DNA of 64,000 nucleotides. It comes from Pseudomonadales bacterium (lineage in GTDB: Bacteria > Pseudomonadota > Gammaproteobacteria > Pseudomonadales > IMCC2047). The DNA lies in the NCBI GenBank assembly GCA_041395865.1, contig JAWKZQ010000003.1, positions 69,394 through 133,393 on the forward strand, given 5' to 3'. The notes under the pieces were generated by a model. That model saw nothing but the letters and a program-made list of their open reading frames with translations, had not been told where the DNA came from and did no database searches. Made by a program: the position numbers and the translations under genes. Shown here piece by piece: positions 1-64,000 of this stretch (positions within the stretch are counted from its first letter, which is position 1; each line of letters opens with the position of its first letter).

Positions 1-146
1 TAACGAAGTGGGGTGGGAAGGTGTTGATGTGGGCGTATAGTCTAGCCAGGTCTTTGACAATGGGGAAAAGGGAGAGTCCTTGATGCGTGGAACAGGAGCT
101 TTCGTGAGGAGTCCAATTGTAAGCGCGTTGCTGTTGATCCCTGGAG

Positions 147-1457
147 TTGGCCATGTACAACAAATACTTCGCTTCCCGTTACCGCCTGCTGTTTTTTTTG
201 GGGGTTTTGCTGAGTGTTGACGTCGCTATCGCGGTAGAGGTTATACCAGCCCGCGTCGAACGTAAGCCTGTTCTAAATGAGGAGGACAGTAACCCTTTTG
301 ATGATTATGGGATTTCGGTCGCTTATGAGGGAGATACGGTATTCATTGGTGCTCCCTTCGATGATGCTCTGGGGGTCAATTCGGGTGCTGTCTATGTCTA
401 CAGTCGCAATAACAACGAATGGATTCGGCAGCAGAAAATCACTGCCAGCGATTTGGCGCCAGGTGACCAGTTCGGGTGGTCCGTTGCTTTATCCGGCAAT
501 ACGGCTTTAATTTCGGCACGTTTTGATGATGATAAAGGTTTTAATTCTGGTTCGGTCTATGTGTTCGTTTTTGAACAGGGACGCTGGAGGGAAGAAACTA
601 AATTGACTGCCAGTGACGGTAATAGCACGGATCAGTTCGGTCACGCGCTTGCGCTGCAGGGTGATTCAGCGGTCATTTCCGCACCCTATACGGAAGAACC
701 TGGAACCAACGCAGGCGCAGTGTATATTTTTGATCGCTCAGGAGGTGTCTGGCATGAAAAGCAACGTTTAGCTGCTCCTGATGCGGCATCTGATGACCAG
801 TACGGTGGGTCGCTTGCACTGGATGAAAATCACTTGTTGATTGGTTCTCGTTTTGACGACGATAAGGGCTACAACAGCGGTTCCGTACATTTCTACGAGC
901 TGAAAAATGGCGTATGGCAATTGCGACAAAAACTTGCGGCTGATGATGGTGATGTTAACGACCAGTTTGGGTGGTCGGTTGCCCTAAATGGAAATACGGC
1001 GGTAATCGGAGCCCGTTTTGACGACGACGGTGGCGTCAATTCCGGATCTGTTTATTTTGCCGGCTATGAAAAGGGTAAATGGGCGATACAGCAAAAGTTC
1101 ACAGTCCCTGAATTCAGAGTTGGTGCACGATATGGATGGTCAGTTCAGGTTGAGGGCGGGCATGCGGTGGTTGGGGCGCCCTTTGATAACGACCGGGGGC
1201 AGAATGCGGGGGCCGTTTACATTTATAGTCGCAGAGAGGGTGCCTGGTACTTACACCAGAAGCTGACTGCCAGTGATGCAAGCACAGGTGAGCGTTATGG
1301 CATTCGAACAGCTATCTCAGGCGGTAATATTTTGGTGGGTGCCTATCAGGATTATGAAAAAGGTGCTTTGCGGGGCGCCTCCTATGTGCAGGTATACAGT
1401 ACCAAGCAGTGGCGTGAATCGATTAAATTATTGGCATCGGATGGCGCTGGTCAGTAA
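147..1457 (+). CDS. secreted FG-GAP / integrin-alpha-like repeat protein, predicted 7-bladed beta-propeller
   Basis: Long ORF with an N-terminal hydrophobic signal-like segment (LLFFLGVLLSVDVAIA). Seven tandem ~55-aa units follow, each with DQFGWSVAL..G......A.FDDD.G.NSGSVYVF...W, as in FG-GAP repeats. The ORF opens at TTG 147; the first ATG is at 153. Confidence 0.8.
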   Translation: MAMYNKYFASRYRLLFFLGVLLSVDVAIAVEVIPARVERKPVLNEEDSNPFDDYGISVAYEGDTVFIGAPFDDALGVNSGAVYVYSRNNNEWIRQQKITASDLAPGDQFGWSVALSGNTALISARFDDDKGFNSGSVYVFVFEQGRWREETKLTASDGNSTDQFGHALALQGDSAVISAPYTEEPGTNAGAVYIFDRSGGVWHEKQRLAAPDAASDDQYGGSLALDENHLLIGSRFDDDKGYNSGSVHFYELKNGVWQLRQKLAADDGDVNDQFGWSVALNGNTAVIGARFDDDGGVNSGSVYFAGYEKGKWAIQQKFTVPEFRVGARYGWSVQVEGGHAVVGAPFDNDRGQNAGAVYIYSRREGAWYLHQKLTASDASTGERYGIRTAISGGNILVGAYQDYEKGALRGASYVQVYSTKQWRESIKLLASDGAGQ

Positions 1458-1473
1458 TCAGGCGTTTTGATCT

Positions 1474-2190
1474 TCAGAACTCAAATTCCACCAAAAAGCG
1501 CAGCGTACGGTTAGGGCTTTCGTTATCCAGCCCGAAAATAGCACCGGCTTCCCACTTAACCTGTCGCCGGGCTCCCAAATTAACCTGGCCTAGCAGCACC
1601 GGCCCCATCGCTTTAGTCTCTTCGCCCTGGTAATACTCAACAGCTGGTTCCAACGCACGTGAGTAACGGTAACGGGCCTGCAGTCCCAGCGTAGACTCCA
1701 GTTCGTCCTCAATATCGGACCCCCACTCATAGGCAACGAAGAGGTTTGCGGTGGTGCTCCAGCGTCCCCATTCCTTTTCAACCAGCAGCCCACCGGCGGC
1801 TTCCCAGACATCCTCTTCATGCTCTTTTTCCAGTTCAAAGAGGGCGCCCCAGTCGGCCCAGAACTCACCCTGTTCAGAAAGCTGCCACAGGGCTTCGATT
1901 TCATAGGCCTCAAGTTTGAAGCTTTCATCGGCGGATTTTTCCGCGATCAGGTAGAACTCGGTAAACAGGCGATCACTCAGCGAGCGCCCATAGGCCAGGC
2001 GGTGCAGCTGCTTGTTATCCGCTGTGCTGGGCTGCTCATCCTGGTGAATGCTGCGCCATTCGAGTTCCTGTTCTAGTGGCTGCACGTAGGGGTGATAGAT
2101 TTTGTCGATCACAACCCCGTCTGCAAGACCGGTGAGTGGAGCGGCTAACAGAGGGAGCGCAACGAGCGGCGAATATTTTTTTAGTGGCAT
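1474..2190 (-). CDS. putative outer-membrane beta-barrel protein, last gene of the FTR1 operon
   Basis: Signal peptide (PLVALPLLAAPLTGLADG), alternating amphipathic strand-like segments, and a C-terminal ...RFLVEFEF aromatic terminus typical of OM barrels. It lies 32 nt downstream of the FTR1 gene on the same strand. Confidence 0.55.
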   Translation of the reverse strand: MPLKKYSPLVALPLLAAPLTGLADGVVIDKIYHPYVQPLEQELEWRSIHQDEQPSTADNKQLHRLAYGRSLSDRLFTEFYLIAEKSADESFKLEAYEIEALWQLSEQGEFWADWGALFELEKEHEEDVWEAAGGLLVEKEWGRWSTTANLFVAYEWGSDIEDELESTLGLQARYRYSRALEPAVEYYQGEETKAMGPVLLGQVNLGARRQVKWEAGAIFGLDNESPNRTLRFLVEFEF

Positions 2191-2222
2191 GGGATCACGG
2201 CTTCAGAAATTAAGGTTGGAAT

Positions 2223-3053
2223 TTACCCGGCAGCGGGTTTGTTCGGGTCTGAAAGGGACGAGGCTGGTTTTCCCAGCATGCATAGCAATAAAACCAGGCC
2301 GGCGCCAAGCAGGTAGCTGATGACTTGAGCCAGGGAGGGCGTCGCTTCGTAACCAATCAGTGCGTAGAGTAAACGCCCGGCAATGGAGCTCTCAGAAAGC
2401 CAGCCGGAGGTGTTCCAGAGCGCTTGGCTTGAGGATATCCAATCGGCCTGTGTGAGTTGTAATGCTGCCTGGGACAGCATATTGCCGGCAAACATGGCTA
2501 ACAGTATCAATGCGGTTAAACGCATTAGGGAGGGCGGAAGGCTGCGTAACAGGTAATACAGCAGAACACCGATACTGAGACCAATGGCAAAACCAATACT
2601 GCTACCCATCAGGGCACTTTGCAGCTCAGTTGTCTGGTGGAAAAAGCCGCGCAAATAAACAAGGATTTCAGAACCCTCGACGGTGATGGCACAGGTGATG
2701 CTGCCGCTGGCAGCAATAAACAGCGCATTGCGGACAGCGCGCGAAATCGGTTTGTCGCCATCGGTCTGGTTTTGAGTCACGCGGCGCAGCGATAGGGCAA
2801 AGAGGCCGATAAAAAGGGTGATAGCTGTCTGCAGGGAGGCATTCACAACTTCCTGCCCCACATAATCAAACCACTCGGAAATGCTTGCCATGTTGACTGC
2901 GTAGAGCAGTGATAAAAACAAACCGGCGACCAGCCCGGTAAACAACCAGTTCAAGGATGCACCGCGCTGGTGGTTAATGGTTAACAGCACGGTTATCAGC
3001 AGTGCCGCCTCTAGCGTTTCCTGCAATACAAAAATGACCGAATTAATGAGCAT
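2223..3053 (-). CDS. FTR1/EfeU-family iron permease
   Basis: Polytopic membrane protein with two intramembrane ExxE motifs (LQETLEAALL near the N-terminus, TVEGSEILVYL mid-protein) at the positions of the REGLE motifs of the FTR1 family. Confidence 0.75.
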   Translation of the reverse strand: MLINSVIFVLQETLEAALLITVLLTINHQRGASLNWLFTGLVAGLFLSLLYAVNMASISEWFDYVGQEVVNASLQTAITLFIGLFALSLRRVTQNQTDGDKPISRAVRNALFIAASGSITCAITVEGSEILVYLRGFFHQTTELQSALMGSSIGFAIGLSIGVLLYYLLRSLPPSLMRLTALILLAMFAGNMLSQAALQLTQADWISSSQALWNTSGWLSESSIAGRLLYALIGYEATPSLAQVISYLLGAGLVLLLCMLGKPASSLSDPNKPAAG

Positions 3054-3064
3054 GTTTGTTCAAC

Positions 3065-3418
3065 CTATTTAACGATCACTTTGCCCTGGGCGGTCTTCGG
3101 AAAGAACTCGCCGAAAAAGGGGTATTCACCCGGCGGAAGCGGACCGATAAAAATGACGGTTTTACTCTGTCCGCTGATCACCTTTTCACGGTTCAGCTCG
3201 TAGCTTTCAAACTCCTCGGCGGTCGGGTCTTCATTAAGGATAAAGAGTTTAACCTTGGTGTTGGCGGGGATCACCAATTCAGCGGGAAAGAACAGGTGAT
3301 CCTTGATGGTGATCTCATAACTGGGGGTTGCAGCCAGTGCTAATCCGGGCGGCAGCCAGCCGAATAGCAGTAGCAAGATAAGCCGAAAGAAGGTTTTTAA
3401 AGGGTATGAAATGGACAT
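3065..3418 (-). CDS. periplasmic cupredoxin-fold protein lacking type-1 copper ligands
   Basis: I chose the internal start MSISYPLK... (ATG 3418), because the longer ORF to 3553 would overlap the kinase gene. It has a signal peptide (LLLLFGWLPPGLALA). The sequence resembles the cupredoxin partners of FTR1 permeases (ITIKDHLFFPAELVIPANTKVKL...PGEYPFFGEF). The mature part has no Cys or Met and a single His. Confidence 0.6.
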   Translation of the reverse strand: MSISYPLKTFFRLILLLLFGWLPPGLALAATPSYEITIKDHLFFPAELVIPANTKVKLFILNEDPTAEEFESYELNREKVISGQSKTVIFIGPLPPGEYPFFGEFFPKTAQGKVIVK

Positions 3419-3419
3419 T

Positions 3420-4754
3420 TTAGTGATACCCTGATGCGCTTGGCGGATTATTAATAACTTTATTAAACAGTATGTTAAAAGATGTACCTGATGTAAAACT
3501 TGAGTTTGTGATGCTGATATCGGCATGATGGAGGTCGGCAATACGTTTAACAATTGCCAGGCCGAGTCCGCAACCTGTTTCCCCGGAAGGGTGCCTGTCG
3601 CCGTGAATACGGTAAAAACGATCGAAAATTAACGGACGTTGATTCTGGGAAATGCCTGGTCCTGAGTCTTCGACACTGAGCAACACACGGTTATCGACCG
3701 GCTCGAGGCGAACCTTGATTTGCCCGTTTTCGGGCGTGTATTTATTGGCATTGCTCAACAGGTTTATCAGCAGGGTTTTAAGCGCAAAGTTATCGCCCAT
3801 GATGGCGCAATTCGTTCCTTCGAATTCGAGCTGTTGGTTTTTTTTGTCAAACTGGGGATACGCCTCGGCCAGGACTTCTTCGGTTAGCGCTTTGAGATCA
3901 ATCGGCGTGAAAGTGGCGTTGTATTGATCGGGCGAGTTGCGGTACAGGGACAGGATTTGCTCAACAATGTGTTCAAGCCGCTGGGCCGTGAGCTCGACCT
4001 CACGGGCTGCCGTCGAATCACCGAGGGCTTTGCGGATGTTATAGAGCTGTACCTTTAACGTGCTGATGGGGGTTCTGAGTTCATGGGCTGCATCGGAAGC
4101 AAACTGTTTTTCCCGTTGCAAGGAGGTTTCGAGTCGTTCCAGCAAGCCATTGGAGGAGGCGACAATCTGCGCCAGTTCCTGCTGCGGGGCTTGAAGGGAT
4201 AGGGGGCTCAGGTCGTTGGGCTGTTTGTTTGCCATTTCGTGGGCAAGCCGGCGCAGCGGTTTCAACCCGTGACTGACAATCAGCCAGATCAGCAGCCCCA
4301 CGATCGGCAATCCGATTAAAATTGGCATAATGGATTGCAGAATAACGTTTTCAGCCAGGGTAAAACGCAAATCCTTTCGTTCCGCCGCCAGGACCCAGTA
4401 ACCGGTTTCCGGGTCGTGGTAGGAAACCGTTCGCCAACGGTAGCCATCGAAATTGGCATGATCAAAGCCTGGGCTGAAACGGCTGATAGGCGTGTCAGGC
4501 GTGTTGGAGGAGGCGGCTAAAAGCAGTTTGTCCTGCCACACCTGGAAAGCAAGATGGCTTTGATGATCAATATTGGTGGCGGTATTTTCCGTATGGATAT
4601 TGGCAATGATACGTGCTGTTTCCAGCAGTTTCTGGTCAAAAAGCTGCTCGGCCTGCTGCATACTGGACTGGTATCCGCGCAGCGCGGCAACGAAGTTAAA
4701 CAGGGTAAAAACGGCGAGAATCACAACAACCAGGAAAATCCTGATGGATCTCAT
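3420..4754 (-). CDS. two-component sensor histidine kinase, QseC/PmrB(BasS)-like
   Basis: Two TM segments flank a periplasmic domain with AFQVW...GF....F.GYRWR (QseC/BasS-like). It also has a HAMP region, an H-box SDAAHELRTPIS, and an HATPase region with N/G boxes (LLSNANKYTP, DSGPGI, GCGLGLAIV). It overlaps the regulator gene by 4 nt. Confidence 0.9.
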   Translation of the reverse strand: MRSIRIFLVVVILAVFTLFNFVAALRGYQSSMQQAEQLFDQKLLETARIIANIHTENTATNIDHQSHLAFQVWQDKLLLAASSNTPDTPISRFSPGFDHANFDGYRWRTVSYHDPETGYWVLAAERKDLRFTLAENVILQSIMPILIGLPIVGLLIWLIVSHGLKPLRRLAHEMANKQPNDLSPLSLQAPQQELAQIVASSNGLLERLETSLQREKQFASDAAHELRTPISTLKVQLYNIRKALGDSTAAREVELTAQRLEHIVEQILSLYRNSPDQYNATFTPIDLKALTEEVLAEAYPQFDKKNQQLEFEGTNCAIMGDNFALKTLLINLLSNANKYTPENGQIKVRLEPVDNRVLLSVEDSGPGISQNQRPLIFDRFYRIHGDRHPSGETGCGLGLAIVKRIADLHHADISITNSSFTSGTSFNILFNKVINNPPSASGYH

Positions 4755-5410
4755 GCCGGGTCTACCTTATATCCAACACCACGTACGGTTTTTATGAAAT
4801 CGCTGCCCAGTTTTTTTCGCAGGTGGTGTATGTGCACTTCCAGCGCGTTACTGGAAACCTCTTCGCCCCAGTTGTAGAGACGGTTTTCCAGGGTGCTGCG
4901 CGTCTGAACACGGCCGGCATTTTCCATCAGGCTTTTGAGCAGCATAAACTCTCGCCGTGACAGGTCGAGTTGCTTGTCGTCGAGGGTGACCGTGTTTAAC
5001 TGGATATCCAGCGTTACCCGATCGATCCGGATTTCAGTGCTTTTGGTGGTGCTAAGGCGGCGTTCGAGCACCCGGAGGCGGGCGAACAGCTCCTCCATTT
5101 CAAAGGGTTTTGCCAGGTAGTCGTCGGCACCGCTGTCTAGCCCCGTGATACGGTCATCCAGCTCAGCGCGCGCTGTGAGCACCAGAATTGGCATCTCAAC
5201 ATGTTTTTTACGCGCCCTTTTCAGAACGTCGATGCCGTCGACATCGGGCAGGCCGAGATCAAGGATAACCACGTCCGGCGGTTCGGTGTCGAGGATATGC
5301 AGCGCTGCTTCACCGGTACCGACGGCGTTCACCGTATTTTGTTGTTCCTGGAGTGCCTGTTGAAGTGCCTTGGCCAGTAAATGATCGTCTTCGACTAACA
5401 GTATCTGCAT
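4751..5410 (-). CDS. OmpR-family response regulator, PmrA(BasR)/QseB-like
   Basis: Receiver domain (ILLVEDD, VVILDLGLPDVDG, LTAR, KPF) plus a winged-helix domain. The domain contains LYNW.EEVSSNALEVHIHHLRKKLG..FIKTVRGVGY, closely resembling BasR/QseB. Confidence 0.9.
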   Translation of the reverse strand: MQILLVEDDHLLAKALQQALQEQQNTVNAVGTGEAALHILDTEPPDVVILDLGLPDVDGIDVLKRARKKHVEMPILVLTARAELDDRITGLDSGADDYLAKPFEMEELFARLRVLERRLSTTKSTEIRIDRVTLDIQLNTVTLDDKQLDLSRREFMLLKSLMENAGRVQTRSTLENRLYNWGEEVSSNALEVHIHHLRKKLGSDFIKTVRGVGYKVDPA

Positions 5411-5421
5411 CGTTATTAAGC

Positions 5422-6072
5422 TTAGAACTCCTGGCGCACCTTGTTCAGTTTTTCAGAAATTTCCTGTTGCCGCCCGGCATCGGCCAGCGGCCTGTCAACC
5501 CGTTTGGGTGCGGCCTGTGCCTTGAGTAGAAAGGTTTCAGCCTCTCGATAACGTCCCTCACTGTACAGGAAATCGGCGTAAAAATAATTGCTATCAATGC
5601 CGTTAGGGTTAATTTCAAGGGCTTTCAGTAACAGGGTCTCGGCCTTGTCATCATCCCCAAAACCAATGGGCCAACCGGGTACGTTAAAGTACAGGGTTCC
5701 CAGACTGGTGTATGCAGAACCCTGCATCGTTTCCGGGTCCAGTTCAATGGATCGTTCCAGGTCGGTTTTGGAGGCTTTTGCCAGTTTCAAGGCACCCAGC
5801 CCGCCTTTGGCTCCAGCATAGGTGGACTTGATAATACCACTCCACAGCCAGGCAGGGGCAGAGTCCGGGTATTTTTTTACAACCCGGGTGGCATCGTAGA
5901 CCAGTGCTTCATAGGCGTTTAATTGATCTTTTCCTTCAAGCTGGTAATTAACTTCGGCCCACCGCTTTTGCAGTGTTTGGATATCGCTGTCGACGTCGGC
6001 CCAGGCGGTGCTGGCAGCGAGGCTGATAAGGAGTGTTGCGACAAGTTGCTTACAGGCATTAATCGGATGCAT
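5422..6072 (-). CDS. secreted TPR-repeat protein
   Basis: Signal peptide (LLISLAASTAWADV) and TPR-like helices (YFYADFLYSEGRYREAETFLLKA). It sits 11 nt upstream of the regulator gene in the same train. Confidence 0.6.
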   Translation of the reverse strand: MHPINACKQLVATLLISLAASTAWADVDSDIQTLQKRWAEVNYQLEGKDQLNAYEALVYDATRVVKKYPDSAPAWLWSGIIKSTYAGAKGGLGALKLAKASKTDLERSIELDPETMQGSAYTSLGTLYFNVPGWPIGFGDDDKAETLLLKALEINPNGIDSNYFYADFLYSEGRYREAETFLLKAQAAPKRVDRPLADAGRQQEISEKLNKVRQEF

Positions 6073-6085
6073 GGTAGACCCTCTT

Positions 6086-6868
6086 TTACTGCTGGGAAAA
6101 TTTATGAATAACCGGTAGTTTTTTTACCAGTGCATTGTGTACCAGCCCCGGACAAAGACTGTTCATTCGTACAAAGAGTTTCTCCGGCCAGCCCATATAA
6201 CGTTGCCGGGTTTTTCCGGAGAGCAGGCGCAGCACTTCGCCTGCGACCTGTTCGGGCGAGTCGGTGCTATTGCCCAGCTCCTGGTTAAGCGCATTGATGG
6301 TGGCTGAATTCAGGTCCGTATTGGTTGCACGCGGCGCCAAGTAGCTTACCTTAATGGGGCCGTCGCCCAGCTCTCGTTGCAGAGCCTCGGTGAAGCCTCT
6401 GAGCCCGAACTTGCTGGCACAGTAGGCGGTAAAGCCGGGATGGCCAATGCTGCCGAAGGTCGAACCGATGTTGACAATGGCCGCTTCCTGGTGCTTTTTG
6501 AGAATGGGAATTAAGCGTTGGCAGAGCAGCATGGGCGAGAGCAGGTTGGTGATGATCATCGCCTGGATGCAGGCCGGGTCCTGCCGTTCGTAAAGCTGAA
6601 AATCTAGGACGCCGCAGGCGTTTACATAGAGTTTCAGGTTAACTTTTTGGCAGGCTTCCACCAGGGTGTCGCGCCCTTGCGCCGTATTCATATCGGCGAT
6701 GACAACCTGGTGCTCGCCGTTCAGGCTTTGCTTCAGGGTTTCAAGCGTTGCCTGGTTGCGTCCCGCCAGCAACAGGTGTACGCCGGTTTTATCCAGTTCC
6801 CGGGCGATGGCCTGCCCGATGCCACCGGAGGCGCCCGTTAACAGCAAGTATTTGTTTGCGAGTCTCAT
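6086..6868 (-). CDS. SDR-family oxidoreductase
   Basis: TGASGGIGQAIA Rossmann motif, NIGS, and the catalytic Y..ASK (YCASKFG). Confidence 0.9.
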   Translation of the reverse strand: MRLANKYLLLTGASGGIGQAIARELDKTGVHLLLAGRNQATLETLKQSLNGEHQVVIADMNTAQGRDTLVEACQKVNLKLYVNACGVLDFQLYERQDPACIQAMIITNLLSPMLLCQRLIPILKKHQEAAIVNIGSTFGSIGHPGFTAYCASKFGLRGFTEALQRELGDGPIKVSYLAPRATNTDLNSATINALNQELGNSTDSPEQVAGEVLRLLSGKTRQRYMGWPEKLFVRMNSLCPGLVHNALVKKLPVIHKFSQQ

Positions 6869-6876
6869 AGGTCACC

Positions 6877-7560
6877 TTAAAAGTTAGCGGCCTGCCCAGC
6901 GGGCTGCTGATGTGAATCGGTGATGTGACGGAAAATGTCCGCATAGAGCCGGTAGAAAATCCTGGCGCTATGGATGATTTGCTGCTGATCTTTTTCGTCT
7001 TCGACTTTGTTCATCAGGTTTTCAAAAAACTTCATGTGTTCGATGTCCAGCGCACCGTGCGAGTAGAGGTAGGAAAACGCTTTGTCAGGTAAACCCAGCG
7101 CAGCTTTGATGCTGTCGGCGGCTTTCTCTGCAACGTTGATGCTGGTCCCTTCCAGCACTTGGACCATGCCGAAGAATGCCACGGGGTTAACGCGTTGAAT
7201 CGTATCGTAGGCATAGCAGACCATGAGTTCAGTTGGCAGGCTGGGCTGGCTGCGACGTGCGGCCTCTTTGTCGAAGCCGCAGGCGGCAATGTCGTTGAGA
7301 ATCCATTCCTGGTGGCCGATTTCCTCCTCGATATACTCCGCAGTTGCTTCGCGCAGCCATTCTTTGTCCTCGGGAATGCGTGACCCGGCAGCCATCATCA
7401 GGGGGACGGTGTGTTTGACATGGTGAAAGGCTTCCTGCAGGAAAGCGCGGTATTCCTCCAGGCTAATGGTTCCGTTCAGGGCTTTTTCAATGAGCGGTAC
7501 GGCCAGTAACTGTTGGCGTTCCTGCTCGGTCTGTTGTTGCAATTGTTCAAAAAAAGTCAT
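6877..7560 (-). CDS. heme-oxygenase-like (HDO / CADD / TenA-PqqC fold) putative diiron enzyme
   Basis: All-helical 227-aa protein with candidate metal ligands in the HDO pattern: EAFHHVKH, YIEEEIGHQEW, VLEGTS, and HGALDIEH (H-x3-D-x2-H). Confidence 0.65.
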   Translation of the reverse strand: MTFFEQLQQQTEQERQQLLAVPLIEKALNGTISLEEYRAFLQEAFHHVKHTVPLMMAAGSRIPEDKEWLREATAEYIEEEIGHQEWILNDIAACGFDKEAARRSQPSLPTELMVCYAYDTIQRVNPVAFFGMVQVLEGTSINVAEKAADSIKAALGLPDKAFSYLYSHGALDIEHMKFFENLMNKVEDEKDQQQIIHSARIFYRLYADIFRHITDSHQQPAGQAANF

Positions 7561-7569
7561 GGTATTCTC

Positions 7570-8277
7570 CTACTTTCCTGTGGATTCTAAAAAGTGCTGA
7601 TAGTGAGCGTTGAGTGCTTGCCAGTCGGTTTCAGTAAAAGCGTTTAGGTGTCTCTTCAGTTGGCTGAGGTCGTGTTCCGCGGCCTGTTTAGACGTTAGCC
7701 TCCGGCGGCACTTTTCGAGGTCAATCAAGGCGATTTCCACTGCGGGTTCAGCAGTGGACTGTTCGACCCGCACAAAAATATGTTTTGGATACAGGCAGCC
7801 GTGCTGCCATTTGAAGTGGTGGAAAAGGCTGAGTGTCCAGGCGAGTTCTTCAATGATCTTGGCCCTGATGCCTTCACTGCCTGCCTGATTCCGACTGGAT
7901 TCCAGCCATTGATCGAGACTGGTAAAGCCGCTTAGGTCATGGGTGACGAGTACGGTTTTCCAGCCTTCCTCTGCTTTTTTCTTGCCACAGTAGAGAATTT
8001 CAGGAACCTTAATTCCCAACGCCTGGCAGGTATGGATGGCCTCGGCTTCGCGAAACGCTGTGGGACGACCAAAGGGGTGGCGCAGGGAGCGGTGCAGGTG
8101 ATTAACCTGTGTTTTCACAAAAACGACACCTGTGCCGGGTTCGTTAATGCGCTTGACGCCGCTGATACCCTGACGGCGATGGTTCGGGGGCTCAACCCAG
8201 TCGCCTTCCCGCTGCCACCAGTACTCGAAGTCTTTTGGGGCATCTGAGGCAATATTCAGCAGCGGTGCGCTTTTCAT
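7570..8277 (-). CDS. lipopolysaccharide kinase (InaA / Kdo-WaaP family)
   Basis: Family-typical segments: VFVKTQVNH..SLRHPFGRPT..REAEA, VLVTHDL, and HGCLYPKHIFV..........LIDLEK. Start set at MKSAPLL (ATG 8277), which gives an ATGA overlap with the upstream methyltransferase stop. The 8466 extension is rejected. Confidence 0.8.
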   Translation of the reverse strand: MKSAPLLNIASDAPKDFEYWWQREGDWVEPPNHRRQGISGVKRINEPGTGVVFVKTQVNHLHRSLRHPFGRPTAFREAEAIHTCQALGIKVPEILYCGKKKAEEGWKTVLVTHDLSGFTSLDQWLESSRNQAGSEGIRAKIIEELAWTLSLFHHFKWQHGCLYPKHIFVRVEQSTAEPAVEIALIDLEKCRRRLTSKQAAEHDLSQLKRHLNAFTETDWQALNAHYQHFLESTGK

Positions 8278-8999
8278 GGGCGTACTTTTTTCAGGACATA
8301 GACGCGCCACATGGCATAGTAGGGCAGGAAATCGAGCTTTGCTTCGACGCGAAAACCGGCCTGTTCGAATTCGCGTTCGACCTGCGATTGTTTGAGTACG
8401 AAGCGATTCTTGTTGCTTTGGCTGTCTTTCCTGGCCCGCTTGCGTTCCAGGCGCTTGCGTTTCCATGCCTTAAGGTTGCCATCGACCCAGAGCGAAAGAA
8501 TCACGCTATCGCGACTGACGCGATGAAACTCATTGAGAATTTCTAAACGGTGTTTGCTTTCGTAAATGTGGTGAAACAAGCGCATGCAAAAAATGGAATC
8601 AACCGATGCGTCGGGCATATCGATGTCAAAGGCCGAGGTTTGGAAGGCTCTGACATTCTTGACGATGTCCCGGGGTTGTGACTGCTGCGCCACCTGGATC
8701 ATATGCGGTGAGTTATCCGCCGCGTAAAGTACCCTGTTGGGTGCTTCACTGAGAATTTCCCAGAAGCGTCCGGCGCCACAGGGAAGATCCAGTACGGTCT
8801 GTGGCTCGCCGGCAAGAAGGAGCGCGCGCCTTGCCAGTTGACCGTCGCGCCAGTTTGACAGTCTTCGGGACAGGCCGTCTTGATGCTTTTGGCGATAGTT
8901 CTGCGAATGATCCAAATCGTACTTTTTAGAAAATTCCAGTTCAGTTGGTTGTTTACTGTCGGCCCCTGAGCCGAGTTTTGTCGAATTTGAGTAAGTCAA
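8274..8999 (-). CDS. class I SAM-dependent methyltransferase
   Basis: Motif I VLDLPCGAGRF and downstream motifs (VDSIFCMRLFHH). TTG start at 8999 with AGGTG upstream. Confidence 0.85.
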   Translation of the reverse strand: MTYSNSTKLGSGADSKQPTELEFSKKYDLDHSQNYRQKHQDGLSRRLSNWRDGQLARRALLLAGEPQTVLDLPCGAGRFWEILSEAPNRVLYAADNSPHMIQVAQQSQPRDIVKNVRAFQTSAFDIDMPDASVDSIFCMRLFHHIYESKHRLEILNEFHRVSRDSVILSLWVDGNLKAWKRKRLERKRARKDSQSNKNRFVLKQSQVEREFEQAGFRVEAKLDFLPYYAMWRVYVLKKVRP

Positions 9000-9009
9000 T
9001 GGTGAGCAC

Positions 9010-18041: not shown

Positions 18042-19787
18042 TTATAAGTTACCGGTTGTTGCGGGATGGGTTTTATTGGCAAGCAGGGAGTTTGCCGGCG
18101 CGTCACGCCACTGGATTTGATCATAATCCTTCAAGGTTGCCGGATTTTGCGGGTTGCCTATCCAGCGGGGGTGTTTGACAAACTGTTGCGAAACCAGGCT
18201 ACGGCTGTGGTCCATGCCGTTAAAATCAATGCCGATCATGTCGGGCAGGGTATAAATGAAGTCGGCATTACTGAATGGCCGGTTGGTAAAGTCGCGCCAG
18301 TTGTCGGTGTCGTGCTGGCGTTTGTATTCAGGCGAGGCCCAGACAATAAAGGGAACCGTGTACATGGCTGGTGTCGGTGCGCCCTCGTTGCGACCGCTGA
18401 AGGGCTTTTCAGGGGTATCGTAGACCTCTTCGCCGTGGTCGGAAAAGTAAACGAACAGGGCTTCCTGGTGTTGTGAGCGAAGCTTGTCGATCAGCTGCGA
18501 GACAACGTAGTCATTGTAAAGCACGGCATTGTCGTAGCTGTTGTACTCATCCAGGTCACCCATGTTGAGCCAGATTGGCGAATTAAAGTGGTCGACGAAT
18601 TTATCAAATTCCTCCGGATAGCGGTTTTCGTAACCGCGGTGGGTGCCGAGCAGGTGCACGACAATCATTTGTTTCTTTTTGCCGGACTGATCCAAAGCGT
18701 CCTGGAAGGGGTCTAACACATTGCCGTCAAACTGGTTGGCATTCTGCTCGCGGTTATTGTTCAGGTAGACCTGGTGGTCCGCCATTTGCGACAGCGTCGT
18801 TAACATCGTATTACGGCGGGTTTGCGTTTGCTGATTGGTAATCCAGGTGATTTCGTAACCGGCTTGTTTCATCATGTTGAGCAGGGTCGGGCGTTCAAAA
18901 AAGGCCTGGGGGTGCTCGGAGTCGGCAAAGGACAGGACCTGTTGCAGCGCCTCGATGGTATAGGGTCTTGGTGTGATCACATTATTGAAGACGACCAGTT
19001 CGTCACGCATCGCATCCAGTTGCGGCGTGGTGGGGCGAGGATAGCCATAGAGGCTCATGCGATGCCCATTGGTTGACTCGCCGATGACCAGCACCAGGGT
19101 ATCCGGCAGGCGATTTTCGTCGACGGAAAAACCCGCCAGGGGAGGAAGATCGCTGTTTTGGTTGAGCAGGCGCTCCATGTCCGCCAACTGGTCGCGGTAG
19201 TGCGCGTAACCAACCACCAGGTTCCAGGGTGCAGTGGGTTCCAAGCGTCTTTGCAGGTGGTAGTAAGCCGCTTGCAGGCTTTGGCCTTTGTTTAGCAGGG
19301 TGTTGGTAAAGGGCCAGCTTACGATGAAGATAAAAAGTAACAGGTAAGCATAACGAGACAAGGGTTTGAAGGCCGGCGGGGATATCAGGCGCCACATCAG
19401 GATTGGCGGGATGCTAAAGGCGATAAAAACGAAGGGATACCACCAGCGAAAATAGGAGGCGAGGAACTCGCTGCTTTCGGCGGCATTGGATTCGAAAATA
19501 ATAAAAATGGCGCTTTGGGAAAAGTCCTGCCCGTAGATCAACCAGTAACCCAGCCCTGCCAGCGAGGAGAGCCATAAAATTATCCCGAACAGCCCTGCCA
19601 GGAATTTGGCACGGCTTGGCCACAGCAATAATGGAATCAGCCACAGCACACTCATCAGCAGGCTTTGGCGTATTCCGGTTGTACCTGACATGCCGGTCGA
19701 GTAGACCAGCAGTTGGTAAACGACCGAAAAATAACAGAGGTATAAATAAGCCCAGAGCAGTGGATGCCGTTGCGCAAAGGTTCGCAT
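18042..19787 (-). CDS. phosphoethanolamine transferase, CptA/EptC-like
   Basis: An N-terminal multi-TM domain plus a sulfatase/alkaline-phosphatase domain with LVLVIGESTNGHRMSLYGYPRPTTP and later YFSDHGE. Confidence 0.75.
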   Translation of the reverse strand: MRTFAQRHPLLWAYLYLCYFSVVYQLLVYSTGMSGTTGIRQSLLMSVLWLIPLLLWPSRAKFLAGLFGIILWLSSLAGLGYWLIYGQDFSQSAIFIIFESNAAESSEFLASYFRWWYPFVFIAFSIPPILMWRLISPPAFKPLSRYAYLLLFIFIVSWPFTNTLLNKGQSLQAAYYHLQRRLEPTAPWNLVVGYAHYRDQLADMERLLNQNSDLPPLAGFSVDENRLPDTLVLVIGESTNGHRMSLYGYPRPTTPQLDAMRDELVVFNNVITPRPYTIEALQQVLSFADSEHPQAFFERPTLLNMMKQAGYEITWITNQQTQTRRNTMLTTLSQMADHQVYLNNNREQNANQFDGNVLDPFQDALDQSGKKKQMIVVHLLGTHRGYENRYPEEFDKFVDHFNSPIWLNMGDLDEYNSYDNAVLYNDYVVSQLIDKLRSQHQEALFVYFSDHGEEVYDTPEKPFSGRNEGAPTPAMYTVPFIVWASPEYKRQHDTDNWRDFTNRPFSNADFIYTLPDMIGIDFNGMDHSRSLVSQQFVKHPRWIGNPQNPATLKDYDQIQWRDAPANSLLANKTHPATTGNL

Positions 19788-19835
19788 AGGAGTAACTCAG
19801 CGGTGGTTTAAAGTCCTGCAAGGTAACAGCCGATG

Positions 19836-19852
19836 CTTAAGGCAGCCTTAAG
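19836..19852 (-). promoter_or_regulatory. PmrA/BasR-type box upstream of cptA-like/dgkA
   Basis: Perfect CTTAAG-N5-CTTAAG (CTTAAGgcagcCTTAAG; the hexamer is self-complementary), 49-65 nt upstream of ATG 19787, in the 144-nt gap after eptA. Confidence 0.55.
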
Positions 19853-19931
19853 GTTGGAAAATTTGTCGTTAAAACTGCCTGAATTCACAGGTTTTGGGGG
19901 TTGGCGCAAGGGTTAGAACCAGGCGGTAGGC

Positions 19932-21518
19932 TTACGGGCGCGCCCTGAGGATATCCAGTTCCGGGTTATAGAGTTGCGTTTCAACTTCCATAAAACCCAG
20001 TAGCGTATGCGCGACAAAATCGTGATTGAGGCGTTGCCGGCGTTTGTCTTCGATAACTTGGCGATCTATGTGCATGCCTTTGCCAAACCACATTAGCGCC
20101 GCGACATGTTTCTGTTCATCGGGGGCCAGGGCATAGGGCAGCCCATGCAGGTACACGCCATTTTCGCCAAGTGACTCGCCGTGGTCGCTGACGTAGAAGA
20201 GTGCCGATTCAAAGCCGGGGTTGGCTTTTAATAACTGGATAACCTGCGCAAGAAAGTAGTCTGTGTAGCGCACTACGTTATCGTAGGTATTGCTGATTTC
20301 CTCTGTACCGCAGGCTTCCAGCTGATTGGAACGGCAGGTGGGTGTGAAAACCTCAAAGGCATCTGGATAGCGTTTGTAATAAGCGGGGCCGTGGTTTCCC
20401 ATCTGGTGTAAAACGATCAGGATATCGCCGTCAGGAATACCGTCGATGTAGGCCTGTAAGTCCTTCAGCATCCCGATATCCCGACATTCCACATCGCAAT
20501 CAGGGTTGGTTTCGGGGGCTTTGAAATCCTGGTAAGTGACCCGGTCGGCTGCGCCCTTCGAATTGGAGTTGTTGTCACGCCAGAGAACGTTAACCCCGGC
20601 GTGCTTTAACACATCGAGCACATTGTCGCTGGATTGGAATTCAGCCTTGCTGAAATTCTGCTGCCCCAGGAAGGAGAACATGCAGGGCACTGAAATGGCC
20701 GTTGAGGTACCGCAACTGTAGAAGTTGCTGAAGCTGAACACCTTTTCCTTTTCCAGCAAAGGGTTTGTCGGTTTGCTGTAGCCGTTCAGGGAAAAGCGGT
20801 CGGCGCGCGCCGTTTCCCCCACCACCATGATGATCAGCTCACGGTCTGTATCCGTGTCCGGAATATGAGCGTCCTCGCCCTGTGTTTCAAAGGCCTGGGC
20901 CGTACCGATGGTGACTTGCCGATCCACATATTTTCCGAGGGCGTAGACGTAGGCAAGCGGGTTGGCGTAGTAGCGAACGGCTTTATGCTCCCTGATAAAG
21001 GAGGCATAACTGGCGCTGAAAAGAAACAAGGCGCCGGCAACAACCAGGACAGCGCAAAGCAGTAATACCAGGGTATGGGCCAATTCGCGAGCCAACGACC
21101 GGTACATTATGTTGACCCGGTAAATGAGGATCGCCGGGAGAATACCCAGTAAGCCAACATACAGCAGCAGTTTGCTGCTCAGGAGGTCGGCGGATTCGTT
21201 AACGTCCGTCTCGAAAATATTTTGCAGCATACTATCGTCGATCAGGGTGCCGTAGCTATCCATGAAATAACTGGCCAGAGACGAAAGCAAAACGATCAGG
21301 ATAAGCAGTGGCTTGGTTGTATATTTTGTGGTGAAAAGATAGAGCAGGGCGCAGGTTGCCCCCACCAGGAGCAAAAAAACAGAGCCAATGAAAGGAATGT
21401 GCTCGCTGGTGAAGGGGTAAATTGCCAACAGCTTTTCGAAAAAAGTCGCGTTAAAAAAGATCGCCAGAAAAAAACTAATGATTAATACCAGCTGCTGTTG
21501 GCTGAGACGTATTTTCAT
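19932..21518 (-). CDS. eptA: phosphoethanolamine--lipid A transferase (EptA/PmrC, MCR-like)
   Basis: Five N-terminal TM helices, then VVGETARADRFSLNGYSKPTNP and CGTSTAISVPCMFS (catalytic Thr context as in EptA/MCR-1), then HQMGNHGPAYYKRYP and YVSDHGESLGE. Start set at MKIRLSQQQL (ATG 21518). Confidence 0.9.
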   Translation of the reverse strand: MKIRLSQQQLVLIISFFLAIFFNATFFEKLLAIYPFTSEHIPFIGSVFLLLVGATCALLYLFTTKYTTKPLLILIVLLSSLASYFMDSYGTLIDDSMLQNIFETDVNESADLLSSKLLLYVGLLGILPAILIYRVNIMYRSLARELAHTLVLLLCAVLVVAGALFLFSASYASFIREHKAVRYYANPLAYVYALGKYVDRQVTIGTAQAFETQGEDAHIPDTDTDRELIIMVVGETARADRFSLNGYSKPTNPLLEKEKVFSFSNFYSCGTSTAISVPCMFSFLGQQNFSKAEFQSSDNVLDVLKHAGVNVLWRDNNSNSKGAADRVTYQDFKAPETNPDCDVECRDIGMLKDLQAYIDGIPDGDILIVLHQMGNHGPAYYKRYPDAFEVFTPTCRSNQLEACGTEEISNTYDNVVRYTDYFLAQVIQLLKANPGFESALFYVSDHGESLGENGVYLHGLPYALAPDEQKHVAALMWFGKGMHIDRQVIEDKRRQRLNHDFVAHTLLGFMEVETQLYNPELDILRARP

Positions 21519-21597
21519 AACGCTTATCAGGGGTTCTCGGGGTGGCAATTGACGGTCATCGCTGGCGGTGAATGAGGTTTTGCTAAACAAGTGCTGC

Positions 21598-22701
21598 TCA
21601 GTTTTGTCGTTGGATTTTTCGTTTGAATGGGTTGAAAACCTTGCGGTGAATATTCAAGAGCACCAGTCCACCCAGGCCCAGAAACAGCAAATGCACCCAC
21701 CATAAACCCAGCCACGGATTTATGGTGTTTTGTTCCACAGCGGTTTTCATGTTGGACAGGAGAATCAGGTAGGTGAAATAGAAAACCATTGCCGGGATCA
21801 GGAAATAAAAGCGGCCCTGCCTTGGGTTTACGCGGCTGAGGGGAATGCCCAGTATCGAGATAATGGGGACTAAAAGCGGCAATGAAATGCGCCATTGCAA
21901 TTCGGCCATTTCACTTGAATCATGCGGGGAGAACAGGTCCGCTGTGGGCATGCCCCGTACGCTTTTAGTTTTTACTTCTTTTGGCGGTTCGGCGAGCTTG
22001 ATGCCAAAGGTATCGAACTGTGTCACCCGGTAGTCCTGATGTCCCGGTTTCCCTTCGTATCGAAATCCGTGCTCCAAAACCAGGTATTTCGAGCGTGTCT
22101 TTGCATCCACCTCCAGGTGCCCCTGTTCGGCGACGATCTGGTAGCCAGGCTTTTGCGGGCTGTCATCCTTTGCGATAAAAACCTCACTCATGACTTCACG
22201 GTCATCGGTGAGTGTCTCGGTATAGAGTGACAGGCCGCTTTTTCCCAGTTCGGAAAAGCGGCCGGCCCTTATGCTGTCGAAAACAGTACGGTTAGAGTTT
22301 TGAATAAATAACTCGTCGACTTTTCTCAGGCCCAGCGGAGCGAGAAATAAACTCAGGGTTGCAACGACCAGGGTGATGAGCGTAATCGACGCGGCGATAT
22401 AAAGCGAAAGCTTCCGGATGCCTATACCCGTCGAAAAAAACACCGACATTTCGTTATCGATGTACATTCGGCCTAAAACCAGCAGGATTGCCAACAGCAG
22501 GCTGATGGGCAGAACCATCAGAAGAATGTCGGGTAAACGATAGGCAATTAAATTAAATAAAAAACCAAAGGCGATTTCGCCGCTGGCCACGTCGTTAATG
22601 TAGCGAACCAGGCGGCTTGTCAGGAGAACCAGCACCAGCACAAAAGCGATGACAAGCAGGGTTACCAGTAGCTGTTTGTTGATGTATTTGAAGATGATCA
22701 T
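21598..22701 (-). CDS. lptF: LptF-like LPS export ABC permease (YjgP/YjgQ family)
   Basis: N-terminus MIIFKYINKQLL......, with 3+3 TM helices around a periplasmic beta-jellyroll-sized insert, similar to E. coli LptF. No lptG partner is adjacent. Confidence 0.8.
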   Translation of the reverse strand: MIIFKYINKQLLVTLLVIAFVLVLVLLTSRLVRYINDVASGEIAFGFLFNLIAYRLPDILLMVLPISLLLAILLVLGRMYIDNEMSVFFSTGIGIRKLSLYIAASITLITLVVATLSLFLAPLGLRKVDELFIQNSNRTVFDSIRAGRFSELGKSGLSLYTETLTDDREVMSEVFIAKDDSPQKPGYQIVAEQGHLEVDAKTRSKYLVLEHGFRYEGKPGHQDYRVTQFDTFGIKLAEPPKEVKTKSVRGMPTADLFSPHDSSEMAELQWRISLPLLVPIISILGIPLSRVNPRQGRFYFLIPAMVFYFTYLILLSNMKTAVEQNTINPWLGLWWVHLLFLGLGGLVLLNIHRKVFNPFKRKIQRQN

Positions 22702-22821
22702 CTGTTATTCAAGCAGGGCCGGCTCAAAGCGGGCCGGGTTGCCCCGTAAACCTCGATTGGTTTGTTTGACTGTCGTTTCTGTTAAACGTGGCGGCTGCCC
22801 AGGTTTGCTGCTGCCTGCCGC

Positions 22822-24849
22822 TCATTGCTTACCGATAACCTCCTCGGACTTTTCGATGTCATCGATCGCAGCCGTTTGCAGGTTAGGGGTGTCCAGCCTG
22901 TACAGTTGTTGTTCGTAGGTCATGGATGACCAGCTGGCATGAGCCAGCGCTTTTTCAGGCAGTTCTTTATTGTTTGAACCGGTGGGTATCAGCTGACTCT
23001 CCCGATACGCGAACTCTGCAATAGGTAGATCCTTCCTGAGTATTGCCAGGTGGCCGCCTTCCATATAAGCCTGGGTTGCGTTGTATTGCATGATGGCGCG
23101 TCCGGCCTGGGCCTGCATGCCGGGCAGGGTCAGGTCGTGACCGATCATGGGATGAACCGAAGAGATGCCAATCAGGGAAAGCAGGGTGGGGGGCAGGTCA
23201 ATTTGGCTTGCCACCGGTTTGAATACCCCAGGCTCAATGGTTCCCCCCATAATCAGGCCGGGAATATGGAAATACTCGACAGGCACCAGTTCGGCACCGC
23301 GCACCCGCGAATTGTGATCGGCCACGATAATAAACACGGTGTTGTCCCAATAGTTCGATTGCCGTGCTTTCTCAATAAATTGTCCCAGCGCGTAGTCGGC
23401 ATATTTGACGGCGTTGTTGACCGTATGCTTCTCCGAGCCCTCCAGTTCGATACGATTATCCGGGAATTCGTAGGGCGAGTGATTGGACGAACTGAACACT
23501 AGACTGAAAAAAGGACGGTCGCCTGATTGGCTGAACTCTTCATGGGCGCGGTTGAACAGGTCCTCGTCGGAGACACCCCAGGAACCGGTGAAAACCGGGT
23601 TCACGTAGTCGTCCTGGTCGATTACTGAATCAAAGCCGTTGTTTACGAAGAAGCGTCCCATGTTATCGAACTGGGCTTCGCCACCGTAGATAAAACTCGT
23701 CCGGTAGCCTTGCTGACCCAGAAGCTGGGCGATGGTAAAAAAGTTTTTTTGCGATTTACCAAGTTTAACCACACTGCGTGCGGCGGTTGGCGTAAAACCG
23801 GTGATAACGGCTTCGATGCCGCGCACCGAGCGCGTGCCGGTGGCGTAAAGGTTTTCAAACCAAAGGCCTTCGCTGGCCAGGCGGTCGAGGTTGGGCGTCA
23901 GATCTAAACCACCCAGTGAGCCGACAAATTCAGCGCCCAGGCTTTCCTCAAGGATAATAACCAGGTTGAGTGGCCGGGGGTAGGTCCGTGTTGCCTGTTG
24001 GTGGTGAAGTGTGGGCAGCTGGGCCGAGACAAAATCATCGGCATGCACTTTCATTTGGCTGCGCACCCGCTCAATGGTTTCCTCCGGCGCCATCGCGCCA
24101 TAGTTCATGCCCCCTTCGGGTTCGTGGCGCATTTCATACATGGCGTACAGGGCGGTGTAGGCCGAATTCAACGCCAGGTCGTTGGCCATTGGGTCGGTGG
24201 ACAGGGCCACTGTGCTGGGGTTTACCGGGCGGTGATCCAGGGTGGAGCGAATCGCGCCGGCACAGGCCAGCAGTAAGAATGGCGTGATAACCAGCGCGCT
24301 CAATAGGGAAACCGGGTGGAGGTTGGCGGTTAACCCTTTTAACTTGGTACTCACCTGCCAGGCGATAAAAGCACACAACAGAATGGCCAGCGTGAGCGGT
24401 AGTTTCTGTGTTGCCAGCAGGGTCGAGCCGACTTCAATCGGATGATTCAGGTATTCGACAAACAGAATGTTGGGGCGGGCATCGAACTGATTAATAAAGG
24501 AGGGTGTGCTGCACTCCATGAAGGTCAGCAGAACAGCCACCGTGGGTAAATAAAACGTTAAAAAAACCTTCCAAACTTTCAATAAGGGCCGACTGGTTGC
24601 AAGCGGGAGTAACAGCAGGGTTGGGAAAAGCATCACGATGCCGACCATGACCATGTCGAAACGCAGTCCCTGAATAAAGATGTTTGCCAGCATGTCTGCG
24701 TCGATGACCCGTTGCCATTGCCAGGCAACCAGTGCCAGGCGTGACAGGGTTAGCAGGCCGAGCATAAAGAGGCAAAAAAGCGCAAGTGGTTTAAGGCAGG
24801 TCCATAGGCTGGATCTGCGGGACTGAATTGGCTGGTCTTGTCGAGTCAA
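22822..24849 (-). CDS. LTA-synthase/sulfatase-family membrane transferase (OpgB/phosphoglycerol-transferase-like)
   Basis: An N-terminal ~5-TM domain plus an extracytoplasmic sulfatase domain (NLVIILEESLGAEF, YATGTRSVRGIEAVITG, ADHN). TTG start at 24849. Confidence 0.8.
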   Translation of the reverse strand: MTRQDQPIQSRRSSLWTCLKPLALFCLFMLGLLTLSRLALVAWQWQRVIDADMLANIFIQGLRFDMVMVGIVMLFPTLLLLPLATSRPLLKVWKVFLTFYLPTVAVLLTFMECSTPSFINQFDARPNILFVEYLNHPIEVGSTLLATQKLPLTLAILLCAFIAWQVSTKLKGLTANLHPVSLLSALVITPFLLLACAGAIRSTLDHRPVNPSTVALSTDPMANDLALNSAYTALYAMYEMRHEPEGGMNYGAMAPEETIERVRSQMKVHADDFVSAQLPTLHHQQATRTYPRPLNLVIILEESLGAEFVGSLGGLDLTPNLDRLASEGLWFENLYATGTRSVRGIEAVITGFTPTAARSVVKLGKSQKNFFTIAQLLGQQGYRTSFIYGGEAQFDNMGRFFVNNGFDSVIDQDDYVNPVFTGSWGVSDEDLFNRAHEEFSQSGDRPFFSLVFSSSNHSPYEFPDNRIELEGSEKHTVNNAVKYADYALGQFIEKARQSNYWDNTVFIIVADHNSRVRGAELVPVEYFHIPGLIMGGTIEPGVFKPVASQIDLPPTLLSLIGISSVHPMIGHDLTLPGMQAQAGRAIMQYNATQAYMEGGHLAILRKDLPIAEFAYRESQLIPTGSNNKELPEKALAHASWSSMTYEQQLYRLDTPNLQTAAIDDIEKSEEVIGKQ

Positions 24850-24904
24850 GGCTTTTTCCGGAGGTTTGGGTTAATGGCAACCCATATAAGCTTACAGACC
24901 AAAC

Positions 24905-24932
24905 CTTAAGGGATTCTTAACAGCGTATTAAG
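24905..24932. promoter_or_regulatory. triple PmrA/BasR-type half-site array in a divergent promoter region
   Basis: The plus strand reads CTTAAG-ggatt-CTTAAC-agcgt-ATTAAG: three hexamers at 11-bp periodicity. In minus orientation it reads CTTAAT-N5-GTTAAG-N5-CTTAAG, followed 16 nt later by TATATG. It lies 56-83 nt upstream of TTG 24849. Confidence 0.55.
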
Positions 24933-24956
24933 AATGCCTCTCGCAGAAATTACCAA

Positions 24957-24979
24957 GGGTGCGACAACGTGTCACACCC
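24957..24979. promoter_or_regulatory. 10-3-10 imperfect palindrome (candidate operator) upstream of the TonB-dependent receptor gene
   Basis: GGGTGCGACA-acg-TGTCACACCC with one mismatch between arms. It ends 19 nt before a perfect TATAAT at 24999-25004 and so overlaps the -35 position. Confidence 0.4.
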
Positions 24980-25041
24980 CAAGCTGTTTTTTCGTTTTTA
25001 TAATACCCGCAATTTTAATAAGGCTTAAGGGAGCATTTTTA

Positions 25042-27063
25042 ATGGATAAGCGGGTTGCAAAAGCTTTTTTTCTTGCCGCATTGGCTGGTAATGCCAGTGC
25101 AGCGCATGACGGTATGGTTATCGAGATTACATCGGGCCTGCCGCAGGTAAAATCGAAGACTCAGTCGGAGACAACGGCTGTTCGGGCATCGCCATCGACG
25201 GATGGCGGGGATTTGCTGCAAAGTCTGCCCGGCGTGTCCGGTATTCGTATGGGGGGGCGCGCCATTGATCCCGTCATTCGCGGACAGAGCCAGACGCAGT
25301 TGAATGTTTTGCTTGATGGCGCGACTATCCATAATGCCTGCCCTAACCGTATGGACCCGCCGACGGCCTATACCTCCGTAGATAGCTACGATTTTGTGAC
25401 CGTAATCAAGGGGAACCGCACCGTTCAGTACGGTGCCGGCGGTTCCGGCGGCACGGTGCTGTTTGAGCGGCGTTGGCCTGAGTTTGACGAAAAGGGTTAT
25501 GAAGGCGACTTAACCGGCAGTTATCACGAAAATGGCGAGCGTTACGAGTTAGGGGCAGATCTGGCGGCCGGCTCGGACCAGGGCTATGTGCGTTTTATCA
25601 GTCACAAGGCGTCAGGTAACAATTACGAGGACGGCGATGGCAACGAGGTGCGTTCTTCCTACGAAAGCCTGACCAATGTATTTATCGCGGGGCTGCAACT
25701 GGGCAGTTACAGCCGCCTGGAAGCCAGTTACGAGAAAGCCGAAGAGGAGGATGTACTCTTTGCTGGCGCAGGCATGGACAGCCCCTTTGCCGATGCGGAA
25801 ACCACTCGTTTGAAACTGGTTCACCAGTTCCAATCCGATGTCGTCCAGGAAATGAAGCTGGAGCTCTACCGTTCTGAAGTCGATCACCTGATGGATAACT
25901 ATTCCCTGCGTCCCGCGGGCATGATGTTGCGGCAGGCGCCATCCACCTCGGACACCGACGGATTGCGGCTGGTTTTTGATGCCCGCCTGATGGCCATGGA
26001 CTGGAAAATAGGGTTCGACATGCAAAATAACGAGCGTGATGCCGAATTGCAGGACCAGACTGGCGCGGTGCTGCGCTTGTTATGGCCCGGCGCCGAGATT
26101 GATCAACGGGGCCTGTTCGTTGAGGGACAAAAAAACCTGGGTGTTGACGATGTGCTGAAAGCGGGTGTGCGTTACGACCGTATCAGTGCGCAAGCGACAC
26201 GCAGCGACGAAGTCAATGCGGGACTCTCCCCCCAGCAGATTTGGTCGATGGCAGGTGCGCCTGCCGAAGGCGGGGATGAAAAAAATGAGGACAACGTCGG
26301 CGGCTTTTTGAACTGGACACACCGGATCAACGACCATTACGCCGTCGATGCGGTACTGTCGCGCAGTGTTCGGACAGCCGATGCGACTGAACGTTACATG
26401 GCCCGGACGACAATGACGAGTGACTGGATCGGCAACCCGGAGCTTGATCCGGAAAAGCATCACCAGTTTGAGGTTAGCCTGCGTAATAAACAGGGGAAGA
26501 CAAGCTGGGGAGCGACGGCCTGGTATAACCGTGTTGACGACTACATCCTGAGGCAAACTGTTGCCGCAGGCATGAAGGAGCGGGATATTTACCGCAATGT
26601 CTCTGCTGAACTCTACGGGGCCGAGTTTGAGGTTAAACACCGTATCAGCGCTAACTGGATTGTTGGCAGTACACTGGTCCTGACGGAAGGGAACAATCGG
26701 GATGATGATACGCCGCTATCTCGGATTGCTCCGCTGGAACTGACTACCTCGCTGGATTATGAGCAGGACAGCCTGAAGGCGGGTGTGGTATGGCGACTGG
26801 TGGATAGCCAGAATGATGTTTGTTTAAGCGGTTCGGTCAACTGCGGTGGCCAGGATGTGCGTAAAACGCCGGGTTACGGTGTTGTGGATGCGCATGCGGA
26901 ATACGCTTTCGATAACGGTTTTAAGCTGCTGGCCGGGGTCGACAACCTGTTCGATAAAGCCTACACCCTGCATGAAAGCCGCGACGATACGGTTAACCCG
27001 GAGCCCTTCCAGGTGGCCGAACCCGGCAGAAGCGTCTGGGTAAGGATGAGCAAGGACTTCTAA
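25042..27063 (+). CDS. TonB-dependent receptor, OprC/NosA copper-receptor-like
   Basis: Start at ATG 25042 after AAGGGAG. Signal peptide (FFLAALAGNASA), plug motifs (DPVIRGQSQTQLNVLLDG, ACPNRMDPPTAY), a barrel and a C-terminal ...VWVRMSKDF. The copper assignment rests only on my recollection of the CPNRMDPP motif in that subfamily. Confidence 0.8.
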   Translation: MDKRVAKAFFLAALAGNASAAHDGMVIEITSGLPQVKSKTQSETTAVRASPSTDGGDLLQSLPGVSGIRMGGRAIDPVIRGQSQTQLNVLLDGATIHNACPNRMDPPTAYTSVDSYDFVTVIKGNRTVQYGAGGSGGTVLFERRWPEFDEKGYEGDLTGSYHENGERYELGADLAAGSDQGYVRFISHKASGNNYEDGDGNEVRSSYESLTNVFIAGLQLGSYSRLEASYEKAEEEDVLFAGAGMDSPFADAETTRLKLVHQFQSDVVQEMKLELYRSEVDHLMDNYSLRPAGMMLRQAPSTSDTDGLRLVFDARLMAMDWKIGFDMQNNERDAELQDQTGAVLRLLWPGAEIDQRGLFVEGQKNLGVDDVLKAGVRYDRISAQATRSDEVNAGLSPQQIWSMAGAPAEGGDEKNEDNVGGFLNWTHRINDHYAVDAVLSRSVRTADATERYMARTTMTSDWIGNPELDPEKHHQFEVSLRNKQGKTSWGATAWYNRVDDYILRQTVAAGMKERDIYRNVSAELYGAEFEVKHRISANWIVGSTLVLTEGNNRDDDTPLSRIAPLELTTSLDYEQDSLKAGVVWRLVDSQNDVCLSGSVNCGGQDVRKTPGYGVVDAHAEYAFDNGFKLLAGVDNLFDKAYTLHESRDDTVNPEPFQVAEPGRSVWVRMSKDF

Positions 27064-27077
27064 CGGAGCTTTACCGA

Positions 27078-27106
27078 GGGCGGGTTGTCATTGTTGCAAC
27101 CCGCCC
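27078..27106 (+). terminator. stem-loop after the receptor gene
   Basis: GGGCGGGTTG-(9 nt)-CAACCCGCCC, 15 nt after the stop. There is no clear U-tract, so intrinsic terminator function is uncertain. Confidence 0.35.
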
Positions 27107-27143
27107 TAGTGCGTCGTGAGCGAATCTCAGTTATGCTCACGCT

Positions 27144-28397
27144 ATGAAGGACAAAGCCTCATACGCCAGCGCTCCTGCTATTAATGCCAGTCACGCCGAG
27201 GTCATCGTGTGCCACGGTTGTGATCATTATTATGATAGCGTTGCCTGTAAACCGGGGTACCAGTTGAATTGCCGTTATTGCGGCACGGTTCTCAAAGCAA
27301 CCCATGAAAACTGGTTGTCGAGGGCGGCGGCCTTTACGGTCGCGGGCCTGGTGCTCTTCCTGGTGACGGTTACCTTCCCGTTCCTTGGTCTTGAAGCGGC
27401 CGGACAGCAGCAGCTTACGGACCTTCTTACCGGTATTCTGGCGCTGCTGGAGCGCGACCAGTTCCTTTTGGCCTCCCTGGTATTCGTTACCATCGTTCTC
27501 TTGCCGCTGGCCGAGTTGTTGGGCCTGAGCTATGTGATTATTGGTCGATGGTTCGGCCTGAAGCTGCCTGGATTGAAATCGGTTTTACAGCTGCTGTTTA
27601 TCGCGCGGCCCTGGAATATGATGGAAATCTTTTTCATCAGTGTGCTGATTACCACGATTAAACTGGGCGATATTGCCTCCCTGCTTCCCGGCGTCGGCCT
27701 TTACGCATTTGCCGCCTTGATTCTGGTGCTGATTTACACCCATATGCACCTGGATCGGCATGCGCTCTGGGAATGGTTGCAGCATGAAAACCGTTTTAGC
27801 GTGCGCCAGGATGAAGCATTGGCGGTGTGCCATTGCTGCGACGCATTGGTGGGAGAAAGCCTCAGTGAGTGCCCGCGCTGCCGGAGCACGGTGCGGCGGC
27901 GCATTCCCGACAGCACCCAGCGTACGTTTGCACTTCTGGTGGCGGCAACCCTTCTTTATTTTCCGGCCAATATGCTGCCCATTATGACAACGGTGCAGCT
28001 GGGGCAGGAGAGGCAAGATACCATTCTCTCCGGGGTGGTACACCTGTTCGAAACCGGCAACTACGGTATTGCTGCCATTGTGTTTGTGGCCAGCATTCTG
28101 GTACCCATCGCCAAGATAGCAATACTTGCGTATCTGCTGTGGGCCATACGGAAAAAAGCTTACGGTAACCCCAAACGCCAGACATTTATTTACCGGGTTA
28201 CCGAGTTTGTTGGCCGTTGGTCAATGATTGACGTATTTGTGGTGACGTTGCTGGTGGCCATGGTTCAGTTTGGCGTACTGGCAAATATCGAACCCAATAG
28301 TGCAATTGTCTGCTTTGCAGCCGTTGTCATTTTAACGATGCTGGCGGCGGAAACCTTTGATCCAAGATTATTGTGGGATGCCCATAATGACCAATGA
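27144..28397 (+). CDS. pqiA: paraquat-inducible protein A (duplicated PqiA domain membrane protein)
   Basis: Two repeats, each with CxxC...CxxC (CHGC...CRYC and CHCC...CPRC) followed by TM helices. pqiB follows, overlapping it by 11 nt. Confidence 0.85.
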   Translation: MKDKASYASAPAINASHAEVIVCHGCDHYYDSVACKPGYQLNCRYCGTVLKATHENWLSRAAAFTVAGLVLFLVTVTFPFLGLEAAGQQQLTDLLTGILALLERDQFLLASLVFVTIVLLPLAELLGLSYVIIGRWFGLKLPGLKSVLQLLFIARPWNMMEIFFISVLITTIKLGDIASLLPGVGLYAFAALILVLIYTHMHLDRHALWEWLQHENRFSVRQDEALAVCHCCDALVGESLSECPRCRSTVRRRIPDSTQRTFALLVAATLLYFPANMLPIMTTVQLGQERQDTILSGVVHLFETGNYGIAAIVFVASILVPIAKIAILAYLLWAIRKKAYGNPKRQTFIYRVTEFVGRWSMIDVFVVTLLVAMVQFGVLANIEPNSAIVCFAAVVILTMLAAETFDPRLLWDAHNDQ

Positions 28398-29997
28398 GCC
28401 CGAGTTAAGACGAGCAACAACGCTGTCGCCGGTTTGGTTTATTCCGCTGCTGGCCTTTGTGATTGCCCTTTGGCTGGCGCTTCGAGCCTGGCAGGAATCC
28501 GGCCCTGTTATTCAAATCCAGTTCCAGGATGCGGCCGGAATAGCGGTGGGGAAAACCCAGGTACGTTACCGCGATGTGGTTGTGGGGGAAGTGAAGGATA
28601 TTAGACTGAGCGACGACTTCACCCGGGTGCAGGTAGAGGTCGAGATGGACAGGCAGGCAGAGGGCCTGCTGACGCCACAGACCAACTTTTGGGTGGTTTC
28701 GCCGCGCATATCCTTGAGCGGAATCAGCGGTATCGAGACGCTGTTGTCCGGGGTGTATATCGAGATGGATTCGCCGGGTAATGAGGATGCTGAATTGCAA
28801 ACCGAATTTATCGGATTGGATGAACCGCCTTCGGTACGTTCCTATGACAGTGGCAGTACTTATCTGCTGGTTTCGGACTCGCTGGGTAGCCTGGATATCG
28901 GTTCACCGATTTATCATCGCCAGGTGCCTGTGGGCGAAGTAACCGGCTATAAATTACTGCCGAACCAGGACAAGGTGCAGATTCGTTTTTTTGTCAAAGC
29001 GCCCTATAACGAGCTTGTTAAGGAAAGCAGCCAGTTTTGGAATGTCGGCGGCTTCGATGCAACCATCGGTTTGCAGGGTATTGATCTTGATGTCGGTTCC
29101 CTGAATGCGTTGATTGCCGGTGGCGTCGAGTTTGAAACACCGCCGATGCTGGGCAACCACATTGTTGCCGCGCCGCAGGATCATACCTTTTACCTGTTCG
29201 AGGATCGTGACGCCGTTAACGAAGGGGCTATTACGGTTTCCTACTCGTTTTTATTGCGCTTTCAAGGCTCGGTGCGCGGCCTTAAAGTGGGCGCTCCCGT
29301 TGAGTACCTGGGAATCCAGGTGGGCAAGGTGGAGCATATCAGCCTCGAGAATGACGCTGAGCAGGGGCGTCATATTAACGTGTTGATCGGCATACAACCG
29401 GAACGAATGAGTCGCGGCGAGGAACTTTCGAAGGCCTTGGTGCATCGGGAAATTGCCGGGCTGGTGAGCAAAGGCATGCAGGCCCGGCTGCATTCGGGAA
29501 GCCTGATCGGTGGCTCGCTGTTTGTCGATCTGGTCCCGAATGCGGGTCCGGAGGGCGTTATGACCCAAAACGGCCACTTTCCCGAAATTCCCACCTCCGA
29601 TAATGAATACAACCAGATTGCGCGTCAGCTGGCGGGGATTGTGGAGCGATTGCATCGCGTGCCGATCGAGGATATCGGTAAAGACCTTCAGGAAAGCATA
29701 AAGCTATTTAAGCAGGTGGTTGCCGACCTTGAGCATGGGCAAATCGGGAATAAAACGGCAGCACTGGTCGATAACCTTCACAAGGCGACCCAGGGTCTGG
29801 AAGGTTCGATGAAACAACTGGAAACGACGTTGCGGGCTATTGACCAGACGGTAGCGCCGGATTCCGCCCTGAACCATACGCTGGTGGAGACGCTGGAAGA
29901 TATTTCCGGCGCAGCAAAGTCCATGGAACAACTGACCGATGAGCTTTATCGATACCCCAACGCATTTTTGCTCGGCAAGGAGGCGGATTCACCATGA
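28387..29997 (+). CDS. pqiB: MCE-domain protein PqiB
   Basis: An N-terminal TM anchor (VWFIPLLAFVIALWLAL), three MCE-like repeats (..G.PVRYRGV.VG.V) and a C-terminal helical region. Start set at MTNEPELRR (ATG 28387). Confidence 0.85.
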   Translation: MTNEPELRRATTLSPVWFIPLLAFVIALWLALRAWQESGPVIQIQFQDAAGIAVGKTQVRYRDVVVGEVKDIRLSDDFTRVQVEVEMDRQAEGLLTPQTNFWVVSPRISLSGISGIETLLSGVYIEMDSPGNEDAELQTEFIGLDEPPSVRSYDSGSTYLLVSDSLGSLDIGSPIYHRQVPVGEVTGYKLLPNQDKVQIRFFVKAPYNELVKESSQFWNVGGFDATIGLQGIDLDVGSLNALIAGGVEFETPPMLGNHIVAAPQDHTFYLFEDRDAVNEGAITVSYSFLLRFQGSVRGLKVGAPVEYLGIQVGKVEHISLENDAEQGRHINVLIGIQPERMSRGEELSKALVHREIAGLVSKGMQARLHSGSLIGGSLFVDLVPNAGPEGVMTQNGHFPEIPTSDNEYNQIARQLAGIVERLHRVPIEDIGKDLQESIKLFKQVVADLEHGQIGNKTAALVDNLHKATQGLEGSMKQLETTLRAIDQTVAPDSALNHTLVETLEDISGAAKSMEQLTDELYRYPNAFLLGKEADSP

Positions 29998-30629
29998 AAA
30001 AAAACAGCCCATTGGTTAAACGACTAAAAAGGACGGCGGGATGGCTCCTGTGCCTTAGCTTCCTGGCCGGGTGCGCTGCACAACCGCCAACCCACTATTA
30101 TGACCTTACTGCTCGGGTAAACGCCGAACCAACCCGGCTGCCTGGAAGTATTTCGCTGGGAGTGGGGCCTGTCAGCCTGCCGAAAGTCCTGGACCGCCCG
30201 GGAATCGTTACCCGCCAGCATGAAAATACGATTGATGTTGCCACCTACCACATTTGGGCCGGCGAGCTGGAGGAAACCTTTACCCGGGTATTGGCCGACA
30301 CGCTGGCGGCAACATTACAGCAGGATACGGTTTGGGCATCCCCTTGGGATAATCGTTTTCGGCCCGAGTACCAGCTACGGATTTTCGTGGATCGCTTTTC
30401 CGGGGAGTTGAACGGACGGGTTACGCTCAGTGCCAACTGGACACTGCTAAAGGATTATGGAAACGAAGCAGTCAGGACGTACCGCTACCGTACCACCGTT
30501 GAAAGCGGGGAGGGATATTTGGCGTACGTTTCCGCCTTGAACGATTTGCTCTCAGGCTTTGCCGATGAGATAGCAACCAAACTCTCGGCAGCGCTCGCAA
30601 GCACAGGCGATGACGGAATGAACCTGTAA
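29994..30629 (+). CDS. pqiC: PqiC/YmbA-like ABC-type transport auxiliary lipoprotein
   Basis: Lipobox LAGC. Its size and position match pqiC, and it makes an ATGA overlap with pqiB. Confidence 0.75.
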   Translation: MKKNSPLVKRLKRTAGWLLCLSFLAGCAAQPPTHYYDLTARVNAEPTRLPGSISLGVGPVSLPKVLDRPGIVTRQHENTIDVATYHIWAGELEETFTRVLADTLAATLQQDTVWASPWDNRFRPEYQLRIFVDRFSGELNGRVTLSANWTLLKDYGNEAVRTYRYRTTVESGEGYLAYVSALNDLLSGFADEIATKLSAALASTGDDGMNL

Positions 30630-30672
30630 ATCAGGTTGTAAATACAGCCAGCAGTCTTCACGAGAGGGTTTG

Positions 30673-31953
30673 ATGAATTTGAACAGGTTAAGGGAATTCT
30701 TCCCGCTGATATTGCTCATTAGCCTTCTAGGCCTGTCAGGCTGCGCCTCATTCCAGGCGAATCCGGATCTATCAACGTATCTAACCCGAGCTCAGACACA
30801 AACACAGGATAATATTACGGTGACTACGGCTGTGCTCAGTCACAGCGAGTCCCAAGAGGTATTTGGCTCAGACCTGAGTTTAAAGCGCATCCAGGTAATC
30901 TGGGTGGAAATTGATAACCGGGACGACCATGTCTACTGGCTCGTTAATTCAGCCATGGACCCGGATTATTTTTCACCGCATGAGGTTGCCTACAGCCAAA
31001 GGGCTTGGCTCAATCCCGACTATAACAAGGAACTCGAATCGTATTTTGAGACGGTCAGTTTTCGAAATCCTATTCCAGCCAACACAAAGCACTCGGGGTT
31101 TGTTTTTGTAAACCTGGATATGGATGAGAAAGAAGTTGATATCGACCTGATCAGTAGACATGAAACGAAGTTTTTTGATTTTTATTTTGAGTTAGCTGAA
31201 ATCCGCGCCGAATCTCTCGAGGGAGTGGAAAGAACCCTGAACGATTCGCCCGCCACTGCTTTAGATGAGCGGGAGCTGAAGGAGCGTTTGGAGCAGTTGC
31301 CCTGTTGTACCACAGGCGAAGACGGAAGCCTTGATGGCGATCCGCTGAACCTGGTGATCATCGGGGATAGCAGTATGTTATTCCCGGCTTTTGTGAGAAG
31401 AGGCTGGCACCGCTCTGAACAGAGTTACCTGGGCTCTATCTGGAAAACCATCAACTCATTTATCTTCGGCAAACACTATCGTTATTCGCCTGTCAGCCCG
31501 CTGTATTTTAATGGACGCAAACAGGATATTGCGTTGCAAAAAGCCCGGGGTACTGTTCACCAACGTAACCATTTGCGCCTCTGGTTGACTGACCTTTCAT
31601 ACAATGACAAAGAGGTTTGGGTCGGCCAGATCAGCCGGGATATTGGCGTGCGCTTTACGCTGCAAACTCCCACATTTACGACGCACAAAATTGACCCGGA
31701 TATTGATGAAGCCAGGACGGCGCTCATTGAGGACATGCTCTTTTCACAGGGAATAGCAAAGATCGGGTTTGTGAAGGGAGGCGGTGAAAAAACGCCGGAT
31801 TTACCTGGACGTAATTTGACGGGAGATGCTTACGTTACGGATGGTCTGCGAGTCGTACTTGAATTTGGCCGCCGGCCCAACAACATTGAGGACGTGAGGT
31901 TCTTTGATTGGGAATCACCGGGGCGGTTTAAAATTTTTTCTGAGCCTGATTAG
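30673..31953 (+). CDS. LssY C-terminal-domain lipoprotein
   Basis: Lipobox LSGC. The C-terminal region has DPLNLVIIGD, a VHQRNHLRLW motif and a DID.ART segment, as I recall for the LssY_C domain. ATG 30673 follows GAGAGGG. Confidence 0.6.
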   Translation: MNLNRLREFFPLILLISLLGLSGCASFQANPDLSTYLTRAQTQTQDNITVTTAVLSHSESQEVFGSDLSLKRIQVIWVEIDNRDDHVYWLVNSAMDPDYFSPHEVAYSQRAWLNPDYNKELESYFETVSFRNPIPANTKHSGFVFVNLDMDEKEVDIDLISRHETKFFDFYFELAEIRAESLEGVERTLNDSPATALDERELKERLEQLPCCTTGEDGSLDGDPLNLVIIGDSSMLFPAFVRRGWHRSEQSYLGSIWKTINSFIFGKHYRYSPVSPLYFNGRKQDIALQKARGTVHQRNHLRLWLTDLSYNDKEVWVGQISRDIGVRFTLQTPTFTTHKIDPDIDEARTALIEDMLFSQGIAKIGFVKGGGEKTPDLPGRNLTGDAYVTDGLRVVLEFGRRPNNIEDVRFFDWESPGRFKIFSEPD

Positions 31954-32127
31954 TTGTCCAGAAATCAACTAATTGTTGAGATTAGCGGCCGTCAATAGCG
32001 GTAAGACCGTTCGGCCTTGAGGTTGGCGAACAGGTAATGGTTACAGCCACCAGGCTTGGCCCGATGCGTACTCATAAGCGAGTTTTTGCAGAGAACGCGG
32101 CAAAATGCCCTGATTCAATATTTTGCT

Positions 32128-32523
32128 TTATTGGTTGTAGATGTAGGCGCAGTACTCGTCATTTCTGGTAAACATCTCACTGTGGTGGTCGACGGTTTCC
32201 AGATAGTTAAGCAGCTCTTCTTCGGTTTTGAAGTGAACAATCTGGCGGTTTTCCTCCTTGAGCTGATAGGTTTCCTCATACAGCCAGATAACGTCTTCGC
32301 GCAGCTTTTTAGGGATGACGATTTGGGTTTCGTCATCATCATTCAGGGTGATCTTCAATTTGCCTGTTTTGTGAGTGGGGCCATGGGCCGCTAATGCGCC
32401 TTTGAAAACCGCTTCATGCGTTTTTCCGTTTACGGAATTAACCTGAACATGCACATTGTTCGATTTTGTCCGGTAAATACAGATATCCGCACCGTCTTTA
32501 CTTTTGAACGAAACCTTATTCAT
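32128..32523 (-). CDS. hypothetical protein
   Basis: ORF with a strong SD (AAGGAGGTGGTC ATG) at the internal start MNKVSFKS. No family recognised. Confidence 0.55.
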   Translation of the reverse strand: MNKVSFKSKDGADICIYRTKSNNVHVQVNSVNGKTHEAVFKGALAAHGPTHKTGKLKITLNDDDETQIVIPKKLREDVIWLYEETYQLKEENRQIVHFKTEEELLNYLETVDHHSEMFTRNDEYCAYIYNQ

Positions 32524-32763
32524 GACCACCTCCTTCGACTTATGTTTTGTCACAAGACACGGTTGGTGCGACTAAATTTAAACTTTATTTTCGATTTGTG
32601 CCAGAACTATCCCCGGTGAGGGGTTTGGGATGATGGGGCGGGGAGGCTGAAAACATCGTGAGAATCGTGAAACTCGCTTTGTGAAAAGGCGCTTCATCAA
32701 TTATTTCTACACAATTTTGAGTTACTATCACACCCTCTAAATGCAACCGCCAGAGGCAATATC

Positions 32764-35364
32764 TTGACCCCATTGGGCCTACCTGTAGAAGCCGTTTTAG
32801 AAAGCCTTAAACAGCAATTATCTGAACGACACGAGGTCGTGCTGGAAGCCCCGCCGGGTGCGGGTAAAACCACCATTGTCCCGCTTGCGCTTTTGGATGA
32901 GCCCTGGTTAAAAAGCCAAAGGCTTAAACACCGAAAAATCCTGATGCTGGAACCGCGCAGAATCGCCACCAAATCGGCGGCGTATCGCATGGCGAGTCTG
33001 TTGAATGAAAAGCCCGGCGAAACCATTGGTTATCGGATGCGATTGGATACCCGGGTCGGCAGGCAAACCCGGGTAGAGGTGATCACTGAAGGGATTCTGA
33101 CACGCATGCTGCAGGATGACCCGTCGCTGGATGAGGTGGGGTTGGTCATCTTTGATGAATTTCACGAACGTAGCCTCGAGTCGGATCTGGCGCTCAGCCT
33201 GTGCCTCAAGGGCCGGTCATTGTTTAGGGGTGATGATGACCCGCTGAAACTTCTGGTCATGTCGGCCACACTCGATAGCACGGGCGTATCGGAATTGTTG
33301 AGTGGCGCCCCTGTTGTGAAAAGTGAGGGCAGGACCTATCCGGTCGATATTATTTACGGACAGGCCATGCAGCCCAAAGCGCGCATCATTGATCGCATGG
33401 TGGCGACCATTAAACGCGCGCTCGATGAGAATCCAACCAGCAGCCTGCTGGCTTTTTTACCTGGGCAGGGCGAAGTCCGCCGCACGGCCGACGAACTTTC
33501 CAACTGGATTTCCGATAGAAAATTACCGGGCATTCACCTGCGCCCGCTGTTTGGCAACCTCTCCATTGAAGAGCAGCAACAGGCCATTGCGCCGCTTTCG
33601 GGTAAGCAGGCCAACGACCAGAAAGTGGTGCTGGCCACCAATATTGCCGAAACCAGTCTCACTATCGATGGTGTGGATGTGGTGGTCGACTCCGGCCTGG
33701 TGCGGGTGGAAAAATTTAACCCGGCAACCGGCATGGCGGGTCTGCATACCGTCAAAATTTCAAAAGCATCCAGTGTGCAAAGGGCAGGGCGTGCCGGGCG
33801 GTTACGTCCCGGCAAGTGCTATCGACTCTGGTCAGCGGATCAACAACAGCAACTCGCCGCGCACAGCCCGGCTGAGATATTAAGTACCGATCTCGCACCA
33901 CTGGCATTGCAATTATTGCAATGGGGTGTCGATAACCCAACCGAGTTAAGTTGGCTCGATGTGCCGCCAACCGGGCACTGGCAACAGGGTATGGCGTTGC
34001 TCAAGTCGCTCGGTGCGGTTAAACGCGAAGCCAATGACTGGGTGTTGACCGGGCATGGACAGGCCATGACGTCATTGCCGGTACACCCAAGGCTCGCCCA
34101 TCTATTACTGTGCGGTGCCGCGGTTGGCTCTGGCAAACCGGCCGCCTTGCTCGCCAGCCTGTTATCGGACCGTGATCCATTTAGCCATGCCTCTTCTAAT
34201 TATGAGAGCCCTGATATTAGTCATCGCCTTGAACTCTTGAGCGGCAAAGCGTCTTGCCCGCCCATGCATCAGGGTTGGCTACATCGCACGCGCCAGCTCG
34301 CCGAACAGTTCGAACAACAGGTCTCCAAAGTAAAACAGCCGGGCTCATTGGCCTATTTGATCACCGCTGAGCAGTTGCCCGGTTACCTGCTGGCCTGCGC
34401 CTACCCAGATCGTATTGCGCGCCGTCGACATTCCGGCGGCTATCAACTTGCTAACGGGCGTAGCGCCAACCTGCTTGGACATCATCACCTGGCTAATAAC
34501 GGCTGGCTCGCCGTCGCGGAAGTTTCAAGCATGCAGGGCGGCAAGGGCGATATTATTCGCTCCGCCGTGAAACTGGATGAACGCCTTTTTGATTCGGCCC
34601 TGAGCGACGCGATTCAGACTGAAACCATCGCCGAGTGGGATAAAAAAACCAATCGTTTTGTCGCCGAAGAACAGAAAAAAATCGGCGCTTTGGTTTTGCA
34701 GCGCACCCGCTTGGACAGCGTGCCCGCCGAGGCCAAAAGCGCCGCATTGATTCAGCATATCCGAAAGCAGGGCCTCAATCTGCTGCCCTGGACCCCGGAA
34801 CTGAAACAATGGTGCGCCAGAGTCTTACTGGTTCGCTCAATAGAGGGGGCCAGTTCAAGTAATAAGCCAGGTGATGAGAATTGGCCGGATGTAAGCGAGG
34901 AGGGGCTGCTCGCCACGCTTGAGGAGTGGCTTGCGCCGTATTTGAACGACGTGAATCTATTAAATGACTTCAAGAAAATTAACTTAACGGACGTGTTGCA
35001 GGCATCGCTGCCCTGGGAGCAACAGCAGGCGCTTAGCGAATTGGCGCCGACCCACCTTAAAGTGCCCTCCGGTTCAAACATTCGCATCGACTACACCGAG
35101 TCGCCGCCCGTGCTGGCGGTAAAACTCCAGGAAATGTTCGGTTGCGAGCAAAGCCCAGCCGTAGTGGCCGGTAAAGTACCACTGCTGGTACATCTCCTGT
35201 CGCCCGCGGGCAGGCCGCTGCAAGTGACGCAGGACCTCGCCGGTTTCTGGCGCACCTCGTATCACGATGTCAAAAAAGACATGAAGGGCCGTTATCCCAA
35301 ACATCCCTGGCCGGATGATCCACTGGTGGCGATTGCCACGCGCAAGACGAAAAATCGTCTTTGA
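32764..35364 (+). CDS. hrpB: ATP-dependent RNA helicase HrpB (DEAH box)
   Basis: GAGKTT, DEFHERS, SATLD, TNIAETSLTI, QRAGRAGR, and the HrpB C-terminal domain (...FWRTSYHDVKKDMKGRYPKHPWPDDP). Similar to E. coli HrpB along its length. TTG start. Confidence 0.95.
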   Translation: MTPLGLPVEAVLESLKQQLSERHEVVLEAPPGAGKTTIVPLALLDEPWLKSQRLKHRKILMLEPRRIATKSAAYRMASLLNEKPGETIGYRMRLDTRVGRQTRVEVITEGILTRMLQDDPSLDEVGLVIFDEFHERSLESDLALSLCLKGRSLFRGDDDPLKLLVMSATLDSTGVSELLSGAPVVKSEGRTYPVDIIYGQAMQPKARIIDRMVATIKRALDENPTSSLLAFLPGQGEVRRTADELSNWISDRKLPGIHLRPLFGNLSIEEQQQAIAPLSGKQANDQKVVLATNIAETSLTIDGVDVVVDSGLVRVEKFNPATGMAGLHTVKISKASSVQRAGRAGRLRPGKCYRLWSADQQQQLAAHSPAEILSTDLAPLALQLLQWGVDNPTELSWLDVPPTGHWQQGMALLKSLGAVKREANDWVLTGHGQAMTSLPVHPRLAHLLLCGAAVGSGKPAALLASLLSDRDPFSHASSNYESPDISHRLELLSGKASCPPMHQGWLHRTRQLAEQFEQQVSKVKQPGSLAYLITAEQLPGYLLACAYPDRIARRRHSGGYQLANGRSANLLGHHHLANNGWLAVAEVSSMQGGKGDIIRSAVKLDERLFDSALSDAIQTETIAEWDKKTNRFVAEEQKKIGALVLQRTRLDSVPAEAKSAALIQHIRKQGLNLLPWTPELKQWCARVLLVRSIEGASSSNKPGDENWPDVSEEGLLATLEEWLAPYLNDVNLLNDFKKINLTDVLQASLPWEQQQALSELAPTHLKVPSGSNIRIDYTESPPVLAVKLQEMFGCEQSPAVVAGKVPLLVHLLSPAGRPLQVTQDLAGFWRTSYHDVKKDMKGRYPKHPWPDDPLVAIATRKTKNRL

Positions 35365-35367
35365 GTG
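35250..35367 (+). repeat. hrpB 3'-terminus repeat, copy 1 (functional gene end)
   Basis: Last ~115 nt of hrpB including stop 35362-35364. It recurs at 36470-36593 and 39066-39172. Confidence 0.9.
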
Positions 35368-35430
35368 GTCAGGAGTTAGAAATAGGGGTAGTTAAAACTC
35401 TAATAAGTCTTAATTATTTCAGAGTTCAGG

Positions 35431-36255
35431 TTAGGTTATTTTACGAGTGCTTTTGTGACTTCTTCTGAAGAAGAAATAAAATAGAGATGCGATAAAAAGA
35501 TAGCCTGTGCTTGGCAACGAGAGTTCCCTTACAGCTATGTCGTCAAAAAACACACTATTCCCTCCGCGGGTGAAACCGAATAAACCAACTCCACCTGACG
35601 AATGAGTCTCGTCTTTAGCGACAAGTGTACTAATAAGAAAATTGTCTCGTCCTAAAGCAGTTTGCCAAAGTGAAGCTTTAATCCAGTTATCAAACGTTTC
35701 TAATTCTATGAAGAAATTGTTGTCTTGAGGGCTGATATTAAATTGGGAGGTGCTTGCCAATACGTTTTCTTGCCGGACGACACCAGCGTTTAGTGTTGCC
35801 AATGTGAATGTAGCAGTCGTAGCTCCGTAAAGGATATGCGCAATGTATCCATCTAGAGCAAATCCACTTCCTGATAGCCTCGCCATTAGCCCGCTAGAGC
35901 GGTAGCCAAATGTATCTGTGATACCTACACCAACGTAACCTGAGATAACAACATTTTTATAGCTTTCTGATAGAGGTGTTGTTGCGTAGCTATGGGTTGG
36001 CGCAATGGAATTCCCTTCGTAGTAGCGCAATTCTTTATCGCCCCTGGATGAAATAGGGAGAGCTGGATTCGTGGGGGCACCTTGAGAGGCTACTAAAGAG
36101 TCTGGTTCAAATATTCCTCCACCTGATAAAAATGTATTGGAGAAATGTGTATCCGATACTGTTGATGCATCATCAAACGTTTCAATGAACCCAGCATTTG
36201 AATTCATTGAACAAAAGCTTAGCGCTAATGCTGGAATAATTTTCCCTAGTTTCAT
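35431..36255 (-). CDS. secreted jelly-roll/lectin-like protein with a C-terminal sorting signal (LPSTG + TM + RRSHK)
   Basis: Start at MKLGKIIP (ATG 36255, AGGGAA upstream) with signal peptide ALALSFCSMNSNA. The C-terminus is ...FFDDIAVRELSLPSTGYLFIASLFYFFFRRSHKSTRKIT: a sorting motif, a hydrophobic helix and a basic tail. The gene and its flanks are visibly AT-rich compared with neighbours. Confidence 0.7.
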   Translation of the reverse strand: MKLGKIIPALALSFCSMNSNAGFIETFDDASTVSDTHFSNTFLSGGGIFEPDSLVASQGAPTNPALPISSRGDKELRYYEGNSIAPTHSYATTPLSESYKNVVISGYVGVGITDTFGYRSSGLMARLSGSGFALDGYIAHILYGATTATFTLATLNAGVVRQENVLASTSQFNISPQDNNFFIELETFDNWIKASLWQTALGRDNFLISTLVAKDETHSSGGVGLFGFTRGGNSVFFDDIAVRELSLPSTGYLFIASLFYFFFRRSHKSTRKIT

Positions 36256-36376
36256 TATGACATTCCCTATCAAATAAATTTTTATGAATTAACAGCTACT
36301 TTATTAAAGCGCTATATTATATATAGCTGCATCAGGCAAAATTCGTTCCAAATTGTTTATCTTTAAATTAAAATCA

Positions 36377-36409
36377 ATGTATTAGCTTGTTTGTAATAAG
36401 CTAATACAT
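36377..36409. other. perfect 12-bp-stem inverted repeat upstream of the islet gene
   Basis: ATGTATTAGCTT-gtttgtaat-AAGCTAATACAT, ~120 nt upstream of ATG 36255 in AT-rich DNA. A second small inverted repeat, GTTCAAA-cact-TTTGAAC, follows ~15 nt further on. Confidence 0.6.
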
Positions 36410-36469
36410 ATCAACTTGTAAAATGTTCAAACACTTTTGAACTGCTGAAACTGCAATAATTGGTGACCG

Positions 36470-36593
36470 TTTTGAGTGCTCCTCTTATCACGGTGTAAAA
36501 AAGACATGAAAGGCCGCTACCCCAAACATCCCTGGCCGGATGATCCACTGGTGGCGATTGCCACGTGCAAGACGAAAAATCGTCTTTGAGTGG
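36470..36593 (+). repeat. hrpB 3'-terminus repeat, copy 2 (non-functional remnant)
   Basis: Hand alignment to 35250-35367 gives about 7 differences, including a 1-nt deletion that creates ...gtgTAAaaaag. A 45-nt stretch (cccaaacatccctggccggatgatccactggtggcgattgccacg) is identical, and the ...cgtctttgagtgg end is conserved. Confidence 0.9.
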
Positions 36594-36703
36594 CTCGTAG
36601 TTGAAACGGGCTGAGATTAGAGACAAAAATTCCAGCTTGGGTTTATGGCTTTGCTCCGACCTCAGTTTCCAGGCTCCAAATCGTTTGGAGAGTGGCCGCG
36701 CCG

Positions 36704-38878
36704 CTAACTAACCGACTTGGGCAGGTTCTCTCGTCCCCAAACCATACGCTCACGCAGGTAGGGCAGGGGGCGTTGAGGGTTCGTTGATTCGAACTCTCTG
36801 GCCAGCCGGTGGCCTTCAAAAATGGCGTCGCCCGTGAGTCTGGGCGCATAGCAGTCACCGGCCTGATAGATGCCTTTTATGCCTTCCTTCTGCCACTCGT
36901 CCTGACGTTCCCGCAAGGCTTTATAAAGCGCATCGTTAGACAGGCGCGCGGTTACAAGGATCACGGTGTCTGCTTCCAGGAGCTCTGTTTCGCTGCCAAC
37001 TCTGCGTGGGTACATACCAACCTTGGGAGCGGTGGTGCGTTTGGAGCCGTCGCGGGATAGATTGAAAAGTTTCAGTTTCACCACATCGCCCGGCTCACAT
37101 TCTTCAACCCAGCAGCCACCATATTGCGCAATTTTTTTTTCATGCAGCATGCGGTGCAGATTGGGCGCTTCCAGGGTGTACTCCATGAGCGGTGCTGCTG
37201 CCGCAAACTGGGTCACAATACTCACCTGTTTGCCCAGGTCAGCCATCATTTCGGCCAAGCTCACACCGGTAAAATAACCATCGGCATCGAGAATTACGAC
37301 ACGGTGGCCAATTTCTTTACCCGCCAGCACCTGTTCAGGTGTCGCAAATTGTGGCGTTGATGCATCGACGCCGGGCAAAGATCCCATGGTCACGTGGCTA
37401 AAACCATCCGTCGCCCACCGGGAACCGGTGCAAAGTACCACCTTGTCGGCCCCGTAGGTGAGAATGTCATCGGCACTGAGCCGGGTGTGAGGGTGCACTT
37501 CGACATTCTTGAGTTTATCCAGCTGGCCCTTGCAATAACTGGTAATGCGGCCCCATTCGCTCATGCCGGGGTAACGCACCACGTCACGGATATGGCCGCC
37601 CACTTCCTGCTCGGCTTCGCAAAGATGCACCTGGTAACCTCGCATGCCAAGCACACGTGCGCACTCCATACCTGCAGGCCCGGCACCTACCACAAGCGCT
37701 GAACCTGCATCCTGAACCTGGTCAAACTTTTCCGGGTGCCAGCCGCGGCGGTATTCCTCATTGGCAACCGGGTTTTGCGTGCAGACCAAAGCCGCGCCAC
37801 GCTCCCAGCGGGAGATGCAAATATTACAGCCAATGCATTCACGAATGTCTTCGGGGCGACCTTCTTCAATTTTTCTTGGCAGGAAAGGGTCGGCAATCGA
37901 AGGGCGCGCGGCGCCGATGATATCGGCCTGTCCGGAACGAATAACCTCCACCATGTCATCCGGGTTGGTAAAGCGCCCGACATTGATGATTGGCACATTG
38001 GCAACGTCCTTAAAGCCGCGGGTAAAGGGTGCCTGGTGGTTGGTTTTGTAGAAACGTGACGGCCCCGCATCTTCGCCCCATTCCTCATAGGTGCTTAAAT
38101 TCAAGTCCCATAAATCGATCAGCCCCTTTTGGGTGACGTGCTCGACAAATTTAAGCCCTTCATCCTGCGCCTGAATGCCATCTGGCCCCAGAATTTGGTC
38201 GACAGAAAAACGCACGCAAACAGCCGCTTCGCCATTCAGCGAAGCTTTCACTTTTTCGATGGTTTCTATCCAAAAACGCGCCCGATTTTCGAATGACCCC
38301 CCATAACTGTCGGTCCGCTTGTTGTGGAACCGGGACAGAAATTGCACCGGTAAAACACCGTGCGAGCCATACACGTAAACGATATCAAAGCCGGCTTGCA
38401 CAGCTCGCTTTGCGGCTTCAACGTACATATTTTGAAGCTCAGCGATTTCATAAACATCCGGCTCATGTGAATAGCAGGCGATGGTCCAGTCCGATGTGGA
38501 TTGTGAAGGGGAACTGGGCGCGACCCGGGATTCGAGATTTGCCGCCGCTGCGCCCATGTGCCACAGCTCGACACCGGCCAGGGCGTCCCATTTGTGAAGG
38601 CTATCGCACATATGCCGAAGATTAGCGACATCACCCTCATCCCAAAGCGAAGCCAGCGTGCTCGGTGACGTATCGGCCTGATGATCGATGGAACAGGCTT
38701 CGGTGCAGATGCCGCCCCAGCCGCCCTCGGCCTTCATGCCGCGAAAGCCCGCTTGTGTACCTGGGCGTTCAGAGCCTGCGCCGTTGCAGTGGGGCACCTG
38801 ATAGAAGCGGTTTTTTAAAGTCTTCGGGCCAATTTGGATGGGTTCAAAGAGGATGTCGTAGTTCGGATCGCGAGCCAT
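36704..38878 (-). CDS. trimethylamine/dimethylamine/histamine dehydrogenase-family FMN + 4Fe-4S flavoprotein
   Basis: The N-terminus ARDPNYDILFEPIQIGPKTLKNRFYQVPHCNGAG is nearly identical to my recollection of the TMADH N-terminus, including the FMN-linking Cys. It also has the CIGCNICISRWE....VCTQN Fe-S motif, RRGWHPEKF, and a C-terminal ADP-binding domain (VVGAGPAGMECA). Confidence 0.85.
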   Translation of the reverse strand: MARDPNYDILFEPIQIGPKTLKNRFYQVPHCNGAGSERPGTQAGFRGMKAEGGWGGICTEACSIDHQADTSPSTLASLWDEGDVANLRHMCDSLHKWDALAGVELWHMGAAAANLESRVAPSSPSQSTSDWTIACYSHEPDVYEIAELQNMYVEAAKRAVQAGFDIVYVYGSHGVLPVQFLSRFHNKRTDSYGGSFENRARFWIETIEKVKASLNGEAAVCVRFSVDQILGPDGIQAQDEGLKFVEHVTQKGLIDLWDLNLSTYEEWGEDAGPSRFYKTNHQAPFTRGFKDVANVPIINVGRFTNPDDMVEVIRSGQADIIGAARPSIADPFLPRKIEEGRPEDIRECIGCNICISRWERGAALVCTQNPVANEEYRRGWHPEKFDQVQDAGSALVVGAGPAGMECARVLGMRGYQVHLCEAEQEVGGHIRDVVRYPGMSEWGRITSYCKGQLDKLKNVEVHPHTRLSADDILTYGADKVVLCTGSRWATDGFSHVTMGSLPGVDASTPQFATPEQVLAGKEIGHRVVILDADGYFTGVSLAEMMADLGKQVSIVTQFAAAAPLMEYTLEAPNLHRMLHEKKIAQYGGCWVEECEPGDVVKLKLFNLSRDGSKRTTAPKVGMYPRRVGSETELLEADTVILVTARLSNDALYKALRERQDEWQKEGIKGIYQAGDCYAPRLTGDAIFEGHRLAREFESTNPQRPLPYLRERMVWGRENLPKSVS

Positions 38879-39065
38879 GCTTGTTCTCCTTCTAAGTCGG
38901 AATACGGGCTAAGGCCTTTGTGTTTCAATGGCTTAGCGTACGCCTCATGAAAACCTTGGGCAAGCTTGATCAGCTTGCCGGGACATTAAAGGAGGTGGCT
39001 TGAATATTTAATAACCGATGTTAGCCCTTTAATTTGCAGTTGTTGCCGGCAAAGTACTGTTGCTT

Positions 39066-39172
39066 GCGCACCTGGTATCACGCTTTTAAAAAGGATATGC
39101 AAGTCCGCTATCCGAACCATCCCTGCTCGATGATCCACTGGTGGCGATTGCTTCCGCAAGACTAAAAATCAC
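39066..39172 (+). repeat. hrpB 3'-terminus repeat, copy 3 (diverged remnant)
   Basis: gcgcacctggtatcacgcttttaaaaaggatatgcaagtccgctatccgaaccatccctgctcgatgatccactggtggcgattgc... aligns to the hrpB end. It would encode RTWYHAFKKDMQVRYPNHP.. (hrpB has RTSYHDVKKDMKGRYPKHP..) and then loses frame through a 1-nt deletion. Confidence 0.8.
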
Positions 39173-39270
39173 ATGTAACTTATCGGTATTAATAAAAGGG
39201 GCATACTTAATAAAGGTTCTTAGGCCCGTAGTTTGTGTTACGGACCTAATTATCTGGATTAACTGGGCCG

Positions 39271-39930
39271 CTAACTTTTCCACATGGAATTCAAAATTGT
39301 GCAGCAGAAATTCCCACGTTTGAATTGCTTATCTTTTAATTCGAGAACGTCAGCTTTTACATTTCCAAATGTTGAATCGGGTTTGTGTTTAATACCTTCA
39401 TAAAAGGCATTGATAATGTCTTCTTTGAACGCCGGTGTTCTAGGGTGTGCATCAACCACAGCTTCTCTTTCTTTGTCAGTGTAATCCGAGTAGGTCAAAC
39501 CGAGAACATCCATCTCAACGCCCGCAGTTACTAAAGCAATTACCGGGTGCATATGACAGGGAATACCTGGTGTTGTATGTAGAGCGATGGCCGACCAAAC
39601 CGTATCAATATCATGTTGAGAGATATTATGAGTCTTCAGGAAATCCCGGGCAGCATTGGCGCCGTCTACTTCAAAACGCTCGCACGCACTGCTGTGACTA
39701 GGCATTAAGCCGATATCGTGGAACATAGCTCCGGTATACAGAAGTTCCGGATCAAACGTTAACCCCTTCTTCGTGCCTGCAATTGCACCAAAATAAAAGA
39801 CTCTGCTTGAGTGGTTAAACAGCAATTCAGTTGCCGTGTCCCTTACAAATTCTGTGACTTGGTTGGCGAGTAGGCTATCTGGAATGAAAACGCCGGTTTC
39901 CTGGTAAATCTTATTGGCTGCTTGGTTCAT
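39271..39930 (-). CDS. HD-domain metal-dependent phosphohydrolase-fold protein (cyanamide-hydratase-like)
   Basis: NHSSRVFYFG...MFHDIGL...ALHT motif arrangement of HD-domain proteins. Confidence 0.7.
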   Translation of the reverse strand: MNQAANKIYQETGVFIPDSLLANQVTEFVRDTATELLFNHSSRVFYFGAIAGTKKGLTFDPELLYTGAMFHDIGLMPSHSSACERFEVDGANAARDFLKTHNISQHDIDTVWSAIALHTTPGIPCHMHPVIALVTAGVEMDVLGLTYSDYTDKEREAVVDAHPRTPAFKEDIINAFYEGIKHKPDSTFGNVKADVLELKDKQFKRGNFCCTILNSMWKS

Positions 39931-40076
39931 GTCATTGGTCCTTCAAATTATGCTGTGGTTGAGACGCCAATATATTGCTACGATATTTTGTCCTCAATAG
40001 ATGAAAACGTAAGATCTAGCCAATTATTCAACCTTTTCTGCCATATTGACCTTGAGGTGAAATCTGGAGTTTTATT

Positions 40077-41069
40077 GTGAGTACTGAACTTGTTGTTGCG
40101 ATAGTTATTCCTCCGCAAGCACAGCCCCTAGATATATCGGGTCCTTTGGCTGTATTTAGGGAAGCAAATAGGCAGTTCTCAGGTAGCGAGAAGTACCAGG
40201 TTGTTTTGCTGTCGACGGAAACGTCCACCACGTTTAATGTTGATGGCATGACCGTAAAGGCAAATGCTTCTATTACGGATGAACAGCTCACCATCGATAC
40301 GTTATTAGTTGCAGGTACAGACGCGTATCAGCAAGCGTTTGATATGAACCATTTTCAACAGTGGTTACAGCTTAGGGTGAGGCGGGTTCGCCGTTATGGA
40401 TCGGTTTGTACGGGGGCGTTTTTTCTTGCTGAAGCGGGGTTACTGGACGGAAGAAGGGCAACTACGCATTGGGAACATGCCGATGAGCTTGCTTCACGTT
40501 ACCCGCGGGCGGAGGTATTCCCGGACGCTATTTATATCCAGGATGGTTCTCTTTATACATCGGCAGGGGTGACGGCAGGTATCGATTTGGCGCTCAAATT
40601 AGTCGAGGATGACCTCGGCCATGAGCTGGCTCTAAAGGTAGCGAAAAGATTGGTTGTATTTTTGAAGCGTCCAGGCGGGCAATCCCAATTTAGTGCACAC
40701 CTCGCTGCACAAGCGAGTACCGAAGGTCGTATTTCTCGTTTACAGGCCTGGATTCTGGATAACCTGTCAGCCGATCTCTCCTTATCGGTTCTTGCTTCAA
40801 AAACCGCAATGAGTGTGCGTAATTTTAGCCGGGTTTTTCAGCGCGAAGCGGGTTATACCCCAGCTGATTTTGTAGAGCTAAGTCGGGTGGATGCAGCTAG
40901 AAGATATCTGGAAGACAGCGACTTATCTCTGCAGCGAATAGCCACGTTGTGTGGGTTTTCAAGCTCGGATGTTATGCGGCGAACATTTTTGCGGCGCATT
41001 ACCATCGGGCCAAAAGAGTATCGCAAACAATTCCAAATTGTTGAGTGCGAGCCGAAAACAAAACCTTAA
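40077..41069 (+). CDS. GlxA-family transcriptional regulator (DJ-1/PfpI domain + AraC HTH)
   Basis: An N-terminal DJ-1-like domain (GSVCTGAFFLAEAGLLDGRRATTHW) and a C-terminal AraC-type HTH (VRNFSRVFQRE.GYTPADF......R..LE.SDLSLQRIA..CGFSS...MRR.F). GTG start; divergent from the HD gene. Confidence 0.85.
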   Translation: MSTELVVAIVIPPQAQPLDISGPLAVFREANRQFSGSEKYQVVLLSTETSTTFNVDGMTVKANASITDEQLTIDTLLVAGTDAYQQAFDMNHFQQWLQLRVRRVRRYGSVCTGAFFLAEAGLLDGRRATTHWEHADELASRYPRAEVFPDAIYIQDGSLYTSAGVTAGIDLALKLVEDDLGHELALKVAKRLVVFLKRPGGQSQFSAHLAAQASTEGRISRLQAWILDNLSADLSLSVLASKTAMSVRNFSRVFQREAGYTPADFVELSRVDAARRYLEDSDLSLQRIATLCGFSSSDVMRRTFLRRITIGPKEYRKQFQIVECEPKTKP

Positions 41070-41173
41070 AGCGAAGGGGCTTTCTGCTGGCTCACGGAAC
41101 AAAACCCAGCCGTAAAAGACATAATTGATCTATGCGAGCAACTTAATACCCATGACAGCCCAATGGAGACGCT

Positions 41174-42031
41174 ATGAGTCACGAATACAGCCCGCCGAAG
41201 GTTTGGACGTTTGATGCTGAAAGTGGGGGCACCTGGGCTAAGACAAATCGCCCTGAGGCCGGTGCCACGCACCAGGCAACACTCCCGCAGGGGAAGCACC
41301 CCATTCAGCTTTACTCATTGGCAACACCGAATGGCCAGAAGGTTGCCATTATGCTTGAGGAACTGCTAGCGCTAGGCGATCAGGGGGCTGAGTATGATGC
41401 ACACCTGATAGACATTGGCGAAGGGGATCAATTCTCCAGCGGTTTTGTTGCGGTTAACCCTAATTCCAAAATCCCTGCTTTGATCGACCGTTCCGGTGAA
41501 AGCCCGGTCCGGGTATTCGAGTCCGGCGCGATCCTGCTGTATTTAGCCGAAAAGTTCGGGCACTTCTTGCCCAGGCAAATGGCGGAACGGACGGAAGCGC
41601 TTAACTGGTTGTTCTGGCTGCAGGGCGCTGCGCCTTTTTTGGGCGGTGGCTTTGGTCACTTCTACGCCTATGCGCCTACAAAAATGGAATACCCCATCAA
41701 CCGCTATGCCATGGAAACGAAACGCCAGCTTGACCTGCTGGATAAACAACTGGCATCGCACCGCTTTATCGCCGGGGATGAATACAGCATCGCAGACATC
41801 GCTATTTGGCCCTGGTATGGTAGCCTGGTACGCGGCAGGCTTTATGATGCGGCCGACTTTTTAGAGGTGCAGTGCTATAAAAACCTGCAACGCTGGGCGG
41901 AAGTGATCTGGCAACGCCCGGCTGTGCAGCGCGGAAGGATTGTAAACAGAACTTGGGGCGAACCCTGGGAGCGCCTTCCTGAAAGGCATGAGGCGTCAGA
42001 GATTGATGCGGTTTTGGCGCTTAAAAACTAA
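41174..42031 (+). CDS. yghU: Nu-class glutathione S-transferase / disulfide-bond oxidoreductase YghU
   Basis: Close full-length resemblance to E. coli YghU as I recall it (PPKVWT...GKHPIQLYSLATPNGQKVAIMLEELLALG, DQFSSGFV.VNPNSKIPAL, NWLFWLQGAAPFLGGGFGHFY). Confidence 0.85.
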   Translation: MSHEYSPPKVWTFDAESGGTWAKTNRPEAGATHQATLPQGKHPIQLYSLATPNGQKVAIMLEELLALGDQGAEYDAHLIDIGEGDQFSSGFVAVNPNSKIPALIDRSGESPVRVFESGAILLYLAEKFGHFLPRQMAERTEALNWLFWLQGAAPFLGGGFGHFYAYAPTKMEYPINRYAMETKRQLDLLDKQLASHRFIAGDEYSIADIAIWPWYGSLVRGRLYDAADFLEVQCYKNLQRWAEVIWQRPAVQRGRIVNRTWGEPWERLPERHEASEIDAVLALKN

Positions 42032-42098
42032 CGGTTAAATCCCTGTTTGAGGGCCAGCTTGAATCGTTAATACTCATACAGCCTCCCGCAATCCTAGT

Positions 42099-42692
42099 TT
42101 AAGGCGTAACAACGCGGAGGCTTTCCACCCAAATCAACTCGCAAGCGCCATTCCCGGTATCGTTGCGCGTCTGTGAACTGATCCAACGCCAGCCGTCAGT
42201 CGCTGTCACCTTCACTAAGCTACCGGATATTTCAATAATCTCGCCTTGCTGGACGCGCTCGATATCACTTTTTATGGAATCATTCGCGGGGATCAGGTGC
42301 ATATTGGCACTGTGCGTTTCTATTTCATGCCTCGGTATCGGAAAGGACTCAACGCGCCAACGATAAAAGCGGTTCGATTGTGAAATCTCAATGTTATCCA
42401 GCACGCTTTCATCCGACATTTTGCCCCAACCTAACGCCAGGTCTGTTGGGGAAAGGTCGGCTTCACGCCCTATGTAGTAATTTTCCTTGGCCAGCACTTT
42501 GGCTTTTATATGAAACTTCGCCAATTCCGTGATGGTGTATTCGTCATCTTTGTAAGTAACCGACGGGCTCCTGCTTTCCTGATAGGGCGATTCACTCGCA
42601 AACACGCCGGGCCCAAGGGTCACTTGGCCTGGGGTGTTGAAGAGCTTCCAGCCAACGCCCAGTATCAACAGTAAAAATAGTACTTTCTTCAT
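42099..42692 (-). CDS. hypothetical secreted/membrane-anchored protein
   Basis: N-terminal hydrophobic segment (VLFLLLILGVGW). No family recognised. Confidence 0.55.
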   Translation of the reverse strand: MKKVLFLLLILGVGWKLFNTPGQVTLGPGVFASESPYQESRSPSVTYKDDEYTITELAKFHIKAKVLAKENYYIGREADLSPTDLALGWGKMSDESVLDNIEISQSNRFYRWRVESFPIPRHEIETHSANMHLIPANDSIKSDIERVQQGEIIEISGSLVKVTATDGWRWISSQTRNDTGNGACELIWVESLRVVTP

Positions 42693-42920
42693 GATGTCTG
42701 TCTCAGCAATGCATGGAGTAAGGATAGGTAATGACGCCGATTTTTTCGGACTCTTTTCAAAGAAAAAGAGAACCGAGTGATTATTAAATTGTTCTTACGC
42801 CACCTTTGGGTTGGGCAAATACACAAAACTCGAAAAACCGCCCTTGCATGTAACCAAACAGTCATGTGCAGCGAATAGTATGGCGACGCTCGAATTTGAA
42901 TGCGTATGGGAGGTTTACAG

Positions 42921-43262
42921 ATGGACAAAAACAACAGTTTTCAGGCAACCCGCCGTTTTACGGACGTTGAACATTTCCCCTATGGATTCGCGCGAAGTGG
43001 TGATTTTACCATCTGGCAGGCCAACTTATTGGAAGCCTATGGGCATGCTTTTAGGGCGCTCGAAAGCGGTGAACGCCAACCGGAAGGCCAATTAGAAATC
43101 GACTTCGTCGCTTTCTGCCGTGGTGAAAAGCCGGCAGAGAGTGAGCATGAAAAGGTTTGGAAACGTTATCGCCGCAGCGTTTCAGAAGACACACACCGCT
43201 ATTCCCTGTCTGGCCTTGGGGCGAATAACAGCTCAAATGCGCAGCCCTCTACTGATTATTGA
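42921..43262 (+). CDS. maoP: DUF413 / MaoP (YifE)-like protein
   Basis: RRFTDVEHFPYGFARSGDFTIWQANLLEAYGHAF..LE.GER.P....E..FVAFCRGEK.....EKVW.RY parallels E. coli YifE/MaoP ([27 protein letters not shown]...). Start set at MDKNNS (ATG 42921). Confidence 0.7.
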   Translation: MDKNNSFQATRRFTDVEHFPYGFARSGDFTIWQANLLEAYGHAFRALESGERQPEGQLEIDFVAFCRGEKPAESEHEKVWKRYRRSVSEDTHRYSLSGLGANNSSNAQPSTDY

Positions 43263-43330
43263 ACAGGCTAGAGCGAAAACTTACGGGATTTGGCTGTGAC
43301 TCTAGACTGTACTGCGTTGGGTTTCATTAA

Positions 43331-43627
43331 GTGAAAGAGAAAGCGAAGCATTACCTGCTGTTAGCGACGGCCTGGTTATTGCTGCTCGTCGGCGCGGTTC
43401 TCTTTATCTCACCCATTCCGATTGGCATATTTTTTATCGCGGTCGGCTTGTCGTTATTAACCTATTCCAGCGAAAGCGTTCAGCACAAGATTCATGATTT
43501 CCGCGTGAAGCACCAAAAGCTCAACGCGCAATTAGAGCGGTTAGAAAAGAAGTTCGATCATCGCAAAAACTTCATGACACATTCGCTGCGCAAAACGCGC
43601 CCGGGTAACAGCCGCTTAAAAGAGTAG
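43331..43627 (+). CDS. small two-TM membrane protein, hypothetical
   Basis: GTG-start ORF with two hydrophobic helices and a basic coiled C-terminus. No family recognised. Confidence 0.45.
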   Translation: MKEKAKHYLLLATAWLLLLVGAVLFISPIPIGIFFIAVGLSLLTYSSESVQHKIHDFRVKHQKLNAQLERLEKKFDHRKNFMTHSLRKTRPGNSRLKE

Positions 43628-43659
43628 GGGCCTCACCGCTCAAACCATATTCGCTACGG

Positions 43660-44103
43660 CTAGTTTACATTCACGCCGTGACTTGCCAGCCATTGCTTAT
43701 CCAGAACCCAGCGCACACGGCTAACATCTTCTTGGCGTGTGACCAAGTTAGCCGCATAGGCCTGAACCCGGGCCAGCTCTTCCTGTGCCGCCACCATTTC
43801 ATCGGATACGGCACTGTGTTGCTTTAACTCCGGAAACATAACCCGCAACGACTGAATGGCCGACAACTGAGCAGAACGCGGGCTGCTCATTTGGGCGACA
43901 CCGTTTTCCAGGGACATAACGAGAAACGGGTAAGGGTAGGCCGCCAACTCTGCGTCAGCTTCAAGCAGCTTATTGATTTCACTGACTCGAAAATCCAGAC
44001 TGCTCAGCCACAAAACGAAGCCAATGAGCGTCAGCCCCGCCAAAACATAGAGGTATTTTCGAGTAAAACTATCCAGCCCAGTGCTTTCCTGCTCGTCATT
44101 CAT
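43660..44103 (-). CDS. hypothetical single-pass membrane protein
   Basis: An acidic N-terminus, one TM helix (YVLAGLTLIGFVLWL) and a soluble domain. No family recognised. Confidence 0.5.
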   Translation of the reverse strand: MNDEQESTGLDSFTRKYLYVLAGLTLIGFVLWLSSLDFRVSEINKLLEADAELAAYPYPFLVMSLENGVAQMSSPRSAQLSAIQSLRVMFPELKQHSAVSDEMVAAQEELARVQAYAANLVTRQEDVSRVRWVLDKQWLASHGVNVN

Positions 44104-44186
44104 GAAAAATCCCTCTTAATTGAAGCAGCCGCATTGATGCCTGCTTTCTAGGTAGTCTAATGCTTGAGAACACGGTGAGTAAGGCG

Positions 44187-44507
44187 TTATACCGATAAAT
44201 AAAGAATTCCGTCTTCAACCTTATGCTCAATCTTCTTAAGTGGGCTTTGGTTCCCTTTTTCCAGACATTCACCATTCTCGAGATTGAACCGCCAAAAGTG
44301 CATGGGACACACCAACGTCATGCCCTCAATAGCATCACAGGGAATGTTCACCGCCTTATGCGGGCAGATGCTATCAAACACCTGAAACGTCTCATCATCC
44401 CTCACGACAAAACAGGCTTTTTCAGCATATTTAAACCGTGACGCACCCTGTTTTACGTCATCAACGTCGATTAGTTTGAGCCACTGGGTTTCGTGATTCA
44501 TATTCAT
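44187..44507 (-). CDS. small Rieske [2Fe-2S] protein (NirD-like)
   Basis: CPH (CPHKAV) ... CPMH (CPMHFWRF) Rieske ligand pairs in a 106-aa protein. Confidence 0.8.
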   Translation of the reverse strand: MNMNHETQWLKLIDVDDVKQGASRFKYAEKACFVVRDDETFQVFDSICPHKAVNIPCDAIEGMTLVCPMHFWRFNLENGECLEKGNQSPLKKIEHKVEDGILYLSV

Positions 44508-44630
44508 TCCATTTGACGCTTAGGGTGTAGGGCCAGAGTAAATAAAAAAGGGGGGGATTGAAAATATAATGGCCCTTACAATTCCTTTGATACGACTCTG
44601 CTGACTTGCCCCCGATTTTAGGGCCACTAC

Positions 44631-45485
44631 TTACTTAGTAAAATCCAGTTCATTGATTGTTGGTTTATTGGGTTTTCCTGTCAATTTCTGGTCACGATAA
44701 CAAGCTGCAAATTCAGCCGGTGTCATATACTCCAAGGCCGAGTGAGGTCGATTCTCGTTGTAGTCCTTTCGCCATTCACTAATCAGGGCTCTCGCATGAT
44801 GCAAATCCGTAAACCAATGCTCATTCAAGCATTCATCCCGGAATTTGCCATTAAAGCTTTCGATGTAGGCATTCTGTGTCGGCTTGCCCGCTTGTATTAG
44901 CTTCAGCTCCACATTCTTTTCATAAGCCCACTGATCCAGTGCCTTACCTGTAAACTCAGGGCCCTGGTCTGTCCTGATGGCCGCTGGATACCCTCGAAAC
45001 TGCGCTATCGCCTCCAACGTACGAACAACCTGCTCTCCACAGATACTGTGAGCCACAGGTATATCCAGCGACTCCTTGGTGAAATCATCCACCACTGTCA
45101 GCGTTTTCAGTCGTCGTCCATTCGCCAGTGCATCCATTACAAAATCCATTGACCAGACTTGATTCGGCGCGCTTGGTAACTCGAGCGGTTGGCGTTCCAC
45201 AGCAATACCTTTACGGCGTTTACGTTTGCGCACAGCTAATGCGGCTTCATTGTATAACCGATATACCCGTTTATGGTTGACCTCAACGCCTTCACGCCTT
45301 AGCAGAGCATGTAGGCGTCGGTAACCAAAGCGACGACGTTCATTCGCAAGCTCGACCAAGCGTGCTTTAAGTGCCAGGTCGTCTCCCTGTTTCTCAGAAT
45401 GGTAACTGAGCACTGAGCGCGACAACCCCACAAGCCGACAGGCACGACGCTGGGAAATAGGTGTTTCTTCCTGCATCGTGACCAC
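44631..45485 (-). CDS. IS3-family transposase OrfB (DDE integrase domain)
   Basis: RRFGYRR...L.REG..VNHKRV.RLY, WSMDF, TDQGPEF, a DDE-region segment NAYIESFNGKFRDECLN and RPHSAL. Its frame is -1 relative to orfA, consistent with an OrfAB frameshift fusion. Confidence 0.9.
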   Translation of the reverse strand: MVTMQEETPISQRRACRLVGLSRSVLSYHSEKQGDDLALKARLVELANERRRFGYRRLHALLRREGVEVNHKRVYRLYNEAALAVRKRKRRKGIAVERQPLELPSAPNQVWSMDFVMDALANGRRLKTLTVVDDFTKESLDIPVAHSICGEQVVRTLEAIAQFRGYPAAIRTDQGPEFTGKALDQWAYEKNVELKLIQAGKPTQNAYIESFNGKFRDECLNEHWFTDLHHARALISEWRKDYNENRPHSALEYMTPAEFAACYRDQKLTGKPNKPTINELDFTK

Positions 45486-45508
45486 AGCCGCACGCTTATC
45501 CTGTGAGG

Positions 45509-45787
45509 TTAGTACTTTCGGTTCAATGCAGCCTTCAGCGCATCTGCATCAAGCATCGATTCGGCAAGCAGACGCTTCAATTTCGCATTTTCTTCTTCGA
45601 GCTGTTTAAGGCGTCGCACATCCTGTGTATCCATGCCACCAAACTTCTTACGCCAGGTGTAAAAGGTCGCGTCTGATATGCCATGCTTTCGGCAAATCTC
45701 TGTCACCGGCACGCCGGCTTCGCCCTCTTTCAAAATAATAACAATCTGCTCGTCGGTGAATCTTCTTTTCATGTCCGCTTTCTCCAT
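45509..45787 (-). CDS. IS3-family transposase OrfA (HTH)
   Basis: MKRRFTDEQIVIILKEGEAG.PV.EICRKHGISDATFYTWRKKFGGM......RLKQLEEENAKLKRLLAE is the typical IS3/IS407 OrfA. The start could be ATG 45787 or 45772. Confidence 0.9.
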   Translation of the reverse strand: MEKADMKRRFTDEQIVIILKEGEAGVPVTEICRKHGISDATFYTWRKKFGGMDTQDVRRLKQLEEENAKLKRLLAESMLDADALKAALNRKY

Positions 45788-46031
45788 TATTGGCGGACTT
45801 TACTAAGTTCAGAGTGGCCCGGCTATAGGGGAGCAGGTCAGTGTCCGACTTTTTTGAAGGATTGCCCGGTGTGTGAGCGCAAGGCGTTGAAGTGCTTGAA
45901 TAAGGAAGAAAAAACTGATTGATCAATGGATTATCCGTTTGGGTTAGCCATTTGCGCTCAAAAAATCTGATCGTCATTTTATGGTGGATGCCCCATAATT
46001 TAAGACCCGTCCATATGCAAAAGGTCGGTCT

Positions 46032-46979
46032 ATGTCTAACCCTCTCTCCTCGCTGTTCGGTGCGCTAAAGGTCTTTGTCCCTGTTTTTCTGTTTTTTGTG
46101 GTCGTAGGTGCTGTGGCTGGTTTTGGCCATCGCTCAAATACTGTTCATGAAAACTTATTGGCTGAAACGACTGTCCGGCTGCAGGGTGAGAGCTATGTTT
46201 TTGAATATAACTGTGCGACCAACAACGCGGTGTTTATTTATTCCGTGGACGAGAACCGTGGCGAGTATCTGGCGGATTTGTCGACGCTGGTGGCTTTGAA
46301 GGAGACGGAACTGGCGCTGCCGACTGAACGTCTGGAGGAGTATCGCACAGTAATCAGCGCATTGCTCGGGGGCGTTGTGGGCGGTGTGAATTTGAAATCG
46401 GCATTAAAGAAGCCGCCGGGCGGCTGGACCTGGAAGGTGGTTAAAAAGACGTTGCTTGGCATTGTTGGTTCGGTGTCGGGCTATTCCAGCGGCTATTACC
46501 TGGGGGCGCACTATGACACGGGCTGTGATTCCGACCTGGCGGCTGCTGCCTTAAAAGATAAGGCGGTTATGCTCAGGGTTGAACGCGCGCAACTGTTGGT
46601 CAGCCTGTTGCAGCTGGAAAACCTGAAAGGGGCTGCGTTATCGCAAACGGGCAATGCCATTTACGAATGGGATAAAGACCCAGCGTTTATGTGTTCGGCG
46701 GTGCTGCGGGCGGAGAAAGAAAATTTAATGGCGATGATGCAGGTCGAAATTGAAGACCCGAACTCAACACACTTTCAGTTAATCGACAGGATTACGGCGA
46801 TGTATAACAAAGTCGCCGGTATGGCTGATTACCAAACGCTAGTCGACTTGAATGTGTTTAAGCTGGCGGGGCAGTTTGATGATTTTGAGGAATCCGATTC
46901 TGTGGTTGGCGAGCGTGTGCGAAACAATCGCCAGAAATGGAACGAAGCTTGCGAGGCGGTTGGCCGTGTTACGTTTTAG
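46032..46979 (+). CDS. hypothetical membrane-anchored protein
   Basis: 315-aa ORF with an N-terminal TM helix (VFVPVFLFFVVVGAVAGF) and a glycine-rich hydrophobic mid-segment. No family recognised. Confidence 0.5.
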   Translation: MSNPLSSLFGALKVFVPVFLFFVVVGAVAGFGHRSNTVHENLLAETTVRLQGESYVFEYNCATNNAVFIYSVDENRGEYLADLSTLVALKETELALPTERLEEYRTVISALLGGVVGGVNLKSALKKPPGGWTWKVVKKTLLGIVGSVSGYSSGYYLGAHYDTGCDSDLAAAALKDKAVMLRVERAQLLVSLLQLENLKGAALSQTGNAIYEWDKDPAFMCSAVLRAEKENLMAMMQVEIEDPNSTHFQLIDRITAMYNKVAGMADYQTLVDLNVFKLAGQFDDFEESDSVVGERVRNNRQKWNEACEAVGRVTF

Positions 46980-47010
46980 GGTGTGAGCTTATAACGCACC
47001 ATTTTCTGCG

Positions 47011-47199
47011 CTAGAAGGTGACAATGATGTAAAGCAGCCAAACCGGTATGCTCAAAAGCGTGACGAGCGTCCAAACCTCAAGGAAGGGGCCAAAGCCCGG
47101 CAGCTTTTCCAGCTTGTCTTTTAGAAGGCCTTTATCTATCCAGGCGGTGATCGCCAGCGTGGCAATATTTGCTAAAAACAGTTTCGTGACAATATCCAT
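47011..47199 (-). CDS. small two-TM membrane protein, hypothetical
   Basis: 62-aa ORF with two clear hydrophobic helices. No homology recognised. Confidence 0.3.
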   Translation of the reverse strand: MDIVTKLFLANIATLAITAWIDKGLLKDKLEKLPGFGPFLEVWTLVTLLSIPVWLLYIIVTF

Positions 47200-47356
47200 T
47201 CCCCGATCCTATCGGAATAAACCTGTCGGAATAAATAAAGAGATACAAAAATAGGCGTTAGCGCTTGGATTAAAGAGGTGTTTAAAGCGGGCAGAGCCCT
47301 TTAATTCGGGCGGGGTAAACTCCGTAATGCTGAGCCGCTGATGCGTTTGCGCGCGA

Positions 47357-47584
47357 CTAGTGGCTTGCCGCTCTGAATATTCTAATAAACAGGCACTTAA
47401 TGGCTTTGAACTGTTTTTCAGTCAATTCATGCCGCGCATTCTCCAGCCTTGCAAAACACTCAGCCTGGTAGCGGATAGTGTCGTTTGTCAGCTTAATCCG
47501 GGAGTTGCTGGCGTGTTGTTTCTTCGTTGTGCCGGTGATCATTGCTTCATGGATGTTCATTAGCTTTAACCTTTGTTTTGTCAT
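47357..47584 (-). CDS. hypothetical small basic protein
   Basis: The ORF start is ambiguous (47695 or the internal MTKQRLKL at 47584), the RBS is weak, and no family is recognised. Confidence 0.25.
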   Translation of the reverse strand: MTKQRLKLMNIHEAMITGTTKKQHASNSRIKLTNDTIRYQAECFARLENARHELTEKQFKAIKCLFIRIFRAASH

Positions 47585-47780
47585 GTTTCTTCTGACTCTA
47601 GGGTTATTTAAAACCGTTGCTGCTGAACGGAGGCTGAATGGGGGAATCTTTATAATGAGCGAGAATTCAGCGGTGTAATGAAAGGTGAGTTTCACTGACG
47701 TTTAGTCCGCCAATCAGGTACTATCCGGTACCTGCTTTTTACTCAGCATAAATGTTTAATTTCCCCGGGTGTTTTATTGA

Positions 47781-49175
47781 ATGGATGAAATCAATCAGCC
47801 ACTAGCGTCAGCGCGTCAATCGCTGGTTTCACGCACGTTGGATGAGTGGCGTACCTTGGCTATTTTGGGTGGCCCTATATTGGTGGCGCAGGTGGCGCAG
47901 ATGGCGAATGGCGTTATCGATACGCTGATGGCGGGGCACGCCAGCGCTGAGGATTTGGCGGGCGTGGGCATCGGTAACAGTCTATGGATGCCGCTGTTCC
48001 TGTTTTTCATGGGGACGTTGGGTGCGCAGCAACCGATTATTTCCGGGTACAACGGCGCCCGCAGTTTTGAAAAAATTATTCCTACCGTTTGGCAGGGCAT
48101 TTATCTGGCGAGCATCGGGGCTGTCATCATGATCTTGCTGCTGACGAATGTGCACCCGGTGCTGAGTCTGTTGAATCTGGAACCGAATACCGCACGTATA
48201 TCCCAGGGCTATCTGGATGCCTTTGCCTGGGGTGTGCCGGCCATGTTGCTGATGGCTGCGTTGCGCGGATTGACGGATGGGATGGGGCATACCCGTGTCA
48301 TTATGGCGTTTTCGCTGTTGGGTACGCTGTGCAATCTGCCGCTCAACTATATCTTTATTTACGGCAAGCTGGGGTTGCCAGCGATGGGCGGCATTGGCTG
48401 TGGTTGGGCGACTTCTTTGTCTAACGCCATTGCGGTGATTGCTTTGCTGGTGTACTTGAATCGCAGCCAGCTTTTTCAACAGGTGCATTTGCTTAAGGGC
48501 TGGATGAAGCCGGACCTTGAGCGGGTGCGTTATATCCTGAAAATCGGTTTGCCGATTGGTTTTACGGTTTTTGTGGAAGTCAGCCTGTTCTGTGTGATCG
48601 CGCTTTTCCTGGCATCGCTCGGACCGGTTGTCGTGGCCGGGCATCAAATTGCCCTGAACGTGGTCTCGTTGATGTTTATGGTGCCGCTGAGTGTGGGCAT
48701 GGCGCTGACGCTGCGGGTGAGCTTCCTGATGGGAGCGGGGGCGCCGGATACGGCGCGACTGATTGCGCGCAGTGCGCTGATATTTGCGGTGGGCCTTTCG
48801 CTGGTTTTTGCGACCTTACTGCTGGTATTTTCCCCGCAGGTCGCGGCCCTTTATACCGGTGATTCGGACGTTCAGGCCGTTGCTACGCAATTGCTGGGCT
48901 TAGCTGCCTTTTTCCAGGTGGCGGACATCATTCAGGTGACCTGCATCAGTGCATTGCGAGGCTATAAAGACACCCGCATCCCGATGTTTATTGTGTTGTT
49001 TTCCTTCTGGGGCGTGGGGCTGTCATTGGGTTACATACTCACTTTCACCGATTATTTGTGGCCAGCCATGGGCGCGGCAGGATTCTGGATTGGGCTTACG
49101 GCGGGGCTGACGTCGGCAAGTATATTGCTGATTTCGCGCTTGTTTCTGTATCGACCAAAGCCGGAATTAGCGTAA
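47781..49175 (+). CDS. MATE-family multidrug efflux transporter (NorM-like)
   Basis: 12-TM protein with typical MATE N-terminal segments (LAILGGPILVAQVAQMANGVIDTLMAGH). Confidence 0.85.
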   Translation: MDEINQPLASARQSLVSRTLDEWRTLAILGGPILVAQVAQMANGVIDTLMAGHASAEDLAGVGIGNSLWMPLFLFFMGTLGAQQPIISGYNGARSFEKIIPTVWQGIYLASIGAVIMILLLTNVHPVLSLLNLEPNTARISQGYLDAFAWGVPAMLLMAALRGLTDGMGHTRVIMAFSLLGTLCNLPLNYIFIYGKLGLPAMGGIGCGWATSLSNAIAVIALLVYLNRSQLFQQVHLLKGWMKPDLERVRYILKIGLPIGFTVFVEVSLFCVIALFLASLGPVVVAGHQIALNVVSLMFMVPLSVGMALTLRVSFLMGAGAPDTARLIARSALIFAVGLSLVFATLLLVFSPQVAALYTGDSDVQAVATQLLGLAAFFQVADIIQVTCISALRGYKDTRIPMFIVLFSFWGVGLSLGYILTFTDYLWPAMGAAGFWIGLTAGLTSASILLISRLFLYRPKPELA

Positions 49176-49226
49176 AGGGCGTTTCGGAAGTGCTTGGACT
49201 ATTTTGGATTAAATAGGATAAAGAAA

Positions 49227-49313
49227 TGGTGCCCGGGGCCGGACTTGAACCGGCACGCTCTAACGAGCGGGAGATTTTAAGTCTCCTATGTCTACCAATT
49301 CCATCACCCGGGC
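49227..49313 (-). tRNA. tRNA-Leu (anticodon TAA)
   Basis: The reverse complement GCCCGGGTGATGGAATTGGTAGACATAGGAGACTTAAAATCTCC...GGTTCAAGTCCGGCCCCGGGCACCA folds as a class II tRNA with anticodon loop CTTAAAA and an encoded CCA. Confidence 0.9.
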
Positions 49314-49353
49314 TTGGGTGGGGTTACCAGCCGGGAGGCAGGTTTATTTTAGA

Positions 49354-49427
49354 TGGAGGCGCGGGTCGGAATCGAACCGGCGTACACTGAGTTGCAGTCA
49401 GCTGCATAACCACTCTGCCACCGCGCC
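49354..49427 (-). tRNA. tRNA-Cys (anticodon GCA)
   Basis: Reverse complement: GGCGCGGTGGCAGAGTGGTTATGCAGCTGACTGCAACTCAGT...GGTTCGATTCCGACCCGCGCCTCCA, with anticodon loop CTGCAAC. Confidence 0.9.
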
Positions 49428-49459
49428 ACTTATCTAAAACTGCTGGTATGAAGTGTAAT

Positions 49460-49535
49460 TGGAGCGGGAAACGAGATTCGAACTCGCGACCCCAACCTTG
49501 GCAAGGTTGTGCTCTACCAACTGAGCTATTCCCGC
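49460..49535 (-). tRNA. tRNA-Gly (anticodon GCC)
   Basis: Reverse complement: GCGGGAATAGCTCAGTTGGTAGAGCACAACCTTGCCAAGGTTG...GTTCGAATCTCGTTTCCCGCTCCA, with anticodon loop TTGCCAA. Confidence 0.9.
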
Positions 49536-49638
49536 TTTGTAACTACACATCCCGGAGGTGAGCAACAGTTGCTGCTCTGTTCAAGGAGCAGCTATTTTAG
49601 CGTTCTGCTTAAGAGAGTCAAGGAGGATTCGTAAGAGT

Positions 49639-50403
49639 TTACGCATCCTTTAGGAATTGTTTGACCAGACGGCTGAAGGTTTCGGGTTTGTCGCTGTGCA
49701 GCCAGTGGCCGGCGCCATTGATAACCTTAACTTTTGCATTGGGGAAGAGTGCTAAGATTGAGTTTTTGTGCTTGCTCTGGATGTAGGCAGAGTCCATTCC
49801 CTTTAGAAACAACGTTGGCCCTGAGAATGCTTTTCCAGCGGGTGCCTGTGCGAGTTCTTCATAGTGCTCGGTGATTGCCCCGAGGTTTAACTTCAAGCCG
49901 TAGTGCCCGTTTTCCTGACGTATCAGATTTTTGAGTAAAAAGGCTCGTACGGCGGGCGTTTCAACATAGTTATTGAGTAATTGGTCCGCCTGTTGGCGTG
50001 TTGTGATGCGGCTCTGTTCGATGACTCTAAGGCCATCCAGAATGGGGTTAGGGTGTCGAGGATAGGTGACCGGCGCTATGTCGGCCACAATCAATTTGCC
50101 GATACGGTGAGGGACGCTCAAGGCAACTTGCATCGCCACTTTCCCTCCCATGGAATGGCCGAGCAGGTGAGCTTGTTCGATGTGTTCGTTATCCATCAAT
50201 TCAACAATGTCGGCGGCCATGTTGCTGTAGTTCATTTCGGGGCTGTGTGGGGATGCCCCGTGATTGCGCAAATCGACCTGGTAGACACTGTATTCGTCCG
50301 CCAGCGCTTTGGCAGCCAAACCCAGGTTGCTGAGCGAGCCAAACAGGCCGTGCAGCAGGATAACGGTTGGCCCCTGGCCCTGCCGGGAAAAATTGAGTTT
50401 CAT
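49639..50403 (-). CDS. alpha/beta hydrolase (YbfF-like esterase)
   Basis: HGLFGS oxyanion region, GHSMGG nucleophile elbow, and a C-terminal GHW.H. Confidence 0.8.
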   Translation of the reverse strand: MKLNFSRQGQGPTVILLHGLFGSLSNLGLAAKALADEYSVYQVDLRNHGASPHSPEMNYSNMAADIVELMDNEHIEQAHLLGHSMGGKVAMQVALSVPHRIGKLIVADIAPVTYPRHPNPILDGLRVIEQSRITTRQQADQLLNNYVETPAVRAFLLKNLIRQENGHYGLKLNLGAITEHYEELAQAPAGKAFSGPTLFLKGMDSAYIQSKHKNSILALFPNAKVKVINGAGHWLHSDKPETFSRLVKQFLKDA

Positions 50404-50506
50404 TAACTAACACTCATTGTTATGATCGCCGACCCATATAGAAGACGCTAAGTAGAAGGCGTCAAGGCTCGTTTCTTTCCACCAACCATAACAAAACTGA
50501 CGCACC

Positions 50507-51262
50507 ATGGACCCTATTTTTTATTACATTCTGCTGCTGGTAACGGGCTTGATTGCGGGTGTTATTAACACGCTCGCAGGCGGTGGGTCGAATTTGACCG
50601 TTCCTGCCTTGATGATGATGGGAATGCCGGCCGATGTTGCCAATGCGACTAACCGATTAGGTGTCGGCCTGCAGTGTGTGGTGGGCGTACGCGGGTTTAA
50701 GCGACACAATAAACTGGATATGAGCGATGCCGTGCCGATTGTCGGCATGACGCTCGGTGGCGGCTTGGTCGGTTCGCTGGCGGCTTCTTATCTGCCTAAC
50801 ACATATCTCAAGCCCGTTCTGCTTGGCGCTATGGTGACTATGGCGCTGATTATCCTTATTCGCCCCTCTATTGTTATGCCGGAGCCTGGCGAGCCGGTAT
50901 TTCGTCTTTCAGAGCGTCGCGGAGCAAAGTGGATTCTGTTTGTGGCGGGTATTTATGGCGGCTTTGTTCAGGCCGGTGTGGGTTTTATTCTGATTGCGGC
51001 GATTGCCGGCTCATTACGCTACGACCTGGTGCGCACCAATGCCTTAAAGATGCTTTGCACGATTGGTTTTACATTGATCGCGTTGACGGTATTTATTGCC
51101 CGCGGCCAGGTGCAATGGGTGCCGGGTCTGGTGCTGGCCTGTGGGACTATGGTTGGGGCGCATTTTGCCGTAAAGATGGCGTTAAAGGTGAGTCAGAAAG
51201 CGCTGAAATGGTTTTTGTTCGTCATGACATTGTTTGCCTGCGGAGCGGCGATGCTGACGTGA
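50507..51262 (+). CDS. TauE/SafE-family anion exporter
   Basis: A polytopic protein with the G.I.G.INT.AGGGS pattern at the N-terminus and an internal duplication typical of TauE/SafE. Confidence 0.75.
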   Translation: MDPIFYYILLLVTGLIAGVINTLAGGGSNLTVPALMMMGMPADVANATNRLGVGLQCVVGVRGFKRHNKLDMSDAVPIVGMTLGGGLVGSLAASYLPNTYLKPVLLGAMVTMALIILIRPSIVMPEPGEPVFRLSERRGAKWILFVAGIYGGFVQAGVGFILIAAIAGSLRYDLVRTNALKMLCTIGFTLIALTVFIARGQVQWVPGLVLACGTMVGAHFAVKMALKVSQKALKWFLFVMTLFACGAAMLT

Positions 51263-51271
51263 TGGGAAAAC

Positions 51272-51302
51272 AAAAAAGGCCGTCGATTGACGGCCTTTTT
51301 TG
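51272..51302. terminator. bidirectional rho-independent terminator
   Basis: AAAAAA-GGCCGTC-gatt-GACGGCC-TTTTTT between convergent genes. Confidence 0.8.
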
Positions 51303-51326
51303 TATCAAGTTTTTGGCCTGTGAGAG

Positions 51327-52607
51327 CTAGATATTTTTTAACGCCTGGCGTACCGAAGCCAGTTTGACGCAGGTGCAGAACACCTCCATCGTCAGTTCGA
51401 TTTCTTCCAGACTTGGGAATGAGGGCGCAAGGCGGATGTTGCGGTCCTGGGGGTCATTTCCATAGGGGAATGTGGCGCCAGCCGGGGTTAACTTAACACC
51501 AATTTCGCCTGCCAGGGAGACAACCTGTTTGGCCAGGCCGGGCCGTGTATTGACGGATACAAAATAGCCGCCTTCAGGGGTTTCCCAGTTCAGAAGATCG
51601 TTGCTGCCAAATTCGGCTTCCAGCTTTTCCAGAACGGCGGCGAAGCGGGGGAGCAGCAGTGCGGCATGTTTTTTCATATGGGCTTTCAGGGCGTCGATAT
51701 CCGGAAGGAAGCGCATATGACGCAGCTGGTTGACCTTGTCTGGGCCGATCAGTGAAGCGCCAAGGCGTTTTTTGAATTCCTTGAGGTTCGAGCCTGTTGC
51801 GGCCATGAAGGCGATGCCTGCACCGGCAAAGGTGATTTTAGAGGTGGAGGCAAACTGCAACATGGTGTTTTCCGTGCCGTATTTTTTGCACAGATCCATG
51901 ACGTTGGAGAGTGCGGGGGCGCCGTCGCTTAAATCGTGCACGGCGTAGGCGTTATCCCAGAAAATACGGAAGTTGGAAGGGGCGATGCGCCCTAACTGAG
52001 CGATACGCTCCACAACCTCGTCGCTGTAGACGATGCCTGTCGGGTTAGAAAAGCGCGGGACACACCACATGGCTTTGATGTTGCGGTCGTTGCGGATCAA
52101 TTCTTCCACTTGATCCATGTCCGGGCCTTCGGCCGTCATGCGTACCGGGATCATTTCGATGCCTAAATCTTCACAAATGAAGAAGTGGCGGTCATAGCCG
52201 GGGGAAGGGCACAGGCATTTGATTTGCCCTTCGGTTTGCCAGGCTGTTCCGGGGCCGTCAGGGCCGAAAAGGAAAGCAAAGGTCATTGCCTGGCGCATCA
52301 TGGTCAGGCTGCTGTTGCCACCGGCAATAATTTCATCAATGGATACGCCCAACAGGTCGGCACCCAGTTGGCGTGCTTCTTCAATACCTTCCAGACCGCC
52401 GTAGTTACGCGTGTCGGTCCCATCCAGGGAGCGGTAATCGCCCTTGAGAATGCCGTCCAGACAATTTGAAAGATCCAGTTGTTGGGGGGAGGGCTTGCCT
52501 CGGGTTAAGTCCAGGTTTAACTGTTGGGCCTCCAGTTCTGAGTAGCGGGCAGCCAGTTCTGACTCCCATTGCTGCAGCTGTTCTTTGCCGGCTTCGTTAA
52601 GGTGCAA
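51327..52607 (-). CDS. PLP-dependent aminotransferase (class I/II fold, AspC subgroup-Ic-like)
   Basis: 426-aa ORF with LDLTRGKPS..QLDL, NYGG..G and STSKITFAGAG (PLP-lysine context). TTG start. Confidence 0.7.
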   Translation of the reverse strand: MHLNEAGKEQLQQWESELAARYSELEAQQLNLDLTRGKPSPQQLDLSNCLDGILKGDYRSLDGTDTRNYGGLEGIEEARQLGADLLGVSIDEIIAGGNSSLTMMRQAMTFAFLFGPDGPGTAWQTEGQIKCLCPSPGYDRHFFICEDLGIEMIPVRMTAEGPDMDQVEELIRNDRNIKAMWCVPRFSNPTGIVYSDEVVERIAQLGRIAPSNFRIFWDNAYAVHDLSDGAPALSNVMDLCKKYGTENTMLQFASTSKITFAGAGIAFMAATGSNLKEFKKRLGASLIGPDKVNQLRHMRFLPDIDALKAHMKKHAALLLPRFAAVLEKLEAEFGSNDLLNWETPEGGYFVSVNTRPGLAKQVVSLAGEIGVKLTPAGATFPYGNDPQDRNIRLAPSFPSLEEIELTMEVFCTCVKLASVRQALKNI

Positions 52608-52865
52608 GGTGGTGATCCTCAGTTGAGATTTACTGATCCAATTGATGCGAAATGCGCTGCATTATAATGCTTATAAACAGGCAGCTAAATAGGCCTGGAT
52701 CAATAAACTTTTCAAATTATTTGTGGCTGCTGCCGGGCCGCGATTTTATGAAAAAGTGACTGATTTCCCGTGAGTTGGCATTAAATAACCATGGGCGCAT
52801 AATGGAACGGCAAGCATCAATCAAAAGAGGTGGTTTTACAATAAATAGAAAGAGAGGAAATCACA

Positions 52866-53405
52866 GTGAAAAACCTATTAATTAGTTTTTTTGGATGTGC
52901 TTTACCTACTTTATTTTCAGCGAACCTATTTGCCTTGGACGGGATTCGTATTGCTGCGGGAGGAGGTGAATACTCCTCTGAAGTGTATAAGATCAGCTTG
53001 CTGGAAAATTTTGACAAAACCTGGTTTTCTGGGCGGGTGAAAGGGCATTGGGAGCTGGGCTTCAGCCATTGGGATAGTGATAGTGATAGGGGCACCGTTC
53101 ACGATGTCCAGGCCATCGGTTTTGCACCTGTCTTTATTTACGATTTCGGTTCAGTCGGAGCGACTGGCCAGCCCTATTTGGAATACAGTGTCGGCTTGCT
53201 TTACATGAATGAAGAAAGCATCGGTGATAACGAAATGGGGCAGCGCTGGCAGTTTGATAATCGTGTCGGTGTCGGGGTGCGTTTCGGCCCCAATCAGCGA
53301 CACGATCTCAGTATTAGCATCCGGCACGTATCAAACGCATCCACGGACGAAGAGAATGATGGCTTTAACAGTGGGCAGATAGCATATACCTACCACTGTT
53401 TTTAA
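52866..53405 (+). CDS. PagL-like lipid A deacylase / acyloxyacyl hydrolase family OM protein
   Basis: Signal peptide, a small beta-barrel-sized protein, a C-terminal IRHVSNAS (His-x-Ser as in PagL) and a terminal aromatic residue (..YTYHCF). GTG start. Confidence 0.55.
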   Translation: MKNLLISFFGCALPTLFSANLFALDGIRIAAGGGEYSSEVYKISLLENFDKTWFSGRVKGHWELGFSHWDSDSDRGTVHDVQAIGFAPVFIYDFGSVGATGQPYLEYSVGLLYMNEESIGDNEMGQRWQFDNRVGVGVRFGPNQRHDLSISIRHVSNASTDEENDGFNSGQIAYTYHCF

Positions 53406-53425
53406 AAACGCTGTCTGAGCAGCGG

Positions 53426-54382
53426 CTAGGATTGCTCCTGCTGGTGCAGCATTTCAGTAATGCGTGTGGCGGCCTCAAGTGCACGCAGGCCGTCTTCGCC
53501 TGAAACCAGGGGCGCTGATCCATTCTGGACGCAGTCGATGAAAGCGGCTATCTCGGTTTGCAGTGCGTCCCCATCCTCATAAATATTCTCCGTGCTGTTG
53601 ATGTCGGGCACGCCGGGGAACATTTCACCTTCGCCTTTGGTGTGATAACTGAAAATCCGGTTTTGGAAGTCGATTGACAGGTAGGCATCGGGTTGGAAGA
53701 TGCGCATTTTGCGTTCGGACTTGAGGCTAATTCGACTGGCGGTAACGTTCGCTACGCAGCCGCTGGCAAAGGTCAGGCGGGCATTGGCAATATCGGTGGC
53801 ATCGGACAACACCTTGGTTCCACTCACGTCGATGCTGACCAGTTCCGAGCGTACGGTGGAAAGGATGATATCAATGTCGTGGATCATCAGGTCGAGAATG
53901 ACGTCAACATCGGTTGCGCGAGGCTTATAGGGCGCCAGGCGGTGGGCCTCGATGAAACGGGGTTGGACCAATACTTTGTCCAGATCCAGCATGGCGGCAT
54001 TAAAGCGTTCCAGGTGGCCGACCTGGAGAATGCAGTTGTTGGCTTTGGCCGTTTCGATCAAATCCCGGGCTTCATCAGGGGTGACGGTAATGGGTTTTTC
54101 AACCAGCACGTGAATGCCCTGCTCAAGGAATTCTTTGGCGATACGGTGGTGTAGGGTTGTCGGCGTAACGATACTGACCGCATCCACCTGGCCGAAGAGG
54201 TCACGGTGATCCGTGTAAGCCTCAACACCGTGTTCGGCTGCAATTGTTTTTGCATTCTCGGCGTTGTTATCGACGACGCCTATCAGGTTGCTACCGGGCA
54301 GGGTGGCGTATTTCTGGGCGTGGAATTTTCCGAGATAACCAACGCCGACGACGGCGGTGCGGATTGCAGTAGATGAGGTCAT
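53426..54382 (-). CDS. Gfo/Idh/MocA-family NAD(P)-dependent oxidoreductase
   Basis: N-terminal Rossmann motif AVVGVGYLGKFH, an EKP motif (VLVEKPI), and a C-terminal alpha/beta domain. Confidence 0.85.
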   Translation of the reverse strand: MTSSTAIRTAVVGVGYLGKFHAQKYATLPGSNLIGVVDNNAENAKTIAAEHGVEAYTDHRDLFGQVDAVSIVTPTTLHHRIAKEFLEQGIHVLVEKPITVTPDEARDLIETAKANNCILQVGHLERFNAAMLDLDKVLVQPRFIEAHRLAPYKPRATDVDVILDLMIHDIDIILSTVRSELVSIDVSGTKVLSDATDIANARLTFASGCVANVTASRISLKSERKMRIFQPDAYLSIDFQNRIFSYHTKGEGEMFPGVPDINSTENIYEDGDALQTEIAAFIDCVQNGSAPLVSGEDGLRALEAATRITEMLHQQEQS

Positions 54383-54699
54383 GAACGTGTTTTTCTTCGT
54401 TGTTGCGATGGGGGCAGAGTATAAGGGATCAGGGACTATTTAAAAATCTTGTGGACGAAATTTACCCGCAACTATTGTGCATTTTATAAATACTGGCTTA
54501 AGCTAAAAAAGCGCTCCGGGCTCTAATACTGTTCCTGGCGCTGAATTAAATACCCCGACAGTTCGTTCAATACTGATTTGAGATGCGAGAAACTCTGGCG
54601 ACGGATTGGTTGTCAGTGGCTTTCTTATGCAACGAAAGTTGGTTGACCTGATGAACTTTTGGTTAAAGCGTAATTTGCTTAGGGAATGATCAAAAAAGA

Positions 54700-64000: not shown

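Follow-up and report, generated by a model that had tools for sequence, protein, structure and literature searches.

Truncated copies of the hrpB 3′ end bracket small gene modules in a Pseudomonadales clade and suggest serial, homology-anchored gene addition

Orphan modules at Rhs and CdiA loci reportedly arise by homology-facilitated illegitimate recombination, a proposal said to go back to Jackson in 2009 and Poole in 2011. The immunity arrays of the T6SS, along with orphan arrays of Rhs, have been proposed to form by the same process (Kirchberger 2017, PMC5361080). Many bacterial hotspots of gene gain lack an integrase, and gene entry at such places has mostly been inferred indirectly. A further group of integrative elements targets the 3′ end of a protein gene and brings a replacement for it: icd is the target of phage 21 and e14, trmE that of SGI1 and its relatives, fda that of ICESt1/3 and rlmH that of SCC. 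The group includes integrase-less members (cis-mobilisable elements at fda, pseudo-SCC at rlmH), and Xer-dependent elements may be set beside it. The flexible islands of Alteromonas are an example of additive islands. So are the tycheposon islands at tRNA genes of Prochlorococcus, where newer elements push older ones further in (bioRxiv 10.1101/2020.12.28.424599).

Here we describe a locus behind the helicase gene hrpB at which the 3′ end of the gene recurs between unrelated modules. The window, to which all positions refer, is the entire 64-kb stretch of DNA that was analysed.

Three hrpB 3′ ends and their cargo

The identity of hrpB, as given in the original prediction, is borne out by Pfam (HrpB_C 4e-56, with matches also to DEAD, Helicase_C and CON_HrpB). 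More than 8000 homologs were found, and P0001 shares 99% identity with the HrpB of the window. As predicted, the end of the gene is present in three copies of the same orientation, each comprising the last ∼120 nt and ∼22 nt beyond the stop codon (Table 1). Copies 1 and 2 align over 117 nt with 93% identity (35252–35368 and 36478–36593, E = 4e-43) and do contain the identical 45-nt stretch that had been noticed; copies 1 and 3 align over 114 nt with 82% identity (35243–35356 and 39059–39170, E = 2e-22). Profile searches widened these matches to the limits given in Table 1 (E = 7e-19 for copy 3). Two details of the prediction needed correction: the 1-nt deletion in copy 2 creates a premature TGA rather than a TAA, and copy 3 carries not one but two 1-nt deletions. 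No fourth copy was found upstream of the GST gene by profile search, even at E ≤ 10; copy 3 would be the oldest displaced hrpB end in the window.

A 23-nt sequence, GATGATCCACTGGTGGCGATTGC, occurs exactly three times in the 64 kb and in none of 100 shuffles. It encodes the conserved peptide PDDPLVAIA. As a candidate att core it was rejected: by our estimate a perfect run of this kind has P∼0.1–0.2 at 82% identity.

Table 1. Features of the hrpB region and IS3 copies in the window
Feature	Position	Strand	Remarks
hrpB	32764–35364	+	Intact ATP-dependent helicase gene; 866 aa counted from first TTG
Copy 1	35241–35385	+	Functional hrpB 3′ end: last ∼122 nt, stop codon at 35362–35364, ∼22 nt conserved post-stop sequence
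Islet 1	35386–36466	−	AT-rich; one orphan ORF at 35431–36258/36273, minus strand
Copy 2	36467–36609	+	Displaced, frameshifted hrpB 3′ end of hybrid make-up
PE-A, degenerate copy	36603–36673		∼65-nt palindromic element; profile match E = 5e-16
Islet 2 cargo	36704–38878	−	724-aa FadH/OYE-type Fe-S flavoprotein
Copy 3	39042–39202	+	Displaced hrpB 3′ end; two 1-nt deletions; stop codon at homologous position
Third inserted module	39271–41069		Pfam; no hrpB copy on right side
HD-domain protein (third module)	39271–39930	−	Pfam
AraC/DJ-1 regulator (third module)	40077–41069	+	Pfam
GST gene	41174–42031	+	Ancestral downstream neighbour of hrpB in the clade
IS3 copies	44602–45844 and 60031–61108		
IS3-family DDE transposase	44631–45485		

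The cargo differs from module to module. Islet 1 is AT-rich, as had been remarked from the sequence (GC 0.29–0.45 against ∼0.56 in the flanks). Its single ORF had been described as a surface protein with a sorting signal: the protein has a signal peptide, and its C-terminus (LPSTG, a hydrophobic stretch and a basic RRSHK) looks like a sorting signal, although neither Pfam nor NCBIfam recognises this signal or matches the ORF to a family. Only two homologs were found among 5.8 billion proteins: an identical protein in a Pseudomonadales MAG at NCBI, and one of 50% identity (locus L165) in an unrelated context, with no hrpB fragment nearby. The description of the islet 2 product as a TMADH-family flavoprotein is upheld by its Pfam matches (Oxidored_FMN 9e-83, OYE-like_second_a-b and Pyr_redox_2), a domain architecture shared with both 2,4-dienoyl-CoA reductase and TMADH; the top-ranking NCBIfam model falls short of its own cut-off. 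Further downstream, the HD/AraC module precedes the ancestral spacer between hrpB and GST, homology to which begins only at 41097. Rfam returned no RNA family match in 32000–42500.

Occupancy, alleles and junctions

Occupancy of the hrpB end varies among relatives, which supports the serial, polymorphic hotspot that had been proposed: rather than one identical three-copy arrangement, the relatives show empty, one-islet and two-islet states, and other lineages have different cargo. In L088 and L091 GST follows hrpB directly, with the same intergenic spacer that precedes it after the last hrpB copy of L084; the HD/AraC module is missing between hrpB and GST in all three. A single hrpB end is present in L083 (89% HrpB identity). 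The flavoprotein gene, missing from L083, L088 and L091, is found in L081 and L082, loci from the same species as the window (99% HrpB identity), which have copies 1 and 3 but not islet 1. Copy 3 is 99% conserved in L081, and the hrpB end of this locus equals the coding part of copy 1, save for one SNP. The order in L084–L086 (84%) is hrpB, hipBA, an hrpB-end copy, two secreted-protein genes, another copy and GST; in L104 (83%) hrpB is followed by a PEP-CTERM gene and a copy. These multi-copy layouts come from separate assemblies: three JGI metagenomes (L084–L086), two Logan runs (L081 and L082) and L104.

Displaced copies are confined to the clade that shares ∼82% HrpB identity or more, in which they occur in 3–4 of ∼10 lineages. 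Each of ∼125 more distant loci with downstream sequence has one copy, and a scan of GTDB with HrpB returned only distant species (≤60% identity), none with extra copies. P0179 and P0203, short HrpB_C proteins encoded on long contigs, were considered as displaced copies and rejected, being products of frameshifted full-length genes. The layout is not limited to hrpB: at the Rieske gene of L084 an 830-nt islet is followed by a 90%-identical pseudogene copy, the same gene–islet–gene′ arrangement.

The copies within a genome differ from one another mainly at synonymous positions and are thus diverged alleles rather than decayed local duplicates. Functional hrpB genes of different lineages have pS values of 0.16–0.46 and pN/pS ratios of 0.04–0.10; between copies the ratio is 0.13–0.31 (L104 copy 1 against copy 2, 0.13 with pS 0.17; L084 copies, 0.25–0.31; window copies, 0.21–0.27). 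Within the window, copy 2 against copy 1 gives 0.21 and copy 3 against copy 1 gives 0.27, the latter with pS 0.44. Comparison with the nearest alleles places every copy within the allele diversity of the clade. These pN/pS values, together with flanking sequences that are unrelated to one another, led us to reject tandem duplication in situ. Decay is more advanced in distal copies: window copy 3 is decayed beyond copy 2, and of the L084 copies the third contains an in-frame stop and the second is intact. This gradient fits proximal insertion.

Copy 2 of the window is a hybrid. Its left ∼35 nt have the codons of another clade, with TCCTCTTATCAC matching the clade of 83% identity; its right part and flank are those of the window lineage, and the downstream flank equals that of L081. 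Such a composition is the expected product of a single crossover. Differences between the window and L081, counted per 500 nt, number 0–4 upstream, 7–10 over the final 1.5 kb of hrpB and 4–37 downstream, a rise of the kind expected around a recombination junction. The alignment with L081 locates the exchange of islet 1 towards the right of the repeat, close to the stop codon or beyond it, and not at the left boundary, which is where an element with a replacement end would be expected to cross over. L081 may show the ancestral state, or may be a deletion derivative produced by recombination between copies 1 and 2.

The two edges of the duplicated segments behave differently. Left edges lie at −122, −122, −250, −269 and −415 nt (L168 may add another at about −645), so that segment length ranges from 115 to 415 nt between events, and the left junctions have no short identical core in common. 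Two coincidences within genomes stand out: copies 2 and 3 of the window both begin at −122 ± 3 nt, and the two displaced copies of L084 start 19 nt apart. The right edge always falls ∼20–30 nt past the stop codon, where conservation of the gene ends and lineage-specific downstream DNA starts, and bears a loosely conserved motif. The last copy of L084 is continuous with the native hrpB–GST spacer of L088. Long palindromic elements lie at several junctions, with none at the right end of the hipBA islet. One of them, PE-A, follows the hrpB stop codon in the window lineage and in L084 and, within the ∼2 Mb of DNA examined, was confined to hrpB-end loci. The palindromes of L084 and L104 fold as 22-bp hairpins (z about −5), the window version poorly (z −0.3).

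Candidate explanations and a proposed route of entry

Phage_integrase, Resolvase and Recombinase had no match among the window ORFs scanned, which cover most of the 64 kb, and intI was likewise absent from the ORFs scanned; their only mobile-element gene is the IS3-family transposase of Table 1, 5.4 kb away. The islets scanned contain neither integrase nor transposase, just as the first reading had it, and a search of the five islets and of the genes called in L081–L084 found no tyrosine or serine recombinase. Nor do the islets show terminal inverted repeats with a target-site duplication: the flanking repeats are direct, 115–415 nt long and derived from hrpB. Of the marks of a site-specific recombinase element, neither a recombinase gene among the ORFs scanned nor a short att core at one crossover position common to all insertions was found.

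One of two alternatives in the original prediction was that the hrpB end serves as an attachment site for a recombinase acting in trans. If this end, or the palindrome behind the stop codon, were recognised by a recombinase encoded elsewhere, the islets would be integrase-less cassettes mobilised in trans, which would suit the limitation to one clade, the constant right boundary with its motif, the agreement of copies 2 and 3 at −122, the palindromes adjoining several junctions (with PE-A restricted to hrpB ends), the uniformly small, integrase-free islets (1.1–2.5 kb) and an islet 1 exchange near the stop codon. We nevertheless consider mobilisation in trans doubtful and find a defined att site unsupported: the duplicated segment is long and its length varies by event, the left junctions vary and lack a common core, no recombinase was found in any islet or window ORF scanned, some junctions (at the hipBA islet, the right one) lack the palindromes, which are degenerate in the window, cargo orientation is mixed, the same layout occurs at the Rieske gene, and hrpB is not named as an att site in the literature searched. 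A dedicated cassette system free of integrase genes, in which recombination would take place at the hrpB stop region with PE-A/PE-B by means of a recombinase or hairpin-processing enzyme whose gene lies elsewhere, and islets of 1–2.5 kb would circulate as small circles with an hrpB-end homing sequence, seems to us improbable; if it existed, the locus would be an integron-like platform for gene capture anchored on a housekeeping gene. Also proposed at the outset, in the form of decayed remnants of larger islands, and in our view very improbable, is that the islets are remnants of an integrase-bearing island or prophage with a replacement hrpB 3′ end, deleted down to one or two cargo genes. Elements integrating at 3′ ends do duplicate gene ends and push older elements outward, tycheposons stack serially at tRNA genes, and the stop codon of copy 3 is where it would be in a once-functional end; yet all five independent islets, from three lineages, lack any integrase fragment while both flanking repeats are kept, the left boundaries are not constant, and searches of phage genomes and IMG/VR contigs turned up no hrpB 3′ fragment. 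Furthermore, in the window it is copy 1 that equals the end in the strain without islet 1, and copy 2 that is foreign or hybrid, the opposite of integration with a replacement end unless L081 is a revertant.

There is scarcely any likelihood that the locus arose by tandem duplication in place followed by divergence or gene replacement, or that it is a chimera of strain variants joined at the hrpB end during metagenome assembly. The window does derive from a MAG, strains with and without islet 1 exist, and repeats are classic sites of assembly error. However, divergence between copies is mostly synonymous and at the level seen between lineages, as recent local duplicates would not be; the sequences after each copy are mutually unrelated; every truncated copy has a unique left junction, which must exist in real DNA; the longest identical stretches (45 and 27 nt) are short for a mis-join in an assembly graph; and the multi-copy layouts recur in independent assemblies.

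The explanation that we favour, with somewhat better than even confidence, is serial displacement of the hrpB 3′ end by homology-anchored recombination without a dedicated integrase, a process like that put forward for the Rhs, CDI and T6SS orphan arrays. It builds on what is observed, namely the architecture, presence/absence polymorphism, allelic copies, left boundaries that vary beside a fixed right boundary, and local absence of a recombinase gene; what we infer is which enzymes act (RecA, with joining of ends or formation of circles) and in which direction each event went. Donor DNA from a related lineage would begin inside the hrpB 3′ region and bring with it the sequence downstream of the donor's hrpB. 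The incoming fragment would pair with the resident gene through RecA-type homologous recombination. Its other end might be joined without homology, as the structure suggests (homology-facilitated illegitimate recombination), or the fragment might circularise and enter through a single Campbell-type crossover. Either way a new module would come to lie right behind an intact hrpB, with a truncated 3′ copy and the older modules pushed downstream. In the window at least two such events with duplication would have taken place, the flavoprotein module arriving first and the AT-rich orphan-gene module second; the HD/AraC module probably records one earlier event without duplication. Direct repeats, once present, would allow modules to loop out and re-enter, and flanking homology would allow them to move between strains.

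Some observations count against this explanation. Restriction to one clade is not expected of a generic process, and a lineage-specific factor is possible. Coinciding left boundaries would be rare among random illegitimate joins, so that inheritance of a repeat unit (through excision and re-entry of circles) or a site preference is needed. The junction palindromes could be sites at which some enzyme acts.

The scars at hrpB are still legible as truncated ends of a housekeeping gene, foreign alleles and event-specific cut-off points, features that favour entry through homology on one side. Should that hold, several lineages together would supply a natural series of homology-facilitated gene addition outside toxin loci, running from empty sites to one, two and three modules, and a duplicated 3′ end of a core gene would not automatically have to be read as an att site.

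Comparison with known arrays

Integron arrays share with the hrpB locus small, mostly single-gene, integrase-less units at a fixed point and partly palindromic repeats. Unlike integrons, the locus has no intI among the ORFs scanned, its repeats are fragments of a coding gene and its cargo lies in both orientations; the palindromes, as read from their sequence, have GGGG...CCCC outer stems and not the attC-type RYYYAAC...GTTRRRY. With the tycheposon and Alteromonas islands the locus has in common successive insertions split by partial copies of the target gene, but it differs from islands at tRNA genes in its protein-coding target, its much longer repeats and its lack of integrases or their remnants. 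Elements at icd, trmE, fda and rlmH likewise show direct repeats of a 3′ end bracketing the insert, tandem accretion and integrase-less members; in them a short att core occupies a fixed position and the array includes a recombinase, whereas the repeats at hrpB span 115–415 nt, their left ends vary, and the ORFs scanned include no recombinase.

The resemblance to Rhs, CDI and T6SS orphan arrays extends to layout and probably to the manner of growth. There, as at hrpB, an intact gene is followed by truncated 3′ copies that are cut off at varying points, each with its own downstream module. New modules enter beside the intact gene without an integrase and displace older ones outward, and spread is by ordinary homologous recombination, as would be the case at hrpB. 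This layout, with allelic copies and variable truncation, is present in the window, in L084–L086 and in L104. The anchor is different: a housekeeping helicase with a conserved 3′ end in place of a variable toxin tip, and at hrpB neither a toxin tip fused to the anchor nor a cognate immunity gene was found. The cargo (an orphan secreted protein, a flavoprotein, hipBA, secreted proteins) is, unlike that of the toxin arrays, unrelated to the anchor; selection on toxin and immunity is therefore not there to explain its retention.

The hrpB 3′ end and the segments behind it

The hrpB gene of the window, which encodes an ATP-dependent helicase, is intact, and the unit that recurs behind it comprises its final ∼120 nt plus ∼22 nt past the stop codon. 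There are two downstream recurrences in the same orientation. All three copies share a perfectly matching 23-nt core, for which 100 shuffles gave no match. The alignments confirm the original prediction that the hrpB 3′ end occurs three times and brackets two one-gene islets. That prediction also ascribed to copy 2 a 1-nt deletion that creates a premature TAA: the deletion (a single one) and the premature stop are present, the codon being TGA and not TAA. Copy 3 carries two 1-nt deletions, yet its homologous position still reads as a stop codon.

Islet 1, between copies 1 and 2, is 1.1 kb in length with a GC content of 0.29–0.45 and contains one ORF without a family match. A search of 5.8 billion proteins gave just two homologs of it: one identical protein from an NCBI Pseudomonadales MAG and one at 50%. 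Judged by its residues, the C-terminus of the predicted protein resembles a sortase-type signal more closely than PEP-CTERM; the analogous islet of a relative, L104, gives a weak PEP-CTERM match. The sole gene of islet 2, between copies 2 and 3, encodes a 724-aa FadH/OYE-type flavoprotein. In a distant locus (L156, 59% HrpB identity) a convergent flavoprotein gene, its product 41% identical to the islet-2 protein, directly follows hrpB; this layout may represent a donor-type arrangement or be coincidental. Relative to an arrangement in which hrpB is followed by GST, the ancestral downstream gene, all 5.8 kb from the hrpB stop to GST are additional in the window, including an HD/AraC-DJ-1 module whose right side lacks an hrpB copy.

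Coordinates of features in the window and in contigs of relatives (L-numbers)
Feature	Contig	Position	Strand	Remarks
hrpB	window	32764-35364	+	intact; Pfam HrpB_C 4e-56, also DEAD, Helicase_C, CON_HrpB
Copy 1 (functional end)	window	35241-35385	+	
Islet-1 ORF	window	35431-36258	minus	C-terminus LPSTG, hydrophobic stretch, RRSHK
Copy 2	window	36467-36609	+	93% to copy 1 over 117 nt, E=4e-43
Copy 3	window	~39042-39202	+	82% to copy 1 over 114 nt, E=2e-22
PE-A/PE-B at junctions	window	36603-36673		
PE-A/PE-B at junctions	L084	4088-4156; 8744-8800		
PE-A/PE-B at junctions	L104	1969-2039		
PE-A/PE-B at junctions	L166	12634; 13801		
Further PE-B	L084	13794		
Rieske gene	L084	10782-11172		intact
Rieske gene copy	L084	12000-12403		pseudogene
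Rieske gene homolog	window	44187-44507		
IS3-family element, first copy	window	44602-45844		
IS3-family transposase gene	window	44631-45485		rve/HTH_21
IS3-family element, second copy	window	60031-61108		inverted
34-nt palindrome	window	51270-51303		
hrpB-flavoprotein layout	L156	872-3100		
hrpB 3′ fragment	L168	1-700		GCA_025450675.1, JAOBKB010002734.1

Occupancy and boundaries among relatives

Closer relatives were drawn from the protein database and a metagenome scan; among the species-representative genomes, HrpB loci were all distant (≤60% identity) and none had its own hrpB end duplicated. In two contigs from the window's own species (L081 and L082, 99% HrpB identity) hrpB is followed by the flavoprotein gene, copy 3 and then the downstream genes of the window; 1225 nt, comprising islet 1 and one repeat, are absent. 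At 89% identity (L083) the hrpB end is single and is followed by an unrelated gene of 186 aa and by DUF413, and at 82–83% (L088 and L091) GST follows hrpB directly. Three JGI assemblies (L084–L086, 84%) have hrpB, hipBA, a 266-nt copy of the hrpB end, two secreted-protein genes, a 273-nt copy and GST, and L104 (83%) has hrpB, a PEP-CTERM gene and a 415-nt copy. Only one copy is present in ∼55 further metagenome loci of 58–80% identity that extend 1.5 kb or more downstream, and in 72 genome loci. Displaced copies are seen in 3–4 of ∼10 lineages at ≥82% HrpB identity, against 0 of ∼125 loci outside. At the start of one further contig (L168), 54 nt of unrelated DNA precede a ∼645-nt hrpB 3′ fragment, itself followed by a gene for a 2402-aa PQQ/Laminin_G protein; the fragment may be another displaced copy, its left boundary again different (∼−645).

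On the right, all copies end ∼20–30 nt past the stop, where the downstream DNA turns lineage-specific. The left edges, where the duplicated hrpB segment begins, are at −122 for both displaced copies of the window, −250 and −269 for those of L084, and −415 for that of L104; within a genome they agree to ∼3 nt (window) or 19 nt (L084). No tyrosine or serine recombinase was detected in the five islets or in the window ORFs scanned (all but four ORFs at 11.4–15.2 kb), the phage genomes and IMG/VR contigs searched contained no hrpB 3′ fragment, Rfam returned no family match in the hrpB–islet region, and a literature search found no paper naming hrpB as an attachment site. The differing layouts of the relatives mean that the site is polymorphic, that its cargo depends on lineage and that the behavior is limited to one clade. 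The expectation of a serial insertion hotspot behind hrpB thus holds, with empty and variously occupied states among the downstream regions compared, as does the description of the islets as integrase-less; the suggestion that the hrpB end serves as an attachment site is not supported, given left edges that range from −122 to −415.

An IS3-family transposase gene is the sole mobile-element gene among the scanned window ORFs. The IS3-family element is present twice, as inverted copies that are 86% identical with ∼14 kb between them, and synteny between the window and L081 stops exactly at the first (44546).

Two families of palindromic elements, PE-A and PE-B, occur at several junctions. Both are ∼60-nt palindromes with GGGG...CCCC outer stems that form 22-bp hairpins (z about −5). 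PE-A (a ∼65-nt hairpin, z about −5) lies directly past the hrpB stop in L084, is degenerate after copy 2 of the window and adjoins the displaced copy of L104 on its left side; beyond hrpB-end loci, none was found in ∼2 Mb of fetched DNA. PE-B adjoins the last copy in L084, flanks an FRG gene behind hrpB in another relative (L166) and occurs elsewhere in L084. Possible roles of these elements are as terminators, sites of breakage or sites of recombination. Elsewhere in the window a 34-nt near-perfect palindrome, probably a bidirectional terminator, separates the convergent TauE (ends 51262) and aminotransferase (ends 51327) genes.

Origin of the displaced copies

The two copies of L104 differ at 24 of 414 sites, 17 of them synonymous (pS 0.17, pN/pS 0.13), and functional hrpB ends compared between lineages give pS of 0.16–0.46 and pN/pS of 0.04–0.10. 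The pN/pS values are 0.25–0.31 for the L084 copies, and 0.21 (copy 2) and 0.27 (copy 3; pS 0.44) for those of the window. Divergence that is mostly synonymous, with pS at the between-lineage level, rules out the copies as decayed local duplicates. Rather, it built up mostly inside working genes of separate lineages, with some pseudogene decay later; decay is greater in copies more distant from hrpB. All displaced copies lie within the range of alleles seen across the clade. Copy 2 has a hybrid composition: codons characteristic of the 83% clade (TCC TCT TAT CAC) occupy its leftmost ∼35 nt, and its remainder and downstream flank are of the window lineage. The last copy of L084 runs on into the native hrpB–GST spacer, the one present in L088.

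Compared with L081, copy 1 is native-like across its coding part except for one SNP, copy 2 is foreign on its left side and native DNA follows it, which places the exchange towards the right of the repeat. On these alignments it would have occurred inside either the 45-nt stretch of identity or the 27 nt that precede and span the stop. Such a position is consistent with one crossover that joined the chromosome to a molecule bearing part of hrpB, and is explained equally well if L081 is a deletion derivative that arose when copies 1 and 2 recombined. Insertion of an element by crossover at the left boundary, with a replacement end brought in, does not agree with the comparison unless L081 is a revertant. 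Across 22764–44546 of the window, differences from L081 number 0–4 per 500 nt up to ∼33.7 kb, 7–10 per 500 nt over the 3′ half of hrpB (its final 1.5 kb) and 4–37 downstream of the repeats.

The best-supported reading, towards which we lean, is serial 3′-end displacement through homology-anchored recombination. Donor DNA starting within the hrpB 3′ region and extending into the donor's downstream genes would pair with the hrpB of the recipient; its other end would be joined without homology, or the fragment would circularize and enter by one crossover. The product would be an intact hrpB, a new module, and then the truncated hrpB end with the older modules. The allelic nature of the copies and their varying left boundaries argue for this model, as do the climb in window–L081 divergence from upstream of hrpB into the hrpB end and downstream, and a second gene–islet–gene′ case at the Rieske gene of L084. 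Here the intact gene is followed by an islet of ∼830 nt, which contains an ORF for a zinc-ribbon membrane protein of 102 aa, and then by a 90%-identical, nearly full-length copy, a layout in the Rieske gene's own orientation.

That a trans-acting, site-preferring enzyme operates at the hrpB end we consider unlikely, although the clade restriction, the coinciding left boundaries within genomes and the long palindromic elements at several junctions all speak for it. The palindromes, however, may be mere terminators or break-prone sequences, and common boundaries may be inherited via loop-out between existing repeats followed by re-entry. Less likely than such an enzyme are two further explanations: it is improbable that the islets are decayed integrase-bearing islands, and still more so that the arrangement arose by in-situ duplication or by misassembly of the window sequence, which is MAG-derived.

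Relation to known systems

The hrpB locus provides an unusually legible record of gene addition without an integrase at a core gene. It is similar to integrative elements at gene 3′ ends (icd, trmE, fda, rlmH) and to tRNA-anchored additive islands (tycheposons), but is without a fixed att core, and no recombinase was found; these two features define such systems. The homology-anchored displacement favored here is the mechanism that has been proposed for T6SS immunity arrays and Rhs orphan arrays (PMC5361080). The architecture of the hrpB locus works like that of Rhs/CDI/T6SS displacement arrays; however, because its anchor is a conserved housekeeping gene and its cargo is unrelated to the anchor, it stands outside that group.
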